Assembly: GCF_988243305.1 (NCBI RefSeq)
Contig: NZ_OZ547136.1
Reading direction: 5' to 3' (one strand)
Length of the DNA stretch: 64,000 bases
Shown here: positions 1 through 64,000 of the stretch, one piece after another
Layout: each line of letters opens with the position of its first letter
Position numbering within the stretch: position 1 is the first letter of the stretch
Made by a program: the position numbers and the translations under genes
The notes under the pieces: generated by a model
Database searches by the model: none
The model's input: only the letters and a program-made list of their open reading frames with translations
Told to the model about the DNA's origin: nothing

Positions 1-139
1 GGACAACGTCACAGAGAAGTACACATTTTAATTCAATGGCCAGAAGGGGAGTTATTGCTGAATGTTATGCGCAAAAAATAAGAAATTATTTGTAGACTGA
101 ACCGCCCCGGGTTTCCTGGAGAGTGTTTTATCTGTGAAC

Positions 140-640
<501 letters not shown>

Positions 641-663
641 CTATTTCCCTGCCTCTCCTCCCC

Positions 664-697
664 GAACCGGACGTGCACCTTTCAGCGCATCCGGCTC
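664..697 (-). ncRNA. Group II intron domain V (catalytic hairpin)
   Basis: Minus strand GAGCCGGATGCGCTGAAAGGTGCACGTCCGGTTC: 34 nt, GAGC...GAAA...GGTTC pattern with a perfectly paired stem, about 50 nt before the inferred 3' splice site. Confidence 0.7.
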
Positions 698-702
698 TCC
701 AT

Positions 703-2226
703 TTAAATGCTGGCGAACGCCATTGCCACTTCTGTAAAGCGCGATGTATACGTGTTTCTGGTCTCCGTCCTCAGATAGGGATTACCTTCGGGTAGCCGCC
801 AGCGGAACAGCTTCTTGCCTTGCCCCACCAACCGGTACAGTATTTCGCCGCTGAGCTTGCCGTGATTGGTTTTACCAAATAAAACCCACGTTTTGCTCTG
901 ACCCGGTTTCGGTGATTTACACCACCACCTCATCAGGGAAGCGATACCTGTACGGTATTTGCGGGCCAGCCAGTGAGCCAGCTTCCAGAACACGACACGG
1001 TCGATATAACTGAAGACTTTGGCCTTAAAATCAACGAACTGATAGAACATGGCCCAGCCTTTCAGTTTTCGGTTGAGTTGTTCAGCCATATCGACTTTGC
1101 TTTCACTGTAGTTGCCTGATAACAGTGCTGTCAGCGATGCGGCGAAGTTTCTGGCTTTCTCCTGCGGGATCGTTGAGACCACTCGCATCTCGCCATAACG
1201 ACTGCGTTTGCGAATGATCCTGTGCCCCAGAAAGATAAAGCCGTCATTAACATGGGTGATTTTAGTCTTATCCATGTTCAGCCTGAGTTTCAGACTGCCT
1301 TCGAGCACACCCCGACACTCCTCCCTGATGGCTTCCGCCTGTGCTTTGGTGCCTTTGACGATGAGGACAAAATCATCGGCATAGCGGCAGTACGCCACCG
1401 CGGGTTTCCACTGCCAGTTTTCTCTGACCGCCGTACTTCGGCCCCGTTGGATACTGTTATTCCAGTACCACCGATCTTTTCTGGCTTTCCCGCTCAGGTA
1501 GCGCTCATGCAGGTATTGATCGAACTCATTCAGCATGATGTTCGATAATAGCGGCGATATAGCACCGCCCTGTGGCACACCTTCACTGGCCGCCCGAAAG
1601 AGACCGACATCGATATGTCCCGTCTTGATGGTTTTCCACAGCAGAGTCATGAAACGTGCGTCACTGATCCTGCGGCGTACAGCCTTCATCAGCAGTCGAT
1701 GATGTACGGTGTCGAAGTAACTGGACAGGTCGCCTTCAATCACCCAGCGTCCCCGGGTTTCACCACAGTCTGTGAGCTGTAATTTCACCGTGCGGATCGC
1801 GTGGTGGACACTGCGCTCAGGCCGGAAGCCATATGAGAGCGTATGAAAATCACTCTCCCATATCGGCTCCATCGCCATCAGCATGGCCCGCTGAACAATA
1901 CGATCCCGCAACGCGGGGATACCCAGTGGTCGCAGTTTGCCGTTGCTTTTAGGGATGTAAACCCGTCTGGCGGGCAAGGGCTGGTAGTGGCCTGAGAGTA
2001 ATTCATCCCTGAGGATTTGCAGCTCAACAGCCAGTCTGGCCTGTAGCATTGTTTTGTTCACGCCATCAACGCCGGGGGTATGGGCCCCCTTTGATGAAAG
2101 CGTGATCCGCGCCGCTTCAGCCAGCCATTCTGGTTGTGTTATCAGACGCAGCAGCCGTTGAATCCGTAGGGACGGATCGGTGGCTGCCCATGTGGCAAGC
2201 TTGCGTTGCATTTCGCTGATTATCAA
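703..2226 (-). CDS. Group II intron-encoded protein (reverse transcriptase/maturase)
   Basis: 507-aa ORF with RT motifs (PGVDGV near N-terminus, YADDFV active-site box) and a C-terminal maturase (X) region. No obvious HNH endonuclease motif. Start codon uncertain. Confidence 0.85.
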   Translation of the reverse strand: MIISEMQRKLATWAATDPSLRIQRLLRLITQPEWLAEAARITLSSKGAHTPGVDGVNKTMLQARLAVELQILRDELLSGHYQPLPARRVYIPKSNGKLRPLGIPALRDRIVQRAMLMAMEPIWESDFHTLSYGFRPERSVHHAIRTVKLQLTDCGETRGRWVIEGDLSSYFDTVHHRLLMKAVRRRISDARFMTLLWKTIKTGHIDVGLFRAASEGVPQGGAISPLLSNIMLNEFDQYLHERYLSGKARKDRWYWNNSIQRGRSTAVRENWQWKPAVAYCRYADDFVLIVKGTKAQAEAIREECRGVLEGSLKLRLNMDKTKITHVNDGFIFLGHRIIRKRSRYGEMRVVSTIPQEKARNFAASLTALLSGNYSESKVDMAEQLNRKLKGWAMFYQFVDFKAKVFSYIDRVVFWKLAHWLARKYRTGIASLMRWWCKSPKPGQSKTWVLFGKTNHGKLSGEILYRLVGQGKKLFRWRLPEGNPYLRTETRNTYTSRFTEVAMAFASI

Positions 2227-2882
2227 AGGTCTTCACCTCGTTAGGTCAGTTAATTCACGTCGCAAACACATTCAAACTGCTTCCCTTCGCCATGTAATGG
2301 GCTTTCCCCATCGCGGACTACTACGGAAGCTCCGCCAGCCAGCGCGTCATCGGAGCCATGCCCCCTTAACATCCGTCGCTGACCTTCCCCGGTTTACCTG
2401 CCTGGACTCAGGCATACTGAGGAGGCTGCCCGTCGCACTCTTTATCCTTGCTTGCCGCAAGTTGGCAGAAGTCAGCAACGCAAGTGTGATAGACGCTGCT
2501 GCCCCGGTGTTTCGCATACATGTCAAAACACCTTCGACCGGCAGTGCTTACGTATCACTGCCAGTTCCTCCTGCACGGCCTGTCAGATCACGTAGGCCGT
2601 GGTGACGTTTTCAACCCACAGAGGCGGATTAACGGGTTCATGTTCTTCAGCCTTTCAGTACTTAACCTTGAGGATCATCTCGGCTTAGTGATCTCGCCTC
2701 AATCCCCGTTGTCAGCGGGTTACATCACCCTGCGGGCATGCCGCAGGTCACTGCCGCTCAGGCTCTCCACCGTCACACCCGGTGGGATTGTTGGGTTTCT
2801 CATCGTGAGTTACCGGTTCAATATTCCAGACAGACTCGCGGTTCATTTAAGCATCCATGCCCGCCCTGAACTCCGGGCACAC

Positions 2883-3300
2883 CGTAAGTAAAATCAGCCA
2901 CCCACAGCTGGTCAGGACGTTCTGCCACGCACTGACGGTTTACGCGGTCACCTGTGGCAACGGTTTTCCGGCTGACGGTAGTGCGGACCTTTTTACCCCG
3001 GAGAACACCGGCAAGTCCCATAACCGCCATGAGGCGCGCCACTGTACATCTGGCCACCCTGATTCCTTCCCGTAACAACTGACGCCAGACTTTACGCACA
3101 CCGTACACCTGATGATTTTCATCGTATACGCGCTGTATCTCTCTCTTCAGCCAGTCATCGTGCTGCGCACGGGCACTGCGTTTATCCGGATGATGTCGCT
3201 GTTGCTGACAATGGTAATACGTTGACGGGGCAATATGCAGTTCGCTGCATACCGGTCCGACCCCGTACTGCTCACGCAGCTTATCCAGCAGTGGCATCAT
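2883..3300 (-). CDS. IS3-family transposase OrfB, N-terminal (5' exon) part
   Basis: ORF 2818..3300 reads ...[11 protein letters not shown] then runs into intron sequence. Overlaps orfA 3' end as expected for the -1 frameshift OrfAB arrangement. Confidence 0.75.
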
Positions 3301-3623
3301 TTTTTCCAGAGGCGGTCGAACTCCGCCTTCGCAAAATAAGCGGAAGCCTGGCGAAGGATATCGTTACTGCGGCGCAGTTCACGATTTTCACGTTCCAGCT
3401 CTTTCAGACGCTGACGTTCAGCGGTGGTGAGCCCTCCATCACCGCCCCCGGTATCCCGCTCATGCTGGCGAACCCAGACACGCAGAGTCTCCGGCGTACA
3501 GCCAATCTTTGGGGCAATGGAACAAATTGCCGCCCACTGTGAGTCATACTCATCCTGACTTTCCAGAACCATACGAATCGCCCGCTGACGGACTTCGGGG
3601 GAAAAACGAGTATTTTTAGTCAT
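3297..3623 (-). CDS. IS3-family transposase OrfA (HTH/leucine-zipper)
   Basis: 108-aa [22 protein letters not shown]...[36 protein letters not shown]; recalled as IS629/IS1203-type OrfA. Confidence 0.85.
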
Positions 3624-4023
3624 CCTGTTTACCTCTTTCTCAGGGAGTTTAGTCTCCAGGATTCCCGGGACGGTTCAGTTTCCATTCATGCTTTTAATCT
3701 TTCCCAAAATAACTAAAGCCAGATGTAACAGGCGAACATGGTAAAGTGTCCGCATATTTGAACCTCGCTGATAACGCCTTCACCTGACAACATATTGTCA
3801 GTGCTTCAGCATGTTAAGCTGTTCTTCTGAAAGGTCGGTAAGCTCCAGGACCATATTCCGACTTATCCTGGAAGGATGGCTGGTTCAGACTTCAGGATAT
3901 GGTTGAGGGTTACCTAGTGATGAAGTCTCTTGATCAGGAGATCTGATCAAGAGACAGCACTGGGTGGGGGTGACCATCTCATATCTATGCCTCCATTTGG
4001 CAATCATCAATTTTGACAGAAAT

Positions 4024-4056
4024 AAAGCACAGGGGCTGTTCACATAGCCCCTGTGC
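4024..4056 (-). terminator. Putative rho-independent terminator downstream of MFS gene
   Basis: 10-bp perfect stem CACAGGGGCT / AGCCCCTGTG (4026-4053) followed on the minus strand by a U-rich stretch CTTTATTTCTG. Confidence 0.4.
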
Positions 4057-4138
4057 AGAGCAATTGATAACTCTTACTTTGTTGAAAATTCATTGCAGCT
4101 AAGGTCAATGCCACAACAACAAAGCAAATAAAGATTAA

Positions 4139-5425
4139 TCAGGCTTTATTAGGTAAAGTATTTACCGAATGTGAAATCTTCACTGTCAGTGTAACAACTG
4201 CTGAACACAATAGCGTGGCTATCATAAAGATGAATGCACTGTTGTAACTTCCGTCGCTGCTTTGGATCAACCAGCCAATGACAGGGGCAGAAATAACCCC
4301 AGCCATCTGACCGCCAAAGTTAACGATACCTGATGCTCGCCCCATGATATTACTGGGAATAGTATCCATCAAAATGCCCCAGAACATTGCCATAGCGAAG
4401 AACATAAACAACGCTGAAACACATTGATAAACAACAGCCATATCCGCACTACTTACGCTGAAAGTCAAGTACAGGAACCCTGCAGCAATTACGGAAGTCA
4501 AGACATATAGTGTTTTACGTTGTGGTTTTAATTTATCTGAGCAATAGCCACCTAATAATGTCCCCCCAGCTCCAAATAGAAAGGGGATCGCAGCCATTAC
4601 GCCAGTTTTGGCCAATGAGAATTCACGAACAGTAATTAGATAACTTGGCAACCAAGTTGAAAAGCCCCAGAACGTAATATCAAACAAAAACCAAATGCAG
4701 GCCATCTGCCAAAGTACAGGCATCTTAAGTACATCTTTAAATGCAATATTACTTTTGCCTTGCCCCCCGTCCTGGTTATCTGATGCTAGCTCAACCAGAT
4801 CCTGCTGCGTTATTGCTGGATGATCTTTTGGATTATCACGGGTAAATAACCAGATACCCGCAGCAATAAATAAACCTGGTATACCCAATACGATGAAGAC
4901 CATGTGCCAGCCAAATGCACCGATAATGCTCGCCGCTACAACAACCGCCAGTGCTGGCCCTAAGGTGTTCACCGTAGACTGAATGGCTGTTGCGCGTCCT
5001 CGCTCTTTCGATGGAAAATAGGTCGAAATCATCTTCCATGAAGCTGACGGGAAACAACCTTCCCCTATACCAAAGAAGAAACGAACAATCAGCATTAACG
5101 GCAGAGCAAGTACCGCACCAGTAAGGCTGGTAAATATGGACCACCATGCAATACCAATGGCCATAATTTTCCTTGAGCCAAACTTATCGGCTAACATTCC
5201 ACCGGGAATCTGAAATGCAGCATAACCAATAAAAAAAGCACTAATAATTAAACCTTGTTGTGTTGTATCAAGATTTAAATCTTTGCCAATATAAGGTAAT
5301 GAAACACTCATGACCATTCTGTCGAGAAAAGAGAGTAACCATGCTAACCAAATTAAGGTCAAGACGGTATATCTTGCTTTCCAAAGTTTTGGTTTACCTA
5401 AAGGTAAAGATGTTTGTAGATTCAT
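4139..5425 (-). CDS. MFS transporter, anion:cation symporter (ACS) family-like
   Basis: 428-aa ORF with about 12 hydrophobic segments and MFS signature region ...GGMLADKFGSRK...; last gene of a four-gene minus-strand operon. Confidence 0.75.
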   Translation of the reverse strand: MNLQTSLPLGKPKLWKARYTVLTLIWLAWLLSFLDRMVMSVSLPYIGKDLNLDTTQQGLIISAFFIGYAAFQIPGGMLADKFGSRKIMAIGIAWWSIFTSLTGAVLALPLMLIVRFFFGIGEGCFPSASWKMISTYFPSKERGRATAIQSTVNTLGPALAVVVAASIIGAFGWHMVFIVLGIPGLFIAAGIWLFTRDNPKDHPAITQQDLVELASDNQDGGQGKSNIAFKDVLKMPVLWQMACIWFLFDITFWGFSTWLPSYLITVREFSLAKTGVMAAIPFLFGAGGTLLGGYCSDKLKPQRKTLYVLTSVIAAGFLYLTFSVSSADMAVVYQCVSALFMFFAMAMFWGILMDTIPSNIMGRASGIVNFGGQMAGVISAPVIGWLIQSSDGSYNSAFIFMIATLLCSAVVTLTVKISHSVNTLPNKA

Positions 5426-5502
5426 TGTAATGTCCTTTGAGTGTAACTATCTATCGCGACTCTTTTGGTCGCGATAGATCAATAAGTATTTAACGTAATT
5501 TA

Positions 5503-7098
5503 TTAATATTCTTTTCTGATAACTTTACCGCTACAGGCATAACTTTCCGTACCATTAATTAAGGCGATACGTCCATTGACCATTACAAGTTCAATTCCTT
5601 CTGGATACTGATTTGGCTCTACAAATGTTCCCTTATCTGCAATGGTTTTGGGATCGAACATTACAATATCAGCCGCATACCCAACTTTAAGTAATCCCCT
5701 GTTTTGCAGACCTAATACTTCCGCAGGTTTGCCGGTCATTTTACGAATTGCATCCTCCCAACTTAGGCATCCCTCTTCACGCACATATTTGCCCAGTACA
5801 CGAGGAAAGGCTCCAAACACTCGAGGATGGGGTTTTCCTGCCCCCATTAAACCATCAGTACAGACGTTCTGCTCTGCACGACAGAGGAATTTAATAACGT
5901 GTTCTTCTGTCCCATAGAAATCAACCATTCCTACAGCGTTTTCTTCTTCAAGAAGCAAATCGAAAGTGGCGTTATAGGGATCTTTACCGCGTAATTCGCC
6001 TAACTGGACAAGATTCAAACCTACGGCATCCTGATTTTTGGCAGTTTTCACACTGGTGACAAAAATTTGGTCTAGACCAGCAAAGTCAATAAAGTTATCC
6101 CATCCTGGAATACCTTGCTGAATGTCGTCGATCATTTTTGCACGCAGTTCTGGCGAAGCTAGTCGTTTCAGCAATTTATCCGTTCCTCCGGAATGGACCC
6201 ACGGAGGTAGGATTACACCAAGCATAGTGCTACCTGCAACATACGGATATTGATCGTAAGAGATACGTATTCCCTCTTTCTGCGCCTGTTCCAACATGCC
6301 AAGCATTTGGTCAATAAGCCCCCAGTTTTTCTTCCCACATACTTTCATATGTGATATATGGAGCCACACACCACTAGCTTTGGCTATATCGATTAATTCT
6401 TGGGTTGAATTGATAATATCATCAGCTTCACTGCGCTGATGCACCACAAAGAGCCCATCATATTTCGCTGTGACTTTACATAATTCAATCAACTCAGCAG
6501 TATCGCCAAAGGCGCAGGGCATATAGATAAGCCCAGAGGAAAGACCAAATGCCCCAGCTTTTAACTCCCGCTCAAGGATTTCACACATCTTTGCGACGTC
6601 TTCACGGGTAGAAGGGCGACCATCAAGTCCCATCGCTTCCATACGTACATTACCATGCGGAACCAGATACGCTAGATTTGTTGCTGGATGGTGAGATTCC
6701 AATAGGTTTAGGTATCCATCGGTATTTTTATATTTCCAGTCTATTTTATCGGTATCACCGTCAAGTCCAGCAATATTTTTACGCCAAGCTGGAATATATT
6801 TCTCAGGTAGTGGAGCCAATGCGACACCATCCTGTCCAAGTAACTCAGTAGTAATACCTTGACGTATTTTTGCCGATAGTTCAGGATTTATAATGGCCGA
6901 TAAATCAGAATGTGTGTGTGTATCAATAAAACCAGGGCAAATAATTTTTCCGCTTGCATCAATAAATTGTTCATTCTTACCAACATCAACGTGGCCGATG
7001 GAAATAATATATCCATCATCAACTACCACGTCAGTAATTATGCCCGGACTTCCTGTTCCATCAATAACATTTCCATTTTTAAAAATTGTTTTCATCAT
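5503..7098 (-). CDS. N-acyl-D-amino-acid deacylase (D-aminoacylase) family amidohydrolase
   Basis: ORF with KNGNVIDGTG...FIDTHTHSDL metal-binding amidohydrolase motifs. Start placed at the ATG (7098) preceded by GGAGA on the minus strand. Confidence 0.75.
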   Translation of the reverse strand: MMKTIFKNGNVIDGTGSPGIITDVVVDDGYIISIGHVDVGKNEQFIDASGKIICPGFIDTHTHSDLSAIINPELSAKIRQGITTELLGQDGVALAPLPEKYIPAWRKNIAGLDGDTDKIDWKYKNTDGYLNLLESHHPATNLAYLVPHGNVRMEAMGLDGRPSTREDVAKMCEILERELKAGAFGLSSGLIYMPCAFGDTAELIELCKVTAKYDGLFVVHQRSEADDIINSTQELIDIAKASGVWLHISHMKVCGKKNWGLIDQMLGMLEQAQKEGIRISYDQYPYVAGSTMLGVILPPWVHSGGTDKLLKRLASPELRAKMIDDIQQGIPGWDNFIDFAGLDQIFVTSVKTAKNQDAVGLNLVQLGELRGKDPYNATFDLLLEEENAVGMVDFYGTEEHVIKFLCRAEQNVCTDGLMGAGKPHPRVFGAFPRVLGKYVREEGCLSWEDAIRKMTGKPAEVLGLQNRGLLKVGYAADIVMFDPKTIADKGTFVEPNQYPEGIELVMVNGRIALINGTESYACSGKVIRKEY

Positions 7099-7161
7099 AA
7101 TTCTCCATGACGATGTCACATGGTGACACCGCCTGTAAGGGAAGAGGTTTTATCTTTAAAT

Positions 7162-8346
7162 TTAACGGAGATATAGTGTCTGAATAATGCTGTAATAACC
7201 ACTGGCCGAACCGGTTAATTGCTCGATCTCAATGTACTCATCAATGGTGTGCGCCAAGTTTTCCCGTGAAGGTCCAAACCCAATAGTTTTGATCCCCGCT
7301 TCACCAGCATAGTGGCTTCCGTTTGTACAAAATGAGTACTGCGTGATGGTCGGTGAAAACCCTGCCTTACGAATACCAACCAACGCAGCTTGTACAAATT
7401 CATCAGATTCGTCAAACACCCACCCAGGGAAGAAACGCTCACCTTCAATAGTTGCTCCTGTGTAGCAGGACTCTTGGCCTACTGCGTACGAGACCCGCCC
7501 TTTAAACTGCGGATCGAGGATTGCGAACTCTGCCAGTACACGTTCCAGAGGTGCAATAACGTTTTCTTTCGTTTCTCCGACAAGCAAACGGCGATCGTAA
7601 GTTGCACGGCAGTAATCCGGCACTACTGATGCTCCCGGATATGGCGATGATTTAATGTCTGTTAACTCTAAAATTCCGGGGCCAAGTATCGGATGCATTG
7701 GTGGTACAATGGTACGAATTTTGTCAATTAATTGTGCCATTTTGTAGACAGCATTTATTCCTGCCTGTGGATTGGCTGAGTGAGCTGGTTTCCCAAATGT
7801 TTCGACAACAATTTCAGCGCGTCCACGCTGACCGATTTTCAGGTTTAATTCGGAAGCTTCACCGATAATTACGTAATCAGGTTTAAAACGTTCACTGACC
7901 AAGCGTGCCGCAACACCTTCAAAACACTCTTCATGGACAATACAGGCTACGTAAATTTTGCCGGAAAAATTACGCTGGTAATCCTGACCAAAAAAACCAA
8001 CGGCGGAGATCATAGCCGCAACAGCTCCCTTCATGTCGGTTGCCCCCCGACCATAAATTTTGCCTTCGTCAATATCACCGCCATATGGATTCCGAGTCCA
8101 CATATCTTCGTTTACAGGCACAGTATCAATATGCCCATCCAAAACGAGAGTTTTCCCTGGCTGATTGCCAATAATACCACCAATAATATTGCCATACTTA
8201 TCGATATGAATATCGTCAAACTGGTAATACTGCATCATATCTTTTATGGCATTCACTACATCCCCTTCCTGACCGGAATAGCTTTTTTGTTGGATCAATG
8301 TCTGACAATTTTTAATAACTTCTTTATAACGACTTGCAGATAACAT
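7162..8346 (-). CDS. M20-family peptidase (ArgE/DapE/YgeY-like)
   Basis: 394-aa ORF with HIDTVPV and GRGATDMKG metal-ligand motifs typical of M20 deacylases. Confidence 0.75.
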   Translation of the reverse strand: MLSASRYKEVIKNCQTLIQQKSYSGQEGDVVNAIKDMMQYYQFDDIHIDKYGNIIGGIIGNQPGKTLVLDGHIDTVPVNEDMWTRNPYGGDIDEGKIYGRGATDMKGAVAAMISAVGFFGQDYQRNFSGKIYVACIVHEECFEGVAARLVSERFKPDYVIIGEASELNLKIGQRGRAEIVVETFGKPAHSANPQAGINAVYKMAQLIDKIRTIVPPMHPILGPGILELTDIKSSPYPGASVVPDYCRATYDRRLLVGETKENVIAPLERVLAEFAILDPQFKGRVSYAVGQESCYTGATIEGERFFPGWVFDESDEFVQAALVGIRKAGFSPTITQYSFCTNGSHYAGEAGIKTIGFGPSRENLAHTIDEYIEIEQLTGSASGYYSIIQTLYLR

Positions 8347-8378
8347 GGTGTTCCTCCGTTATTATTTAAATTAGAAAA

Positions 8379-9593
8379 TTACTGCTGAAGTACCGGATAC
8401 TGAGTCCCCCAGACAATATTGCGATATGATTCTGGGTCAGTGTCACCTTCAGTGCTGATTAGCAAAACACGGGAATGTGAATCCAGCCCCAACTGTTCAC
8501 GGGTTTGCCTAAATGTAGGGGAGGTCATCAGTAACGCCAGAAGCCCTGTGGTTACTGCCCCTGACTCTCCAGAAATAATCTGCGGATCTCCTGCTAACGG
8601 ATTTCCCAAAATACGCATACCCAACATTGCAACCTCGTCAGGACAGGAGGCAAAGGCTGTAGCATAGTCACGTAGCAGCTTCCAGCCGATACTGTTAGCC
8701 TCGCCACAAGCCAGTCCTGCCATGAGTGTCTGCAAATCCCCCCCTACTGCCACGGCATTTCCATCTTTCGCCAAGGCTGAGCGGTAGAGGCAATCGGCAA
8801 TTAATGCTTCTACAACGATTACTTTTGGACGATTATCCCCCCAAGCAGCAGTCACCATTCCCTGGACCATACCCGCAAACGAACCAACCCCCGCTTGGAC
8901 AAAGATATGTGTTGGTGCTACCTGATGGAGTTGAGCCATAGCCTCCAGCATCAACGTGCTATAGCCCTGCATGATCCATAGAGGAATTTTTTCATACCCT
9001 TCCCAAGCGGTGTCCTGAACAACAATCCAGCCGGATTTATCTGCCTGCTCTGCGGTCATTCGAACAGCATCGTCATAGTTCATATTGACAATTTCAGCCG
9101 TAGCACCTTCATTGCGAATTGATGACAGGCGTTGTTGCGAAGACCCCTTTGGCATATAAACTACTGCATTTTGCTTTAGCTGACGCGCCATCCACGCTAC
9201 TCCCCGCCCGTGGTTACCGTCAGTAGTAGTAGCAAAGGTAACTGTTTTCAGATAATGGCGCACATCGTCACTAGTCATGATATCAAACGACAATTCATCA
9301 ATCTCTTTCCCTAGTAATTCTGCGATATGACATGCCATGGCATAGGCGCCACCCAGCACTTTGAAGGCTTTTAGGCCAAAACGCTGAGACTCATCTTTGA
9401 GATAGATCTTTTTTATCCCTAATTTTTGTGAAAGCGCAGGTAATGTATAGAGCGGCGTTGGCTCGTAGCCTGGTATTGTCCGATGAAAATTCAATGCTTT
9501 TACCAGCTCATTGTGACTAAATGAAGCTAGTGGTGCGCTAGGTTGCTGAGTAAATTGTGTCTGGTTAATAAAAAAGGATATTTTTTCCTGCAT
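8379..9593 (-). CDS. Diaminopropionate ammonia-lyase-like PLP enzyme (DpaL/YgeX family)
   Basis: 404-aa ORF, fold-type II PLP enzyme with lysine in ...QRFGLKAFKVLGG...; first gene of the operon. Confidence 0.75.
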   Translation of the reverse strand: MQEKISFFINQTQFTQQPSAPLASFSHNELVKALNFHRTIPGYEPTPLYTLPALSQKLGIKKIYLKDESQRFGLKAFKVLGGAYAMACHIAELLGKEIDELSFDIMTSDDVRHYLKTVTFATTTDGNHGRGVAWMARQLKQNAVVYMPKGSSQQRLSSIRNEGATAEIVNMNYDDAVRMTAEQADKSGWIVVQDTAWEGYEKIPLWIMQGYSTLMLEAMAQLHQVAPTHIFVQAGVGSFAGMVQGMVTAAWGDNRPKVIVVEALIADCLYRSALAKDGNAVAVGGDLQTLMAGLACGEANSIGWKLLRDYATAFASCPDEVAMLGMRILGNPLAGDPQIISGESGAVTTGLLALLMTSPTFRQTREQLGLDSHSRVLLISTEGDTDPESYRNIVWGTQYPVLQQ

Positions 9594-9675
9594 GATAAGA
9601 CCTCATTGTACTGGTATCTCGCACCCTGTAATCAGAGAAATCCAAAGATGCCTTCTGTATGACTATTCACTAAAA

Positions 9676-9691
9676 AGCAAAATGCGTACCA
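9676..9691 (-). promoter_or_regulatory. Candidate sigma-54 (-24/-12) promoter for the catabolic operon
   Basis: Minus-strand TGGTACGCATTTTGCT: GG and GC elements separated by 10 nt, near-consensus to TGGCACG-N4-TTGC. About 80 bp upstream of the operon ATG and adjacent to a divergent sigma-54 activator gene. Confidence 0.5.
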
Positions 9692-9973
9692 GTTTTTTAT
9701 TAGAGTTAGTAAAAAGTAACATATATTTCTTTAACCTTTTCATTTCAATGAATTAGGAAGTCATTGCGTCATAATGAATCCCCCTCCCTAGTATTGGCCT
9801 TATTTCAATGCCTGATAAATTCTCATTAATGAGAATTTATGTGATCAATCAAAAGAAAATAATAAAAACACAAATAAAACATATAGATATATTGATCTTT
9901 TTCAAGTAAATTTTTCCTAATATCATATAATTTCTCATTTTTCTGAGAATTTTATACTGACTGGAGGAGAACC

Positions 9974-11719
9974 ATGATTTCAGTACTGAGAAACATTCAG
10001 GATGATATATGTAATTATGCCGATGCTATCTCTGGCATAATCGGAACTGATGTAGAAATCATTGATGAGTCATTAATGCGCATAGCTGGTACAGGTCAAT
10101 ACAGGTATATGCTCAATGAGAGTGTGGTAAAAAATGGTTACATTTATCGGCATGTATTACAGGTACGAAAAACAGTTCTGATCACAAATCCAGGAGAACA
10201 TCCTCTCTGCCAGTTATGTGAGAAAAACCATTATTGCTCGGAAATGTTAGATTTGAACACACCCATTTTTCTCAATGAGCGTGTCATCGGAGTCATTGGA
10301 ATTATTTGCTCTACCCAGACACAGCGTAAAATCTTGTTGAACCAGATTGATAAATTTATTACCTTTATTGAGCAAATTGCTGCGATGATTTCCAGTAAAG
10401 TCTTCGAATGTCTGGAACGCCTGCGGGCCCAAGAAACTCTCAGTACATTTCGTCGATTGATTGATGCGATGGATCGCGGTGTTGTAGCTATTGATGGTAA
10501 GGGCCGAATCTGGCACGCTAACAACTCAGCCGATCGCATACTTAACCGCAAGGTTCAAGGTATTACGTTAACGATTGAAACAACCGGGGACATTCTATAT
10601 GGAGATGAAGAAGCATGGTTGACGCTGGAAGGAGAAAGATACCATGTGTTGTGCAAACAAATTTCTCTTTCCTCATTAGATAATGATCGACTCACCATGA
10701 TTATCTTTCGTGATGCACATGACTATCTGAGCACAATAGTTTATCCTTACGAATCTGATGCTCAAGTGCGATTAATTGGACATTCACCACTAATGGAACA
10801 ACTCAGAAGCACCGTTAGAAAAATCGCCAGTAGTTGTGCCAGCGTACTGATCACCGGAGAAAGTGGCTCAGGTAAAGAAGTTGTGGCATTTGCTATTCAT
10901 CAGAATAGTCCACGTAAATCCGCTCCTTTTGTAACAATCAACTGCGCTGCAATCCCAGAGCAACTGCTGGAAAGCGAGCTATTTGGCTACGTGAAGGGGG
11001 CATTTAGTGGGGCGAATCCTAAAGGACGTATAGGTAAATTTGAACTGGCCAATGGGGGAAGTCTCTTTCTCGATGAGATCGGAGATATGCCGCTCCATCT
11101 GCAGGCCAAGCTGCTTAGAGTTCTTCAGGAAAAAAACATTACCCGCGTTGGCTCTAATAATATTATCAATATTGATGTGCGCATTATTGCTGCGACCAAC
11201 AAAAACATCCGTGAAATGGTTGAGAGTAATCAGTTTCGAGAAGACCTTTATTATCGCCTGAATGTGGTTCCTCTAGTAATTCCTTCTTTACGGGAACGAC
11301 GGACTGATATTGCCCTCCTTGCACAATATTTTGCTGATGAGTTCTCTGAAAGCTATCAACGTCCAGTGAAAAAACTCCCCGATGATATAATTAACCATCT
11401 TTACGCTTGGCACTGGCCTGGTAACATCCGTGAATTACGTAATGTCATTGAGTATATTTTTGTTATGCGTGGTGAAACTACTGATATCAACGTCAGCCAT
11501 CTTCCCCCTTATCTGCTCAATGTAGTGGACAACAGCAAAACTGTTATGACAATCAACACCAAGCAGCTACTGAGTCAGGGAAGACAAGCGGAAAGGAGGG
11601 CAATTGAAACTGCATTACAACGATATAGCCCAAGTGGAGAGGGGAAAAAACAAGCTGCCGCTGAATTAGGAATAAGTATTGCTACACTATACCGAAAGAT
11701 AAAACAATATGGTTTATAG
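9974..11719 (+). CDS. Sigma-54-dependent transcriptional activator (bEBP, YgeV-like) with N-terminal sensor domain
   Basis: 581-aa ORF with Walker [15 protein letters not shown] loop, ELFGY motif and C-terminal HTH (...[17 protein letters not shown]). Divergent from the operon. Confidence 0.85.
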
Positions 11720-11889
11720 GCGAATTTTCTTTATCACACAATATTTAGATAAGCAAATTGAGTAATTATTCTGTAAAGCATTCAGCGAATGCCTGTTATG
11801 TCACAAAAATTATTTACAGATCACATAAGTCATTTTCAAATGGCTTTGACTCTGGAAAAATAAGGTGTGCACTACTGTACGGGGTGAGC

Positions 11890-12895
11890 AACACTGGTGA
11901 TGGCGGGGTATTGTTTCATGAAATGCTAAATAACTGCTCCTAATGCCGCTACACTTTAGCCAGCCCATGTTTTCCACCGGGAAATGGGCTGACGGTATCC
12001 ATAAAGTGACGAACCTTTTTCAACAACTGCCACATTGAACGGCACTGGTGATTTCGGGTTACTGTCTCATGAAGCGCCTGCCATAACCGTTCGATATGAT
12101 TGACCCACGGCGAGTAAACCGGCTGATAAATTATCCTGAACTTCGAGTTTGCTTTCAGCCAGCGCAACGTTTCACGGCTTTTGTGGATGATGTAGTTATC
12201 GACAATGAGTGTAATCGTTTTTGCCCGCCGGTATGTCGCTTTCAGGTGTTTTAACAGACTGATAAATAAGGACGAACCTTTACTGTTCCCACCAACGTAG
12301 CTGACTTTTCCCGTACCGCTGTGCAGCGCACCGGCAAGATAGTACTTTTCATTCTGACCCGGCGTGACAACGCGCTTTTGCTGCCCACGTAGCTGCCAGC
12401 CTGCACCAATTTTGGGATTGAGGTGAATATCCACTTCATCTTCGTAAAACACGGGGTTTTCCGCACAGCATTTCGCCAGTGCTTCATGAATAGCGACCAT
12501 TTTTTCTTCTTTGTGTGGGTCACGGATACGCAGTGTCGGCGCAGTTCTCCGCCATACCAGTCCGGCAGCAGGCAACCAGCGGCATATACACTCGGCAGGT
12601 AATGATTTGTCCATTAACACCCGACTGCGTGAACCAGTTAATCCAGGGTCCAACATAGGAACGGACTCAGCAGAGCATTCTAGCAACATCGCTGACACGG
12701 TGGAGCCATTGCAGTATCACCATAGCAGTCAGTCTGCGGGCATAATTTTTATCGTGTGTTTTGTGGATAGCTTTCTGTATCAGGTGTCGTTCGTTACAGG
12801 GAATTGGCTCTATGATTGGCATAGTTCAGTCCGGTTGGTGATTTGTTTTAATTTGTCGATTGAACAAACGCACAATCCGGGCTGAGTTCCCTCAA
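11890..12895 (-). mobile_element. IS630-family element, apparently defective (approximate ends)
   Basis: Transposase reading frame recognisable in two frames: N-terminus MPIIEPIPCNERHLIQKAIHKTHDKNYARRLTAM... from ATG at 12820-12822, ending at an in-frame TGA; C-terminal DDE part in ORF 11949..12698. Element ends not mapped. Confidence 0.6.
11949..12822 (-). pseudogene. IS630-family (Tc1/mariner-like) transposase, disrupted by premature stop/frameshift
   Basis: C-terminal 249-aa ORF ...DPHKEEKMVAIHEALAKCCAENPVFYEDEVDIHLNPKIGAGWQLRGQQKRVVTPGQNEKYYLAGALHSGTGK...DNYIIHKSRET... The N-terminal segment is in a different frame and stops at TGA. Confidence 0.6.
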
Positions 12896-15010
12896 AGTGA
12901 TCTACTATTCCGTGCAGCTATTTAGATCAAGGCTAAGGCAGGAATTTTATGTAATTAATGCTAGAGGTAAACGTTGTGGGTAAATGGTTTGCATGGTTAA
13001 TATTTAACCATAAGGAATAAGAGGTATTGCAGAATTAATTCCGTATAGTTATTCTTCTTGTAAGAAGATTTTTGGGTGCTAGTGATAAATTACAGAGCCT
13101 ATAGAAATGTAAAGTAACAAATCACAGAATAAGGATACAATAGCATAATTTATTGTCACACAAAGCCCCAAGACATTCTGTAATAAAAGGAATTTCCATA
13201 AGAAGAACCATTGACAATAATATGAGCACCACCATTGTAGAGATATTTATTTATGACTGAAAAGGAACTCCAAAATTTGGCTATTTCTATATATGAAAGG
13301 CAACGAGAGAAGTTATCACGTGAGACAGAGTGTAATAAATCTACCTCAATAAGATTTGCCCTAGAAGATTTCCTAAAGAATGCTCCGAAACGTATGCGAT
13401 CTGCGCGTGCTCGCCCCCCAGGGTAATAAATGTCGCAAACTCTGATAATATTTTTATGAAAACAAGCATATTTACAAACGTAAACTAATGATTCTAATTT
13501 GACAGAATATAAACTATAAGTATTAATAAATACCATACGGAGCAGAAAAAAATATCAAAATGAGTTAATTTGATTAGAAAGATTTATCCCATTTATAAAG
13601 ATAATTGTAGAAAGATTCATTGACTCTAAGAGCAAATAAGGAGAGGGCATACAGGATATAACTAGTACTCATAATAAAAATCCCTCTACCGATATAAGTA
13701 AAATTTATTTCCCAGACGAGTTTTTAATAATACATATCAGAAACAGTGCTAAACGATGGGCCGTAATCCTCATGAATAGTAACTCATGGTTATTTTACAC
13801 TGGATTATCGGTGGGGTAATTCTGATAATAGAAACACCTGAAAAACTAAAATCATTAATTTTAAAATACAACCATATACTCATCAAACTCTCGATACACC
13901 ATTCTTCTTTTAAAGTAAAGAAAAACTCTATCTGTGCTTATGTTCCACAACATAAATAGAATAAAAAAATTAAGGATTTATATATTAAGAGTGAATTTAC
14001 ATTTTAGGCTAACTTTAGTACATATTAATTATTGTTTCTTATTAATTTTAAACTTCAAAAGCTATATCAAGGGTTGCCACTTCTATCTGCGACTAACAGC
14101 ATATCTATCAGCAACAATTGATTAATTCCAGCACCTCATGTCGGCGCGATCTGGTGGAAAAGCCATTCCACCAAAACAACCCCAAGCGCTGGCACGTTGG
14201 GGAGATCTGCACTGTGAACCAGCTGGCAATGAGCCGCTTTATTATCGAGTTCGGTGACCGCCTAGACGGTCACTTCTGAGAAAAGGCATTTACACAGAAT
14301 CCTAAACCGGCTCGCAGGTTTCCCCCACTCCCCATCCGCACTCAAGTTCAGACGGCGAATAACATAGCTAATCAGCTCATTACGGAATGACTACCATCCA
14401 GATAGTGTGCCGCAGTTTAAGGTTCGGTCAACCGCTTTTTAACCATTCAGCATTGCCTACAATACAAATAAGGAGCCTTATATTATGCCTAATCTCTGTA
14501 TGCTGCATAGTGCCGGGTGCCTCCCGGTGAGTCCAGCCTGGTGTCTCTGAACCCGCATAGAAAGGATTAGGGTAATATAAAAACAAACACCTGTTACTGA
14601 TATGCTCCGCCGCTTAGGGGAGTTCACCATACATTTTTATTTTTAACAAAAAAGCTCAAGGCGACAATAATAAATACTATAAAATGTGAGCAGCATAACA
14701 TTTTAACTTAGTAACTAATATTCACTAAACTTACCAATTCACATACGCCCCACGGCATGGCAAAGCTTCGTTACGTTAGTTTATACCACATAGGTATTAT
14801 TACCAAACTAAATAATCACTTTACGCTCTGTATTTTGCCTGTTTTCACTGCGGTTTTTCTCAATACCCCGTCCAGAATAACGTTAACACATTATTAACTT
14901 AAATCCGGAGAACATGATGATGACTGGATTCAAACACACTTAACATGAATATCCTCTATCCATTAAAATAACTGTCATTGAGCCGGTTGAAAAAACGAGA
15001 TGAACTATAA

Positions 15011-15184
15011 ACAGATCTAGCAGTGGCATGGCTGGCGAATGGCGTTATCAATCCACTGCCTTTACTGAGTGCTGAATATCCCTTCACTGACCTGGAAGAG
15101 GTGCTACGTTTCGCCGGTGATAAAACCCAGGCATCAAAAGTCCAGCTTGTTTTCTTAGAGATAAATAAAGGAATAATACAATGA
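15011..15184 (+). pseudogene. idnD: 3'-terminal remnant of L-idonate 5-dehydrogenase gene
   Basis: Short in-frame stretch ...AWLANGVINPLPLLSAEYPFTDLEEVLRFAGDKTQASKVQLVF... resembles the IdnD C-terminus. Its stop overlaps the idnO ATG (ATGA). Everything upstream is replaced by AT-rich DNA. Confidence 0.45.
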
Positions 15185-15800
15185 ACAAGCAATTTTCACT
15201 GGCAGAAAAAATATCTTGATTACCGGATCAGCACAGGGCATTGGCTTTTTACTGGCAACCGGTCTGGGTAAATATGGCGCACAAATAATTATTAATAATA
15301 TTACTGCCGAACGCGCATAACTTGCTGTAGAAAAACTCCACCAGGTGGGTATTCAGGCCGTTGCCGCACCTTTTAATGTTACTCATAAACATGAAATTGA
15401 TGCCGCCGTTGAACATATCGAAAAGGACATCGGCCCCATTGATGTGCTGGTGAATAACGCCGGTATCCAGCGCCGTCATCCTTTTACTGAGTTCCCTGAA
15501 CAAGAGTGGAATGATGTGATCGCAGTAAACCAGACCGCCGTGTTCCTGGTGTCGCAAGCGGTAACCCGTCACATGGTTGAACGCAAGGCAGGTAAAGTTA
15601 TTAATATTTGCTCGATGCAAAGCGAACTGGGACGTGGCACCATCACCCCTTATGCCGCATCGAAAGGGGCGGTAAAAATGCTCACCCGCGGCATGTGCGT
15701 CGAGCTGGCGTGCCACAATATTCAGGTCAACGGTATTGCGCCGGGCTATTTCAAAACAGAAATGACTAAAGCACTGGTTGAGGACGAAGCCTTCACCGCC
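15181..15800 (+). pseudogene. idnO: 5-keto-D-gluconate 5-reductase (SDR) gene, inactivated
   Basis: ATG at 15181 reads MNKQFSLAEK then hits a stop after 12 codons. SDR frame resumes in another frame (ITGSAQGIGFLL...) and contains an in-frame TAA at 15318-15320. The SDR catalytic region is intact in ORF 15345..15863 but the 3' end diverges. Confidence 0.6.
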
Positions 15801-15805
15801 TGGTT

Positions 15806-16003
15806 GTGCAAGAACAAATTTCCATTGCGGGTTTTTATGGGCTGGAGATTGGCAGGCAAATGATCCCAAGCCTCGCCAGCGTAATTACTCCCCGTTTTGA
15901 TATTGGTCGGATGGCCGCCCAAATGTTGCTGAGCAAAATTAAGAATAACGATCACAACACTGTTGACCTCGGGTATCAGATTTATCACTGTAACACGCTT
16001 TAG
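15806..16003 (+). pseudogene. idnR: 3' remnant of LacI-family regulator gene, fused downstream of idnO remnant
   Basis: ORF ...[55 protein letters not shown] resembles a LacI/GntR-type C-terminus. The transporter gene expected between idnO and idnR is missing. Confidence 0.4.
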
Positions 16004-16080
16004 GTTATTTTCTCTTCATTACACGTATTCTCTTTGCCGGACGTTGCCTATACTCCAAGCAGGAAACTGGAGGAAATCTC

Positions 16081-16745
16081 ATGAGCGCCTCCCTGTTAAT
16101 TGCCCGCATGCCAATACGGTGGGGTGGGATATCTTTGGCGAGAAAGGCCATCCGGTGCGGGCAACGGTTTCAGACCTAGGGCCACTGTTGCTGGCGTGGC
16201 TGTTGAATCTCAACGATGTGCAGTCTGGCGTGCTGGATATCATTTTCCGCATTGCTGATGATCAGGGATTGTTGCTGCTCGACTTTAAAGATCTGCGGGC
16301 AATTACCCAGTACATCGGCGATAACGCCAAATCCTTCCAGAATCAGTACGGTAATATCAGTAGCGCATCGGTTGGTGCCATCCCGCGCGGATTACTGTCG
16401 CTGGAGCAACAAGGCGCAGAGCATTTCTTTGGCGAGCCGATGCTGGATATCAAAGACTGGATGCGCACCGATACCAACGGTAAAGGCGTTATTAATATCC
16501 TCAGCGCCGAGAAGCTTTATCAGATGCCGAAACTGTATGCAGCCAGTCTGCTGTGGATGCTCTCGGAGCTGTATGAACAATTGCCGGAAGCGGGCGATCT
16601 GGAGAAACCAAAACTGGTGTTTTTCTTCGACGAAGCGCATCTGCTGTTTAACGATGCAGCACTGGTACTGCTGGATAAGATTGAGCAGGTGATAAGGCTT
16701 ATTCGCTCAAAAGGCGTTGTCGTCAGAACGGCTTCCCCTGTGTGA
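16081..16745 (+). pseudogene. yjgR: DUF853/HerA-like ATPase gene with internal deletion and 3' truncation
   Basis: ATG at 16081 encodes MSASLLIAR then shifts frame. ORF 15963..16745 carries the central region (...[24 protein letters not shown]...[17 protein letters not shown]...) but ends prematurely with unrelated residues. Confidence 0.55.
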
Positions 16746-17258
16746 CAAAGCCATAGCTCAGGTGCGTGCGGTCCGCACGGCGCGGAGCCTGAGGGCTTCA
16801 CGGCGGAGGATATGCGGACCATCGGGCGCTACCTGCACTGCGAGGCGAATTGGAACATCGACTCGGACTTGAGCCTGTGAGGGGGGCCGTCCTCGGGAGA
16901 AGTTTTTCTGCGAAATAACTATGCGCCGACGGACGAACACTCGTTCGTGTGGCCTATGGCCCAGGGCAAAGGCTGGGGGGCCCCTATTAAGTTGTCAAGA
17001 ATGTTTATTACACCAGCGGGGTATAAAAAGTACCGTCACGCATCATGGCGAATAGAACGTCGCAGCGCCTTGTTCACAGTGTTTTCACTCGTGGTTATCT
17101 GTACCCGTGAATATCAGACCATTGTCACCAGCCCATGCCTGTAATTCTGTCAGAATGGCTACAGCCTGTTTGTTGGGTGGTACAAGATGCAGTGCCCTCT
17201 GGTTCCCTCTGATGAGAGTCCTGGCGGGGTGAACAAATAAAAAAGAAAACATAAATAA

Positions 17259-17296
17259 AACCATCCGGCTTTTGGGGCCGGATGGTTATTCATTAT
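17259..17296 (-). terminator. Hairpin terminator downstream of integrase gene
   Basis: CCATCCGGC / GCCGGATGG 9-bp stem (17264-17291) flanked by A/T runs on both sides. Confidence 0.5.
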
Positions 17297-17321
17297 TTCT
17301 GTGTCACTGAATTTTCATTCA

Positions 17322-18503
17322 TCAGGTCTGCTCAGAAAGTGAATCAATGTAGTCAGCGTACCATTGCATCATTTCACGGCGACCATCGAGATACTGTGCG
17401 TGGTTATAGGTACCGCGCATGATGTTTTTATCAACATGGGCAAGCTGGAGTTCAATCCAGGCAGAGCTGAAATCATGGTCATGGAGAATGGTACTGAAAG
17501 TATGCCGAAAACCATGAGCTGTAGTGAATGTATGCCAGCCAACTTGTTGAAGAAACTCATTGATGCAACCACGGCTACGAGGTTGATTACCCCTGTATAC
17601 ACCAGGAATAACCAGATCTGAGTTACGGGGATTTGTGATTATTTTTATATCTTTCAATAACATTTGAGCCTGATGAGAAAGAGGAACAACATGCGGCCTC
17701 CGCATTTTCATTCTCTCTTTTGGGATTACCCAGAGGGCATTGGTAAAATCAATTTCATCCCAAGTAGCCAGGCGTAATTCTCCCGTTCGAACAGCAGTCA
17801 GAACCAGTATCCGCGTTACCAGAGACATAAAATTTCCTGAAACTTTCATTTGGTACATGAAAGCTCCTAACTGTTCTTCAGATAGCATCCGTCTCTGCTG
17901 TTTTTCAGGATGCAGAACAACACTGCTGAGAGTCGATGCTGGGTTAATAGTGGCGCGCCCCGTCGCAATGGCATAATCAAATATTTGAGAACAGAGCTGA
18001 CGAGTCTTACGTAACGCTTCAAGTTTGCCATTCCTTTCAATAACCCTCAGTGCATTCAATATTTCCAAGGGGCGAATATCAGCCACAGGACGCTTCCCTA
18101 GCGTGGGATTAATATGATTCTCGAATCTTGCACGCTGGTCCGCTAAATAACCCGCAGTCCAACGACAAGCCATATGTGTGAACAACTCTTCTGCAAGAGT
18201 ACAAAATGTGCATGCAATACTTTCTCTTAGTGCATGTTTACTCGCCTGTTTTTCATATGAAGGATCTTTTCCTTCAGCCAGGAGTTTACGTGCGTCATCC
18301 CGTTTCTGACGCGCCAGAGCCAGTGATATGCCTGGATAGACACCAATCACCAATTTCTTTTCTTTACCCGCAAATCGATACTTCAGATTCCAGTAACGAG
18401 CGCCAGATTTCTTGATAAGAAGGTAAAGTCCTTGACCATCAGAAAGTTTGTAATCCTTGTCAGCGGGTTTGGCCGACTCAATTTGTCGAACAGTAAGTGG
18501 CAT
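17322..18503 (-). CDS. Tyrosine recombinase, P4-type phage/island integrase
   Basis: 393-aa ORF MPLTVRQIESAKPADKDYKLSDGQGLYLLIKKSGARYWNLKYRF... with C-terminal catalytic region ...HGFRHTFSTIL...LAHVDKNIMRGTYNHAQY (R..HxxR..Y). No tRNA gene adjacent. Confidence 0.85.
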   Translation of the reverse strand: MPLTVRQIESAKPADKDYKLSDGQGLYLLIKKSGARYWNLKYRFAGKEKKLVIGVYPGISLALARQKRDDARKLLAEGKDPSYEKQASKHALRESIACTFCTLAEELFTHMACRWTAGYLADQRARFENHINPTLGKRPVADIRPLEILNALRVIERNGKLEALRKTRQLCSQIFDYAIATGRATINPASTLSSVVLHPEKQQRRMLSEEQLGAFMYQMKVSGNFMSLVTRILVLTAVRTGELRLATWDEIDFTNALWVIPKERMKMRRPHVVPLSHQAQMLLKDIKIITNPRNSDLVIPGVYRGNQPRSRGCINEFLQQVGWHTFTTAHGFRHTFSTILHDHDFSSAWIELQLAHVDKNIMRGTYNHAQYLDGRREMMQWYADYIDSLSEQT

Positions 18504-18678
18504 GATGTTAACTCCGAAAAGTAGCCCCCAGAGTAGCCCCCAAAATCATCTTGATGCTCATGGAAGATGGTTTACATCCAGAGTAAAAGAATTTCTGATA
18601 ATACCTTATTTTAACGTGTGTTAAAGGGGATGAAGAGAGTTCTGTTGAAATCAGTCGAAATAAATAGGGCTTAATAAA

Positions 18679-19493
18679 TCCTCCCCGCCGGGGAGTGCTG
18701 GCTGGAACGCCTGCGACTGGCAAAAACGTTGGGCTTCGATTTTGTCGAGATGTCGGTAGATGAAACTGACGAGCGCCTGTCGCGCCTCGACTGGAGCCGC
18801 GAGCAGCGTCTGGCGCTGGTGAATGCGATTGTTGAAACCGGCGTGCGTGTGCCGTCCATGTGCCTTTCTGCCCATCGTCGTTTTCCGTTGGGCAGCGAAG
18901 ATGACGCGGTGCGGGCGCAGGGGCTGGAGATTATGCATAAAGCCATCCAGTTCGCCCAGGACGTTGGCATTCGCGTGATCCAGCTGGCGGGCTATGACGT
19001 TTACTATCAGGAAGTCAATAACGAAACGCGTCGTCGTTTCCGTGACGGCCTGAAAGAGAGCGTTGAGATGGCAAGCCGCGCGCAGGTGACGCTGGCGATG
19101 GAGATCATGGATTATCCGTTGATGAACTCCATCAGCAAGGCGCTGGGTTACGCGCACTATCTCAACAACCCGTGGTTCCAGCTCTACCCGGATATCGGCA
19201 ACCTGTCGGCGTGGGACAACGATGTGCAGATGGAGTTGCAGGCCGGAATCGGGCATATCGTCGCGGTACATGTGAAAGACACCAAACCTGGCGTCTTCAA
19301 AAACGTGCCGTTTGGCGAAGGTGTAGTGGATTTCGAACGTTGTTTCGAAACGCTCAAACAGAGTGGCTATTGCGGGCCGTACCTGATTGAGATGTGGAGC
19401 GAAACGGCGGAAGACCCGGCGGCAGAAGTGGCGAAAGCGCGTGATTGGGTGAAAGCGCGCATGGCGAAAGCGGGCATGGTGGAGGCGGCATAA
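18679..19493 (+). pseudogene. ulaE: L-ribulose-5-phosphate 3-epimerase gene, 5'-truncated
   Basis: Reading frame begins mid-protein (...[32 protein letters not shown]...). The first ~13 codons and upstream ula genes are absent; homology starts abruptly about 180 bp from the integrase start. No ATG. Confidence 0.65.
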
Positions 19494-20179
19494 TGCAAAA
19501 GCTAAAACAGCAGGTATTTGAAGCCAACATGGAGCTGCCGCGCTACGGGCTGGTGACCTTTACCTGGGGCAACGTCAGCGCTATCGACCGCGAACGCGGG
19601 CTGGTGGTGATCAAGCCCAGCGGCGTTGCCTACGAAACCATGAAAGCGGCCGATATGGTGGTGGTTGATATGAGCGGCAAGGTGGTGGAAGGGGAGTATC
19701 GCCCATCTTCCGACACTGCGACGCATCTCGAACTCTACCGTCGTTACCCGTCGCTTGGCGGCATTGTCCATACCCACTCCACTCATGCCACCGCATGGGC
19801 GCAGGCGGGGCTGGCAATTCCGGCGCTAGGCACCACGCACGCCGACTACTTCTTTGGCGATATCCCGTGCACGCGCGGATTAAGCGAAGAAGAGGTGCAG
19901 GGCGAGTATGAACTGAACACCGGCGAAGTGATTATCGAAACGCTGGGTGACGCCGAGCCGCTGCATACGCCGGGGATTGTGGTGTATCAGCACGGGCCGT
20001 TCGCCTGGGGGAAAGATGCTCACGATGCGGTGCATAACGCGGTAGTGATGGAAGAAGTGGCGAAAATGGCGTGGATTGCGCGCAGTATTAACCCACAACT
20101 GAATCACATCGACAGCTTCCTCATGAATAAACACTTCATGCGTAAGCACGGTCCTAACGCTTATTACGGGCAGAAGTAA
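19493..20179 (+). CDS. ulaF: L-ribulose-5-phosphate 4-epimerase
   Basis: 228-aa protein [34 protein letters not shown]...; ATG overlaps the ulaE stop (TAATG). Confidence 0.85.
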
Positions 20180-20307
20180 AACACGCGCTGCGGAAATTTC
20201 CTTCTTCGGGAGATAACTGGTCTAATTCCGCAGCCGTTTTTCAAAAAAAGCCCCCTGCGAAGGGGGCAAAGCAAACTATGGCAATGTTTCGTTGGTTATA
20301 CCTGGTG

Positions 20308-20583
20308 CTAGCGATAAATATCCGCGCTGGCGTGCATATTGCCGTTACTCCCCGGTTCCCGCATCAGAATTACGTGGTAGTACGTTGCGCCCTGCGCATC
20401 TGTTTCTTCATTTAATGCCTGACGTGCTTCACTTTCAGTGGCGAAATTATGATTGATATAAATCACGCCTAAGCTTTGCATATCGTCCATATTTCTGGCC
20501 TGGTGGTTATTGATTTCAATGGCTGCCCATGTATTTGCACTTAGCAAAAGCACAGCCAGAAGGGCTAAAACTCGACTGAACAT
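20308..20583 (-). CDS. yjfY: Small secreted protein YjfY (DUF1471)
   Basis: 91-aa product MFSRVLALLAVLLLSANTWAA... with signal peptide; start chosen at internal ATG 20581-20583. Confidence 0.75.
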   Translation of the reverse strand: MFSRVLALLAVLLLSANTWAAIEINNHQARNMDDMQSLGVIYINHNFATESEARQALNEETDAQGATYYHVILMREPGSNGNMHASADIYR

Positions 20584-20891
20584 AGATACCTCCTCGACGG
20601 CTGACTTTGTGTGCTCTCCTCTGTGATGATCTTCTGATTTAATTTTAATCAATGATAAAGAAGTTGATGGTGACCATTTCTGATGCAGTTGTTCAAAAAA
20701 ACACCATGATGAAGTGTGATGAACTCCAAATCAGCGGTTTAGAGGTTAATTGCGAAAGGGGAGATTTATTTCGGCTCTGCCCTTGAGTTTAGCGGGGCAT
20801 ACAAGTACTATAACGCGTCATTTTTCAGCCGACCTTTAACACGTTCCTTGCCTCCCCGGGATTCGGCTGACCCAGACAGGAGGCTGAATAA

Positions 20892-21305
<414 letters not shown>

Positions 21306-21311
21306 TTTCTG

Positions 21312-21858
<547 letters not shown>

Positions 21859-21887
21859 TCGGTCACGGTCCATTAATACGACTTTGA

Positions 21888-22349
<462 letters not shown>

Positions 22350-22371
22350 TTCGTTATTCAACGAGACGTAA

Positions 22372-22402
22372 AAACGCCGACCATTGGTCGGCGTTTTGCT
22401 TT
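22372..22402 (+). terminator. Rho-independent terminator of rpsF-priB-rpsR-rplI operon
   Basis: ACGCCGACC-ATTG-GTCGGCGT hairpin followed by TTTGCTTT. Confidence 0.7.
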
Positions 22403-22450
22403 ATAGCGAAAGCGTTACAACTGGTAGTATAACGCTCTGATATCTATTAA

Positions 22451-23267
22451 TTAGCTTGTCGCTAACTGTACTTGCGGTTCTTCATCTTTAACTTTGATAA
22501 GCGTCCACAGCGCAATGGCGCCAATAATGTCAAAGAAAGCCAGGGCAATAAAGAACGGCGCGAAGCCGATAATGTGAACGAATGCCCCGATAAACAGGTT
22601 GAAAATCAACTGACCGCTCCACGCACAGGCTCCTGCCATACCCACTGCGGTAGCTACTTCGTCTTTTTTGAACAGATCGCCACCCAGAGTTGCTGCTACA
22701 GTAGAAAGACATTGATGCGAGAACGCGCCAATACTAATCAGTAATACGGCAATGTAGGGATTTTCGACAATACTCACCAGGCCAATCGTCATCATAATGA
22801 CGGCTGCAATAGTGAAGGTAATTCTTCGTGAGTTAATTAAACTCACGCCGCGATCGTGGAAGAACTTCGCGACAAAACCACTGGCTAAACAGCCGAGATC
22901 GCCCAGCAGGAAAGGCAGCCAGACGAACATGGCAATTTCTTTCAGGCTAAAATGCAGCGTTTCGACGAAGAAAATCGGCACCCAGAAGTTAATGGTTCCC
23001 CATGCCGGGTCTGCGAGAAAACGCGCGATGCCAATCCCCCAGAAATTACGTTGGCTGAGGATATGCTTGATTGACGTTTTTTCTTTCTTATCTGTTTTAA
23101 GATGCTGTTCTTGTCCTGATTCAATATAGTGGCGCTCTTCATCAGAAAGGCGTTTGGCATCTTTCGGATCTTTATAACAAAAGAACCAAAATAAAGCCGC
23201 GAGCAAAGCAAGGCTACCTGAAACAATAAACGCAAATTGCCAGCTATGAAACATAATGCACCAGGCA
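22451..23267 (-). pseudogene. Polytopic membrane transporter-like gene (MFS C-terminal half), 5'-truncated by IS1
   Basis: Hydrophobic multi-TM ORF. Its apparent start codon lies inside the IS1 terminal repeat (23268-23281), so the N-terminal part of the gene is missing. Confidence 0.5.
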
Positions 23268-23282
23268 GGTAATGACTCCAAC

Positions 23283-23786
23283 TTATTGATAGTGTTTTAT
23301 GTTCAGATAATGCCCGATGACTTTGTCATGCAGCTCCACCGATTTTGAGAACGACAGCGACTTCCGTCCCAGCCGTGCCAGGTGCTGCCTCAGATTCAGG
23401 TTATGCCGCTCAATTCGCTGCGTATATCGCTTGCTGATTACGTGCAGCTTTCCCTTCAGGCGGGATTCATACAGCGGCCAGCCATCCGTCATCCATATCA
23501 CCACGTCAAAGGGTGACAGCAGGCTCATAAGACGCCCCAGCGTCGCCATAGTGCGTTCACCGAATACGTGCGCAACAACCGTCTTCCGGAGACTGTCATA
23601 CGCGTAAAACAGCCAGCGCTGGCGCGATTTAGCCCCGACATAGCCCCACTGTTCGTCCATTTCCGCGCAGACGATGACGTCACTGCCCGGCTGTATGCGC
23701 GAGGTTACCGACTGCGGCCTGAGTTTTTTAAGTGACGTAAAATCGTGTTGAGGCCAACGCCCATAATGCGTGCAGTTGCCCGGCAT
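23283..23786 (-). CDS. insB: IS1 transposase InsB frame
   Basis: 167-aa ORF ...[44 protein letters not shown]... Confidence 0.85.
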
Positions 23787-23980
23787 CCAACGCCATTCAT
23801 GGCCATATCAATGATTTTCTGGTGCGTACCGGGTTGAGAAGCGGTGTAAGTGAACTGCAGTTGCCATGTTTTACGGCAGTGAGAGCAGAGATAGCGCTGA
23901 TGTCCGGCAGTGCTTTTGCCGTTACGCACCACCCCGTCAGTAGCTGAACAGGAGGGACAGCTGATAGAAACAGAAGCCAC
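23705..23980 (-). CDS. insA: IS1 InsA (DNA-binding repressor)
   Basis: 91-aa [43 protein letters not shown]... Confidence 0.85.
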
Positions 23981-24099
23981 TGGAGCACCTCAAAAACACC
24001 ATCATACACTAAATCAGTAAGTTGGCAGCATCACCCTGGAAGCCAGACGTAAGGTCATCAAAGAGACAATCCTTAGCTGGCTTTTGGTTGACCCTTCAT

Positions 24100-24738
24100 C
24101 TACCGCGCACGAATAAAACTGCCATCCGGCTGGCGGGTGAACAGGACCTGTTGATTATTCCCCGTATCAATGGTTAAGCCCGTCACCACGCCGCTGGCGT
24201 TCTGGCGGATTTTCACCATTTGCCCGTTTTGCAAATTACTCAGCGGCTTACCCGCGCCTTCTACCTGCGCCATTGCATAGACATCGGTAGCGGGCAGTCC
24301 GTGGTCGCGGAACAGCTGCGCCATCGTTTTACCGGGTTCGACACGGTAAGAGCGCCATTGATTATCAATTCCGCTATCTGGCTGGAATGGTTGTGTTTGG
24401 GTAGTTTGCGGCTGTTCTTCTGGCTGGCCTTCCTGTATAGGTTCTGGAGCGACCGGAGCCACCTGATCAGGATCATTTTGTGGTGTGACTAATTGCGCCC
24501 GCAGCTGTTCTTCTGTCGGCGGTTGTGATTGCGACTGAATATCTAACTGCGCTTCACGCGTCACCACCGGCGCGTTGGGCGTATCATCAGATGGAAGCAG
24601 AAATCCGACCACCAATATAATGGCGGCAATAATGATCCCCCGACGATGCATCGGCGGCAGCGGGTCCATGAAGCGAAAATTGTCCGGCGCGTGCCAGACT
24701 TTCTCCAGGGTTGGTTTTAGTTCAAAGCGCCCGGGCAT
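24100..24738 (-). CDS. ytfB: Cell-division/OapA-like LysM-domain protein YtfB
   Basis: 212-aa [34 protein letters not shown]... with Q/P-rich linker. Confidence 0.8.
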
Positions 24739-24956
24739 GGTTTCCTCCTGCTCCGCGTCTTGTTCCTCAATCATAGCCTATGAATAAGCTAACGCTATGA
24801 TGTCCGTGGTAAACCCGCCTTTATTATATTCATACGGGATATTGCTATTGTTTCTTTTTCCCCGGGATTTGTCATCATTCCTGCGACAAAGTTTTACCCA
24901 AAGAAGTGTGGCTGATATGCTGCCCGCTACTTTTATACCCTAAGAAAGGAAATACG

Positions 24957-25577
24957 ATGACCACCCCAACTTTTGACACCATCGAAGCGCAAGCAAGCTA
25001 CGGCATTGGTTTACAGGTAGGCCAACAACTGAGTGAATCTGGCCTGCAAGGGCTGCTGCCGGAGGCGCTGGTGGCTGGTATTGCAGATGCGCTGGAAGGC
25101 AAACATCCGGCTGTTCCGGTTGATGTGGTGCATCGCGCGCTGCGTGAAATCCACGAACGCGCCGATGCCGTTCGTCGTCAGCGTTTCCAGGCGATGGCTG
25201 CCGAAGGTGTGAAATATCTTGAAGAAAATGCCAAAAAAGAAGGTGTGAACAGCACCGAATCTGGCCTGCAATTCCGCGTGATCAACCAGGGTGAAGGCGC
25301 AATTCCGGCACGTACTGACCGCGTTCGTGTTCATTACACCGGTAAACTGATCGACGGCACCGTGTTTGACAGCTCCGTTGCTCGTGGTGAACCCGCTGAA
25401 TTCCCGGTTAATGGCGTGATCCCTGGCTGGATTGAAGCACTGACTCTGATGCCGGTAGGTTCTAAATGGGAACTGACTATCCCGCAGGAACTGGCATATG
25501 GCGAGCGCGGCGCAGGCGCATCCATCCCTCCGTTCAGCACCCTGGTGTTTGAAGTCGAACTGCTGGAAATCCTCTAA
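24957..25577 (+). CDS. fklB: FKBP-type peptidyl-prolyl cis-trans isomerase
   Basis: 206-aa [20 protein letters not shown]... with FKBP domain (...[16 protein letters not shown]...). Confidence 0.9.
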
Positions 25578-25885
25578 GCAGCGCATTCTGTTCCCCTCGA
25601 ACCAGAGGGGAGCAGGCATTCAGCAATAAACCCTTCAGTTTGCCAAACGGCGCTATTTTGTGTTGCAAAGACCCCGTAAGCGTGTATTTTTGTGAGCTGT
25701 TTCGCGTTATCACCGTGATATGACACTCACTTTAAACATAAAATTAACATTAGATCTAAATCTTAGTATTCATCCCGCGTATTGTTACCTAATATCGATG
25801 AGTCCCGATACAGATTCGTCGTATCATAGACTGACTAAAGGCCGTAGAGCCTGAACAACACAGACAGGTACAGGAAGAAAAAAAC

Positions 25886-27298
25886 ATGGTAGATCAGGTA
25901 AAAGTCGTTGCCGATGATCAGGCTCCGGCTGAACAGTCGCTACGGCGCAATCTCACAAACCGACATATTCAGCTTATTGCCATTGGCGGTGCCATTGGTA
26001 CGGGGTTGTTTATGGGGTCTGGCAAAACGATTAGCCTTGCCGGGCCGTCGATCATTTTCGTTTATATGATCATCGGTTTTATGCTCTTTTTCGTGATGCG
26101 GGCAATGGGGGAATTGCTGCTTTCGAATCTGGAATACAAATCTTTTAGTGACTTCGCTTCCGATTTACTCGGGCCGTGGGCAGGATATTTCACCGGCTGG
26201 ACTTACTGGTTCTGCTGGGTTGTAACCGGTATGGCAGACGTGGTGGCGATCACTGCTTATGCTCAGTTCTGGTTCCCCGATCTCTCCGACTGGGTCGCCT
26301 CGCTGGCGGTGATAGTGCTGCTGTTGACGCTCAACCTTGCCACCGTGAAAATGTTCGGTGAGATGGAGTTCTGGTTTGCGATGATCAAAATCGTCGCCAT
26401 CGTGTCGCTGATTGTCGTCGGCCTGGTCATGGTGGCGATGCACTTTCAGTCACCGACCGGTGTGGAAGCGTCATTCGCGCATTTGTGGAATGACGGCGGC
26501 TGGTTCCCGAAAGGTTTAAGTGGCTTCTTTGCCGGATTCCAGATAGCGGTTTTCGCTTTCGTGGGGATTGAGCTGGTAGGTACAACAGCTGCGGAAACCA
26601 AAGATCCGGAGAAATCACTGCCACGCGCGATTAACTCCATTCCGATCCGTATCATTATGTTCTACGTCTTCGCGCTGATTGTGATTATGTCCGTGACGCC
26701 GTGGAGTTCGGTAGTCCCGGAGAAAAGCCCGTTTGTTGAACTGTTCGTGTTGGTAGGGCTGCCTGCTGCCGCAAGCGTGATCAACTTTGTGGTGCTGACC
26801 TCTGCGGCGTCTTCCGCTAACAGCGGCGTCTTCTCTACCAGCCGTATGCTGTTTGGTCTGGCGCAGGAAGGTGTGGCACCGAAAGCGTTCGCTAAACTTT
26901 CTAAGCGCGCAGTACCAGCGAAAGGGCTGACCTTCTCCTGCATCTGCCTGCTCGGTGGCGTGGTGATGCTGTATGTGAATCCTAGCGTGATTGGCGCGTT
27001 CACGATGATTACAACCGTTTCCGCGATTCTGTTTATGTTCGTCTGGACGATTATCCTTTGCTCGTACCTGGTTTACCGCAAACAGCGTCCTCATCTGCAT
27101 GAGAAGTCGATCTACAAGATGCCGCTCGGCAAGCTGATGTGCTGGGTATGTATGGCGTTCTTTGTGTTCGTGGTCGTGTTGCTGACACTGGAAGATGACA
27201 CTCGCCAGGCGCTGTTGGTCACCCCGCTGTGGTTTATCGCACTGGGGCTGGGCTGGTTGTTTATTGGTAAGAAGCGGGCTGCTGAACTGCGGAAATAA
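25886..27298 (+). CDS. cycA: D-serine/D-alanine/glycine:H+ symporter (APC family)
   Basis: 470-aa MVDQVKVVADDQAPAEQSLRRNLTNRHIQLIAIGGAIGTGLFMGSG... Confidence 0.9.
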   Translation: MVDQVKVVADDQAPAEQSLRRNLTNRHIQLIAIGGAIGTGLFMGSGKTISLAGPSIIFVYMIIGFMLFFVMRAMGELLLSNLEYKSFSDFASDLLGPWAGYFTGWTYWFCWVVTGMADVVAITAYAQFWFPDLSDWVASLAVIVLLLTLNLATVKMFGEMEFWFAMIKIVAIVSLIVVGLVMVAMHFQSPTGVEASFAHLWNDGGWFPKGLSGFFAGFQIAVFAFVGIELVGTTAAETKDPEKSLPRAINSIPIRIIMFYVFALIVIMSVTPWSSVVPEKSPFVELFVLVGLPAAASVINFVVLTSAASSANSGVFSTSRMLFGLAQEGVAPKAFAKLSKRAVPAKGLTFSCICLLGGVVMLYVNPSVIGAFTMITTVSAILFMFVWTIILCSYLVYRKQRPHLHEKSIYKMPLGKLMCWVCMAFFVFVVVLLTLEDDTRQALLVTPLWFIALGLGWLFIGKKRAAELRK

Positions 27299-27311
27299 CC
27301 GCATTATCATG

Positions 27312-27340
27312 CTGGATGGCGCAATGCCATCCAGCTTTTA
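27312..27340. terminator. Bidirectional hairpin terminator between cycA and ytfE
   Basis: CTGGATGGC-GCAAT-GCCATCCAG stem-loop followed by CTTTTA; convergent genes on either side. Confidence 0.6.
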
Positions 27341-27342
27341 GA

Positions 27343-28005
27343 TTACTCACCCGCCAACGCGCGTGGGAACAGTACATTGTTTTCCAGACTGATGTGATCC
27401 ATCAGGTCATCAATCAGTTCATTAATGCCGTTATACATCGCTTTCCAGGTGGTGCAGGCTTCTGGCGGCGGTGTGACGTTATTGGTAGTGTGTTTGATCA
27501 CTTCCAGCAGTTCGCCCGCTTCATCGTGCTCGCTTTCCATTACGCTGATTGGCCCCATTGCCTGGCTGCCCATGCCTTGTTTGATCATCGGGAAGAGGAT
27601 CTGCTCTTCTTTCATCATGTGGCTGGAAAGCTCTTCATGCAGCATGGTCAGGTATTTTGTCAGCCCTTTTGGCACGCTCGGTTTGTCGGCGTGAACGCGC
27701 TCGACTTTAGTCGCTTGCAGGATCAGCTCCGGCAGTTGCTCGCGGTGACGATCGTGGTAGCGCACGATGATATGGTCGATGATTTCTGCCAGCGGGGCGC
27801 TACGCCAGTCTTTCTCAATCGGTTGTTCAGCAAGCTTTGCCAGCTCAGCTTCAATGACCTCAACATCCAGTTCTTTACGTGCCGCCGCACGCGCCAGCGT
27901 TTGCTTACCGCCGCAGCAGTAATCCATATCATATTTACGAAACAGAGCCGAAGCGCGAGGGATAGAGAGCGCCAGTTCACCTAAAGGTTGGTCGCGATAA
28001 GCCAT
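27343..28005 (-). CDS. ytfE: Iron-sulfur cluster repair di-iron protein (RIC)
   Basis: 220-aa [33 protein letters not shown]... Confidence 0.9.
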
Positions 28006-28112
28006 AGCTGATACCTCATTCTTAATAAGATAAGATGTATTTTAAATGCATCTTTAAGGCAAATGCTATAACCCTTACGTAGCAGAGGCTTATTTAACTC
28101 ACTGCCAGTATG

Positions 28113-29087
28113 TCAACTTTCTGAGACAGATTCAGTTAAAGGCTTTTCCGGTTTTGCTCTGACTGCAATGACCACGCCAACCACTAACAGCGCGATACCG
28201 CTCAGCGTCATCAGCGGCGGCATTTGCTGGCGTATCAAAAAGGTGTACAGCAAACCTGCCAGTGTTTCGAAAACGATCAGCGGCCCGAGAATCACTGTCG
28301 GTAATCGCTGGCTGGCGACGTTCCAGCAGAGTGCGCCAACCCATGAGCAAAGCACGGCTATCGCAACCATCAGACTAATAAACACCAGCGGACGGGGGCC
28401 AAAAGGTAAGGAGAAGTCCGGCGTTTGTATATTCAGCCAGTAACAGGCGACGAGATAGCCGATGAGAGAAACCGGCAGCGTGACCAGCGCCTGCGCCGTC
28501 GCCCACATCATCGGATGTTTGTCGGGATTTTCCCGCAGCCAGCGGGCGTTGCGCAGGGCATACCATGCCCAGCAGACCACGGAAACTAACGCTAGCACGA
28601 TGCCAGAGGTATAACGTGCCCAGTCAAAATCGGGGAGTCCGTGGTTTAACTCAGCAATATTCACACACGCCAGGCCGATGCCAATACAAATCAGTGCCGG
28701 GGCGAGTTTTCCCCACGCGAGTTTGCCGTCGCGCTGGCTATAAAGCAGATTGGCAAAGACAGGAATGACCACCGGCAGGGTGCCAATAATCATCGTAGAA
28801 ACAGGCGCGCCAGTACGTTGAATGGCACTGGCAAGGCAGAAGTAATAGATGAGGTTGCCCATCATAGTGAGCATCAAGGCGGTAAGCCAGTCGCGACGCG
28901 CCAACTGACGCAGACGCACGCGTCCCAGCCAGGCAATGGGTAGCGCAATTAACCCTAACGCCAGATAACGCCCCATCGACTGCAACATCGCCGGGTATTC
29001 CGGCACGATCAACGGCCCGACAAAAATAAGCCCCCACATCAACCCTGCTAACAGGGCGTACAGCACGCCGCTAATCATTACTGGCAT
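28113..29087 (-). CDS. ytfF: EamA/DMT-family inner membrane transporter
   Basis: 324-aa hydrophobic ORF with two EamA-like repeats; K-12 position between ytfE and qorB. Confidence 0.8.
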   Translation of the reverse strand: MPVMISGVLYALLAGLMWGLIFVGPLIVPEYPAMLQSMGRYLALGLIALPIAWLGRVRLRQLARRDWLTALMLTMMGNLIYYFCLASAIQRTGAPVSTMIIGTLPVVIPVFANLLYSQRDGKLAWGKLAPALICIGIGLACVNIAELNHGLPDFDWARYTSGIVLALVSVVCWAWYALRNARWLRENPDKHPMMWATAQALVTLPVSLIGYLVACYWLNIQTPDFSLPFGPRPLVFISLMVAIAVLCSWVGALCWNVASQRLPTVILGPLIVFETLAGLLYTFLIRQQMPPLMTLSGIALLVVGVVIAVRAKPEKPLTESVSES

Positions 29088-29186
29088 CCATTGGTCTGTC
29101 AGAAGAAACGTTCAGGAAGCAGACATGATTGCTCCCGGCATCCCGTCATTATCAGAGAGGATGCGGGAGGATGCCACTTTAATTAA

Positions 29187-30047
29187 CTATTTATTAACAT
29201 TAAAAAGATGGCTTACGCTTTCGGCTAACGTTGTCGTTGGGCGGCCAATCAATTTGCTCAGCGTTTTGCTGTCATCAAACAGACCGCCTTTCGATGCGCC
29301 AACGTCAGAATCCGCCAGCATATCCGCCAGTCCGTCAGGCAGGCCAACGCTTTTCAGCGCCGCAGCGAAATCGGTTTCGCTCAGATTTTGATAGGTAACC
29401 TGTTTGCCGCTCTGTTTGGTCAGCTCTGCCGCTAACTGTGTCAACGTCCAGGCACTATCGCCCGCCAGCTCGTAAACCTTGCCTTCGTGACCGGCTTCGC
29501 TAATCACGCGTGCCGCAGCTGCCGCATAATCTGCCCGCGTTGCCGAGGCAATTTTGCCATCGCCCGCGGCACCGATAAATACGCCGTGCTCCAGTGCTGC
29601 CGGGGCGCTGGCGAGATAGTTTTCGGTGTACCAGCCGTTGCGCAGCAGGGTGTAAACGATGCCAGAATCAGCCAACATTTTCTCCGTCTCGATGTGCTCA
29701 TCGGCGAGGCCGAGCGGAGATTTATCCGCGTGAAGCAGACTGGTATAAGCGATAAATTTCACGCCAGCCGTCTTTGCGGCATTAATAACATTACGATGCT
29801 GCGGGGCACGTTGACCCACTTCGCTGGAAGAGATCAGCAGTAGTTTTTCCACTCCCTGAAGTGCAGATGTCAGTGCGGCTTCATCGCCGTAGTCAGCCTG
29901 ACGCACGGTAATGCCTTGTGCTGTCAGTGCCTGGGCTTTTGCCGGATTACGAACGATAGCCACTATTTGGCTGGCAGGAACCGTTTTCATCAAGGATTTA
30001 ATAACATAGTGACCAAGTTGGCCAGTGGCACCAGTAATAGCGATCAT
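29187..30047 (-). CDS. qorB: NAD(P)H:quinone oxidoreductase (NmrA-like)
   Basis: 286-aa MIAITGATGQLGHYVIKSLMKTVPASQIVAIVRNPAKAQAL... Confidence 0.9.
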   Translation of the reverse strand: MIAITGATGQLGHYVIKSLMKTVPASQIVAIVRNPAKAQALTAQGITVRQADYGDEAALTSALQGVEKLLLISSSEVGQRAPQHRNVINAAKTAGVKFIAYTSLLHADKSPLGLADEHIETEKMLADSGIVYTLLRNGWYTENYLASAPAALEHGVFIGAAGDGKIASATRADYAAAAARVISEAGHEGKVYELAGDSAWTLTQLAAELTKQSGKQVTYQNLSETDFAAALKSVGLPDGLADMLADSDVGASKGGLFDDSKTLSKLIGRPTTTLAESVSHLFNVNK

Positions 30048-30135
30048 GGGAAGTCTCCATCGTTTTGTCTTGTGTTTAAATACGCTAACACCTAAACTTA
30101 CTTTTAGTAAGTACGTACAAAAAGGTAAGTATGAA

Positions 30136-30516
30136 ATGAGTCAGGTTAGCCTGTCACAACAACTGAAAGAGGGTAATCTCTTTGCGGAACAGTGCCCGTC
30201 GCGCGAGGTGTTGAAACACGTCACCAGCCGTTGGGGGGTGTTGATTCTGGTGGCGCTACGCGAAGGTACTCATCGCTTTAGCGACCTGCGGCGCAAAATC
30301 GGTGGGGTGAGTGAAAAGATGCTTGCGCAGTCGTTACAGGCGTTAGAACAGGATGGTTTTCTTAACCGTATCGCGTATCCGGTGGTGCCGCCGCATGTGG
30401 AATATAGCCTCACGCCGCTGGGCGAGCAGGTGAGCGAAAAGGTTGCTGCACTGGCGGACTGGATTGAGTTGAATTTGCCCGAGGTGTTGGCGGTGCGGGA
30501 TGAACGTGCGGCATAA
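30136..30516 (+). CDS. ytfH: HxlR-family transcriptional regulator
   Basis: 126-aa MSQVSLSQQLKEGNLFAEQCPSREVLKHVTSRWGVLIL...; divergent from qorB. Confidence 0.85.
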   Translation: MSQVSLSQQLKEGNLFAEQCPSREVLKHVTSRWGVLILVALREGTHRFSDLRRKIGGVSEKMLAQSLQALEQDGFLNRIAYPVVPPHVEYSLTPLGEQVSEKVAALADWIELNLPEVLAVRDERAA

Positions 30517-30640
30517 CTGCCGGCTGCGCTTATCCGGCCTACGGTTCATGACTTGTAGGGCGGATAAGATGCGCCAGCATCGCATCCGACAAAAGTGCCG
30601 GATGCGGTTGATGATTTATAGGCCGAAAAAGAAGTGTATT
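30517..30640. repeat. REP/BIME palindromic units
   Basis: Tandem inverted REP consensus copies (...CTTATCCGGCCTACGG... / ...GTAGGGCGGATAAG... / GCCGGATGCGG...). Confidence 0.7.
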
Positions 30641-32582
30641 ACTTACTCAAATCCACCTGATAAATCGCAAACCCGATATCATCGGTCGCGACTTTATTCA
30701 TCGGATATTGCCCTTTCTCTTTAATAAACGCCGCGGCTTTATCTGATGGAGAGGTTTCGAAACGGATATCCAGTTTCTTATCGCCAGCTATCGGTGCTAA
30801 ACGCCAGTTGTTATCTGCCGCCGGGTGAATTTCCCCCGCACGTTTCGACTCATCAGCAATCCACGCTGCCAGCACCGAGCGGTTCTCATCCGGTGAAGCA
30901 AAAGCGATATGGCTGTCGCCCGTACCGGCAAATTTGCCGCCGTAAGCGCGATAGTTATTGGTGGCAACCAGGAACATGGCGTTCGGATCAATCGGCTTGC
31001 CATTAAAGGTCAGGTTCTTAATCCTTTCCGCATTGGCATTAACCATCTGGCACTCGCCGTCATAACGGGCAGGCTGGGTAACATCAATCTGATAATTCAC
31101 ACCATCAATCACATCAAAGTTATAGGTGCGGAAACCATCCCAGTTGATGAGTGACTGTGGTTTCGTGTTGTCAGGATCAATCTGGTTAAACTGTCCGGCG
31201 GAGCACTCCAGCCACTCTTTCACCTCTTTACCGCTGGCTTTCACCACAATCAGCGTATTGGGGTAGAGATAAAGATCGGCGGCATTACGGAAGGTCAACT
31301 GGCCTTTTTCCACCTCCACATAGCTTGCCGGATCATTTTTGCGACCACCAACTTTAAACGGTGCAGCAGCTGAAAGCACCGGCAGTTTTGCCAGATCCGG
31401 ATCGCCCTGAATGTAATGCTCGACATACGCTTTTTGCGCGTTGTTCACCACCTGCACGGTCGGATCGTCCTGCACCAGCGCCAGATAGCTATACATATTG
31501 TCGGCGGATTTACCGATTGGCTTGCTGACGAACTGGCGTGTGGCATCGTGATCGGCTTTGAGTGTTTCTACTAGCTTGCTGTCTTCCGCCGCGAGGGATT
31601 TTTTATTGGCGATGTCGTAAATCGGCCGTGCTTCCGCTTTCGCCTGCGTCACCTGCCATTTACCGCTGTTATTACTGAGTTGTAAGTCGACCACCCCAAG
31701 ATGATCGCCCCACATGCCCGGCATTACCGCCGGAACACCATTCAGCGTGCCTTTCGCGATATCAGCCCCTTCGATATCAGCAAAATCTTTACCTGGGAAA
31801 ACGGCGTGAGCATGGCCAAACATAATGGCGTTAACGCCAGGAATTTCACTGAGGTAATAAACTGAGTTTTCCGCCATCACTTTATACGGATCGGCAGATA
31901 GCCCGGAATGCGCCAGAACGACAACGACATCGGCACCTTTCTCGCGCATTTCAGGCACGTATTTGCGCACGGTTTCGGTAATATCATTCACCGTCACTTT
32001 TCCGGATAAATTAGCTTTATCCCAGCCCATGATTTGCGGCGGCACGACGCCAATATAGCCAATCTTCAGCGTCTGTTTTTTTCCGTCTTTATCGACCACT
32101 TCGGTATCTTTAATTAAATACGGTGTAAACATTGGCTGTTTGGTTCTGGCGTCAATGACGTTGGCATTTACATAAGGGAATTTCGCTCCCGCCAACGCAT
32201 TTTTCAGGTAATCCAGACCGTAGTTAAATTCATGATTGCCGAGTGTACCGACCGTATAATCCAGCGTATTCAGCGCCTTATAAACCGGATGAACATCACC
32301 TGCTTTTAATCCTTTCGCCGATATGTAATCGGCCAGCGGACTCCCCTGAATCAAATCGCCGTTATCGACCAGTACGCTGTTTTTCACTTCATTGCGGGCA
32401 TCGTTAATCAGGCTTGCCGTACGTACCAGTCCGAATTTTTCCGTGGCGGTGTCTTTGTAATAATCGAAATCCATCATGTTGCTATGCAGATCAGTGGTTT
32501 CCATGATACGTAGATCGACCGTCGCTGCATTCACACTGGCGGCAATCAGCGTGGCCAGGAGCGTTGCGCTAAACTTAATCAT
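30639..32582 (-). CDS. cpdB: 2',3'-cyclic-nucleotide 2'-phosphodiesterase/3'-nucleotidase (periplasmic)
   Basis: 647-aa [33 protein letters not shown]... with signal peptide and metallophosphatase motifs. Confidence 0.9.
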
Positions 32583-32771
32583 CAGGGACATCCTTTTATC
32601 ATCGGGAATACGAAAGAAAAGGGAGAATAAACGCCTTACTTATAGAACAGTGAAGAATGCCACAATTTTACGCTTTGAAAATGATGACACTATCACAGTT
32701 GGCGCATTCATTAACGATAGGGTATAAGTAAAACAATAAGTTAACACCGCTCACAGAGACGAGGTGGAGAA

Positions 32772-33512
32772 ATGTTAGATCAAGTATGCCAGCTTGCACG
32801 GAATGCAGGCGATGCCATTATGCAGGTCTACGACGGGACGAAACCGATGGACGTCGTCAGCAAAGCGGACAATTCTCCGGTAACGGCAGCGGATATTGCC
32901 GCTCACACCGTTATCATGGACGGTTTACGTACGCTGACACCGGATATTCCGGTCCTTTCTGAAGAAGATCCTCCCGGTTGGGAAGTCCGTCAGCACTGGC
33001 AGCGTTACTGGCTGGTAGACCCGCTGGATGGTACTAAAGAGTTTATTAAACGTAATGGCGAATTCACCGTTAACATTGCGCTCATTGACCATGGCAAACC
33101 GATTTTAGGTGTGGTGTATGCGCCGGTAATGAACATAATGTACAGCGCGGCAGAAGGCAAGGCCTGGAAAGAAGAGTGCGGTGTGCGCAAGCAGATTCAG
33201 GTCCGCGATGCGCGCCCGCCGCTGGTGGTTATCAGCCGTTCCCATGCAGATGCGGAGCTGAAAGAGTATCTGCAACAGCTTGGCGAACATCAGACCACGT
33301 CCATCGGCTCTTCGCTGAAATTCTGCCTGGTGGCGGAAGGGCAGGCGCAGCTGTACCCGCGCTTCGGACCAACGAATATTTGGGATACCGCCGCTGGTCA
33401 TGCTGTGGCTGCAGCTGCCGGAGCGCACGTTCATGACTGGCAGGGTAAACCGCTGGATTACACTCCGCGCGAGTCGTTCCTGAATCCGGGATTCAGAGTG
33501 TCTATTTATTAA
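32772..33512 (+). CDS. cysQ: 3'(2'),5'-bisphosphate nucleotidase
   Basis: 246-aa [22 protein letters not shown]...[13 protein letters not shown]... (inositol monophosphatase family motifs). Confidence 0.9.
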
Positions 33513-34059
33513 TTAATTTATGCAGCAGGTCCATCACTTGCTGCACCTCTTCCTGTGTGAGCGCCCCGTCTTTGGCCCATTGCACGCGACCATCCTTATC
33601 CAGCACCACTACAGCGGAACTTTCTTCATCCAGCTGCCAGGCACCGCGCGCGACGCCATTGCTATCGACAATAAACTGCGACCAGGGATAAAGCTTTTTA
33701 TTACTCTCCAGACTGCTGCGCACAAACATCCCTGAACCCGGAATCGCGTCGTCGGTGTTAACAATGGTGGTGGTCTGGTAGCGATCGTGCGGTAACTTCG
33801 CTGATTTAATCGCTTCAATCAGCGTCGCGTTTTTCTCTTTTGCAGAGGTGCGACCAGCAATATGTTGCAGTACTCGCACTTTTCCCACTAACTGTGCGCT
33901 GTTCCAGGTTTTGTAGCTAAACTGATCTTTATCAAGCACCAACTCGCCTCGATCGGTAATGCCAATCGGCGGCACTCGCTGACCGGTTTCGAACTGATGT
34001 GCGGAAGCCATCATCGGCAACAGCAGGCAGGTGAGTGCCAGAATCTTGCGTAGGGTCAT
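33502..34059 (-). CDS. ytfJ: Periplasmic protein YtfJ (DUF1107)
   Basis: 185-aa [31 protein letters not shown]... with signal peptide. Confidence 0.8.
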
Positions 34060-34383
34060 GGTGTTTCCTTCTTATGATATGCAGGTGATCCGACCACTTG
34101 GGTCTGAGTTTTAATCATATGTGCTATTTATCGAATTTCCCGCAAGTGTGATGCCAGTTTGCGGTCAAGCGCACAAATCATATGAAAAATGAATGCTTAT
34201 ACTGAAGACCGCGCTTCGGTAAAAAGATAATTCTGAATAATTGTAACCTTTAGGTAAAAAAAGTTATACGCGGTGGAAACATTGCCCGGATAGTCTATAG
34301 TCACTAAGCATTAAAATTTGCGCCTCATAATAGTTGGGCCGATTGTGGCACCGCACAGGCGTAATACTCAGCAGGAGATAACA

Positions 34384-34590
34384 ATGAAAATTTTCCAACG
34401 GTACAACCCACTTCAGGTGGCGAAGTACGTAAAGATCCTGTTCCGTGGACGGTTATACATCAAGGACGTTGGCGCTTTTGAATTTGATAAGGGTAAGATT
34501 CTTATCCCAAAAGTGAAGGATAAGCTGCATTTGTCAGTGATGTCCGAAGTTAACCGTCAGGTTATGCGTCTGCAAACAGAGATGGCTTAA
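34384..34590 (+). CDS. ytfK: Small protein YtfK (DUF1107)
   Basis: 68-aa [44 protein letters not shown]...; start at ATG 34384 preceded by AGGAGA. Confidence 0.8.
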
Positions 34591-34651
34591 CCAAAGTGCT
34601 ATGCAGTAATAAGACGGCTCCTGATTCAGGAGCCGTTGATGTTTCTGGGGG

Positions 34652-35995
34652 TTACGCGACGCTTTCTTCTTTATCTTTAGCGTCAGGCAGTTTTGGCGAA
34701 AGGGCGGTGGCCTTGCTGTCGATCCGGGTCACCAGCAGCTGGTCGATGCGGTAGTTATCGATATCCACCACTTCAAATTTGTAGCCGGCGAATTTCACCG
34801 AATCGGTGCGTTTCGGGATCTTACGCAGCATAAACATCATAAAGCCGCCGATGGTTTCGTAGTTGCCCGACTGCGGGAACTCGTCAATATCCAGCACGCG
34901 CATGACGTCGTCAATTGGGGTGCCGCCGTCAATCAGCCATGAGTTCTCATCACGGGCGACAATCTGCTCTTCCAGCCCCTGACCGACTAGATCGCCCATC
35001 AGCGTGGTCATCACGTCATTGAGGGTGATGATCCCCACCACCAGCGCGTACTCGTTCATGATCACCGCGAAGTCTTCACCTGCGGTTTTAAAACTTTCCA
35101 ACGCCTCTGAAAGGGTTAACGTATCCGGCACAATCAGCGTGTTGCGAATTTGTACGCCGCTGTTCAGTGCCAGGCTTTGGTTAGCCAGCACGCGGTTCAG
35201 CAGGTCTTTAGAATCGACATAGCCGATGATGTGGTCAATATCTTCATTACAGACGAGGAACTTAGAGTGCGGATGTTCCGCCACCTTATTCTTCAGGCTT
35301 TGCTCATCTTCGTGGAGATCAAACCAAATCACGTTTTCACGCGGTGTCATTGACGACGGAACGGTACGGGATTCCAGCTCAAAGACGTTTTCAATCAGCT
35401 CGTGTTCCTGTTTACGTAACACGCCCGCCAGCGCACCGGCTTCCACTACCGCGTAGATGTCATCAGAAGTGATGTCATCTTTACGTACCATTGGCAGTTT
35501 GAAAATACGGAAGATTATGTTCGCCAGTCCGTTGAAGAACCACACCAGCGGGGTGCAAACGTACAGGCAGAAGCGCATCGGGTTGATGATACGCAAAGCG
35601 ACAGCTTCTGGTGCAATCATACCGATGCGTTTCGGGGTTAAATCCGCAAACAGGATAAACATGCCAGTCACTAACGAGAAAGAGAGAATAAAGCTCAGTT
35701 GCTCAGAGAGCTCTGCCGACATATAGCGGGAGAACAGGCTGTGAAAAGCTGGAGAAAATGCCGCATCACCGACGATACCGCCGAGAATCGCCACTGCGTT
35801 CAGACCGATTTGGACCACGGTAAAGAACATGCCGGGATTTTCCTGCATATTCAGAACGCGTTGGGCATTTATATTGCCTTCATCAGCCAGCAGTTTAAGT
35901 TTGATTTTGCGTGAGGCGGCAAGTGAGATCTCGGACATCGAGAAGAACGCACTTACAGCGATCAAGCAGAGTATGACTAAAATACTGTTTAACAT
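34652..35995 (-). CDS. ytfL: CNNM/CorC-HlyC family membrane protein with CBS pair (polyamine/cation export)
   Basis: 447-aa MLNSILVILCLIAVSAFFSMSEISLAASRKIKLKLLADEGNINAQRVL... Confidence 0.85.
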   Translation of the reverse strand: MLNSILVILCLIAVSAFFSMSEISLAASRKIKLKLLADEGNINAQRVLNMQENPGMFFTVVQIGLNAVAILGGIVGDAAFSPAFHSLFSRYMSAELSEQLSFILSFSLVTGMFILFADLTPKRIGMIAPEAVALRIINPMRFCLYVCTPLVWFFNGLANIIFRIFKLPMVRKDDITSDDIYAVVEAGALAGVLRKQEHELIENVFELESRTVPSSMTPRENVIWFDLHEDEQSLKNKVAEHPHSKFLVCNEDIDHIIGYVDSKDLLNRVLANQSLALNSGVQIRNTLIVPDTLTLSEALESFKTAGEDFAVIMNEYALVVGIITLNDVMTTLMGDLVGQGLEEQIVARDENSWLIDGGTPIDDVMRVLDIDEFPQSGNYETIGGFMMFMLRKIPKRTDSVKFAGYKFEVVDIDNYRIDQLLVTRIDSKATALSPKLPDAKDKEESVA

Positions 35996-36194
35996 ATCTT
36001 ATCCGACCTTTCAGGCCAGATCCTCGGAAGGGGAAGTTGATTAATTTGTGTGAAATACACATTGAAAGCCGATTCGAAGAAAGTGAACCGGCATTTTCAG
36101 TGGCTAGTATAGCGTAAGGTACTGTAAAGTCGCCAGAGGGTTAAAATTCAGACTGCTGATAAATGCAATACTGCCTGATGCGCTATGCCAATCA

Positions 36195-37420
<1,226 letters not shown>

Positions 37421-37421
37421 C

Positions 37422-37480
<59 letters not shown>

Positions 37481-37596
37481 GCAGTCCTTGCAATATATTG
37501 AATTTGGACGATTTTGTAGGCCTGGTAAGGCGTTTACGCCGCATCTGGCATAAATAAAGCGCACTTTATCAACAATCTACATTTGTACCCGTAACG

Positions 37597-38235
37597 CTAT
37601 GCTTCCGGTGGCAGACAGACGCCAATTCCGCCAATTCCACAGTAACCATACGGGTTTTTATGCAGATATTGCTGGTGGTCATCTTCGGCATAATAAAACG
37701 GTGTGGCGTTAGCGATTTCCGTGGTGATGTGACGATCATCATCGGCGGCAAGCATCGCCGCCTGAAAACGTTCCAGACTGGCGCGAGCTGCGGCATCCTG
37801 TTCTGGGGTCAGCGGATAAATCGCTGAACGATACTGCGTGCCGTGGTCATTGCCCTGACGCATTCCCTGGGCGGGATCGTGATTCTCCCAAAATACCTGT
37901 AGCAACTGCTCATAGCTGATGACGGAAGGATCGTAAACAATGCGTACCGCTTCGGCATGACCCGTATCACCGGAGCACACTTCCCGATAAGTCGGATTTG
38001 GCGTATAGCCTCCGGTATAGCCTGCGGCGGTGCTGTAAACGCCGGGTAACTGCCAGAACAGACGCTCCACACCCCAGAAACAACCCATCGCAAAAATGGC
38101 AATCTCCATTCCGTCAGGTACATTGGTCATTGAGTGACCGTTGACCGCATGCAGCGTGGCTACGGGCATCGGGGTGTTACGTCCAGGCAGGGCATCGGCG
38201 GGGGAAACCAGATGCTTTTTATCAAATAAACTCAT
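37597..38235 (-). CDS. msrA: Peptide methionine sulfoxide reductase A
   Basis: 212-aa [55 protein letters not shown]... Confidence 0.9.
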
Positions 38236-38398
38236 GGTGTCGCTCTCCCGAAAATCGGTCATTGGGGTTAAGGTTGTAACAAGAGGCGTATTTGCACACA
38301 ATAACCACCGTGAATAGGTCTAAAGTAAAACATAAGAAATATTTGGGGTTTAGTCTGCTTTTTAATCCATATTACTGGATTTTTGTTAAGCCGTTTAA

Positions 38399-43950
<5,552 letters not shown>

Positions 43951-43952
43951 CA

Positions 43953-44294
43953 ATGCGAATATTTGTCTACGGCAGTTTACGCCACAAACAAGGCAACAGT
44001 CACTGGATGACCAATGCCCAGTTACTGGGCGATTTCAGTATCGATAACTACCAGTTGTATAGCCTGGGCCACTATCCAGGCGCAGTTCCGGGGAACGGAA
44101 CAGTACACGGTGAAGTTTATCGTATTGACAACGCCACGCTGGCCGAACTTGATGCCTTGCGCACCAGGGGCGGTGAATACGCGCGCCAGTTGATTCAGAC
44201 GCCGTACGGGAGTGCATGGATGTACGTTTATCAACGACCCGTCGATGGATTAAAGCTAATTGAAAGCGGCGACTGGTTAGACAGGGATAAGTAA
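43953..44294 (+). CDS. ytfP: Gamma-glutamylcyclotransferase-family protein
   Basis: 113-aa MRIFVYGSLRHKQGNSHWMTNAQLLGDF... Confidence 0.85.
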   Translation: MRIFVYGSLRHKQGNSHWMTNAQLLGDFSIDNYQLYSLGHYPGAVPGNGTVHGEVYRIDNATLAELDALRTRGGEYARQLIQTPYGSAWMYVYQRPVDGLKLIESGDWLDRDK

Positions 44295-44302
44295 TAATAA
44301 AA

Positions 44303-44330
44303 GCACGCCACCTTCGGGTGGCGTTGTTTT
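44303..44330 (+). terminator. Rho-independent terminator after ytfP
   Basis: ACGCCACC-TTCG-GGTGGCGT hairpin followed by TGTTTT. Confidence 0.7.
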
Positions 44331-44607
44331 ATGCGATGTATCTCGCGATTTTTTTTTGTAACTTTTCCATCTTTTGCTTTTCTCTCCGAGCCGCTTTCCA
44401 TATCTGCAATCGCATAAAAAACTCTGCTGGCGTTCACAAATGTGCAGGGGTAAAACGGGGGCACGCTTTGAACGGTGAGTATGAGTGAGGTCGGCTAACT
44501 TCCAGCAAGTGGCTATGAACAGCAAAATGGTGGTCGGGTTTGCTTGTTCTTACCGTTCAAGCCTTGCAACCGCTGAGAATAATGATGGTGGAATAGAGAG
44601 TTTATTT

Positions 44608-44648
44608 ATCGCGGGCATAAAAAAACCCTTACTAACCGAAGCCCGGCG
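44608..44648 (-). terminator. Rho-independent terminator after ppa
   Basis: Minus strand AACCCT...AGGGTT hairpin followed by TTTTTTT. Confidence 0.55.
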
Positions 44649-44673
44649 TTCAGGGTTATTGCGCTAGAAGAAC

Positions 44674-45204
44674 TTATTTATTCTTTGCGCGCTCGAAGGA
44701 AGCAACGATTTCAGCTTTAGCGGCTTCTGCGTTTTCCCAACCTTCAACTTTCACCCACTTGCCTTTTTCGAGGTCTTTGTAGTGCTCGAAGAAGTGAGCG
44801 ATCTGCGCTTTCAGCAGCTCTGGCAGATCGTTAACGTCTTTAATGTGATCGTATTCTTTGCTCAGCTTGGTGTGCGGAACAGCAATCAGTTTCGCATCTT
44901 CACCGGCTTCGTCGGTCATTTTCAGAACGCCAACCGGACGGCAACGGATCACAGAACCCGGCTGCAGCGGGTACGGAGTCGGGACCAGTACGTCAACCGG
45001 GTCACCGTCCAGAGACAGGGTGTGGTTGATGTAACCGTAGTTGCACGGATAGAACATCGCGGTGGACATGAAGCGGTCAACGAACAGTGCGCCGCTCTCT
45101 TTGTCGATTTCGTATTTGATCGGATCTGCGTTAGCCGGGATCTCAATAACAACGTAGATGTCTTCCGGCAGATCTTTACCCGCAGGGACGTTGAGTAAGC
45201 TCAT
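44674..45204 (-). CDS. ppa: Inorganic pyrophosphatase
   Basis: 176-aa [46 protein letters not shown]... Confidence 0.95.
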
Positions 45205-45513
45205 GTCTGTTTCCTTTAAAAATATGTGGCAAACAAGTGCCGAGTATTATAGCCAACTCGCGCCGAATGTCTTCGCTTGTTTTCGTCTTCATTTTCCTTT
45301 TTCGCCAATTTTAAGACGGTATACAGAGCAGGAAAATCCATAACCGTAGCCGCATTTTTCATAGTGAGATGAAAGCGATTACAAACTTGTGATTAACGTT
45401 TTATTTACTTCTTTGAAGTGTGATGTAACGCAATCCGTTACATAACGAATTGTCTATAGTTTTTTCGCGAACATCTTTTCACCAATAATAATTACCCCGA
45501 CGAGGACAACCCT

Positions 45514-46470
45514 ATGTGGAAACGCTTACTTGTAGTCTCTGCAGTCTCGGCAGCCATGTCGTCTATGGCGTTGGCCGCTCCATTAACCGTAGGATTTTCG
45601 CAGGTCGGATCGGAATCTGGCTGGCGCGCCGCAGAAACCAATGTGGCGAAAAGTGAGGCCGAAAAACGCGGAATTACGCTGAAAATTGCCGATGGTCAGC
45701 AAAAGCAGGAAAACCAGATTAAAGCGGTACGTTCCTTCGTCGCGCAAGGGGTGGATGCGATCTTTATCGCTCCGGTGGTTGCGACTGGTTGGGAACCGGT
45801 ATTAAAAGAGGCGAAAGATGCCGAAATCCCGGTCTTCTTGCTCGATCGTTCTATTGATGTGAAAGACAAATCTCTCTATATGACCACCGTCACTGCCGAC
45901 AACATTCTCGAAGGCAAGTTGATTGGTGACTGGCTGGTAAAAGAAGTGAATGGCAAACCATGCAACGTGGTGGAGCTGCAGGGCACTGTTGGGGCCAGCG
46001 TCGCCATTGACCGTAAGAAAGGCTTTGCCGAAGCCATTAAGAATGCGCCAAATATCAAAATTATCCGCTCGCAGTCAGGTGACTTCACCCGCAGTAAAGG
46101 CAAAGAAGTCATGGAGAGCTTTATCAAAGCGGAAAACAACGGCAAAAACATCTGCATGGTTTACGCCCATAACGACGACATGGTGATTGGTGCAATTCAG
46201 GCAATTAAAGAAGCGGGCCTGAAACCAGGCAAAGATATTCTGACAGGTTCTATCGACGGCGTACCGGATATCTACAAAGCGATGATTGATGGCGAAGCGA
46301 ACGCCAGTGTTGAACTGACGCCGAATATGGCAGGTCCCGCCTTCGACGCGCTGGAGAAATACAAAAAAGACGGCACCATGCCTGAAAAGCTGACGCTGAC
46401 CAAATCCACCCTTTATCTGCCTGATACCGCAAAAGAAGAGTTAGAGAAGAAGAAAAATATGGGGTATTGA
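45514..46470 (+). CDS. ytfQ: ABC transporter periplasmic sugar-binding protein (galactofuranose)
   Basis: 318-aa MWKRLLVVSAVSAAMSSMALAAPLTVGFSQVGSESGWRAAET... Confidence 0.9.
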   Translation: MWKRLLVVSAVSAAMSSMALAAPLTVGFSQVGSESGWRAAETNVAKSEAEKRGITLKIADGQQKQENQIKAVRSFVAQGVDAIFIAPVVATGWEPVLKEAKDAEIPVFLLDRSIDVKDKSLYMTTVTADNILEGKLIGDWLVKEVNGKPCNVVELQGTVGASVAIDRKKGFAEAIKNAPNIKIIRSQSGDFTRSKGKEVMESFIKAENNGKNICMVYAHNDDMVIGAIQAIKEAGLKPGKDILTGSIDGVPDIYKAMIDGEANASVELTPNMAGPAFDALEKYKKDGTMPEKLTLTKSTLYLPDTAKEELEKKKNMGY

Positions 46471-46600
46471 GGGTTGCTATGCCTGATGCCGATTCGTAGG
46501 CCGGATAAGGCGCTCGCGCCGCATCCGGCGGTGGTGCGCTGAAGCCTGATGCGACGCTTACCGCGTCTTATCATGCCTACTGGGAGCACGCTTTACACCG
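46471..46600. repeat. REP/BIME palindromic units
   Basis: GTAGGCCGGATAAGGCGCTCGCGCCGCATCCGGC and ...CTGATGCGACGCTTACCGCGTCTTATCATGCCTAC REP consensus copies. Confidence 0.7.
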
Positions 46601-46609
46601 GGGGAAACC

Positions 46610-48112
46610 ATGACGACTAACCAACACCAGGAGATCCTCCGCACCGAAGGATTAAGTAAATTTTTCCCCGGCGTCAAAGCGTTAGACAACGTTGATTTCA
46701 GCCTGCGCCGCGGCGAAATCATGGCGCTGCTCGGTGAAAACGGGGCAGGAAAATCAACGCTAATCAAAGCATTAACTGGTGTATACCACGCCGATCGCGG
46801 CACCATCTGGCTGGAAGGCCAGGCTATCTCACCGAAAAATACCGCCCATGCACAACAACTCGGTATCGGCACCGTCTATCAGGAAGTAAACCTGCTACCC
46901 AATATGTCGGTCGCTGATAATCTATTTATAGGCCGCGAACCCAAACGCTTCGGCCTTCTACGCCGCAAAGAGATGGAAAAGCGCGCCACCGAACTGATGG
47001 CATCTTACGGTTTCTCCCTCGACGTGCGCGAACCGCTCAACCGCTTTTCAGTCGCGATGCAGCAAATCGTCGCTATTTGCCGGGCTATCGATCTCTCTGC
47101 CAAAGTGCTGATCCTCGATGAACCCACCGCCAGTCTCGACACCCAGGAAGTGGAGTTACTGTTTGACCTGATGCGTCAGTTGCGCGATCGCGGCGTCAGC
47201 CTGATTTTTGTCACTCACTTTCTCGATCAGGTCTATCAGGTCAGCGATCGGATCACCGTCTTACGCAACGGCAGTTTCGTAGGCTGTCGGGAAACGTGCG
47301 AGCTACCGCAGATCGAACTGGTAAAAATGATGCTGGGGCGCGAGCTGGATACCCACGCGCTACAGCGTGCCGGGCGAACATTGTTGAGCGACAAACCCGT
47401 TGCCGCGTTCAAAAATTACGGCAAAAAAGGAACGATCGCACCGTTTGATCTCGAAGTACGCCCCGGCGAGATCGTCGGTCTGGCTGGATTGCTGGGATCA
47501 GGACGTACCGAAACCGCCGAAGTGATCTTCGGTATCAAACCTGCTGACAGCGGCACGGCGTTGATCAAAGGCAAATCGCAAAACCTGCGATCGCCACATC
47601 AGGCTTCGGTACTGGGCATTGGCTTCTGCCCGGAAGACAGGAAAACCGATGGCATCATCGCTGCCGCCTCGGTGCGGGAAAATATCATCCTCGCTCTCCA
47701 GGCCCAGCGCGGCTGGCTACGTCCCATTTCCCGCAAAGAACAGCAAGAGATTGCCGAACGCTTTATCCGCCAGCTTGGCATTCGCACACCTTCAACTGAA
47801 CAACCGATTGAATTTCTCTCTGGCGGCAATCAGCAAAAAGTGTTGCTTTCACGTTGGCTACTGACCCGACCGCAATTTCTGATCCTTGATGAGCCAACTC
47901 GCGGCATTGATGTTGGTGCCCACGCCGAGATCATCCGCCTGATTGAAACGCTATGCGCCGATGGTCTGGCGCTGCTGGTGATCTCCTCCGAACTGGAAGA
48001 ACTGGTGGGCTATGCCGACCGGGTGATCATCATGCGCGATCGCAAACAGGTGGCGGAGATCCCGCTGGCAGAGCTTTCCGTTCCGGCGATCATGAACGCC
48101 ATTGCGGCGTAA
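46610..48112 (+). CDS. ytfR: ABC transporter ATP-binding protein (tandem ATPase domains)
   Basis: 500-aa ORF with two Walker A boxes (GENGAGKST and GLLGSGRTE) and signature motifs. Confidence 0.9.
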   Translation: MTTNQHQEILRTEGLSKFFPGVKALDNVDFSLRRGEIMALLGENGAGKSTLIKALTGVYHADRGTIWLEGQAISPKNTAHAQQLGIGTVYQEVNLLPNMSVADNLFIGREPKRFGLLRRKEMEKRATELMASYGFSLDVREPLNRFSVAMQQIVAICRAIDLSAKVLILDEPTASLDTQEVELLFDLMRQLRDRGVSLIFVTHFLDQVYQVSDRITVLRNGSFVGCRETCELPQIELVKMMLGRELDTHALQRAGRTLLSDKPVAAFKNYGKKGTIAPFDLEVRPGEIVGLAGLLGSGRTETAEVIFGIKPADSGTALIKGKSQNLRSPHQASVLGIGFCPEDRKTDGIIAAASVRENIILALQAQRGWLRPISRKEQQEIAERFIRQLGIRTPSTEQPIEFLSGGNQQKVLLSRWLLTRPQFLILDEPTRGIDVGAHAEIIRLIETLCADGLALLVISSELEELVGYADRVIIMRDRKQVAEIPLAELSVPAIMNAIAA

Positions 48113-48125
48113 GGAGAACAGTGTG

Positions 48126-49148
48126 ATGCCTCAATCTCTCCCGGACACTACGCCGCCGAAAAGGCGCTTTCGCTGGCCAACGGGAATGCCGCAGCTGGCG
48201 GCACTGTTGCTGGTGCTGCTGGTCGATAGCCTGGTGGCCCCGCATTTCTGGCAGGTGGTGCTCCAGGATGGGCGTTTATTCGGTAGCCCCATAGACATTC
48301 TTAACCGTGCGGCCCCCGTTGCGCTGTTGGCTATCGGAATGACGCTGGTGATCGCAACAGGTGGGATTGATCTCTCCGTGGGGGCGGTGATGGCTATCGC
48401 CGGAGCCACAACGGCTGCGATGACGGTCGCGGGATTCAGCCTGCCGATTGTTTTGTTAAGCGCCCTGGGCACTGGCATCCTGGCGGGATTGTGGAACGGC
48501 ATACTGGTAGCGATCCTCAAAATTCAGCCGTTTGTTGCCACCCTGATCCTGATGGTCGCCGGGCGCGGCGTGGCGCAACTGATCACCTCCGGACAGATCG
48601 TCACGTTTAACTCGCCGGATCTCTCATGGTTTGGCAGTGGATCGCTGTTGTTCCTGCCAACGCCGGTCATTATCGCGGTGCTGACGCTTATCCTGTTCTG
48701 GCTGTTGACCCGCAAAACGGCGCTGGGGATGTTTATCGAAGCCGTTGGTATCAACATTCGGGCGGCAAAAAATGCCGGGGTAAACACGCGGATCATCGTC
48801 ATGCTTACCTACGTGTTGAGCGGGCTGTGTGCGGCGATTGCGGGCATTATCGTGGCGGCGGATATTCGCGGTGCCGATGCCAATAACGCCGGGTTATGGC
48901 TGGAGCTGGACGCCATTCTCGCGGTGGTTATTGGCGGCGGATCGCTGATGGGCGGACGTTTTAACCTACTGCTTTCGGTGGTGGGGGCGCTGATTATTCA
49001 GGGGATGAACACCGGAATTTTGCTTTCGGGCTTTCCGCCAGAGATGAACCAGGTTGTAAAAGCGGTGGTGGTTCTTTGCGTGCTGATTGTCCAGTCGCAA
49101 CGCTTTATCAGTCTGATTAAAGGAGTACGTAGCCGTGATAAAACGTAA
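48126..49148 (+). CDS. ytfT: ABC transporter permease
   Basis: Hydrophobic ORF MPQSLPDTTPPKRRFRWPTGMPQLAALLLV...; start at ATG 48126. Confidence 0.85.
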   Translation: MPQSLPDTTPPKRRFRWPTGMPQLAALLLVLLVDSLVAPHFWQVVLQDGRLFGSPIDILNRAAPVALLAIGMTLVIATGGIDLSVGAVMAIAGATTAAMTVAGFSLPIVLLSALGTGILAGLWNGILVAILKIQPFVATLILMVAGRGVAQLITSGQIVTFNSPDLSWFGSGSLLFLPTPVIIAVLTLILFWLLTRKTALGMFIEAVGINIRAAKNAGVNTRIIVMLTYVLSGLCAAIAGIIVAADIRGADANNAGLWLELDAILAVVIGGGSLMGGRFNLLLSVVGALIIQGMNTGILLSGFPPEMNQVVKAVVVLCVLIVQSQRFISLIKGVRSRDKT

Positions 49149-50130
49149 TTTGCCACTGATGATCACCATCGGCGTCTTTGTGTTGGGTTATCTTTACTGC
49201 CTGACCCAGTTTCCCGGTTTTGCTTCCACAAGAGTGATCTGCAATATCCTGACCGATAACGCCTTTCTTGGGATCATTGCCGTTGGCATGACCTTTGTGA
49301 TCCTCTCCGGTGGGATCGATCTCTCCGTCGGTTCGGTGATCGCCTTTACTGGCGTGTTTCTGGCAAAAGTGATTGGCGATTTCGGCCTCTCGCCGCTACT
49401 GGCGTTTCCGCTAGTGCTGGTGATGGGCTGTGCCTTCGGCGCATTTATGGGGCTTTTGATCGACGCCCTGAAGATCCCGGCATTTATCATTACCCTGGCG
49501 GGGATGTTCTTTTTGCGCGGTGTCAGCTATCTCGTTTCGGAAGAGTCGATTCCGATAAACCATCCCATTTATGACACGCTCTCAAGCCTTGCGTGGAAAA
49601 TCCCTGGCGGCGGTCGCTTAAGTGCGATGGGACTGCTGATGTTGGCGGTGGTGGTTATCGGTATTTTCCTCGCGCATCGTACCCGTTTTGGTAATCAGGT
49701 ATACGCCATTGGCGGCAACGCAACGTCGGCGAACCTGATGGGGATTTCCACTCGCAGCACCACTATTCGCATTTATATGCTCTCCACCGGACTGGCAACG
49801 CTGGCGGGGATTGTCTTCTCGATTTATACCCAGGCCGGATATGCGCTGGCGGGCGTAGGTGTGGAACTGGATGCTATCGCCTCAGTGGTAATTGGCGGTA
49901 CGCTTCTGAGCGGTGGCGTTGGAACGGTATTAGGGACGCTTTTTGGCGTGGCGATTCAGGGACTGATTCAGACTTACATAAACTTTGATGGCACGCTGAG
50001 CTCATGGTGGACGAAAATCGCCATCGGTATTTTGTTGTTTATTTTTATAGCATTACAGCGTGGATTAACGGTGCTGTGGGAGAATCGTCAGAGTTCGCCA
50101 GTGACAAGAGTCAACATTGCGCAGCGATAA
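49135..50130 (+). CDS. yjfF: ABC transporter permease
   Basis: 331-aa MIKRNLPLMITIGVFVLGYLYCLTQ...; overlaps ytfT stop. Confidence 0.85.
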   Translation: MIKRNLPLMITIGVFVLGYLYCLTQFPGFASTRVICNILTDNAFLGIIAVGMTFVILSGGIDLSVGSVIAFTGVFLAKVIGDFGLSPLLAFPLVLVMGCAFGAFMGLLIDALKIPAFIITLAGMFFLRGVSYLVSEESIPINHPIYDTLSSLAWKIPGGGRLSAMGLLMLAVVVIGIFLAHRTRFGNQVYAIGGNATSANLMGISTRSTTIRIYMLSTGLATLAGIVFSIYTQAGYALAGVGVELDAIASVVIGGTLLSGGVGTVLGTLFGVAIQGLIQTYINFDGTLSSWWTKIAIGILLFIFIALQRGLTVLWENRQSSPVTRVNIAQR

Positions 50131-50162
50131 AAACGCCTCTCCGTGTGGAGAGGCGCAGGAGA

Positions 50163-51161
50163 TTACGCGTCCGGGAACTCACGGATAAAGCGTTCGACAT
50201 CTTCAACCATATGGTCGTTGCCGACAAAGAACGAACGGCGCTGGTGCAGAGTTTCCGGGATGATATCCAGAATACGCTCTTTGCCATCGCTCGCTTTACC
50301 GCCCGCTTGTTCCGCCAGGAATGCCATCGGGTTGCACTCATAAAGCAAACGCAGTTTGCCGTCCGGGTGGCTGGCGGTGCTTGGGTAGAGATAAATACCG
50401 CCTTTCAGCAGGTTACGGTGGAAATCCGCGACCAGTGAACCGATATAACGTGAGGTATACGGGCGGTTGGTGGATTTATCTTCTTCCTGGCAGAATTTAA
50501 TGTACTTCTTCACCCCGTTCGGAAACTTAATGTAGTTTCCTTCGTTGATGGAGTAGGTTTTGCCTTTCTCCGGGAAGCGCATCCGTTCCTGGCACAGGCA
50601 GAAAACGCCGAGCGAAGGATCGTAAGTAAAGGCGTGAACACCGCATCCGGTGGTGTAAACCAGCATGGTAGAGGAGCCGTATACCACGTAACCTGCCGCA
50701 ACCTGTTTGTTACCAGGCTGGAGGAAATCTTCTTCCGTTACCGGCGTGCCGACGGGCGTAACGCGGCGGTAGATGGAGAAAATGGTACCGACAGAGACGT
50801 TAACATCGATGTTGGACGAGCCATCCAGTGGGTCCATCAGCACCACGTATTTTGCATGTTCACAGCCTTCAAAGACGACAATCTCATCTTCTTCTTCAGA
50901 GGCAATGCCCGCAACGATATCGCGTGCTTTCAGTGCGGCTTTCAGTTTTTCATTAGCGAACAAGTCGAGTTTTTGCTGAACCTCGCCCTGCACGTTCTCA
51001 GCACCGCTGGCACCCAGGATATCAACCAGTCCTGCTTTGTTGATATCGCGATGGATAATCTTGGCGCCCAGTTTTATTGCCGACAGCAAAGCAGTGAGCT
51101 CACCGGTAGCATGAGAAAACTCGTGCTGCTTTTCGACAATAAATTCACCTAACGTTTTCAT
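50163..51161 (-). CDS. fbp: Fructose-1,6-bisphosphatase class 1
   Basis: 332-aa [45 protein letters not shown]...; start at internal ATG 51159-51161. Confidence 0.9.
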
Positions 51162-51336
51162 AAAACTTTCCCTGCAATGTTTATGGAGTAAAGCGACCGT
51201 AACAATCTTAACAAATAATCGGAATGTTGCGCTCAGGTGAATCGCGCCAGCAAATTGCGGATTATCCTGAAATGCGTTTCTCACTTGCCCGACATATGCG
51301 TAAAATGAGCGGCAGATTAAAAAAGGATAGTGACGT

Positions 51337-52710
51337 ATGCGCATTCATATTTTAGGAATTTGTGGCACGTTTATGGGCGGTCTGGCGATGCTGGCGCGCC
51401 AGTTAGGCCATGAAGTAACGGGTTCGGACGCCAATGTGTATCCGCCGATGAGCACCTTACTTGAGAAGCAAGGCATTGAACTGATTCAGGGTTACGATGC
51501 CAGCCAGCTCGATCCGCAGCCGGATCTGGTGATTATTGGCAACGCCATGACCCGTGGAAATCCGTGTGTGGAAGCGGTACTGGAAAAAAACATCCCTTAT
51601 ATGTCAGGTCCACAGTGGCTGCACGATTTTGTGCTGCGCGACCGCTGGGTGCTGGCCGTTGCCGGTACACATGGCAAAACCACCACCGCGGGAATGGCGA
51701 CCTGGATTCTGGAACAGTGCGGTTACAAACCGGGATTTGTGATCGGCGGTGTGCCGGGGAACTTTGAGGTTTCGGCGCGTCTGGGCGAAAGCAACTTCTT
51801 TGTTATCGAAGCGGATGAGTATGACTGCGCCTTCTTCGACAAACGCTCTAAATTTGTTCATTACTGCCCGCGTACGCTGATCCTCAACAACCTTGAGTTC
51901 GATCACGCCGATATCTTTGACGACCTGAAAGCGATCCAGAAACAGTTCCACCATCTGGTGCGTATCGTTCCGGGGCAGGGCCGTATTATCTGGCCAGAAA
52001 ACGACATCAACCTGAAACAGACCATGGCGATGGGCTGCTGGAGCGAGCAGGAGCTGGTGGGCGAGCAAGGTCACTGGCAGGCGAAAAAGCTGACCACCGA
52101 TGCTTCCGAATGGGAAGTCTTGCTGGATGGCGAAAAAGTGGGCGAAGTGAAATGGTCGCTGGTAGGCGAACATAATATGCACAATGGCCTGATGGCGATT
52201 GCGGCGGCTCGCCATGTTGGTGTAGCGCCGGCAGATGCCGCTAACGCGCTGGGTTCGTTTATTAACGCTCGCCGCCGTCTGGAGTTGCGTGGTGAAGCGA
52301 ATGGCGTAACGGTATATGACGATTTTGCCCATCACCCGACGGCGATTCTGGCAACGCTTGCGGCGCTGCGTGGCAAAGTTGGCGGTACGGCGCGCATTAT
52401 TGCTGTGCTGGAACCGCGCTCGAATACCATGAAAATGGGGATCTGCAAAGACGATCTGGCACCTTCATTAGGTCGTGCCGATGAAGTCTTCCTGCTGCAA
52501 CCAGCGCATATTCCGTGGCAGGTGGCAGAAGTGGCAGAAGCCTGCGTTCAGCCTGCACACTGGAGTGGCGATGTGGATACGCTGGCAGATATGGTGGTGA
52601 AAACCGCTCAGCCTGGCGACCATATTCTGGTGATGAGCAACGGCGGTTTTGGTGGGATCCATCAGAAACTGCTGGATGGTCTGGCGAAGAAGGCGGAAGC
52701 TGCGCAGTAA
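51337..52710 (+). CDS. mpl: UDP-N-acetylmuramate:L-alanyl-gamma-D-glutamyl-meso-diaminopimelate ligase
   Basis: 457-aa [38 protein letters not shown]... (Mur ligase family). Confidence 0.9.
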
Positions 52711-52865
52711 TTCGGCCTCAGCCTGATATAGTGTGCGTAGGCCGGATAAGGCGTTCACGCCGCATCCGGCATTTGAGCATAGTGCCTGATGCGACGCTTG
52801 ATGCGTCTTATCAGGCCTACAGGTGCACCGCATCCGGCAAACCATACTCACATCAACAACGAAAA
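52711..52865. repeat. BIME/REP cluster
   Basis: Several REP units: GTAGGCCGGATAAGGCGTTCACGCCGCATCCGGC, GCCTGATGCGACGCTTGATGCGTCTTATCAGGCCTAC, ACCGCATCCGGC. Confidence 0.75.
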
Positions 52866-53417
52866 TTACCCTTCATTCTCCGCCAGTTCGCGCAGATACT
52901 GGAAAATCTGGCGTGCGGATTTCGGCGGCTTATTCCCTTCTTTCTCTTTCTTCGCGTTACGGATCAGAGTACGCAGTTGCTGACGATCGGCATCGGGCCA
53001 CAGATTTAATACCTCAGCGATGGCGTCATCACCTTGATCGATCAGGCGATCGCGCAGGTTTTCCAGTTTATGGAACAGCACCACCTGCTGGTTGTGACGG
53101 TTTTTCAGCTTATCCAGCGCCTGACGGATCGGTTCTACATCGCGCTGGCGCAGCATCTTACCGATGAGCTGCAACTGGCGGCGGCGACCTTCCATCTTAA
53201 TACGCTGGGCGAGCTCAATAGCCGCGCGCAGATCCGCATCTAACGGGATCTTATCCAGCGCGTTTTTCCCCAGATCAACAATTTCCGCGCCAAGGCGTTT
53301 TAGCTCCTCGGCATCACGTTTAATTTCACTTTTACTGACCCAGATAATTTCATCGTCTTCGTCTTCGATGTCATCACCGGGAACGTCGTCGAGCCAGTCT
53401 TCGGGCTGCTTAGTCAT
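52866..53417 (-). CDS. yjgA: Ribosome-associated DUF615 protein
   Basis: 183-aa [43 protein letters not shown]... Confidence 0.85.
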
Positions 53418-53510
53418 CTCAGGCTCCTTAAAAAAAGAGGCTAATGTTACCAGTTAAGATGCGCACTGAAAAACGGTTCTCTGTTAGACTTCAGAGAAAC
53501 TCTCTACATT

Positions 53511-54863
53511 ATGGCACTTGCAATGAAAGTAATCTCTCAAGTTGAAGCGCAGCGCAAGATTCTGGAAGAAGCAGTTTCCACTGCGCTGGAGTTGGCCTCA
53601 GGCAAATCGGACGGTGCGGAAGTTGCCGTCAGCAAGACCACCGGCATTAGCGTAAGCACGCGTTATGGTGAAGTGGAGAATGTTGAATTCAATAGCGATG
53701 GCGCGCTGGGGATCACTGTTTATCACCAGAACCGCAAAGGTAGCGCATCATCCACCGATTTAAGCCCGCAGGCCATTGCCCGCACCGTACAGGCGGCGCT
53801 GGATATTGCCCGTTATACCTCGCCAGATCCCTGTGCCGGCGTGGCAGACAAAGAGCTGCTGGCCTTTGAGGCACCGGATCTCGATTTGTTCCACCCTGCG
53901 GAAGTTTCCCCGGATGAAGCCATTGAACTGGCGGCCCGCGCAGAACAGGCAGCATTACAGGCGGACAAACGTATCACCAATACCGAAGGTGGCAGCTTTA
54001 ACAGCCACTACGGTGTCAAAGTTTTTGGCAACAGCCACGGCATGTTGCAGGGTTACTGCTCTACGCGTCATTCGCTCTCCAGCTGTGTAATTGCCGAAGA
54101 AAATGGCGATATGGAGCGTGATTACGCCTACACCATTGGTCGTGCGATGAGCGATCTGCAAACGCCAGAGTGGGTTGGGGCCGACTGTGCTCGCCGTACT
54201 TTATCGCGCCTGTCACCGCGTAAACTCTCCACCATGAAAGCGCCGGTCATTTTTGCCAATGAAGTGGCAACCGGGCTTTTTGGGCATCTGGTGGGGGCGA
54301 TAGCGGGTGGAGCGGTTTACCGTAAATCTACCTTCCTGCTGGATTCGCTGGGTAAACAAATTCTGCCGGACTGGCTGACCATTGAAGAGCATCCGCATCT
54401 GCTGAAAGGGCTGGCATCGACGCCATTTGACAGCGAAGGTGTGCGCACCGAGCGTCGCGATATTATTAAAGATGGCATCCTGACTCAGTGGCTGCTGACC
54501 AGCTATTCGGCGCGAAAACTGGGGCTGAAAAGCACCGGACATGCGGGCGGTATTCACAACTGGCGGATTGCCGGACAAGGGCTAAGCTTCGAACAAATGC
54601 TCAAAGAGATGGGCACCGGGCTGGTGGTGACGGAGCTGATGGGCCAGGGCGTGAGTGCAATTACCGGTGATTATTCCCGTGGTGCGGCGGGCTTCTGGGT
54701 AGAAAACGGCGAAATTCAGTATCCGGTTAGCGAAATCACCATCGCAGGTAATTTAAAAGATATGTGGCGCAATATTGTCGCCGTCGGTAACGATATTGAA
54801 ACACGCAGTAATATACAGTGTGGTTCTGTGCTGTTGCCGGAGATGAAAATCGCCGGGCAGTAA
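53511..54863 (+). CDS. pmbA: Metalloprotease PmbA/TldE
   Basis: 450-aa [40 protein letters not shown]... Confidence 0.9.
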
Positions 54864-54914
54864 AAAACTGGCGCGACCTGCCGCGCCAAATCTTCATAAT
54901 AAAAAAGGAAGTGA

Positions 54915-55304
<390 letters not shown>

Positions 55305-55348
55305 TTCCTCATTTCCCTGTTGCCTGCACTCAGGTAACAGGGAACTTA

Positions 55349-55813
55349 TCATCGCAAATGATGCACCACCTGATTGCTGCTGCCGCGCCAGATCAGGGAA
55401 GGGTCTTTTAAATCCTGCACAAATTTGCCGTCGACCAGTACGTTAATCAAATCAACAACCTGCATTTGCGCAGCGTTGAGATCGTCGAGTTTATAGCCTG
55501 TCCACACCCAGATGTCTTTATCCGGACACTCGGCGCGGATGCGTTTTACCAGTTTCAGAATATCCGGCACGTTTTGCGGATGCAGCGGATCGCCGCCGGA
55601 GAGGGAAATCCCCTGGCGTTTGATACGAGTGTCATTCAGATCGTTAATGATCTGGTCTTCCATTGCTTTGGTAAATGGCTGACCAGAATTTACCCGCCAT
55701 GTGCTTTTGTTATAGCAACCGGGGCATTCATGAACACACCCGGAGACAAACAGGGTGCAGCGAGTGCCGGGGCCGTTGACGATGTCGACAGGATAGTACT
55801 GATGATAATTCAT
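55349..55813 (-). CDS. nrdG: Anaerobic ribonucleotide reductase activating protein (radical SAM)
   Basis: 154-aa MNYHQYYPVDIVNGPGTRCTLFVSGCVHECPGCYNKSTW... with CxxxCxxC cluster motif. Confidence 0.9.
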   Translation of the reverse strand: MNYHQYYPVDIVNGPGTRCTLFVSGCVHECPGCYNKSTWRVNSGQPFTKAMEDQIINDLNDTRIKRQGISLSGGDPLHPQNVPDILKLVKRIRAECPDKDIWVWTGYKLDDLNAAQMQVVDLINVLVDGKFVQDLKDPSLIWRGSSNQVVHHLR

Positions 55814-55849
55814 TATTTCGCCTGGCTTATCAGTCCGCGTGTAGGCTGC

Positions 55850-55965
<116 letters not shown>

Positions 55966-55972
55966 GTGAAGA

Positions 55973-58111
55973 TTAACCTATCTGCCCATTCCCCAAATGT
56001 TTAACGCGGCGCTTAACTTCTTCCTGCTTACCAGCGTTAAACGGACGTGCATCCGGGCTACCTAAATATCCGCACACGCGGCGAGTTACCGACACACGGG
56101 AGGCGTCATGGTTACCACATTTCGGGCAAGTGAAGCCTTTGCTGGTGCACTCGAACTCACCGGTAAAGCCACACTCGTAGCACTCATCAATCGGTGTATT
56201 GGTGCCGTAATACGGTACATGCTGATAGCTGTAATCCCAGACATCTTCCAGCGCTTTCAGGTTGTGCTGAATGTTTGGATACTCGCCGTAGCAAATGAAA
56301 CCACCGTTCGCCAGCGGCGGGTAAGGCGCTTCAAAGTCGATCTTGTCGTACGGGTTCACCTTCTTCTCCACATCAAGGTGGAAACTGTTGGTGTAGTAAC
56401 CTTTATCGGTCACGCCCGGCACCACGCCAAACTCAGCAGTATCGAGACGGCAGAAGCGGTCGCACAGGTTTTCACTCGGCGTGCTGTAGAGACTGAAACC
56501 ATAACCCGTTTCTTCTTTCCACTGATCCACTGCCTGACGCAGACGTTCAACAATCGCGATACCTTTCGCGCGGAGCTGCTCGTTGTCGTAAACATGCTCG
56601 CCGCCGAACAGCGCGTTAATGGTTTCGTGGATGCCGATGTAACCCAGCGAAATAGACGCACGACCGTTTTTGAAGATTTCAGAAACATCATCGTCAGCAT
56701 TCAGACGCACGCCACAAGCACCTTCCATATAAAGGATCGGGGCCACGCGCGCTTTCACGCCTTCCAGACGAGCGATACGGGTCATCAGCGCCTTACGTGC
56801 CAGCACCAGACGTTCATCCAGCAGCTTCCAGAAGGTGGCTTCATCGCCTTTTGCTTCCAGAGCAATACGCGGCAGGTTCAGGCTGATCACGCCGAGGTTG
56901 TTACGACCATCGTGGATCTGCTCGCCGTTTTCATTTTCCCACACGCCGAGGAAGCTGCGGCAGCCCATCGGGGTTTTAAACGAACCGGTGACTTTCACTA
57001 CCTGATCGTAGTTCAGGATATCCGGATACATGCGCTTGCTTGCGCACTCCAGCGCCAGCTGTTTGATGTCGTAGTTCGGATCGCCTTTTTTATGGTTCAG
57101 ACCATCGCGAATCGCAAACACCAGTTTCGGGAACACCGCAGTTTTACGGTTTTTACCGAGACCTGCGATACGGTTACGCAGGATAGATTCCTGAATCAGG
57201 CGCGATTCCCAGCTGGTGCCCAGACCAAAACCAAAAGTTACAAACGGCGTTTGACCGTTGGCGGTATGCAGGGTGTTTACTTCGTACTCCAGCGACTGGA
57301 AGGCATCGTAGCACTCTTTAATGGTACGAGAGTTAGCGTAGCCTTCTGCGTCCGGGATGTTCCACTCTTCTGCGGTCTTGCGATGTTTGTTGTAGCTGGC
57401 GGTGACAAACGGTGCCAGCACTTCATCGATACGGTTAATGGTGGTGCCGCCATAAATATGGCTGGCAACCTGAGCAATAATCTGCGCAGTTACCGCGGTT
57501 GCCGTTGAGATCGACTTCGGCGGTTCAATCTCGGCGTTCCCCATTTTAAAGCCCTGGGTCAGCATGCCTTTCAGGTCGATCAACATGCAGTTGAACATCG
57601 GGAAAAACGGTGAGTAATCGAGATCGTGATAGTGAATATCGCCACGCTCATGTGCCTGCACCACGTCACGCGGCAGCAGGTGCTGACGTGCATAGTGTTT
57701 AGCCACGATCCCGGCCAGCAGGTCGCGCTGGGTTGGAATCACCTTGCTGTCTTTGTTGGCGTTTTCGTTGAGTAACGAGGCGTTGGTCTGCTCGACCAGA
57801 CCACGGATCTCCTGGTTCAGGCGACCGCGTTTTTCACGTTCAATGTCGCGATCGTGACGGTACTCGATGTAAGCGCGAGCCAGTTGTTTGTATGGACCCG
57901 ACATCAGCTGGTTTTCAACTGCGGTCTGGATCTCGTTGATATCCACCTGGTTGCGGCCCTGCATCTGCTCGCTGACAACCGCGGCAACAGTGGCGCAATA
58001 ATCGGCATCATCGACTTCCGCTGCTTTAGCTGCACGCAGAATCGCTTCTTTGATGCGCTCTGATTTAAACGGCACTTTGCAGCCGTCTCGTTTCATCACA
58101 TGCGGTGTCAT
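55973..58111 (-). CDS. nrdD: Anaerobic ribonucleoside-triphosphate reductase
   Basis: 712-aa MTPHVMKRDGCKVPFKSERIKEAI... with C-terminal glycyl-radical motif (...RVCGYLG...). Confidence 0.9.
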   Translation of the reverse strand: MTPHVMKRDGCKVPFKSERIKEAILRAAKAAEVDDADYCATVAAVVSEQMQGRNQVDINEIQTAVENQLMSGPYKQLARAYIEYRHDRDIEREKRGRLNQEIRGLVEQTNASLLNENANKDSKVIPTQRDLLAGIVAKHYARQHLLPRDVVQAHERGDIHYHDLDYSPFFPMFNCMLIDLKGMLTQGFKMGNAEIEPPKSISTATAVTAQIIAQVASHIYGGTTINRIDEVLAPFVTASYNKHRKTAEEWNIPDAEGYANSRTIKECYDAFQSLEYEVNTLHTANGQTPFVTFGFGLGTSWESRLIQESILRNRIAGLGKNRKTAVFPKLVFAIRDGLNHKKGDPNYDIKQLALECASKRMYPDILNYDQVVKVTGSFKTPMGCRSFLGVWENENGEQIHDGRNNLGVISLNLPRIALEAKGDEATFWKLLDERLVLARKALMTRIARLEGVKARVAPILYMEGACGVRLNADDDVSEIFKNGRASISLGYIGIHETINALFGGEHVYDNEQLRAKGIAIVERLRQAVDQWKEETGYGFSLYSTPSENLCDRFCRLDTAEFGVVPGVTDKGYYTNSFHLDVEKKVNPYDKIDFEAPYPPLANGGFICYGEYPNIQHNLKALEDVWDYSYQHVPYYGTNTPIDECYECGFTGEFECTSKGFTCPKCGNHDASRVSVTRRVCGYLGSPDARPFNAGKQEEVKRRVKHLGNGQIG

Positions 58112-58504
58112 GATCGCTCCATATTTTTAAGAACAGGTTATCCACAGAAATTGGGAAAGGCGTTTTCCGGTTTTTTCGTTTCGTTTTCCGGTGCTTTCCG
58201 CAATCGCCATCCGCTTATCCACAACGCCGCACCTTTTTCGTGGGGAGCTGTAGTAGCAATTATAGTCGATTAATACAACATATTGGGTTGGGACGCATTT
58301 TAAAGTCTATATATAGTGCTTTGCATCAAGGATGTTTTAACTTTTTTTGATGTAGCTCAAAGTAAAAAGCAGAGCGTACGGATGACGGGCGCTACAGCGT
58401 TATGTAAATTTTTTAATGAATTTGCTGGTTGAAAAATCAACAAAAACAACATGCTGACAGACAAAACCCCGGAATGACCGGCATTACCGGGGCTTAGGGA
58501 AGAT

Positions 58505-60160
58505 TTACTTCTGTAACCACCAGACAGCCTCAAAAGGCCGTAAATTCATGGCACAGGGTTGTGGTGAGGCTTCTTCGTAGTTATGCATCACAAGCTGCCA
58601 GTTGCCGCGCATTTGCCCTGGCTGCCAGGGTTGGATCTCACGGCTAAGGTTGGCAATGACCAGCAAGGTTTGCCCCTTCCATTCACGGCGATAGCACCAC
58701 AATACAGGGCTGTTTGGCAGCAGATCCTGGTAATTGCCCCATGTCAGGATGGCTTCTTGCTTACGCAGTGCGATTAACTTTTGGTAGGTGTAAAACACCG
58801 AGGACTCATCGGCCAGCGCGGCTTCTACGTTGATTTGTTGATAGTTATCGCCCAGGCCAATCCACGGTTCGCCAGCCGTAAACCCGGCATTATCGCCGTT
58901 GCTCCATTGCATGGGCGTGCGGCTGTTGTCACGGGATTTACTGGCGAGGATTGCCAATAACTCGTCGGCATCACGACCATCGTTGCGCAGCTCGGCAAAC
59001 ATATTGAGGCTCTCCACGTCGCGATAGTCAGTAATGCGCGTGAAATGCGGGTTGGTCATGCCAATCTCTTCGCCCTGGTAGATATACGGCGTTCCCTGCA
59101 TGCCATGCAGCACCATCGCCAGCATTTTTGCCGCAGGCACGCGGTATTCACCTTCATCACCAAAGCGAGAAATAATGCGCGGCTGATCGTGGTTACACCA
59201 GAACAAGGCATTCCATGCCACGTTGTGCATTCCTTGTTGCCAGTGGCGGAACAATGTTTTCAACGCCACAAAGTCAGGTTTAGCCAGCGTCCATTTTTCA
59301 CCACCGGGATAATCGACCTTCAGGTGATGAAAATTAAAGGTCATCGACAATTCACTGCCTGTCAGTGCCGCGTATCGCTGGCAATGCTCAAGGCTGGTGG
59401 AGGACATTTCACCTACGGTCATTAACCCGCGTGGCGTAAACACATCGCGGTTCATCTCGTGCAAAAACTCGTGTGCTCGTGGCCCGTCGGTGTAGAAGCG
59501 ACGCCCGTCGCCATCCAGGTCATCAGGGAAACGTGGGTCTTTGGAGATCAGATTCACCACATCCAGGCGCAACCCGTCGACCCCACGATCGGCCCAGAAC
59601 TCACAGACTTTTTTCAGCTCTGCGCGTACCGCTGGATTCTCCCAGTTGAGATCCGCCTGCTCTGGTGCAAAGAGATGCAAATAGTACTGTTCGCTTTCCG
59701 CATGCCAGCGCCACGCACTACCGCCAAATTTTGAACGCCAGTTGTTCGGTGGCGTTTCTGGTTCGCCATCGCGCCAGATATAAAACTGGCGGTAAGGGCT
59801 TTCTTTGTTCAGCGCCTCGCGAAACCAGGCATGTTGGGTAGAGGTATGGTTAAACACCATATCGAGAATGATACGAATCCCGCGCGATTTTGCCTGCGTC
59901 ACCAGTTCGTCAAAATCGTCCAGCGTGCCGTAGGTGGGATCAATCGCCGTATAGTTCGCTACATCGTAACCGTTATCGACCTGGGGAGAGACATAAAAGG
60001 GGGTTAGCCAGATGGCATCAACGCCCAGTTTATGCAGATAGTCCAGGCGTTGGATAACGCCACGTAAATCGCCGGTGCCGCTACCCGTGGTGTCCTGAAA
60101 ACTCTTTGGATAAATCTGGTAGATAACGCCGTTTTGCCACCAGTGGGGAAGATTAGTCAT
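58505..60160 (-). CDS. treC: Trehalose-6-phosphate hydrolase (GH13)
   Basis: 551-aa MTNLPHWWQNGVIYQIYPKSFQDTTGSGTGDLRGVIQRLDYL...; start at ATG 60158-60160. Confidence 0.9.
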   Translation of the reverse strand: MTNLPHWWQNGVIYQIYPKSFQDTTGSGTGDLRGVIQRLDYLHKLGVDAIWLTPFYVSPQVDNGYDVANYTAIDPTYGTLDDFDELVTQAKSRGIRIILDMVFNHTSTQHAWFREALNKESPYRQFYIWRDGEPETPPNNWRSKFGGSAWRWHAESEQYYLHLFAPEQADLNWENPAVRAELKKVCEFWADRGVDGLRLDVVNLISKDPRFPDDLDGDGRRFYTDGPRAHEFLHEMNRDVFTPRGLMTVGEMSSTSLEHCQRYAALTGSELSMTFNFHHLKVDYPGGEKWTLAKPDFVALKTLFRHWQQGMHNVAWNALFWCNHDQPRIISRFGDEGEYRVPAAKMLAMVLHGMQGTPYIYQGEEIGMTNPHFTRITDYRDVESLNMFAELRNDGRDADELLAILASKSRDNSRTPMQWSNGDNAGFTAGEPWIGLGDNYQQINVEAALADESSVFYTYQKLIALRKQEAILTWGNYQDLLPNSPVLWCYRREWKGQTLLVIANLSREIQPWQPGQMRGNWQLVMHNYEEASPQPCAMNLRPFEAVWWLQK

Positions 60161-60209
60161 TACGTTATTCCTGCAAATGCGAGGGGGCGCAATTGCGCCC
60201 CGAAGAAAA

Positions 60210-61631
60210 TTAAACAATGTCCAGCGTGCCCAGGCGGTATTTCCGCTGATAGATAAACGAGGTGAGTACAATCGGGATGATGATGGCGATAGCCATTGCC
60301 AGCGCAAACACCTGCCAGTAGCTCGGTTGAATCGAGAGAATTCCCGGCAGGCCGCCTACGCCGATACCATTCGCCATAACGCCGTTCAGGCCGCATAGCA
60401 ATCCTGCCAGACCAGAACCAATCATCGCGCACAGCATCGGGAAGCGATATTTCAGGTTGATGCCGTACATTGCAGGCTCAGTGACCCCAAGCCAGGCGGA
60501 GATAGCGGCAGGCACGGAGATCTCGCGCTCATTGTGCTTGCGGCTGGAAATGATAATGCCTATTACGGCGGAGCCCTGAGCGATATTCGACAGCGCAATC
60601 AGCGGCCACACTGGCGTGCCACCCATGCTTTGAATCATCTGCAAATCAATAGCAAGGGTGGTCTGGTGTACGCCGGTGATCACCAGCGGCGCGTACAGGA
60701 AGCCAAACAATGCCGCACCAATCGGAGCAAAGCTGCCGGTCATCAGGTGACGTACCGCAAAGGCAACGCCATCGCCAATCATGCGACCAAACGGACCAAT
60801 CAGCGCATGGGCGAGGAACACCGCGAGGATCAGCGAACAGACGGGTACCACCACCAGATAGAGGTAATCCGGCACGATGCGTTTAAGGCGAGTTTCAATA
60901 ACGCCCAGCGCCAGTCCGGCTAACAGTGCCGGGATCACCTGCGCCTGATAGCCTACTTTGGCGATGCTGAACATGCCAAAGTCCCACACTTCCGGCAGCT
61001 GCTGCCCGAGCAGATAAGCGTTCATCAGCTGTGGAGAAACCAGTGTCACGCCAAGCACGATACCAAGGATCGGCGTGCCGCCCATTTTTTTCACCGCTGA
61101 CCAGCAAATACCGACCGGCAGGTAGAAGAAGATCGCTTCACCGATCAACCACAGAAAATCGTAGATCGTTTGCAGGGAAGGGTACATTTGCGCCAGCGTC
61201 TGACCGTTGCTCATGGGCAAATCGCCGATCACATTGCGAAAACCGAGGATCAAACCGCCGCTGATCAACGCGGGCAGCAACGGGAAGAAGATCTCCGCGA
61301 AATGAGAGATCAACTGCTCATGCCATTTCATATTCTGCCGGGCGGCTTTTTTTACCTGCTCTTTATCAACCTGCGCCTGTCCGGTTGACGCAATCAGTGC
61401 TTGATAGTAATCACCCACGTTGGTGCCAATCACCACCTGAAATTGCCCGGCATTGGTGAAACAGCCTTTCACCATGGGGAGTTGCTCAATTTCTTTCGGT
61501 CTGGCATTGGCCGGTTGGTTGAGGACAAAGCGCAGGCGAGTAATACAGTGGCTCACCGTCGCAATATTGCCGCGCCCGCCGACCAGTTCAATCAACCGAT
61601 CGATATCCGTTTGGTTTATTTTGCTCATCAT
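60210..61631 (-). CDS. treB: PTS trehalose-specific EIIBC component
   Basis: 473-aa MMSKINQTDIDRLIELVGGRGNIATVSHCITRLRF... Confidence 0.9.
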   Translation of the reverse strand: MMSKINQTDIDRLIELVGGRGNIATVSHCITRLRFVLNQPANARPKEIEQLPMVKGCFTNAGQFQVVIGTNVGDYYQALIASTGQAQVDKEQVKKAARQNMKWHEQLISHFAEIFFPLLPALISGGLILGFRNVIGDLPMSNGQTLAQMYPSLQTIYDFLWLIGEAIFFYLPVGICWSAVKKMGGTPILGIVLGVTLVSPQLMNAYLLGQQLPEVWDFGMFSIAKVGYQAQVIPALLAGLALGVIETRLKRIVPDYLYLVVVPVCSLILAVFLAHALIGPFGRMIGDGVAFAVRHLMTGSFAPIGAALFGFLYAPLVITGVHQTTLAIDLQMIQSMGGTPVWPLIALSNIAQGSAVIGIIISSRKHNEREISVPAAISAWLGVTEPAMYGINLKYRFPMLCAMIGSGLAGLLCGLNGVMANGIGVGGLPGILSIQPSYWQVFALAMAIAIIIPIVLTSFIYQRKYRLGTLDIV

Positions 61632-61749
61632 AAAGCCCCATGGCAGATGACATTTTTGGTTGGCTGCAGAATATATTGCGCGGAAAAATTTAAAAACGGG
61701 AACGTTCCCGAAACGCAGCGAAGATCACAATTTATCGTTCAGGAAACGA

Positions 61750-62697
61750 TCAGGACAGGGTGGCGGGGATGATGATTTGTTGCGGTTCGCTGCGCCCGGT
61801 TACCTGCGCGATCAACTGGCAGGCCGCCTGGCGTCCAGCTTCGGCGTAACCGGGATCTACGGTGACGATCTCCGGATGGAGGAATTTCATTAACGGTGTA
61901 TTACCGACGCTCGCCAGTTGCAAGGTGTCGATGCGTTGCTCTTGCAGGTATTTACTTGCGCCAAGTGCCAGCGTGTCGGTTGCGCACAGTAACGCAGTAG
62001 TTTCAGGCGTAATCACTTTTGCCACGTTCTCATAGCCTTGCTTCATAGCAAGCCCTGGCAGAGCGGCAACGGGATGCAGTTTATGCGCTTTGCAGAACGC
62101 CAGGTAGGCTTCGTGACGTCGCTTACCGGTTGTCACGTCACTATGCGGCACGCCGAGATAACTGATATTACGATGCCCCTGGTCATACAGCCGTTGCATC
62201 AGGATCTTGATTGCCCCTTCGTCGTCATAACAGACCGAAGCAAAGCCTTTTGCGTCACGCGCCAGCAGAACCAGCGATGACTGCCAGTGGGCTAACATTT
62301 CTTCTGTTATGCCAGTAAAACCGAACAGCACTACGCCGTCGATATTACGCCGTTTCAGCACCCCCAAATGTTCGGCAACTAATTGCGGGGAAAACTGACT
62401 TTCCATCATGATTGGGTCGTAACCTTGTTCATAGAACGCTGGCAGCATGGTTTGAACGGCGAGATTTTCTGACAACGAATCCAGGCGGGTAACAATGATG
62501 GCGACCACTTTATCGCTTTGCCCACGCATAGCGCGCGCAGAGCGGGAAGGGGAAAATCCATGCTGATTCATCACTGCTTCAACACGCTCGCGGGTGCGCT
62601 GGCTCACGCCGCTTTCGTTATTCAGCACCCGGGAAACTGTAGATTTCCCCACGCCGCTTAAGCGTGCGATGTCTTTGATGGTCAGCCGATTTTGCAT
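61750..62697 (-). CDS. treR: LacI-family trehalose operon repressor
   Basis: 315-aa MQNRLTIKDIARLSGVGKSTVSRVLNNESGVSQRTRERVEAVMNQHGF... Confidence 0.9.
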   Translation of the reverse strand: MQNRLTIKDIARLSGVGKSTVSRVLNNESGVSQRTRERVEAVMNQHGFSPSRSARAMRGQSDKVVAIIVTRLDSLSENLAVQTMLPAFYEQGYDPIMMESQFSPQLVAEHLGVLKRRNIDGVVLFGFTGITEEMLAHWQSSLVLLARDAKGFASVCYDDEGAIKILMQRLYDQGHRNISYLGVPHSDVTTGKRRHEAYLAFCKAHKLHPVAALPGLAMKQGYENVAKVITPETTALLCATDTLALGASKYLQEQRIDTLQLASVGNTPLMKFLHPEIVTVDPGYAEAGRQAACQLIAQVTGRSEPQQIIIPATLS

Positions 62698-62699
62698 CC

Positions 62700-63075
62700 T
62701 GTTGTCCTGTAACGTGTTGTTTAATTATTTGAGCCTAACTTTACCCGTGCATTCAGCAATGGGTAAAGTCTGGTTTATCGTTGGTTTAGTTGCCAGCAGG
62801 TATTATATCGCCATAGATGCTACGAATATTATTGGATTCTCCTTATTATTTGCGGCGCTTTTTTCACTTACCGGAGGTTATATGGAACCTGATCCCACGC
62901 CTCTCCCTCGACGGAGATTAAAACTTTTCCGGTAAGCCCGTCTTTTCACGGCGTTACCGGATGCGTAAGGCCGTGACGTTTTAACGTCCCTGCTCAGCTT
63001 TATTACCTTCAGGTAAGGCTTCGCCACGCCTGAAGACATTTCTGTACTGTTTCAGACAGTGCGGAGGGACTCCTT
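62700..63075 (+). promoter_or_regulatory. mgtA promoter and Mg2+/proline-sensing leader region
   Basis: Long 5' leader between treR and mgtA containing the short proline-rich mgtL ORF. Confidence 0.6.
62882..62935 (+). CDS. mgtL: mgtA leader peptide
   Basis: 17-codon [20 protein letters not shown] ending about 140 nt upstream of mgtA. Confidence 0.7.
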
Positions 63076-64000
63076 ATGTTTAAAGAAATTTTTACCCGGC
63101 TCATTCGCCATTTACCTTCCCGTCTGGTTCATCGCGATCCATTGCCTGGCGCGCAGCAGACAGTGAATACGGCGGTCCCGCCGTCCTTAAGTGCGCATTG
63201 CCTGAAAATGGCGGTGATGCCCGAAGAAGAATTATGGAAAACGTTCGACACCCATCCGGAAGGGTTAAATCAGGCGGAAGTGGAATCTGCCCGCGAACAA
63301 CATGGTGAAAATAAATTACCCGCACAACAACCGTCGCCGTGGTGGGTACATTTATGGGTCTGCTATCGCAACCCCTTTAATATTTTACTCACCATTCTCG
63401 GCGCTATTTCTTACGCCACGGAAGATTTATTTGCCGCGGGCGTTATCGCGCTAATGGTCGCTATTTCAACGTTGCTGAACTTTATTCAGGAAGCACGTTC
63501 CACTAAAGCGGCAGATGCCCTGAAAGCGATGGTCAGCAATACCGCGACGGTGCTGCGCGTAATTAACGACAAAGGCGAAAATGGCTGGCTGGAGATCCCG
63601 ATCGACCAGCTGGTGCCCGGCGATATTATAAAACTGGCGGCGGGAGATATGATCCCGGCAGATTTACGTATCTTGCAGGCGCGGGATCTGTTCGTCGCTC
63701 AGGCGTCGTTAACCGGTGAGTCTCTGCCCGTAGAAAAAGCCGCTACCACTCGCCAGCCGGAGCACAGCAATCCGCTGGAGTGCGATACCCTGTGTTTTAT
63801 GGGCACCACCGTGGTGAGCGGCACGGCACAAGCAATGGTGATTGCTACAGGAGCCAACACCTGGTTTGGTCAACTGGCGGGGCGTGTTAGTGAGCAGGAA
63901 AGCGAGCCGAATGCCTTTCAGCAGGGGATCAGCCGCGTCAGTATGCTGCTGATTCGCTTTATGCTGGTGATGGCTCCGGTGGTGTTGCTTATCAACGGTT
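63076..64000 (+). CDS. mgtA: Mg2+-importing P-type ATPase (5' partial; runs off window)
   Basis: MFKEIFTRLIRHLPSRLVHRDPLPGAQQTVNTAVPPSLSAHCLKMAV... continuing to the window end. Confidence 0.9.
   Translation, partial: MFKEIFTRLIRHLPSRLVHRDPLPGAQQTVNTAVPPSLSAHCLKMAVMPEEELWKTFDTHPEGLNQAEVESAREQHGENKLPAQQPSPWWVHLWVCYRNPFNILLTILGAISYATEDLFAAGVIALMVAISTLLNFIQEARSTKAADALKAMVSNTATVLRVINDKGENGWLEIPIDQLVPGDIIKLAAGDMIPADLRILQARDLFVAQASLTGESLPVEKAATTRQPEHSNPLECDTLCFMGTTVVSGTAQAMVIATGANTWFGQLAGRVSEQESEPNAFQQGISRVSMLLIRFMLVMAPVVLLING

Follow-up and report, generated by a model that had tools for sequence, protein, structure and literature searches.

An IS1-bounded deletion allele of an accessory seven-gene island between rplI and ytfB of Escherichia coli

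The rplI–ytfB interval of the window (the whole 64-kb stretch of DNA analyzed here) is a deletion allele of an accessory seven-gene island that occurs between these two genes in about a third of E. coli. To judge from the arrangement of the sequence, the event was most probably a classical IS1 adjacent deletion and thus an ordinary instance of a well-known process. The best explanation, which we rate at a probability of about 0.6, is a two-step history in which IS1 first inserted and its transposase then brought about an adjacent deletion.

The sequence and the list of open reading frames (ORFs) between positions 21000 and 26000 give the gene order rpsF-priB-rpsR-rplI, a hairpin, a minus-strand ORF (22451-23281), a 768-bp element, ytfB on the minus strand, fklB and cycA. 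The hairpin between rplI and the minus-strand ORF looks rho-independent. The features are as follows, with L001 denoting the coordinates of the corresponding locus in E. coli L73.

21900..22349, plus strand: rplI (ribosomal protein L9), an ORF that equals the annotated rplI of L73 by alignment
22451..23267, minus strand: remnant (3' 817 bp) of an MFS (anion:cation symporter-like) transporter gene; PF07690 and TIGR00893; 100% identical to L001 9102-9918
23261..23267, no strand: CCAGGCA (7 bp), which in intact L73 stands directly before both breakpoints
23268..24035, minus strand: complete IS1 (IS1A-like), 768 bp, from its sequence ends, Pfam and NCBIfam
23705..23980, minus strand: insA, 91 aa (PF03811 and PF12759)
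23283..23786, minus strand: insB' frame, 167 aa (PF03400, E=6e-78), entered by a -1 frameshift from insA at TTAAAAAAC
24036..24116, plus strand: last 81 bp of a TetR/AcrR regulator gene, 100% identical to L001 from 17301
24100..24738, minus strand: intact ytfB (OapA/LysM-like cell-division protein; PF04225 and PF08525), coordinates transferred from the L73 annotation

In this arrangement rplI is the conserved left anchor of a variable interval. As the first-pass annotation of this DNA had stated, ytfB lies directly on the other side of IS1, 64 bp beyond the element. The flanking genes stand in the L73 order from ulaE' through rplI and again from ytfB and fklB to the end of the compared L73 locus; cycA comes next after fklB, as annotated in other strains.

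The 768-bp element is a bona fide IS1. Its ends, GGTAATGACTCC... and ...GGCAGCATCACC, can be read directly in the sequence, and its size and its imperfect terminal inverted repeats (GGTAATGACTCC... and GGTGATGCTGCC...) are those of the IS1 family. The repeats occupy about 23268-23290 and 24013-24035 if their length is, as we take it to be, 23 bp. The insA and insB' frames on the minus strand match the Pfam families Zn_ribbon_InsA, HTH_Tnp_IS1 and DDE_Tnp_IS1 and the NCBIfam model for IS1 transposase (NF033558). The -1 frameshift motif (A6C; TTAAAAAAC) is at about 23722-23731 on the minus strand. With its full length, two open transposase frames and this motif, the element looks functional. E. 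coli S1-CAM-01-C carries an IS1 of identical sequence (100%), annotated by RefSeq as IS1A family, and the 64-kb window contains no second IS1 copy. A normal IS1 insertion leaves a duplication of 8-9 bp (PMC12428005). We confirmed the earlier observation that no target-site duplication surrounds this copy: the 9 bp on its left are CACCAGGCA and those on its right CTGGAAGCC. The duplication would be missing because a rearrangement came after the insertion, and the identity of the element as IS1 is unaffected.

On its rplI side, IS1 cuts off a transporter gene, as had been proposed. Native transporter sequence ends at 23267 in the alignment to L73, exactly at the end of IS1. The full-length gene in L73 (L001 9102-10379) encodes 425 aa, and the remnant encodes the C-terminal 271 of these. 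The first 461 bp, corresponding to 153 codons and a split codon, are lost. The earlier claim that an N-terminal half is missing is therefore accurate as to the end-point and too high as to the amount, which is 36% of the protein. Profile searches agree with this picture. The remnant ORF (22451-23281, minus strand) encodes the C-terminal portion of an MFS protein (PF07690, E=3e-24), and the N-terminal part is missing, since the match to TIGR00893 covers only profile positions 136-398 of 399. General membership in MFS_1 is clear (PF07690, 85.9 bits against a cut-off of 33.4). Assignment to the D-galactonate transporter subfamily TIGR00893 falls below the curated cut-off of 395 bits for the remnant (170) and for the full-length L73 protein (315).

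The remnant is a pseudogene. Its frame opens past a TAA inside IS1, and the only in-frame start within IS1 is a TTG (23281-23279). This finding contradicts the previous suggestion that the IS1 terminal repeat supplies an ATG; the first ATG of the ORF (23254-23252) encodes a methionine inside the original transporter. An exact-protein look-up found no record of the 276-aa TTG-started remnant and did find the 267-aa ATG-started form. In the two kinds of place listed, the latter is on record because the strains concerned split the intact gene into ORFs of 155 and 267 aa, and the record is therefore uninformative on the IS1 junction. Transcription of the remnant could occur at most by read-through from IS1, as far as the sequence allows a prediction. 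The ORF should be annotated as a pseudogene and not as a gene.

The ancestral state of the interval is recognizable in E. coli L73. BLAST aligns window 18681-23267 with L001 5332-9918 and window 24036-25653 with L001 17301-18918. The 918 bp to the left of IS1 and the entire second block are 100% identical to L73, so that the sequence nearest the junctions is identical on either side. IS1 replaces exactly L001 9919-17300, or 7,382 bp. In L73, rplI is followed directly, without yjfZ, by a seven-gene island: the 425-aa MFS transporter, a 690-aa FAD-dependent (fumarate-reductase-like flavoprotein) oxidoreductase, a CoA-transferase, an enoyl-CoA hydratase, a TIM-barrel protein of the sugar-phosphate isomerase/epimerase family, an SDR of the 3-ketoacyl-ACP-reductase type and a divergent TetR/AcrR regulator. 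By NCBIfam these proteins can be assigned only to general families. The TetR gene (L001 16734-17381, 648 bp) overlaps the 3' end of ytfB with its own 3' end. What is missing from the window is the start of the transporter gene (461 bp), the complete set of five enzyme genes and most of the TetR gene (567 of 648 bp). We found no trace of the missing 7.4-kb segment elsewhere in the 64-kb window. The transporter gene of the island is present at the rplI–ytfB site in 1,688 of 5,426 complete E. coli genomes.

Upstream of the locus the window carries an IS630 fragment, a truncated idnO and an integrase inside ulaE. The window-type integrase-ulaE junction occurs in 57 E. coli genomes at 96-97% identity. 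Relatives that share the upstream context (an identical 393-aa integrase, the truncated idnO and the IS630 fragment) have 99.2% DNA identity. Two of them (L026 and L027) contain the intact 425-aa transporter and the oxidoreductase, and their sequence at the transporter breakpoint is identical to that of L73; four others (L024, L025, L028 and L031) have the yjfZ haplotype.

The first-pass annotation had taken a K-12-like interval as the starting point and had named yjfZ and ytfA as the deleted genes. That DNA is missing between rplI and ytfB is correct; the proposed identity of the genes and the K-12-like ancestor are not, because the flanks are 100% identical to L73, a carrier of the seven-gene island, and the L73 haplotype has no yjfZ. 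In K-12 the interval reads rplI-yjfZ-ytfA-ytfB without any IS, and ytfA corresponds to a 402-bp 3' fragment of the TetR gene of the island. The K-12 ytfA pseudogene is thus a relic of the L73-type island. In contrast, yjfZ represents another haplotype of this hypervariable interval and was at no time part of the ancestral allele of the window. Like the window, K-12 is devoid of the island transporter and enzyme genes and has kept only a 3' fragment of the TetR gene beside ytfB. Unlike the window, it contains no IS, has yjfZ beside rplI and retains 402 bp of the TetR gene instead of 81 bp. The comparison with the K-12 interval, which had been suggested earlier, also shows that homology between K-12 and L73 breaks at L001 9053 and 16979, and not at the window positions 9918 and 17301. 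The K-12 arrangement is not the ancestor of the window allele.

These data also bear on the idea that the interval had become short beforehand, being K-12-like or deleted earlier, and that IS1 simply inserted there and caused no loss by itself. K-12 and many other strains do have a short interval without any IS. The anatomy in the window is nevertheless not that of a simple insertion: the 8-9 bp duplication is absent, and the far side of IS1 is TetR/ytfB and not the 5' part of the transporter gene. An IS-free joint between mid-gene transporter and mid-gene TetR sequence occurs in 0 of 5,426 genomes, and the end-points of K-12 differ. We regard this explanation as excluded by the absent duplication and the absence of an IS-free joined genome in this collection, and leave it next to no probability. 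What the window does contain, relative to L73 with its identical flanks, is one IS1 exactly at a deletion joint.

We examined how often IS1 has acted at this locus by using junction probes in both IS1 orientations against the 5,426 complete E. coli genomes. The probes catch IS1 ends only within about 650 bp of the two flanks of the window. We mapped 29 loci to L73 coordinates. Ten simple IS1 insertions were found, each with a duplication of 8-9 bp:

FACU 2024: L001 10172-10180
TUM1857: L001 10192-10200
YZ22MPE6: L001 10285-10293
JNEC-KY203: L001 10297-10305
UTI89-type: L001 10329-10337
J-8: L001 10344-10352
CFSAN061762: L001 10376-10384
30EVA2: L001 10498-10505
UID2309220015: L001 17295-17303
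CH459: in a K-12-type haplotype

Sixteen other deletions, each with a single IS1, no duplication and unique end-points, were mapped as well. Nine of these have the following left and right end-points:

C21-type: L001 10191 and 17200
S1-CAM-01-C: L001 10167 and 14998
PEC389: L001 10287 and 14912
14EC033: L001 10365 and 17362
KH_005: L001 13286 and 17201
AZ 186: L001 15504 and 17324
TUM17543: L001 16490 and 16906
EC96: L001 15006 and 16795
JNEC-KY203: L001 10505 and 17307

The left flank of the remaining seven (TST3, LR-45, M171-1, ES5, AR_0369, X14-3 and Res13-Lact-ER07-18) lies in other haplotypes or far off; in Res13-Lact-ER07-18 the joint connects TetR with an integrase fragment linked to tRNA-Phe.

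None of the 26 mapped IS1 events shares a junction with the window (9918/17301). Since all end-points differ from those of the window, the events are independent. IS1 erosion of the rplI–ytfB interval is therefore recurrent: the 5,426 complete genomes yielded 26 such events. The junctions fall in two A+T-rich stretches of the locus (GC 0.33-0.40) and form fine clusters at 17295/17301/17307, 17200/17201, 17266/17271, 14998-15006 and 10498-10505. To call the locus an IS1 "hot spot" expresses an impression and not a measured enrichment over the genome-wide density of IS1 sites. An orientation bias of IS1 at the locus was considered and rejected, as both orientations are found.

In the first step of the proposed history, IS1 would have inserted, the probable target being the 3' end of the TetR gene, which is A+T-rich and where other strains have IS1 ends no more than 6 bp away. 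In the second step, the IS1 transposase would have carried out an intramolecular transposition from the other end of IS1 into the transporter gene, with loss of the intervening DNA and of one of the two copies of the 9-bp duplication made at insertion. The anatomy of the locus, the exact end-points, the lack of a duplication and the intact state in relatives are direct observations; from these we infer which event came first and that the transposase acted. The right junction at 17301 lies inside a cluster of IS1 ends, next to those at 17295-17303 (the simple insertion in UID2309220015) and 17307 (JNEC-KY203), and the left junction at 9918 lies outside any cluster. This distribution modestly favors insertion into TetR first and a leftward deletion thereafter. 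The suggestion of an IS1-mediated adjacent deletion in the first-pass annotation is hence backed, as the best single explanation, by the anatomy of the window and by the comparison with intact relatives. A precedent comes from a long-term evolution experiment, in which 14 of 14 duplication-free events that combined IS150 with a deletion went back to an insertion already present at the site (PMC11708052).

The presumed precursor, IS1 with a duplication at L001 17301-17309 or 9910-9918, was absent from the 5,426 E. coli genomes, from species-representative genomes and from metagenome contigs. Either window junction in one piece (150 bp of flank and 150 bp of IS1) occurs in 0 of the 5,426 complete genomes, and these probes picked up other IS1 events at the locus. 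Exact junction strings of 27-33 bases gave 0 matches in the species-representative genomes and metagenome contigs. Closest to a precursor junction is the simple insertion in UID2309220015, 6 bp away and made by a different IS1 variant (98.6% identity). The window deletion is private to its lineage among the collections searched.

A duplication-free IS beside a deletion can result from adjacent deletion or from recombination between IS copies, and the latter is an accepted source of missing duplications (PMC11708052). Here, IS1 may have inserted twice, independently and in one orientation, into the transporter gene (duplication CACCAGGCA) and into TetR (duplication CTGGAAGCC). RecA-dependent recombination between the copies would then have deleted the interval and left one hybrid IS1. 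The end product, one IS1 without a duplication, is identical to that of an adjacent deletion. Both regions have been struck repeatedly by IS1 in other strains, and JNEC-KY203 does contain a pair of IS1 copies in direct orientation at the locus, with 211 bp between them. Our survey does not rigorously discriminate between the two routes. However, no genome has IS1 at either of the needed positions or two IS1 copies flanking an intact island. Among the other mapped IS1 junctions, the one closest to the left junction at 9918 lies about 250 bp away (10167), and the other same-orientation deletions that end in the transporter gene end at 10167-10365. Recombination also takes one independent event more than adjacent deletion. 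We consider it the less likely of the two origins of the window allele, though one of appreciable probability.

One detail of the breakpoints calls for separate discussion. In intact L73 the heptanucleotide CCAGGCA stands directly before both of them, at L001 9912-9918 and 17294-17300. Because of this identity, the sequences on either side of IS1 together give CCAGGCA^CTGGAAGCC without any duplication. For randomly paired sites in the locus, an identity of at least 7 bp has P=1.9e-4. This test was made post hoc, and chance is for this reason the default reading of the 7 bp. The canonical model of adjacent deletion does not predict the identity. We tried four other models: slippage between a duplication copy and TetR, descent from an insertion of the UID2309220015 type, annealing-assisted target capture, and end-joining to the IS1 end. 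All were rejected, as the flanks that they predict differ from those observed.

An event in which deletion and insertion were coupled would take the identity at face value. In such a single step, the joint would have formed between the two CCAGGCA repeats, and IS1 would have integrated there without a duplication, as proposed for IS5 and IS481 "at the centre of a deletion". The 7-bp identity, its probability for random pairs and the unduplicated flanks speak for this scenario. We know of no IS1 chemistry for an insertion without a staggered cut. Moreover, the seven other deletions mapped on L73 at both ends show an identity of only 0-1 bp, and the family-wise chance of the post hoc test is about 1.5e-3 with eight events examined. 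A deletion-first origin through an IS1-free, CCAGGCA-joined allele is unsupported, as this allele occurs in 0 of 5,426 genomes. It has been argued that some rearrangement-associated IS movements make no duplication and match neither standard route (PMC11708052). On balance, a coupled origin of the window allele is improbable. It is equally doubtful that CCAGGCA reflects something other than chance, be it a coupled IS-plus-deletion event by short-homology pairing or a homology of the donor flank that guided the target choice of IS1 within the molecule.

The preferred two-step deletion implies that the segment was lost and not moved. Intramolecular transposition of IS1 can produce inversions as well as deletions, and the window covers 64 kb of the genome. 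The 7.4-kb segment might accordingly reside elsewhere beside another IS1 after an inversion or translocation. Against this stand the lack of any trace of the segment and of a second IS1 in the 64-kb window. An inversion should also have altered the flanking gene order, which is collinear with L73. We judge such a relocation to be very improbable, even more so than a coupled event.

Under the two-step deletion, a catabolic cluster of transporter, flavoprotein reductase, CoA-transferase, hydratase, isomerase, reductase and repressor was irreversibly lost at this locus. The rplI–ytfB interval is hypervariable, and at least four alternative gene contents occur there: the MFS/CoA island, a set of TRAP-transporter genes, yjfZ, and a HipA toxin-antitoxin module. 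The analysis is of use for the annotation and typing of this locus, and it illustrates a well-known process, not a new one. Of lasting value are the identification of the correct ancestral haplotype, the derivation of K-12 ytfA and the recurrent erosion of the interval by IS1.

Adjacent deletions by IS1 have a long record. The gal deletions of Reif and Saedler (1975) are said to be of the IS1-mediated adjacent type, and Turlan and Chandler (1995) reportedly described replicative IS1 deletions. The window shares with the classical cases a variable second end-point, the lack of a duplication and a loss of kilobase size; the 7-bp identity at the breakpoints is absent from the classical description. 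Direct observation of nfsB deletions next to IS1 (Wan et al. 2023, PMC10569738) showed losses of 11-66 kb that began at a fixed point, the end of IS1, and extended to a variable one. As in the window, a single IS1 is kept at the joint and the deletion starts at the IS1 end. In contrast to these observed events, we infer the window event from its natural end product. IS5 in E. coli C and IS481 in P. fluorescens (PMC11708052) resemble the window in that an IS without a duplication occupies the center of a deletion. In those cases new IS copies arrived with the rearrangement in the laboratory, whereas the two-step route is fully sufficient for the window. At the rplI–ytfB locus itself, the C21-type, 14EC033, PEC389 and JNEC-KY203 deletions involve the same element and the same lost genes or a subset of them, again without a duplication. 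Their end-points lie in the 5' region of the transporter gene and in the TetR gene, and the subtype and orientation of IS1 vary among them.

The interval between rplI and ytfB is hypervariable in E. coli. Comparison of its contents across loci L002, L012-L020, L022 and L024-L031 revealed at least four alternatives:
The MFS/CoA-enzyme island
A TRAP-transporter set
yjfZ (DUF2686), in some strains with the MFS island also present (e.g. strain J-8)
A HipA/HTH toxin-antitoxin pair, sited between rplI and the transporter gene

Even where the island is kept whole, it may carry a broken transporter gene. In strains other than that of the window (L005/L006 2527-3804), this gene is split into two ORFs of 155 and 267 aa with no IS involved, which is a second, independent route of inactivation. 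The break lies near the point where IS1 cuts the transporter gene of the window.

We also found IS1 target sites that apparently recur among strains. The 9-bp sequence CAGCCGACG (positions 14998-15006 of L001, the E. coli L73 locus with the intact island) is bracketed by the IS1 junctions of two different deletions, those of S1-CAM-01-C (L011) and EC96 (L036). The two junctions look like products of one insertion site. Since the IS1 copies of these strains lie in opposite orientation, the identical target was apparently hit twice. AAAATTCT (L001 10498-10505) was apparently likewise used twice, in 30EVA2 and JNEC-KY203. In Res13-Lact-ER07-18 (L037 1088-2266), IS1 directly links the TetR remnant beside ytfB to an integrase fragment that has tRNA-Phe and dsbD/dicD as neighbours. 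This junction implies that a far more extensive IS1-bounded event, either a deletion or a rearrangement, had one end in the same TetR hot zone.

Further features of the window, among them an integrase gene, are as follows:
9974-11719, sigma-54-dependent transcriptional activator, 581 aa, apparently intact, adjoining the IS630 fragment
11949-12698, IS630-family transposase fragment
Within 11949-16745, HerA_C (yjgR) fragment, identified by comparison with relatives
15345-15863, truncated idnO (gluconate 5-dehydrogenase)
Within 17322-18700, minus strand, tyrosine integrase, 393 aa, directly adjoining 5'-truncated ulaE

The DNA upstream of the integrase (11949-16745) is decayed. Its idn region matches E. 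coli at only ~95.8%. That idn and ula sequences stand side by side here points to a more extensive rearrangement. The top match of the sigma-54 activator is PrdR/AtoC-type and falls under the cut-offs; the integrated element probably carries this gene as cargo.

The match to the normal ula operon begins only at 18681; ulaA-D, expected upstream of ulaE, are absent from the window, and the whole window contains no tRNA genes. Among complete E. coli genomes, 57 share the integrase-ulaE adjacency (96-97% identity), and ulaE seems to be the seat of an integrative element.

Follow-up and report, generated by a model that had tools for sequence, protein, structure and literature searches.

The stretch of DNA analysed here, called the window in what follows, comprises 64,000 nucleotides, and the locus of interest within it is the spacer between two genes that converge on each other. 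The gene tamB (40171–43950, plus strand) is followed by ytfP (43953–44294, plus strand), which codes for a gamma-glutamylcyclotransferase family protein and forms the left flank of the spacer. The right flank is ppa (44674–45204, minus strand), the gene for inorganic diphosphatase, beyond which lies ytfQ (45514–46470, plus strand). Both flanking genes were identified from the list of open reading frames and from the RefSeq annotation of E. coli AMSCJX02, a genome that is 100% identical to the window over 1.8 kb around the spacer and in which the same genes are annotated while the spacer itself carries no feature. The initial annotation had put the gap between ytfP and ppa at about 380 bp, and this figure is accurate, with ytfP ending at 44294, ppa ending at 44674 and exactly 379 bp (44295–44673) in between.

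Terminators had also been proposed at both ends of this spacer. On the ytfP side, a terminator scan calls an intrinsic terminator with an 8-bp G+C-rich stem and a 4-nt loop at 44305–44324, which runs into a T-tract extending to 44334; K-12-type genomes have this hairpin too, and a second small hairpin followed by nine T residues lies at 44332–44347. The ppa side is less clear-cut. The centroid fold places a hairpin at approximately 44624–44657, which on reading the minus strand runs into U7, and its helix is conserved in an alifold of six alleles, making it a likely ppa terminator, although it is not called by the consensus terminator scan and its folding energy is no better than that of shuffled sequences. 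A sigma-70 consensus scan detected no site in the spacer of the window. Applied to the K-12 locus, the same scan returned one minus-strand site inside chpB, where about one is expected from shuffles, and at this level of background the promoter of chpS could not be placed. Finally, an Rfam scan of positions 43900–45600 at E <= 1 gave no match in the spacer and a single chance-level match to an S15 leader inside ppa.

In E. coli K-12 MG1655, the corresponding interval measures 886 bp and consists of 211 bp downstream of ytfP, the genes chpS and chpB on the plus strand and a further 79 bp before ppa, an order that is also given in a published table (PMC5120126). The statement in the initial annotation that chpSB occupies this position in K-12 is hence correct, and the situation that it had named as contradicting it, an annotation of chpSB at another K-12 locus, was looked for and does not obtain. 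ChpB is a MazF-like, ribosome-independent endoribonuclease that is reportedly less processive than MazF (PMC12151602). The K-12 protein matches the Pfam family PemK_toxin at 1.1e-25.

No intact ChpS- or ChpB-like open reading frame was detected by tblastn or blastn in the spacer or elsewhere in the 64-kb window. To this extent the earlier statement that no reading frame between ytfP and ppa resembles ChpS or ChpB holds; however, it overlooked that positions 44467–44591 align to chpB at 72% identity. The very check that had been suggested, a tblastn search for ChpB, spoke against a clean absence, since its best match in the window is a fragment in the spacer that corresponds to amino acids 15–42 of the toxin at 50% identity (E 0.002). 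Homology to chpS was not found in the spacer by either blastn or tblastn. Likewise, tblastn searches with ChpB and ChpS from the K-12-type locus (L001) and with MazF, MazE and PemK revealed no other ChpB-, MazF- or PemK-like locus in the window; the sequences used for the last three queries may contain errors, and the conclusion is based solely on the searches with ChpB and ChpS. Each of the features that characterise a module of this family is missing. Instead of an open reading frame for a PemK/MazF-fold toxin of approximately 110–116 amino acids, only codons 7–48 are left, interrupted by stops and frameshifts. There is no antitoxin gene directly upstream of the toxin and overlapping it, the chpS region being part of a deletion of approximately 312 bp. 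The palindrome with 21-nt arms that stands directly in front of chpS in K-12 (L001 1657–1701), and which we infer to be a putative operator, falls in the same deleted segment.

A resemblance of the allele-specific middle part of the spacer to chpB first became apparent when both alleles were aligned globally. In a local alignment, 44467–44591 (plus strand) matches chpB nucleotides 19–145, i.e., codons 7–48, with 72% identity over 127 aligned columns (blastn E 1.5e-12). The alignment score of 108 compares with 22.7 +/- 3.3 (maximum 43) for 2000 dinucleotide shuffles, which corresponds to a z of 25.7. Translated in the frame of chpB, the fragment reads GARFER-stop-V-stop, with two stops straight behind the conserved F-E-R, and two 1-nt deletions follow downstream. 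The fragment thus has the attributes of a pseudogene: it occupies the orthologous site between ytfP and ppa, lies on the plus strand as in K-12, has lost its reading frame and has an intact orthologue within the same species. Other alleles of this relic carry additional indels. An open reading frame of 60 amino acids at 44485–44667 was considered as a gene and rejected, as it runs through the relic in a frame other than that of chpB and is broken by indels in other relic alleles. RefSeq leaves the relic without annotation in nearly all genomes, and labels it as a hypothetical protein in one of 25 genomes listed.

The remainder of the spacer is shared with the K-12-type locus and allows both edges of the relic to be defined. 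The segment upstream of chpS is retained at 44305–44457 (plus strand), homologous to L001 1501–1652, and the homology extends as far as GGGGTAAAACG (44457). At this 5' junction, the nine nucleotides GGGGCACGC (44458–44466, plus strand) stand in place of approximately 312 bp of the K-12 sequence, comprising the palindrome, all of chpS and chpB nucleotides 1–18; alignments with K-12 gave no assignable match for these nine nucleotides. At the 3' junction, GATGGTGG is followed by AATAG (44584–44596, plus strand), such that chpB nucleotides 139–145 (CTGGTGG) are joined to the counterpart of GGTGGTGG-AATAA at the end of the gene. These two motifs are 201 bp apart in K-12, and the loss amounts to approximately two thirds of the toxin. 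The sequence TGGTGG forms a 6-nt microhomology at this junction, and it is found among the direct repeats of K-12 chpB (families D6 and D12). From 44600 to 44673, pairwise alignment recovers the chpB–ppa spacer common to K-12, where it measures 79 bp. The difference in length of 507 bp between the two alleles is accounted for by the two deletions together with small indels. Due to the stops, frameshifts and deletions that affect the relic and chpS, the locus can yield neither the antitoxin nor the toxin, and the strain, as judged from its sequence, is devoid of a functional chpS–chpB pair at the ytfP–ppa locus.

The polymorphism that had been suspected at this site is real and far from rare. 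In a set of 5,426 complete E. coli genomes, intact chpSB, defined as at least 80% of the K-12 cassette, is found in 3,098, and the relic allele, defined by the relic-specific 141 bp, in 2,321 (approximately 43%); at least 80% of the 379-bp spacer is covered in 2,320 genomes, in agreement with the latter count. Only about seven genomes belong to neither class. The relic is accordingly an ordinary allele of the species. The relics fall mainly into two groups of haplotypes: 1,527 relics show at least 99% identity to the window, and a second group of 687 shows 90–95% identity and includes E2348/69. Intact chpSB is found in K-12, HS, ST131, O157:H7 and ST648, and the relic in the BL21(DE3) derivative BAP1, in S88, in E2348/69 and in an O91:H21 strain. 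Both alleles would then occur within phylogroup A (K-12 and HS versus BAP1) and within phylogroup B2 (ST131 versus S88 and E2348/69), to which we take these strains to belong. Since a single phylogroup can presumably hold both states, the allele is not a clean lineage marker, and the usefulness for strain typing that the initial annotation had attributed to it is limited, even though the underlying polymorphism exists.

Two kinds of record in E. coli deserve separate mention. In 187 of the 5,426 genomes, the gene esiB, which codes for a secretory IgA-binding SLR protein, is located between ytfP and the unit formed by the terminator and the relic, and esiB accompanies the relic in both examples inspected, GN02323 (L089 9103–11137) and A37 (L090 4334–6368). 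The genome HH45 (L008 670–900) was considered as an intermediate allele and discarded. Its relic is of the window type except for a stretch of chpB with 100% identity to K-12, beside approximately 130 bp of GC-rich, homopolymer-rich, low-complexity junk, and PGAP calls a partial PemK/MazF pseudogene in this segment. The genome derives from a "pre-treated sample", and the segment most likely arose when a mixed sample was assembled or polished.

Outside E. coli, the spacer between ytfP and ppa was surveyed across Enterobacteriaceae with YtfP as the query and one genome per species, and proved to be a variable site between convergent terminators. Empty spacers of approximately 100–170 bp without chpB homology occur, for example, in Citrobacter, Klebsiella, Kluyvera and several Enterobacter, whereas a Lelliottia, Enterobacter asburiae, two Pseudocitrobacter, Kluyvera genomosp. 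1 and one isolate have homologues of chpSB with 63–78% amino acid identity in this position. Short fragments are present in two further species: a ChpB-like one of 14 amino acids with 71% identity in Citrobacter sedlakii (L031 3430–3471) and a ChpS-like one of 23 amino acids with 65% identity in Enterobacter cloacae (L037 5100–5168), which may be independent relics of chpSB. Unrelated cargo also occupies the site in other genera (L021 3734–5227; L020 3603–4945; L045 3382–5007; L058 5247–5971). Salmonella arizonae and Citrobacter youngae harbour Hcp-domain proteins with C-terminal extensions, of the Hcp–toxin fusion type, followed by a small partner open reading frame; in C. youngae the extension is DUF6883 and the partner is DUF4926. 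A methyl-accepting chemotaxis protein lies between ytfP and ppa in Silvania and Enterobacter soli, and a RelE-like/HTH pair in a Pluralibacter MAG. In E. coli N50 (L091 1–6000), an island with a beta-glucoside PTS, a glycoside hydrolase and licT, together with a phage integrase, adjoins ppa and replaces ytfP and the spacer, representing another occupant of the same hotspot.

The same two junctions are present in all relic alleles aligned, which come from E. coli (the window type, the esiB-linked form and two alleles of B2 type), from the E. albertii type strain and from SCPM-O-B-8794, a GTDB species representative. These alleles differ from each other by indels and by 4–16% substitutions, with 12–16% between E. 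coli and E. albertii, and the divergence between relic and intact alleles is 27–29%. Every Escherichia chpB is 72–76% identical to the relic, and chpB of other genera approximately 60%. In a neighbour-joining tree based on 107 homologous columns, the relics form a clade with 100% bootstrap support and the intact Escherichia genes another with 99%, both being united at 100% to the exclusion of every other genus. The two clades are separate, and several species are represented in each of them. The excess divergence falls mostly on the stem branch of the relics, which is approximately 2–3 times as long as the depth of their crown. For comparison, tamB of the window differs by 5–9% from that of other Escherichia species and by 0.8% from that of K-12. 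These relations suggest that the decay is older than the split of E. coli and E. albertii, a crude estimate drawn from 107–125 sites and very imprecise as a date because only 125 bp of homology are left.

The distribution of mismatches along the locus may bear the same signature. Between the window and K-12, there is approximately 1 mismatch per 100 bp in tamB and ytfP, 7–15 per 100 bp in the spacer beside the indel, and 1–6 per 100 bp in ppa and ytfQ. The most divergent stretch is the ytfP–chpS spacer at 44305–44457, which is approximately 83% identical between both alleles; for comparison, tamB retains 91–95% identity between Escherichia species, and the flanking genes of the window and K-12 differ by approximately 1%. 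Such a peak of divergence at the indel is what an old polymorphism should leave behind once recombination has eroded the linked divergence. In strain 2000-3039, intact chpSB follows a window-type upstream spacer that is 100% identical over 163 bp (L006 3001–3163). This is a recombinant haplotype with its breakpoint at or near the indel, and it demonstrates recombination within the locus. The O111:H2 strain 12A likewise combines intact chpSB with a relic-type upstream spacer that matches the window at 100%. Taken together, the comparisons point to one old decay event and to a polymorphism that would have persisted across species, either through the vertical persistence of both alleles or through homologous recombination between species, both of which would fit the data.

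Although its coding capacity is lost, the relic retains one conspicuous property of the gene from which it derives. The 5' part of Escherichia chpB (nucleotides approximately 19–115; L001 1965–2062) can fold into a long imperfect hairpin of -46 kcal/mol (z -3.5), and the E. coli relics form an equivalent hairpin in the same register with -41 to -44 kcal/mol (z -2.8 to -3.8); in the window, it spans 44465–44562 (plus strand), with -44 kcal/mol and a z of -3.8. The outer stem is missing from chpB of other genera. Across ten sequences, which effectively represent two lineages, 92.5% of the cells of the K-12 structure are paired. Four pairs are changed on both sides, e.g., from G-U to U-A at columns 19/97, a number not above that of shuffles and derived from two lineages only. 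When the same number and type of substitutions were placed randomly on the K-12 sequence (n = 1000), a fold as good as that of the E. coli relics was reached in only 0.7–1.4% of the simulations, and one as good as that of the E. albertii relic in 36%. In intact Escherichia chpSB, variable sites are scarcer in the hairpin region (5/97) than elsewhere (80/499; p 0.004), and an extra constraint on the hairpin at third codon positions of intact chpB was not significant (p 0.14). These figures weakly suggest that the hairpin has been retained in the E. coli relics beyond what random mutation predicts, in a test selected once the hairpin had already been noticed.

The 379-bp spacer is very probably a decayed allele of the chpS–chpB (chpBIK) type II toxin–antitoxin locus, and the observations above allow other origins to be weighed against this one. 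That the spacer was never occupied and chpSB inserted later in the lineage of K-12 might be suggested by short spacers without the cassette, which are common in Enterobacteriaceae, the cassette being therefore patchy across the family. The flanking genes of these truly empty spacers are as in the window, but the spacers differ from that of the window in both length and content: 379 bp exceeds their approximately 100–170 bp, and the chpB fragment, which is highly significant, correctly oriented and placed, and accompanied by the stop region of chpB, has no counterpart in them. A fragment of chpB bounded by two defined deletion junctions indicates the decay of a gene and not a site that was never occupied, and insertion in K-12 is barely tenable as an explanation. 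A recent, strain-specific deletion or an assembly error in the source genome would produce a short spacer as well, and the record of HH45 illustrates that assembly artefacts do arise at this locus. However, the same allele is present in 2,321 independent complete genomes, some of which match the spacer of the window at 100% and one of which matches the whole locus at 100%, and the relic, which occurs also in E. albertii, has diverged by 28% from chpB. This origin can be regarded as practically negligible.

The possibility that concerns the present state of the relic rather than its origin is co-option, according to which the region upstream of chpS, relieved of the palindrome and the repressor, would drive a functional structured non-coding RNA of approximately 200 nt, composed of the relic hairpin and the common terminator hairpin and acting, e.g., as an sRNA or by interference with convergent ppa transcription. 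Such a role would explain the persistence of the relic, and it would be in line with the strength of the hairpin, its conservation in E. coli despite 27 substitutions, the 3–4 pairs in which intact and relic clades differ at both positions while pairing is kept, and the low variability of this region in intact chpSB, where it is the least variable part. On the other hand, neither a promoter-like site nor an Rfam match is found in the spacer, the hairpin is mostly lost in the E. albertii relic (z -0.7, simulation p 0.36), and the indels and substitutions that separate the relic alleles are what unconstrained DNA would show. Moreover, since only two lineages are compared, the double changes amount to one or two events, and neither their number nor the third-codon-position comparison stands out statistically. 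Co-option in this form is very improbable, and the relic is probably non-functional DNA, even if the retention of the hairpin in E. coli relics fits less well with purely neutral junk. A related view, which we consider rather unlikely, is that the intact and decayed alleles have constituted a balanced polymorphism throughout the diversification of Escherichia, with the relic perhaps kept, in view of a hairpin preserved beyond neutral expectation, as a structured RNA or DNA element. If this were true, the cost of the toxin would be set against a benefit under some condition, for example stress, phage or plasmid addiction.

The comparisons show that an Escherichia-type chpSB cassette formerly occupied the ytfP–ppa site. 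A deletion of 201 bp between the short TGGTGG repeats eliminated the C-terminal two thirds of ChpB, and another of approximately 312 bp the palindrome, all of chpS and the start of chpB. The remaining 125 bp of chpB then gained approximately 28% substitutions, two frameshifts and the stops. Because loss of ChpS in the presence of active ChpB should be harmful, the toxin was presumably inactivated, by the internal deletion or by another mutation, before or together with the antitoxin, after which chpS would have been dispensable. A single decay may have taken place before the divergence of the species, or else the decayed allele may have spread among them by homologous recombination, and intact and decayed alleles would have coexisted ever since. 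The finding that no gain in fitness could be attributed to chpB under stress or in post-stress recovery (PMC2654758) fits an easy loss of chpSB.

Surveys of gene content have already treated chpBS as an accessory gene, associated with isolates from healthcare-associated bacteraemia (PMC6096937) and with phylogroup B1 and commensal bovine strains (PMC5422975). The strains in which pan-genome or PCR surveys score chpBS as negative are, however, not clean nulls, as they carry a fixed and recognisable relic that annotation pipelines leave unlabelled and by which the null allele could be identified positively. The alleles are split near 43:57. Given the presumed occurrence of both within single phylogroups, associations of chpBS with clinical origin, e.g., with bacteraemia (PMC6096937), need to be corrected for lineage and recombination. 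Moreover, the locus offers a clean example of a chromosomal toxin–antitoxin module lost by decay with both states coexisting across species, which bears on the debate over the fitness benefit of chpB, mazEF and relBE (PMC2654758). For the specialist, there is no surprise in any practical point. No description of the chpB relic, of its junctions or of its presence in E. albertii was found in a literature search that left most subscription journals outside its reach.

Compared with its intact counterpart, the chpS–chpB (chpBIK) pair of K-12, a member of the MazEF/PemIK family, the relic has the same position and orientation and shares both flanking spacers, but it lacks chpS, the palindrome, the start of chpB and approximately two thirds of the toxin, and it is 28% diverged, with stops and frameshifts. 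Decayed chromosomal toxin–antitoxin loci are an established kind, of which the chpB relic is a minor new case. Mine et al. (2009; reference 44 in PMC2654758) reportedly described the decay of chromosomal ccdO157 within the species E. coli. In a later source, this decay is taken as a sign of dispensability and erosion (PMC2654758). The ccdO157 system resembles chpSB in being a chromosomal type II locus between core genes, which part of the strains possess in intact form while the rest have a decayed copy or none. The two differ in that chpSB belongs to the mazEF/pem family instead of the ccd family and lies at a different locus, and they may also differ in that a single decayed form with fixed junctions, common to other Escherichia species, makes up essentially all of its non-intact alleles.

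Follow-up and report, generated by a model that had tools for sequence, protein, structure and literature searches.

IS621 is said to insert at a specific position within the REP sequences of E. coli, as reportedly described by Choi, Ohta and Ohtsubo in 2003 (J Bacteriol 185:4891). In the bridge-RNA system worked out for this element, the target-binding loop (TBL) of the bridge RNA encodes ATCGGGCCTAC whereas the natural target is ATCAGGCCTAC, the mismatch at position 4 being tolerated as rG:dT; a 3' GCA flank is preferred and marks 4 of the 10 most-used genomic sites, and the RE-LE circle junction rebuilds a sigma70 promoter from which the bridge RNA is transcribed (PMC11208160). The same work mapped 173 experimental genomic insertion sites in BL21(DE3), of which 144 fall in REPs and 129 are identical to ATCAGGCCTAC. 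Its Supplementary Data 2 contains 834 unique natural targets of 50 nt, reconstructed from the sequences flanking elements with the TBL ATCGGGCCTAC, and 596 of these targets contain ATCAGGCCTAC (Durrant et al. 2024, PMC11208160). ISPpu9 and ISPpu10, members of the IS110 family in Pseudomonas putida, likewise home sequence-specifically to abundant, mostly neutral REPs of their host (Tobes & Pareja 2006, PMC1525189), although host, REP family and bridge RNA guides differ from those of IS621. What is already known, then, comprises REP targeting (Choi et al. 2003) as well as the 11-mer itself, its bridge-RNA mechanism and the fact that vacant sites abound (Durrant et al. 2024).

The 64-kb stretch of DNA that was analysed, the window, contains three copies of the IS621 target, two vacant and one filled, a density that fits at least 129 sites per genome of ~4.6 Mb (size from record lengths). 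The filled copy holds a resident IS621 with the following parts:

36191-36199, plus strand: ATCAGGC-CT, the left half of the target that is now filled, lying in a degenerate Y REP at 36172-36199
36200-37478, plus strand: the resident IS621, 1279 bp long with a single CT core included
36200-36390, plus strand: LE, 191 nt, exact match to the published one
36214-36390, plus strand: bridge RNA gene, 177 nt, 100% identical to the published one
36263-36271, plus strand: LTG AUCGGGCCU, in the bridge RNA's target-binding loop
36287-36293, plus strand: RTG with extension, UGCGUAG (GUAG preceded by UGC), in the bridge RNA
36391-37371, plus strand: ORF of the IS621 recombinase, whose 326 aa are those of the published protein
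37372-37476, plus strand: RE, 105 nt, exact match to the published one
37479-37483, plus strand: right half of the occupied target, AC-GCA, on the other side of the element

Since LE, RE, bridge RNA and recombinase match the reference (Supplementary Table 1 of Durrant et al. 2024, PMC11208160) as exact strings, we take the resident to be a wild-type and apparently functional IS621. RefSeq labels loci identical to it as 'IS110-like element IS621 family transposase'. The element lies between paeA and msrA, and ~1,249 of the 5,426 complete E. coli genomes carry this insertion together with its flanks. The CT core is present at both junctions, the left one reading ...CCAATCAGGC-CT/TGTATTATCC... 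(ATCAGGC-CT/TGTATT) and the right one ...AACAGTAT-CT/ACGCAGTCC... (ACAGTAT-CT/ACGCA), and in silico removal of the element plus one CT yields the empty site ATCAGGC-CT-AC(GCA).

Some 15 kb from the resident, the 155-bp spacer that separates mpl from yjgA, two convergent genes, holds the copy of the target that is of main interest here, site 1:

51337-52710, plus strand: mpl ORF, 457 aa (RefSeq annotation of identical loci)
52737-52771, minus strand: Z1-type REP with tail ATCCGGCCTAC on the minus strand, inverted partner of the Y REP
52783-52820, plus strand: Y-type REP, TGCCTGATGCG...CGTCTTATCAGGCCTAC, whose tail is the IS621 target and whose loop has TTGATG (52798-52803)
52810-52820, plus strand: vacant IS621 target, site 1, with left target 52810-52816, CT core 52817-52818 and right target 52819-52820
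52828-52839, plus strand: partial Z repeat CCGCATCCGGCA, 12 nt, 3' of the Y REP and a direct repeat of 52760-52771
52866-53417, minus strand: yjgA ORF, 183 aa (RefSeq annotation of identical loci)

The REP labels Y, Z and Z1 follow what we take to be the Gilson/Bachellier nomenclature. A sequence-only reading of the window had claimed an unoccupied perfect copy of the IS621 motif here, identical to the rebuilt empty site of the resident and placed in a REP of the mpl-yjgA BIME, and each part of this was borne out: an intact ATCAGGCCTAC, reading ATCAGGC-CT-AC, is present on the plus strand, the junction sequences of the resident give the same 11-mer, and a Y-type REP paired with an inverted Z-type REP has the 11-mer as its final 11 nt. 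Site 1 matches the natural IS621 target (Durrant et al. 2024, Nature 630:984, PMC11208160; Hiraizumi et al. 2024, PMC11208158) at 11 of 11 positions, with the CT core at positions 8-9, and shares with it the LTG/RTG pairing and the REP setting as well; it differs from the most-used targets and from the resident site in lacking a 3' GCA, the flank being AGG, and in being empty in every complete genome examined.

The surroundings of site 1 are those of a Y REP in a BIME, namely an extragenic imperfect palindrome (GCCTGATGCG...CGTCTTATCAGGC), a CTAC tail and a neighbouring inverted Z-type REP, and it is this pairing of a Y-type with an inverted Z-type REP that makes the mpl-yjgA unit a BIME. The Rfam model RF02564, naRNA4, which describes the REP325-type BIME, matches 52740-52817 with 86 bits (gathering score 59.5), and as a single strand the unit gives a strong hairpin of -63.8 kcal/mol (RNA parameters). 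Like E. coli BIMEs of the naRNA4 (REP325) kind, it lies between convergent genes and consists of a Y REP joined by a short linker to an inverted Z1 REP. Its Y tail points outward and is followed by the 12-nt partial Z repeat, whereas in the BIME-1-like unit of the resident IS621 the Y tail points toward an L (IHF-type) motif, TGCAATATATTGAAT. In a census of REP tails across the window, the intact Y-type REPs, at 52783-52820 and 55863-55899, both end in CTTATCAGGCCTAC, and the Z-type REPs (GCCGGATGCG...) terminate in ATCCGGCCTAC. The window also has another BIME, with a naRNA4 match at 46499-46577 (67 bits) and REP tails at 46567-46580 (plus strand) and 46496-46509 (minus strand); the Y-like REP with the former tail carries ATCATGCCTAC, one mismatch (position 5) away from the IS621 target.

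That vacant landing sites stand beside the element in the same chromosome had been claimed on the strength of site 1, and the window in fact holds two, the other (site 2) having gone unmentioned in the sequence-only reading:

55889-55899, plus strand: second vacant ATCAGGCCTAC, site 2, with 3' flank ACA; tail of the Y REP 55863-55899 in the nrdD-nrdG intercistronic BIME

The genes on either side of site 2, nrdD and nrdG, both run along the minus strand, so that insertion at this site would probably have a polar effect on nrdG. The site 2 50-mer occurs in only 634 of the 5,426 complete genomes and is absent from the 834 entries of the published natural-target list. Two further observations concern the other end of the window. 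A match to the Rfam group II intron model at 613-699 (65 bits) lies directly downstream of a 507-aa ORF (703-2226, minus strand), and the two together (613-2226, same strand) probably make up a bacterial group II intron that is intact, the ORF being its intron-encoded protein. An ALIL pseudoknot, the frameshift element of the IS3 family (Rfam RF01497; 3226-3342, minus strand; 121 bits), indicates another IS near the window start.

Computed pairing with the LTG is alike at the resident site, site 1 and site 2, with eight Watson-Crick pairs and the rG:dT at position 4, and the RTG core plus RT (GUAG) pairs in four of four positions at all three. The RTG extension (UGC) pairs as follows:

Resident site, 3' flank GCA: 3 of 3
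Site 1 (52810), 3' flank AGG: 0 of 3 Watson-Crick, 1 wobble
Site 2 (55889), 3' flank ACA: 2 of 3

Site 1 is thus without the optional 3' GCA extension, which gives a 7-bp RTG-RT pairing and is a feature of high-efficiency targets, not a defining one. The extension is not required, since 238 of the 596 natural ATCAGGCCTAC targets in the published set have an A at position 12 and nine have the flank AGG itself. Moreover, a 13-nt stretch at site 1 (ATCAGGCCTACAG) recurs in ...ATCAGGCCTACAGA..., the wild-type oligo that Durrant et al. used as in vitro target (PMC11208160), and we infer that it would be a competent target of ordinary, not top, rank.

Taken together, it is very probable, judging from the sequence, that site 1, as the Y-REP tail in the mpl-yjgA BIME, offers IS621 and its RNA-guided recombinase a competent attachment site that is at present empty. 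By the mechanism established for IS621, which is carried over to the window by inference, the element would excise as a circle, and the promoter rebuilt at the circle junction would give rise to the 177-nt bridge RNA. In the target-binding loop, the LTG AUCGGGCCU would pair with the bottom strand of ATCAGGC-CT, with rG:dT at position 4, and the RTG, GUAG, would do so with CT-AC on the top strand, while the donor loop would hold the circle junction ACAGTAT-CT-TG; the DEDD/serine recombinase would then swap strands at the CT core, so that the element would enter between 52818 and 52819, in plus orientation and with no target duplication. Nothing in the letters of site 1 indicates that it is defective, and we explain its vacancy by the rarity of transposition, the presence of well over 100 equivalent REP targets per genome and the missing GCA extension.

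The most direct indication of use comes from the published targets. Entry seq93 of Supplementary Data 2, ACGCTTGATGCGTCTTATCAGGCCTACAGGTGCACCGCATCCGGCAAACC, equals positions 52794-52843 of the window exactly (PMC11208160). This 50-mer is single-copy in 4,679 of the 5,426 complete E. coli genomes, so that seq93 identifies the mpl-yjgA locus unambiguously. The published target list thus puts one or more natural IS621-type insertions at site 1 on record, with the caveat that the supplement gives no source genome for seq93.

The survey of related genomes at the mpl-yjgA REP that the sequence-only reading had proposed therefore gave a divided answer, the 50-mer being identical to seq93 but the site being occupied in 0 of 5,426 complete genomes. 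With chimeric queries made of 200 bp of unique flank and 200 bp of an IS621 end, neither the left nor the right junction of site 1, nor the left junction of site 2, was found at ≥80% coverage in any of the 5,426 complete E. coli genomes. The best partial matches of these queries were IS621 copies in other BIMEs, one of them in the nagA-agaS spacer of E. coli MB53 (L001, 1422-2700). That copy sits in a REP-like palindrome at the off-consensus target ATCCGACCTAC, two positions from the canonical one, a target that rules it out as the source of seq93. The junction of an IS621 inserted at the mpl-yjgA site (seq93) would read AACAGTATCTACAGGTGCACC. Exact scans of JGI metagenome contigs for the site 1 junction gave 0 matches with a 25-mer and 0 with a 22-mer, shortened to tolerate a K-12 SNP. 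Among 589 contigs of draft and metagenome assemblies with the exact YjgA protein, the 10 distinct contexts listed were all vacant. IS621 right ends in the complete genomes number ~12,000, an estimate obtained as 17,657 places minus 5,425 genomes with one flank match each, and more than half of the genomes are without any (median of one place per genome). With not a single occupied site 1 despite ~12,000 right ends, natural use of site 1 must be very rare.

Elsewhere, the element behaves as expected. Ten IS621 copies sampled at distinct loci (L015-L024), all 1279 bp long, have the rebuilt targets ATCAGGCCTAC (eight), ATCGGGCCTAC (one) and ATCGGGTCTAT (one). The proposed homing of IS621 to REPs is supported by the REP-type tails at nine of these ten and by the 144 of 173 published insertions, and insertions, far from never coinciding with the 11-mer, carry ATCAGGCCTAC in eight of the ten sampled copies, in 596 of 834 natural targets and in 129 of 173 experimental ones. 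The resident and nine of the ten sampled copies conform to the REP targeting of Choi et al. (2003), and site 1 is one more vacant REP of the same kind. As to their wider context, the resident (window 37479-37550) and most sampled copies (L016, L019 and L021-L024) are BIME-1-like, with TGCAATATATTGAAT ~10 nt 3' of the Y-REP tail. The published natural-target file has ~272 entries ending in (A/T)TTGAAT, and TGCAATATATTGAAT, an L/IHF-type motif, is absent at both vacant sites of the window. Such a BIME-1/IHF-motif context, or else the GCA extension, might conceivably bias where IS621 inserts.

The empty locus itself is conserved. Neither a K-12 derivative nor a divergent strain differs at site 1, the intact 11-mer at the mpl-yjgA REP is found in BL21(DE3) also, and the genomes with the 50-mer (86% of the total; 3,054 of them at ≥99% identity) include K-12-type strains; ~14% are without it. 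In the alignment, a short mpl-yjgA allele (e.g., L002, strain 4238) lacks 68 bp that correspond to the linker and the whole Y REP, a presence/absence polymorphism bounded by the 12-bp direct repeat CCGCATCCGGCA (52760-52771 and 52828-52839). Because the deletion removes the Y REP, the IS621 target is lost in those strains. The short allele was seen in ~1/8 of evenly spaced rows sampled from the genome matches to mpl-yjgA. In 17 of 5,425 genomes the 801-bp mpl-yjgA region is not intact (≥80% coverage), and neither of the IS621 junctions is found there.

Could the vacancy of site 1 say something more specific? One may contrast its emptiness in all 4,679 complete genomes that carry it with the msrA-proximal site, which is filled in ~1,249, and suppose that perfect ATCAGGCCTAC sites are used very unevenly in nature, for some reason other than the 11-mer itself, a view that we regard as doubtful. 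A candidate for such a reason would lie in the REP itself. Insertion at 52818/52819 would set TTGATG (52798-52803) 17 nt upstream of the TATTAT of LE; as a -35 element TTGATG matches in four of six positions, against three of six for the TTGCAG of the circle junction (TTGCAG-17-TATTAT) and two of six for the TGCGCT of the resident junction. By this comparison, the hybrid TTGATG-17-TATTAT would be a sigma70-like promoter at least as good as that of the circle junction, and one may speculate that it might drive constitutive bridge RNA and recombinase expression, quick re-excision and hence only transient occupancy.

Less credible again, and in our judgement quite improbable, is a site that resembles a target by REP consensus only and is blocked by REP structure, by bound host proteins or by the missing GCA. 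Such a block would account for a site unoccupied in 5,426 complete genomes, including the ~1,249 that have an identical IS621 15 kb away, and the absent RTG extension and the strong single-strand hairpin of the mpl-yjgA BIME could be seen as its causes. Against it, a locus-specific 50-mer stands among the published natural targets rebuilt from element flanks (seq93), GCA is dispensable by the counts given above, the standard in vitro target is ATCAGGCCTACAGA, and most experimental insertions hit REPs of like structure (PMC11208160). We give still less weight to the idea that site 1 is a footprint-free scar, left by the precise excision of a past IS621. The scarless excision of the IS110 family (PMC11208160) would leave exactly the sequence of site 1, and one or more natural occupants are on record (seq93). 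A scar and an ancestral vacancy are indistinguishable by sequence, but the empty 50-mer is present once each in 4,679 genomes, 3,054 at ≥99% identity and K-12-type strains among them, and in over half of the genomes IS621 right ends are missing altogether, so ancestral vacancy is the simpler reading. Finally, a chance occurrence of the 11-mer unrelated to REPs or IS621 can practically be dismissed, since 0.00 exact copies are expected in the 64-kb window (100 dinucleotide-preserving shuffles) and two are observed, each at an identical place in a full-length Y-type REP, an excess that comes from membership of the REP family and is not an independent event.

We thus return to site 1 as a very probably competent attachment site that is simply empty. 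The 11-mer is frequent because REPs are, the consensus of Y-type REPs having this sequence as its 3' tail, and vacant canonical targets are to be expected in any E. coli chromosome with well over 100 such REPs; the sole addition to published knowledge is the naming of one specific vacant REP. Conserved, single-copy, flanked by convergent genes and present in 86% of genomes, the mpl-yjgA REP could serve as a neutral landing pad for insertions guided by the wild-type bridge RNA, and a comparison of filled and never-filled perfect sites could yield context rules for the site choice of bridge recombinases.
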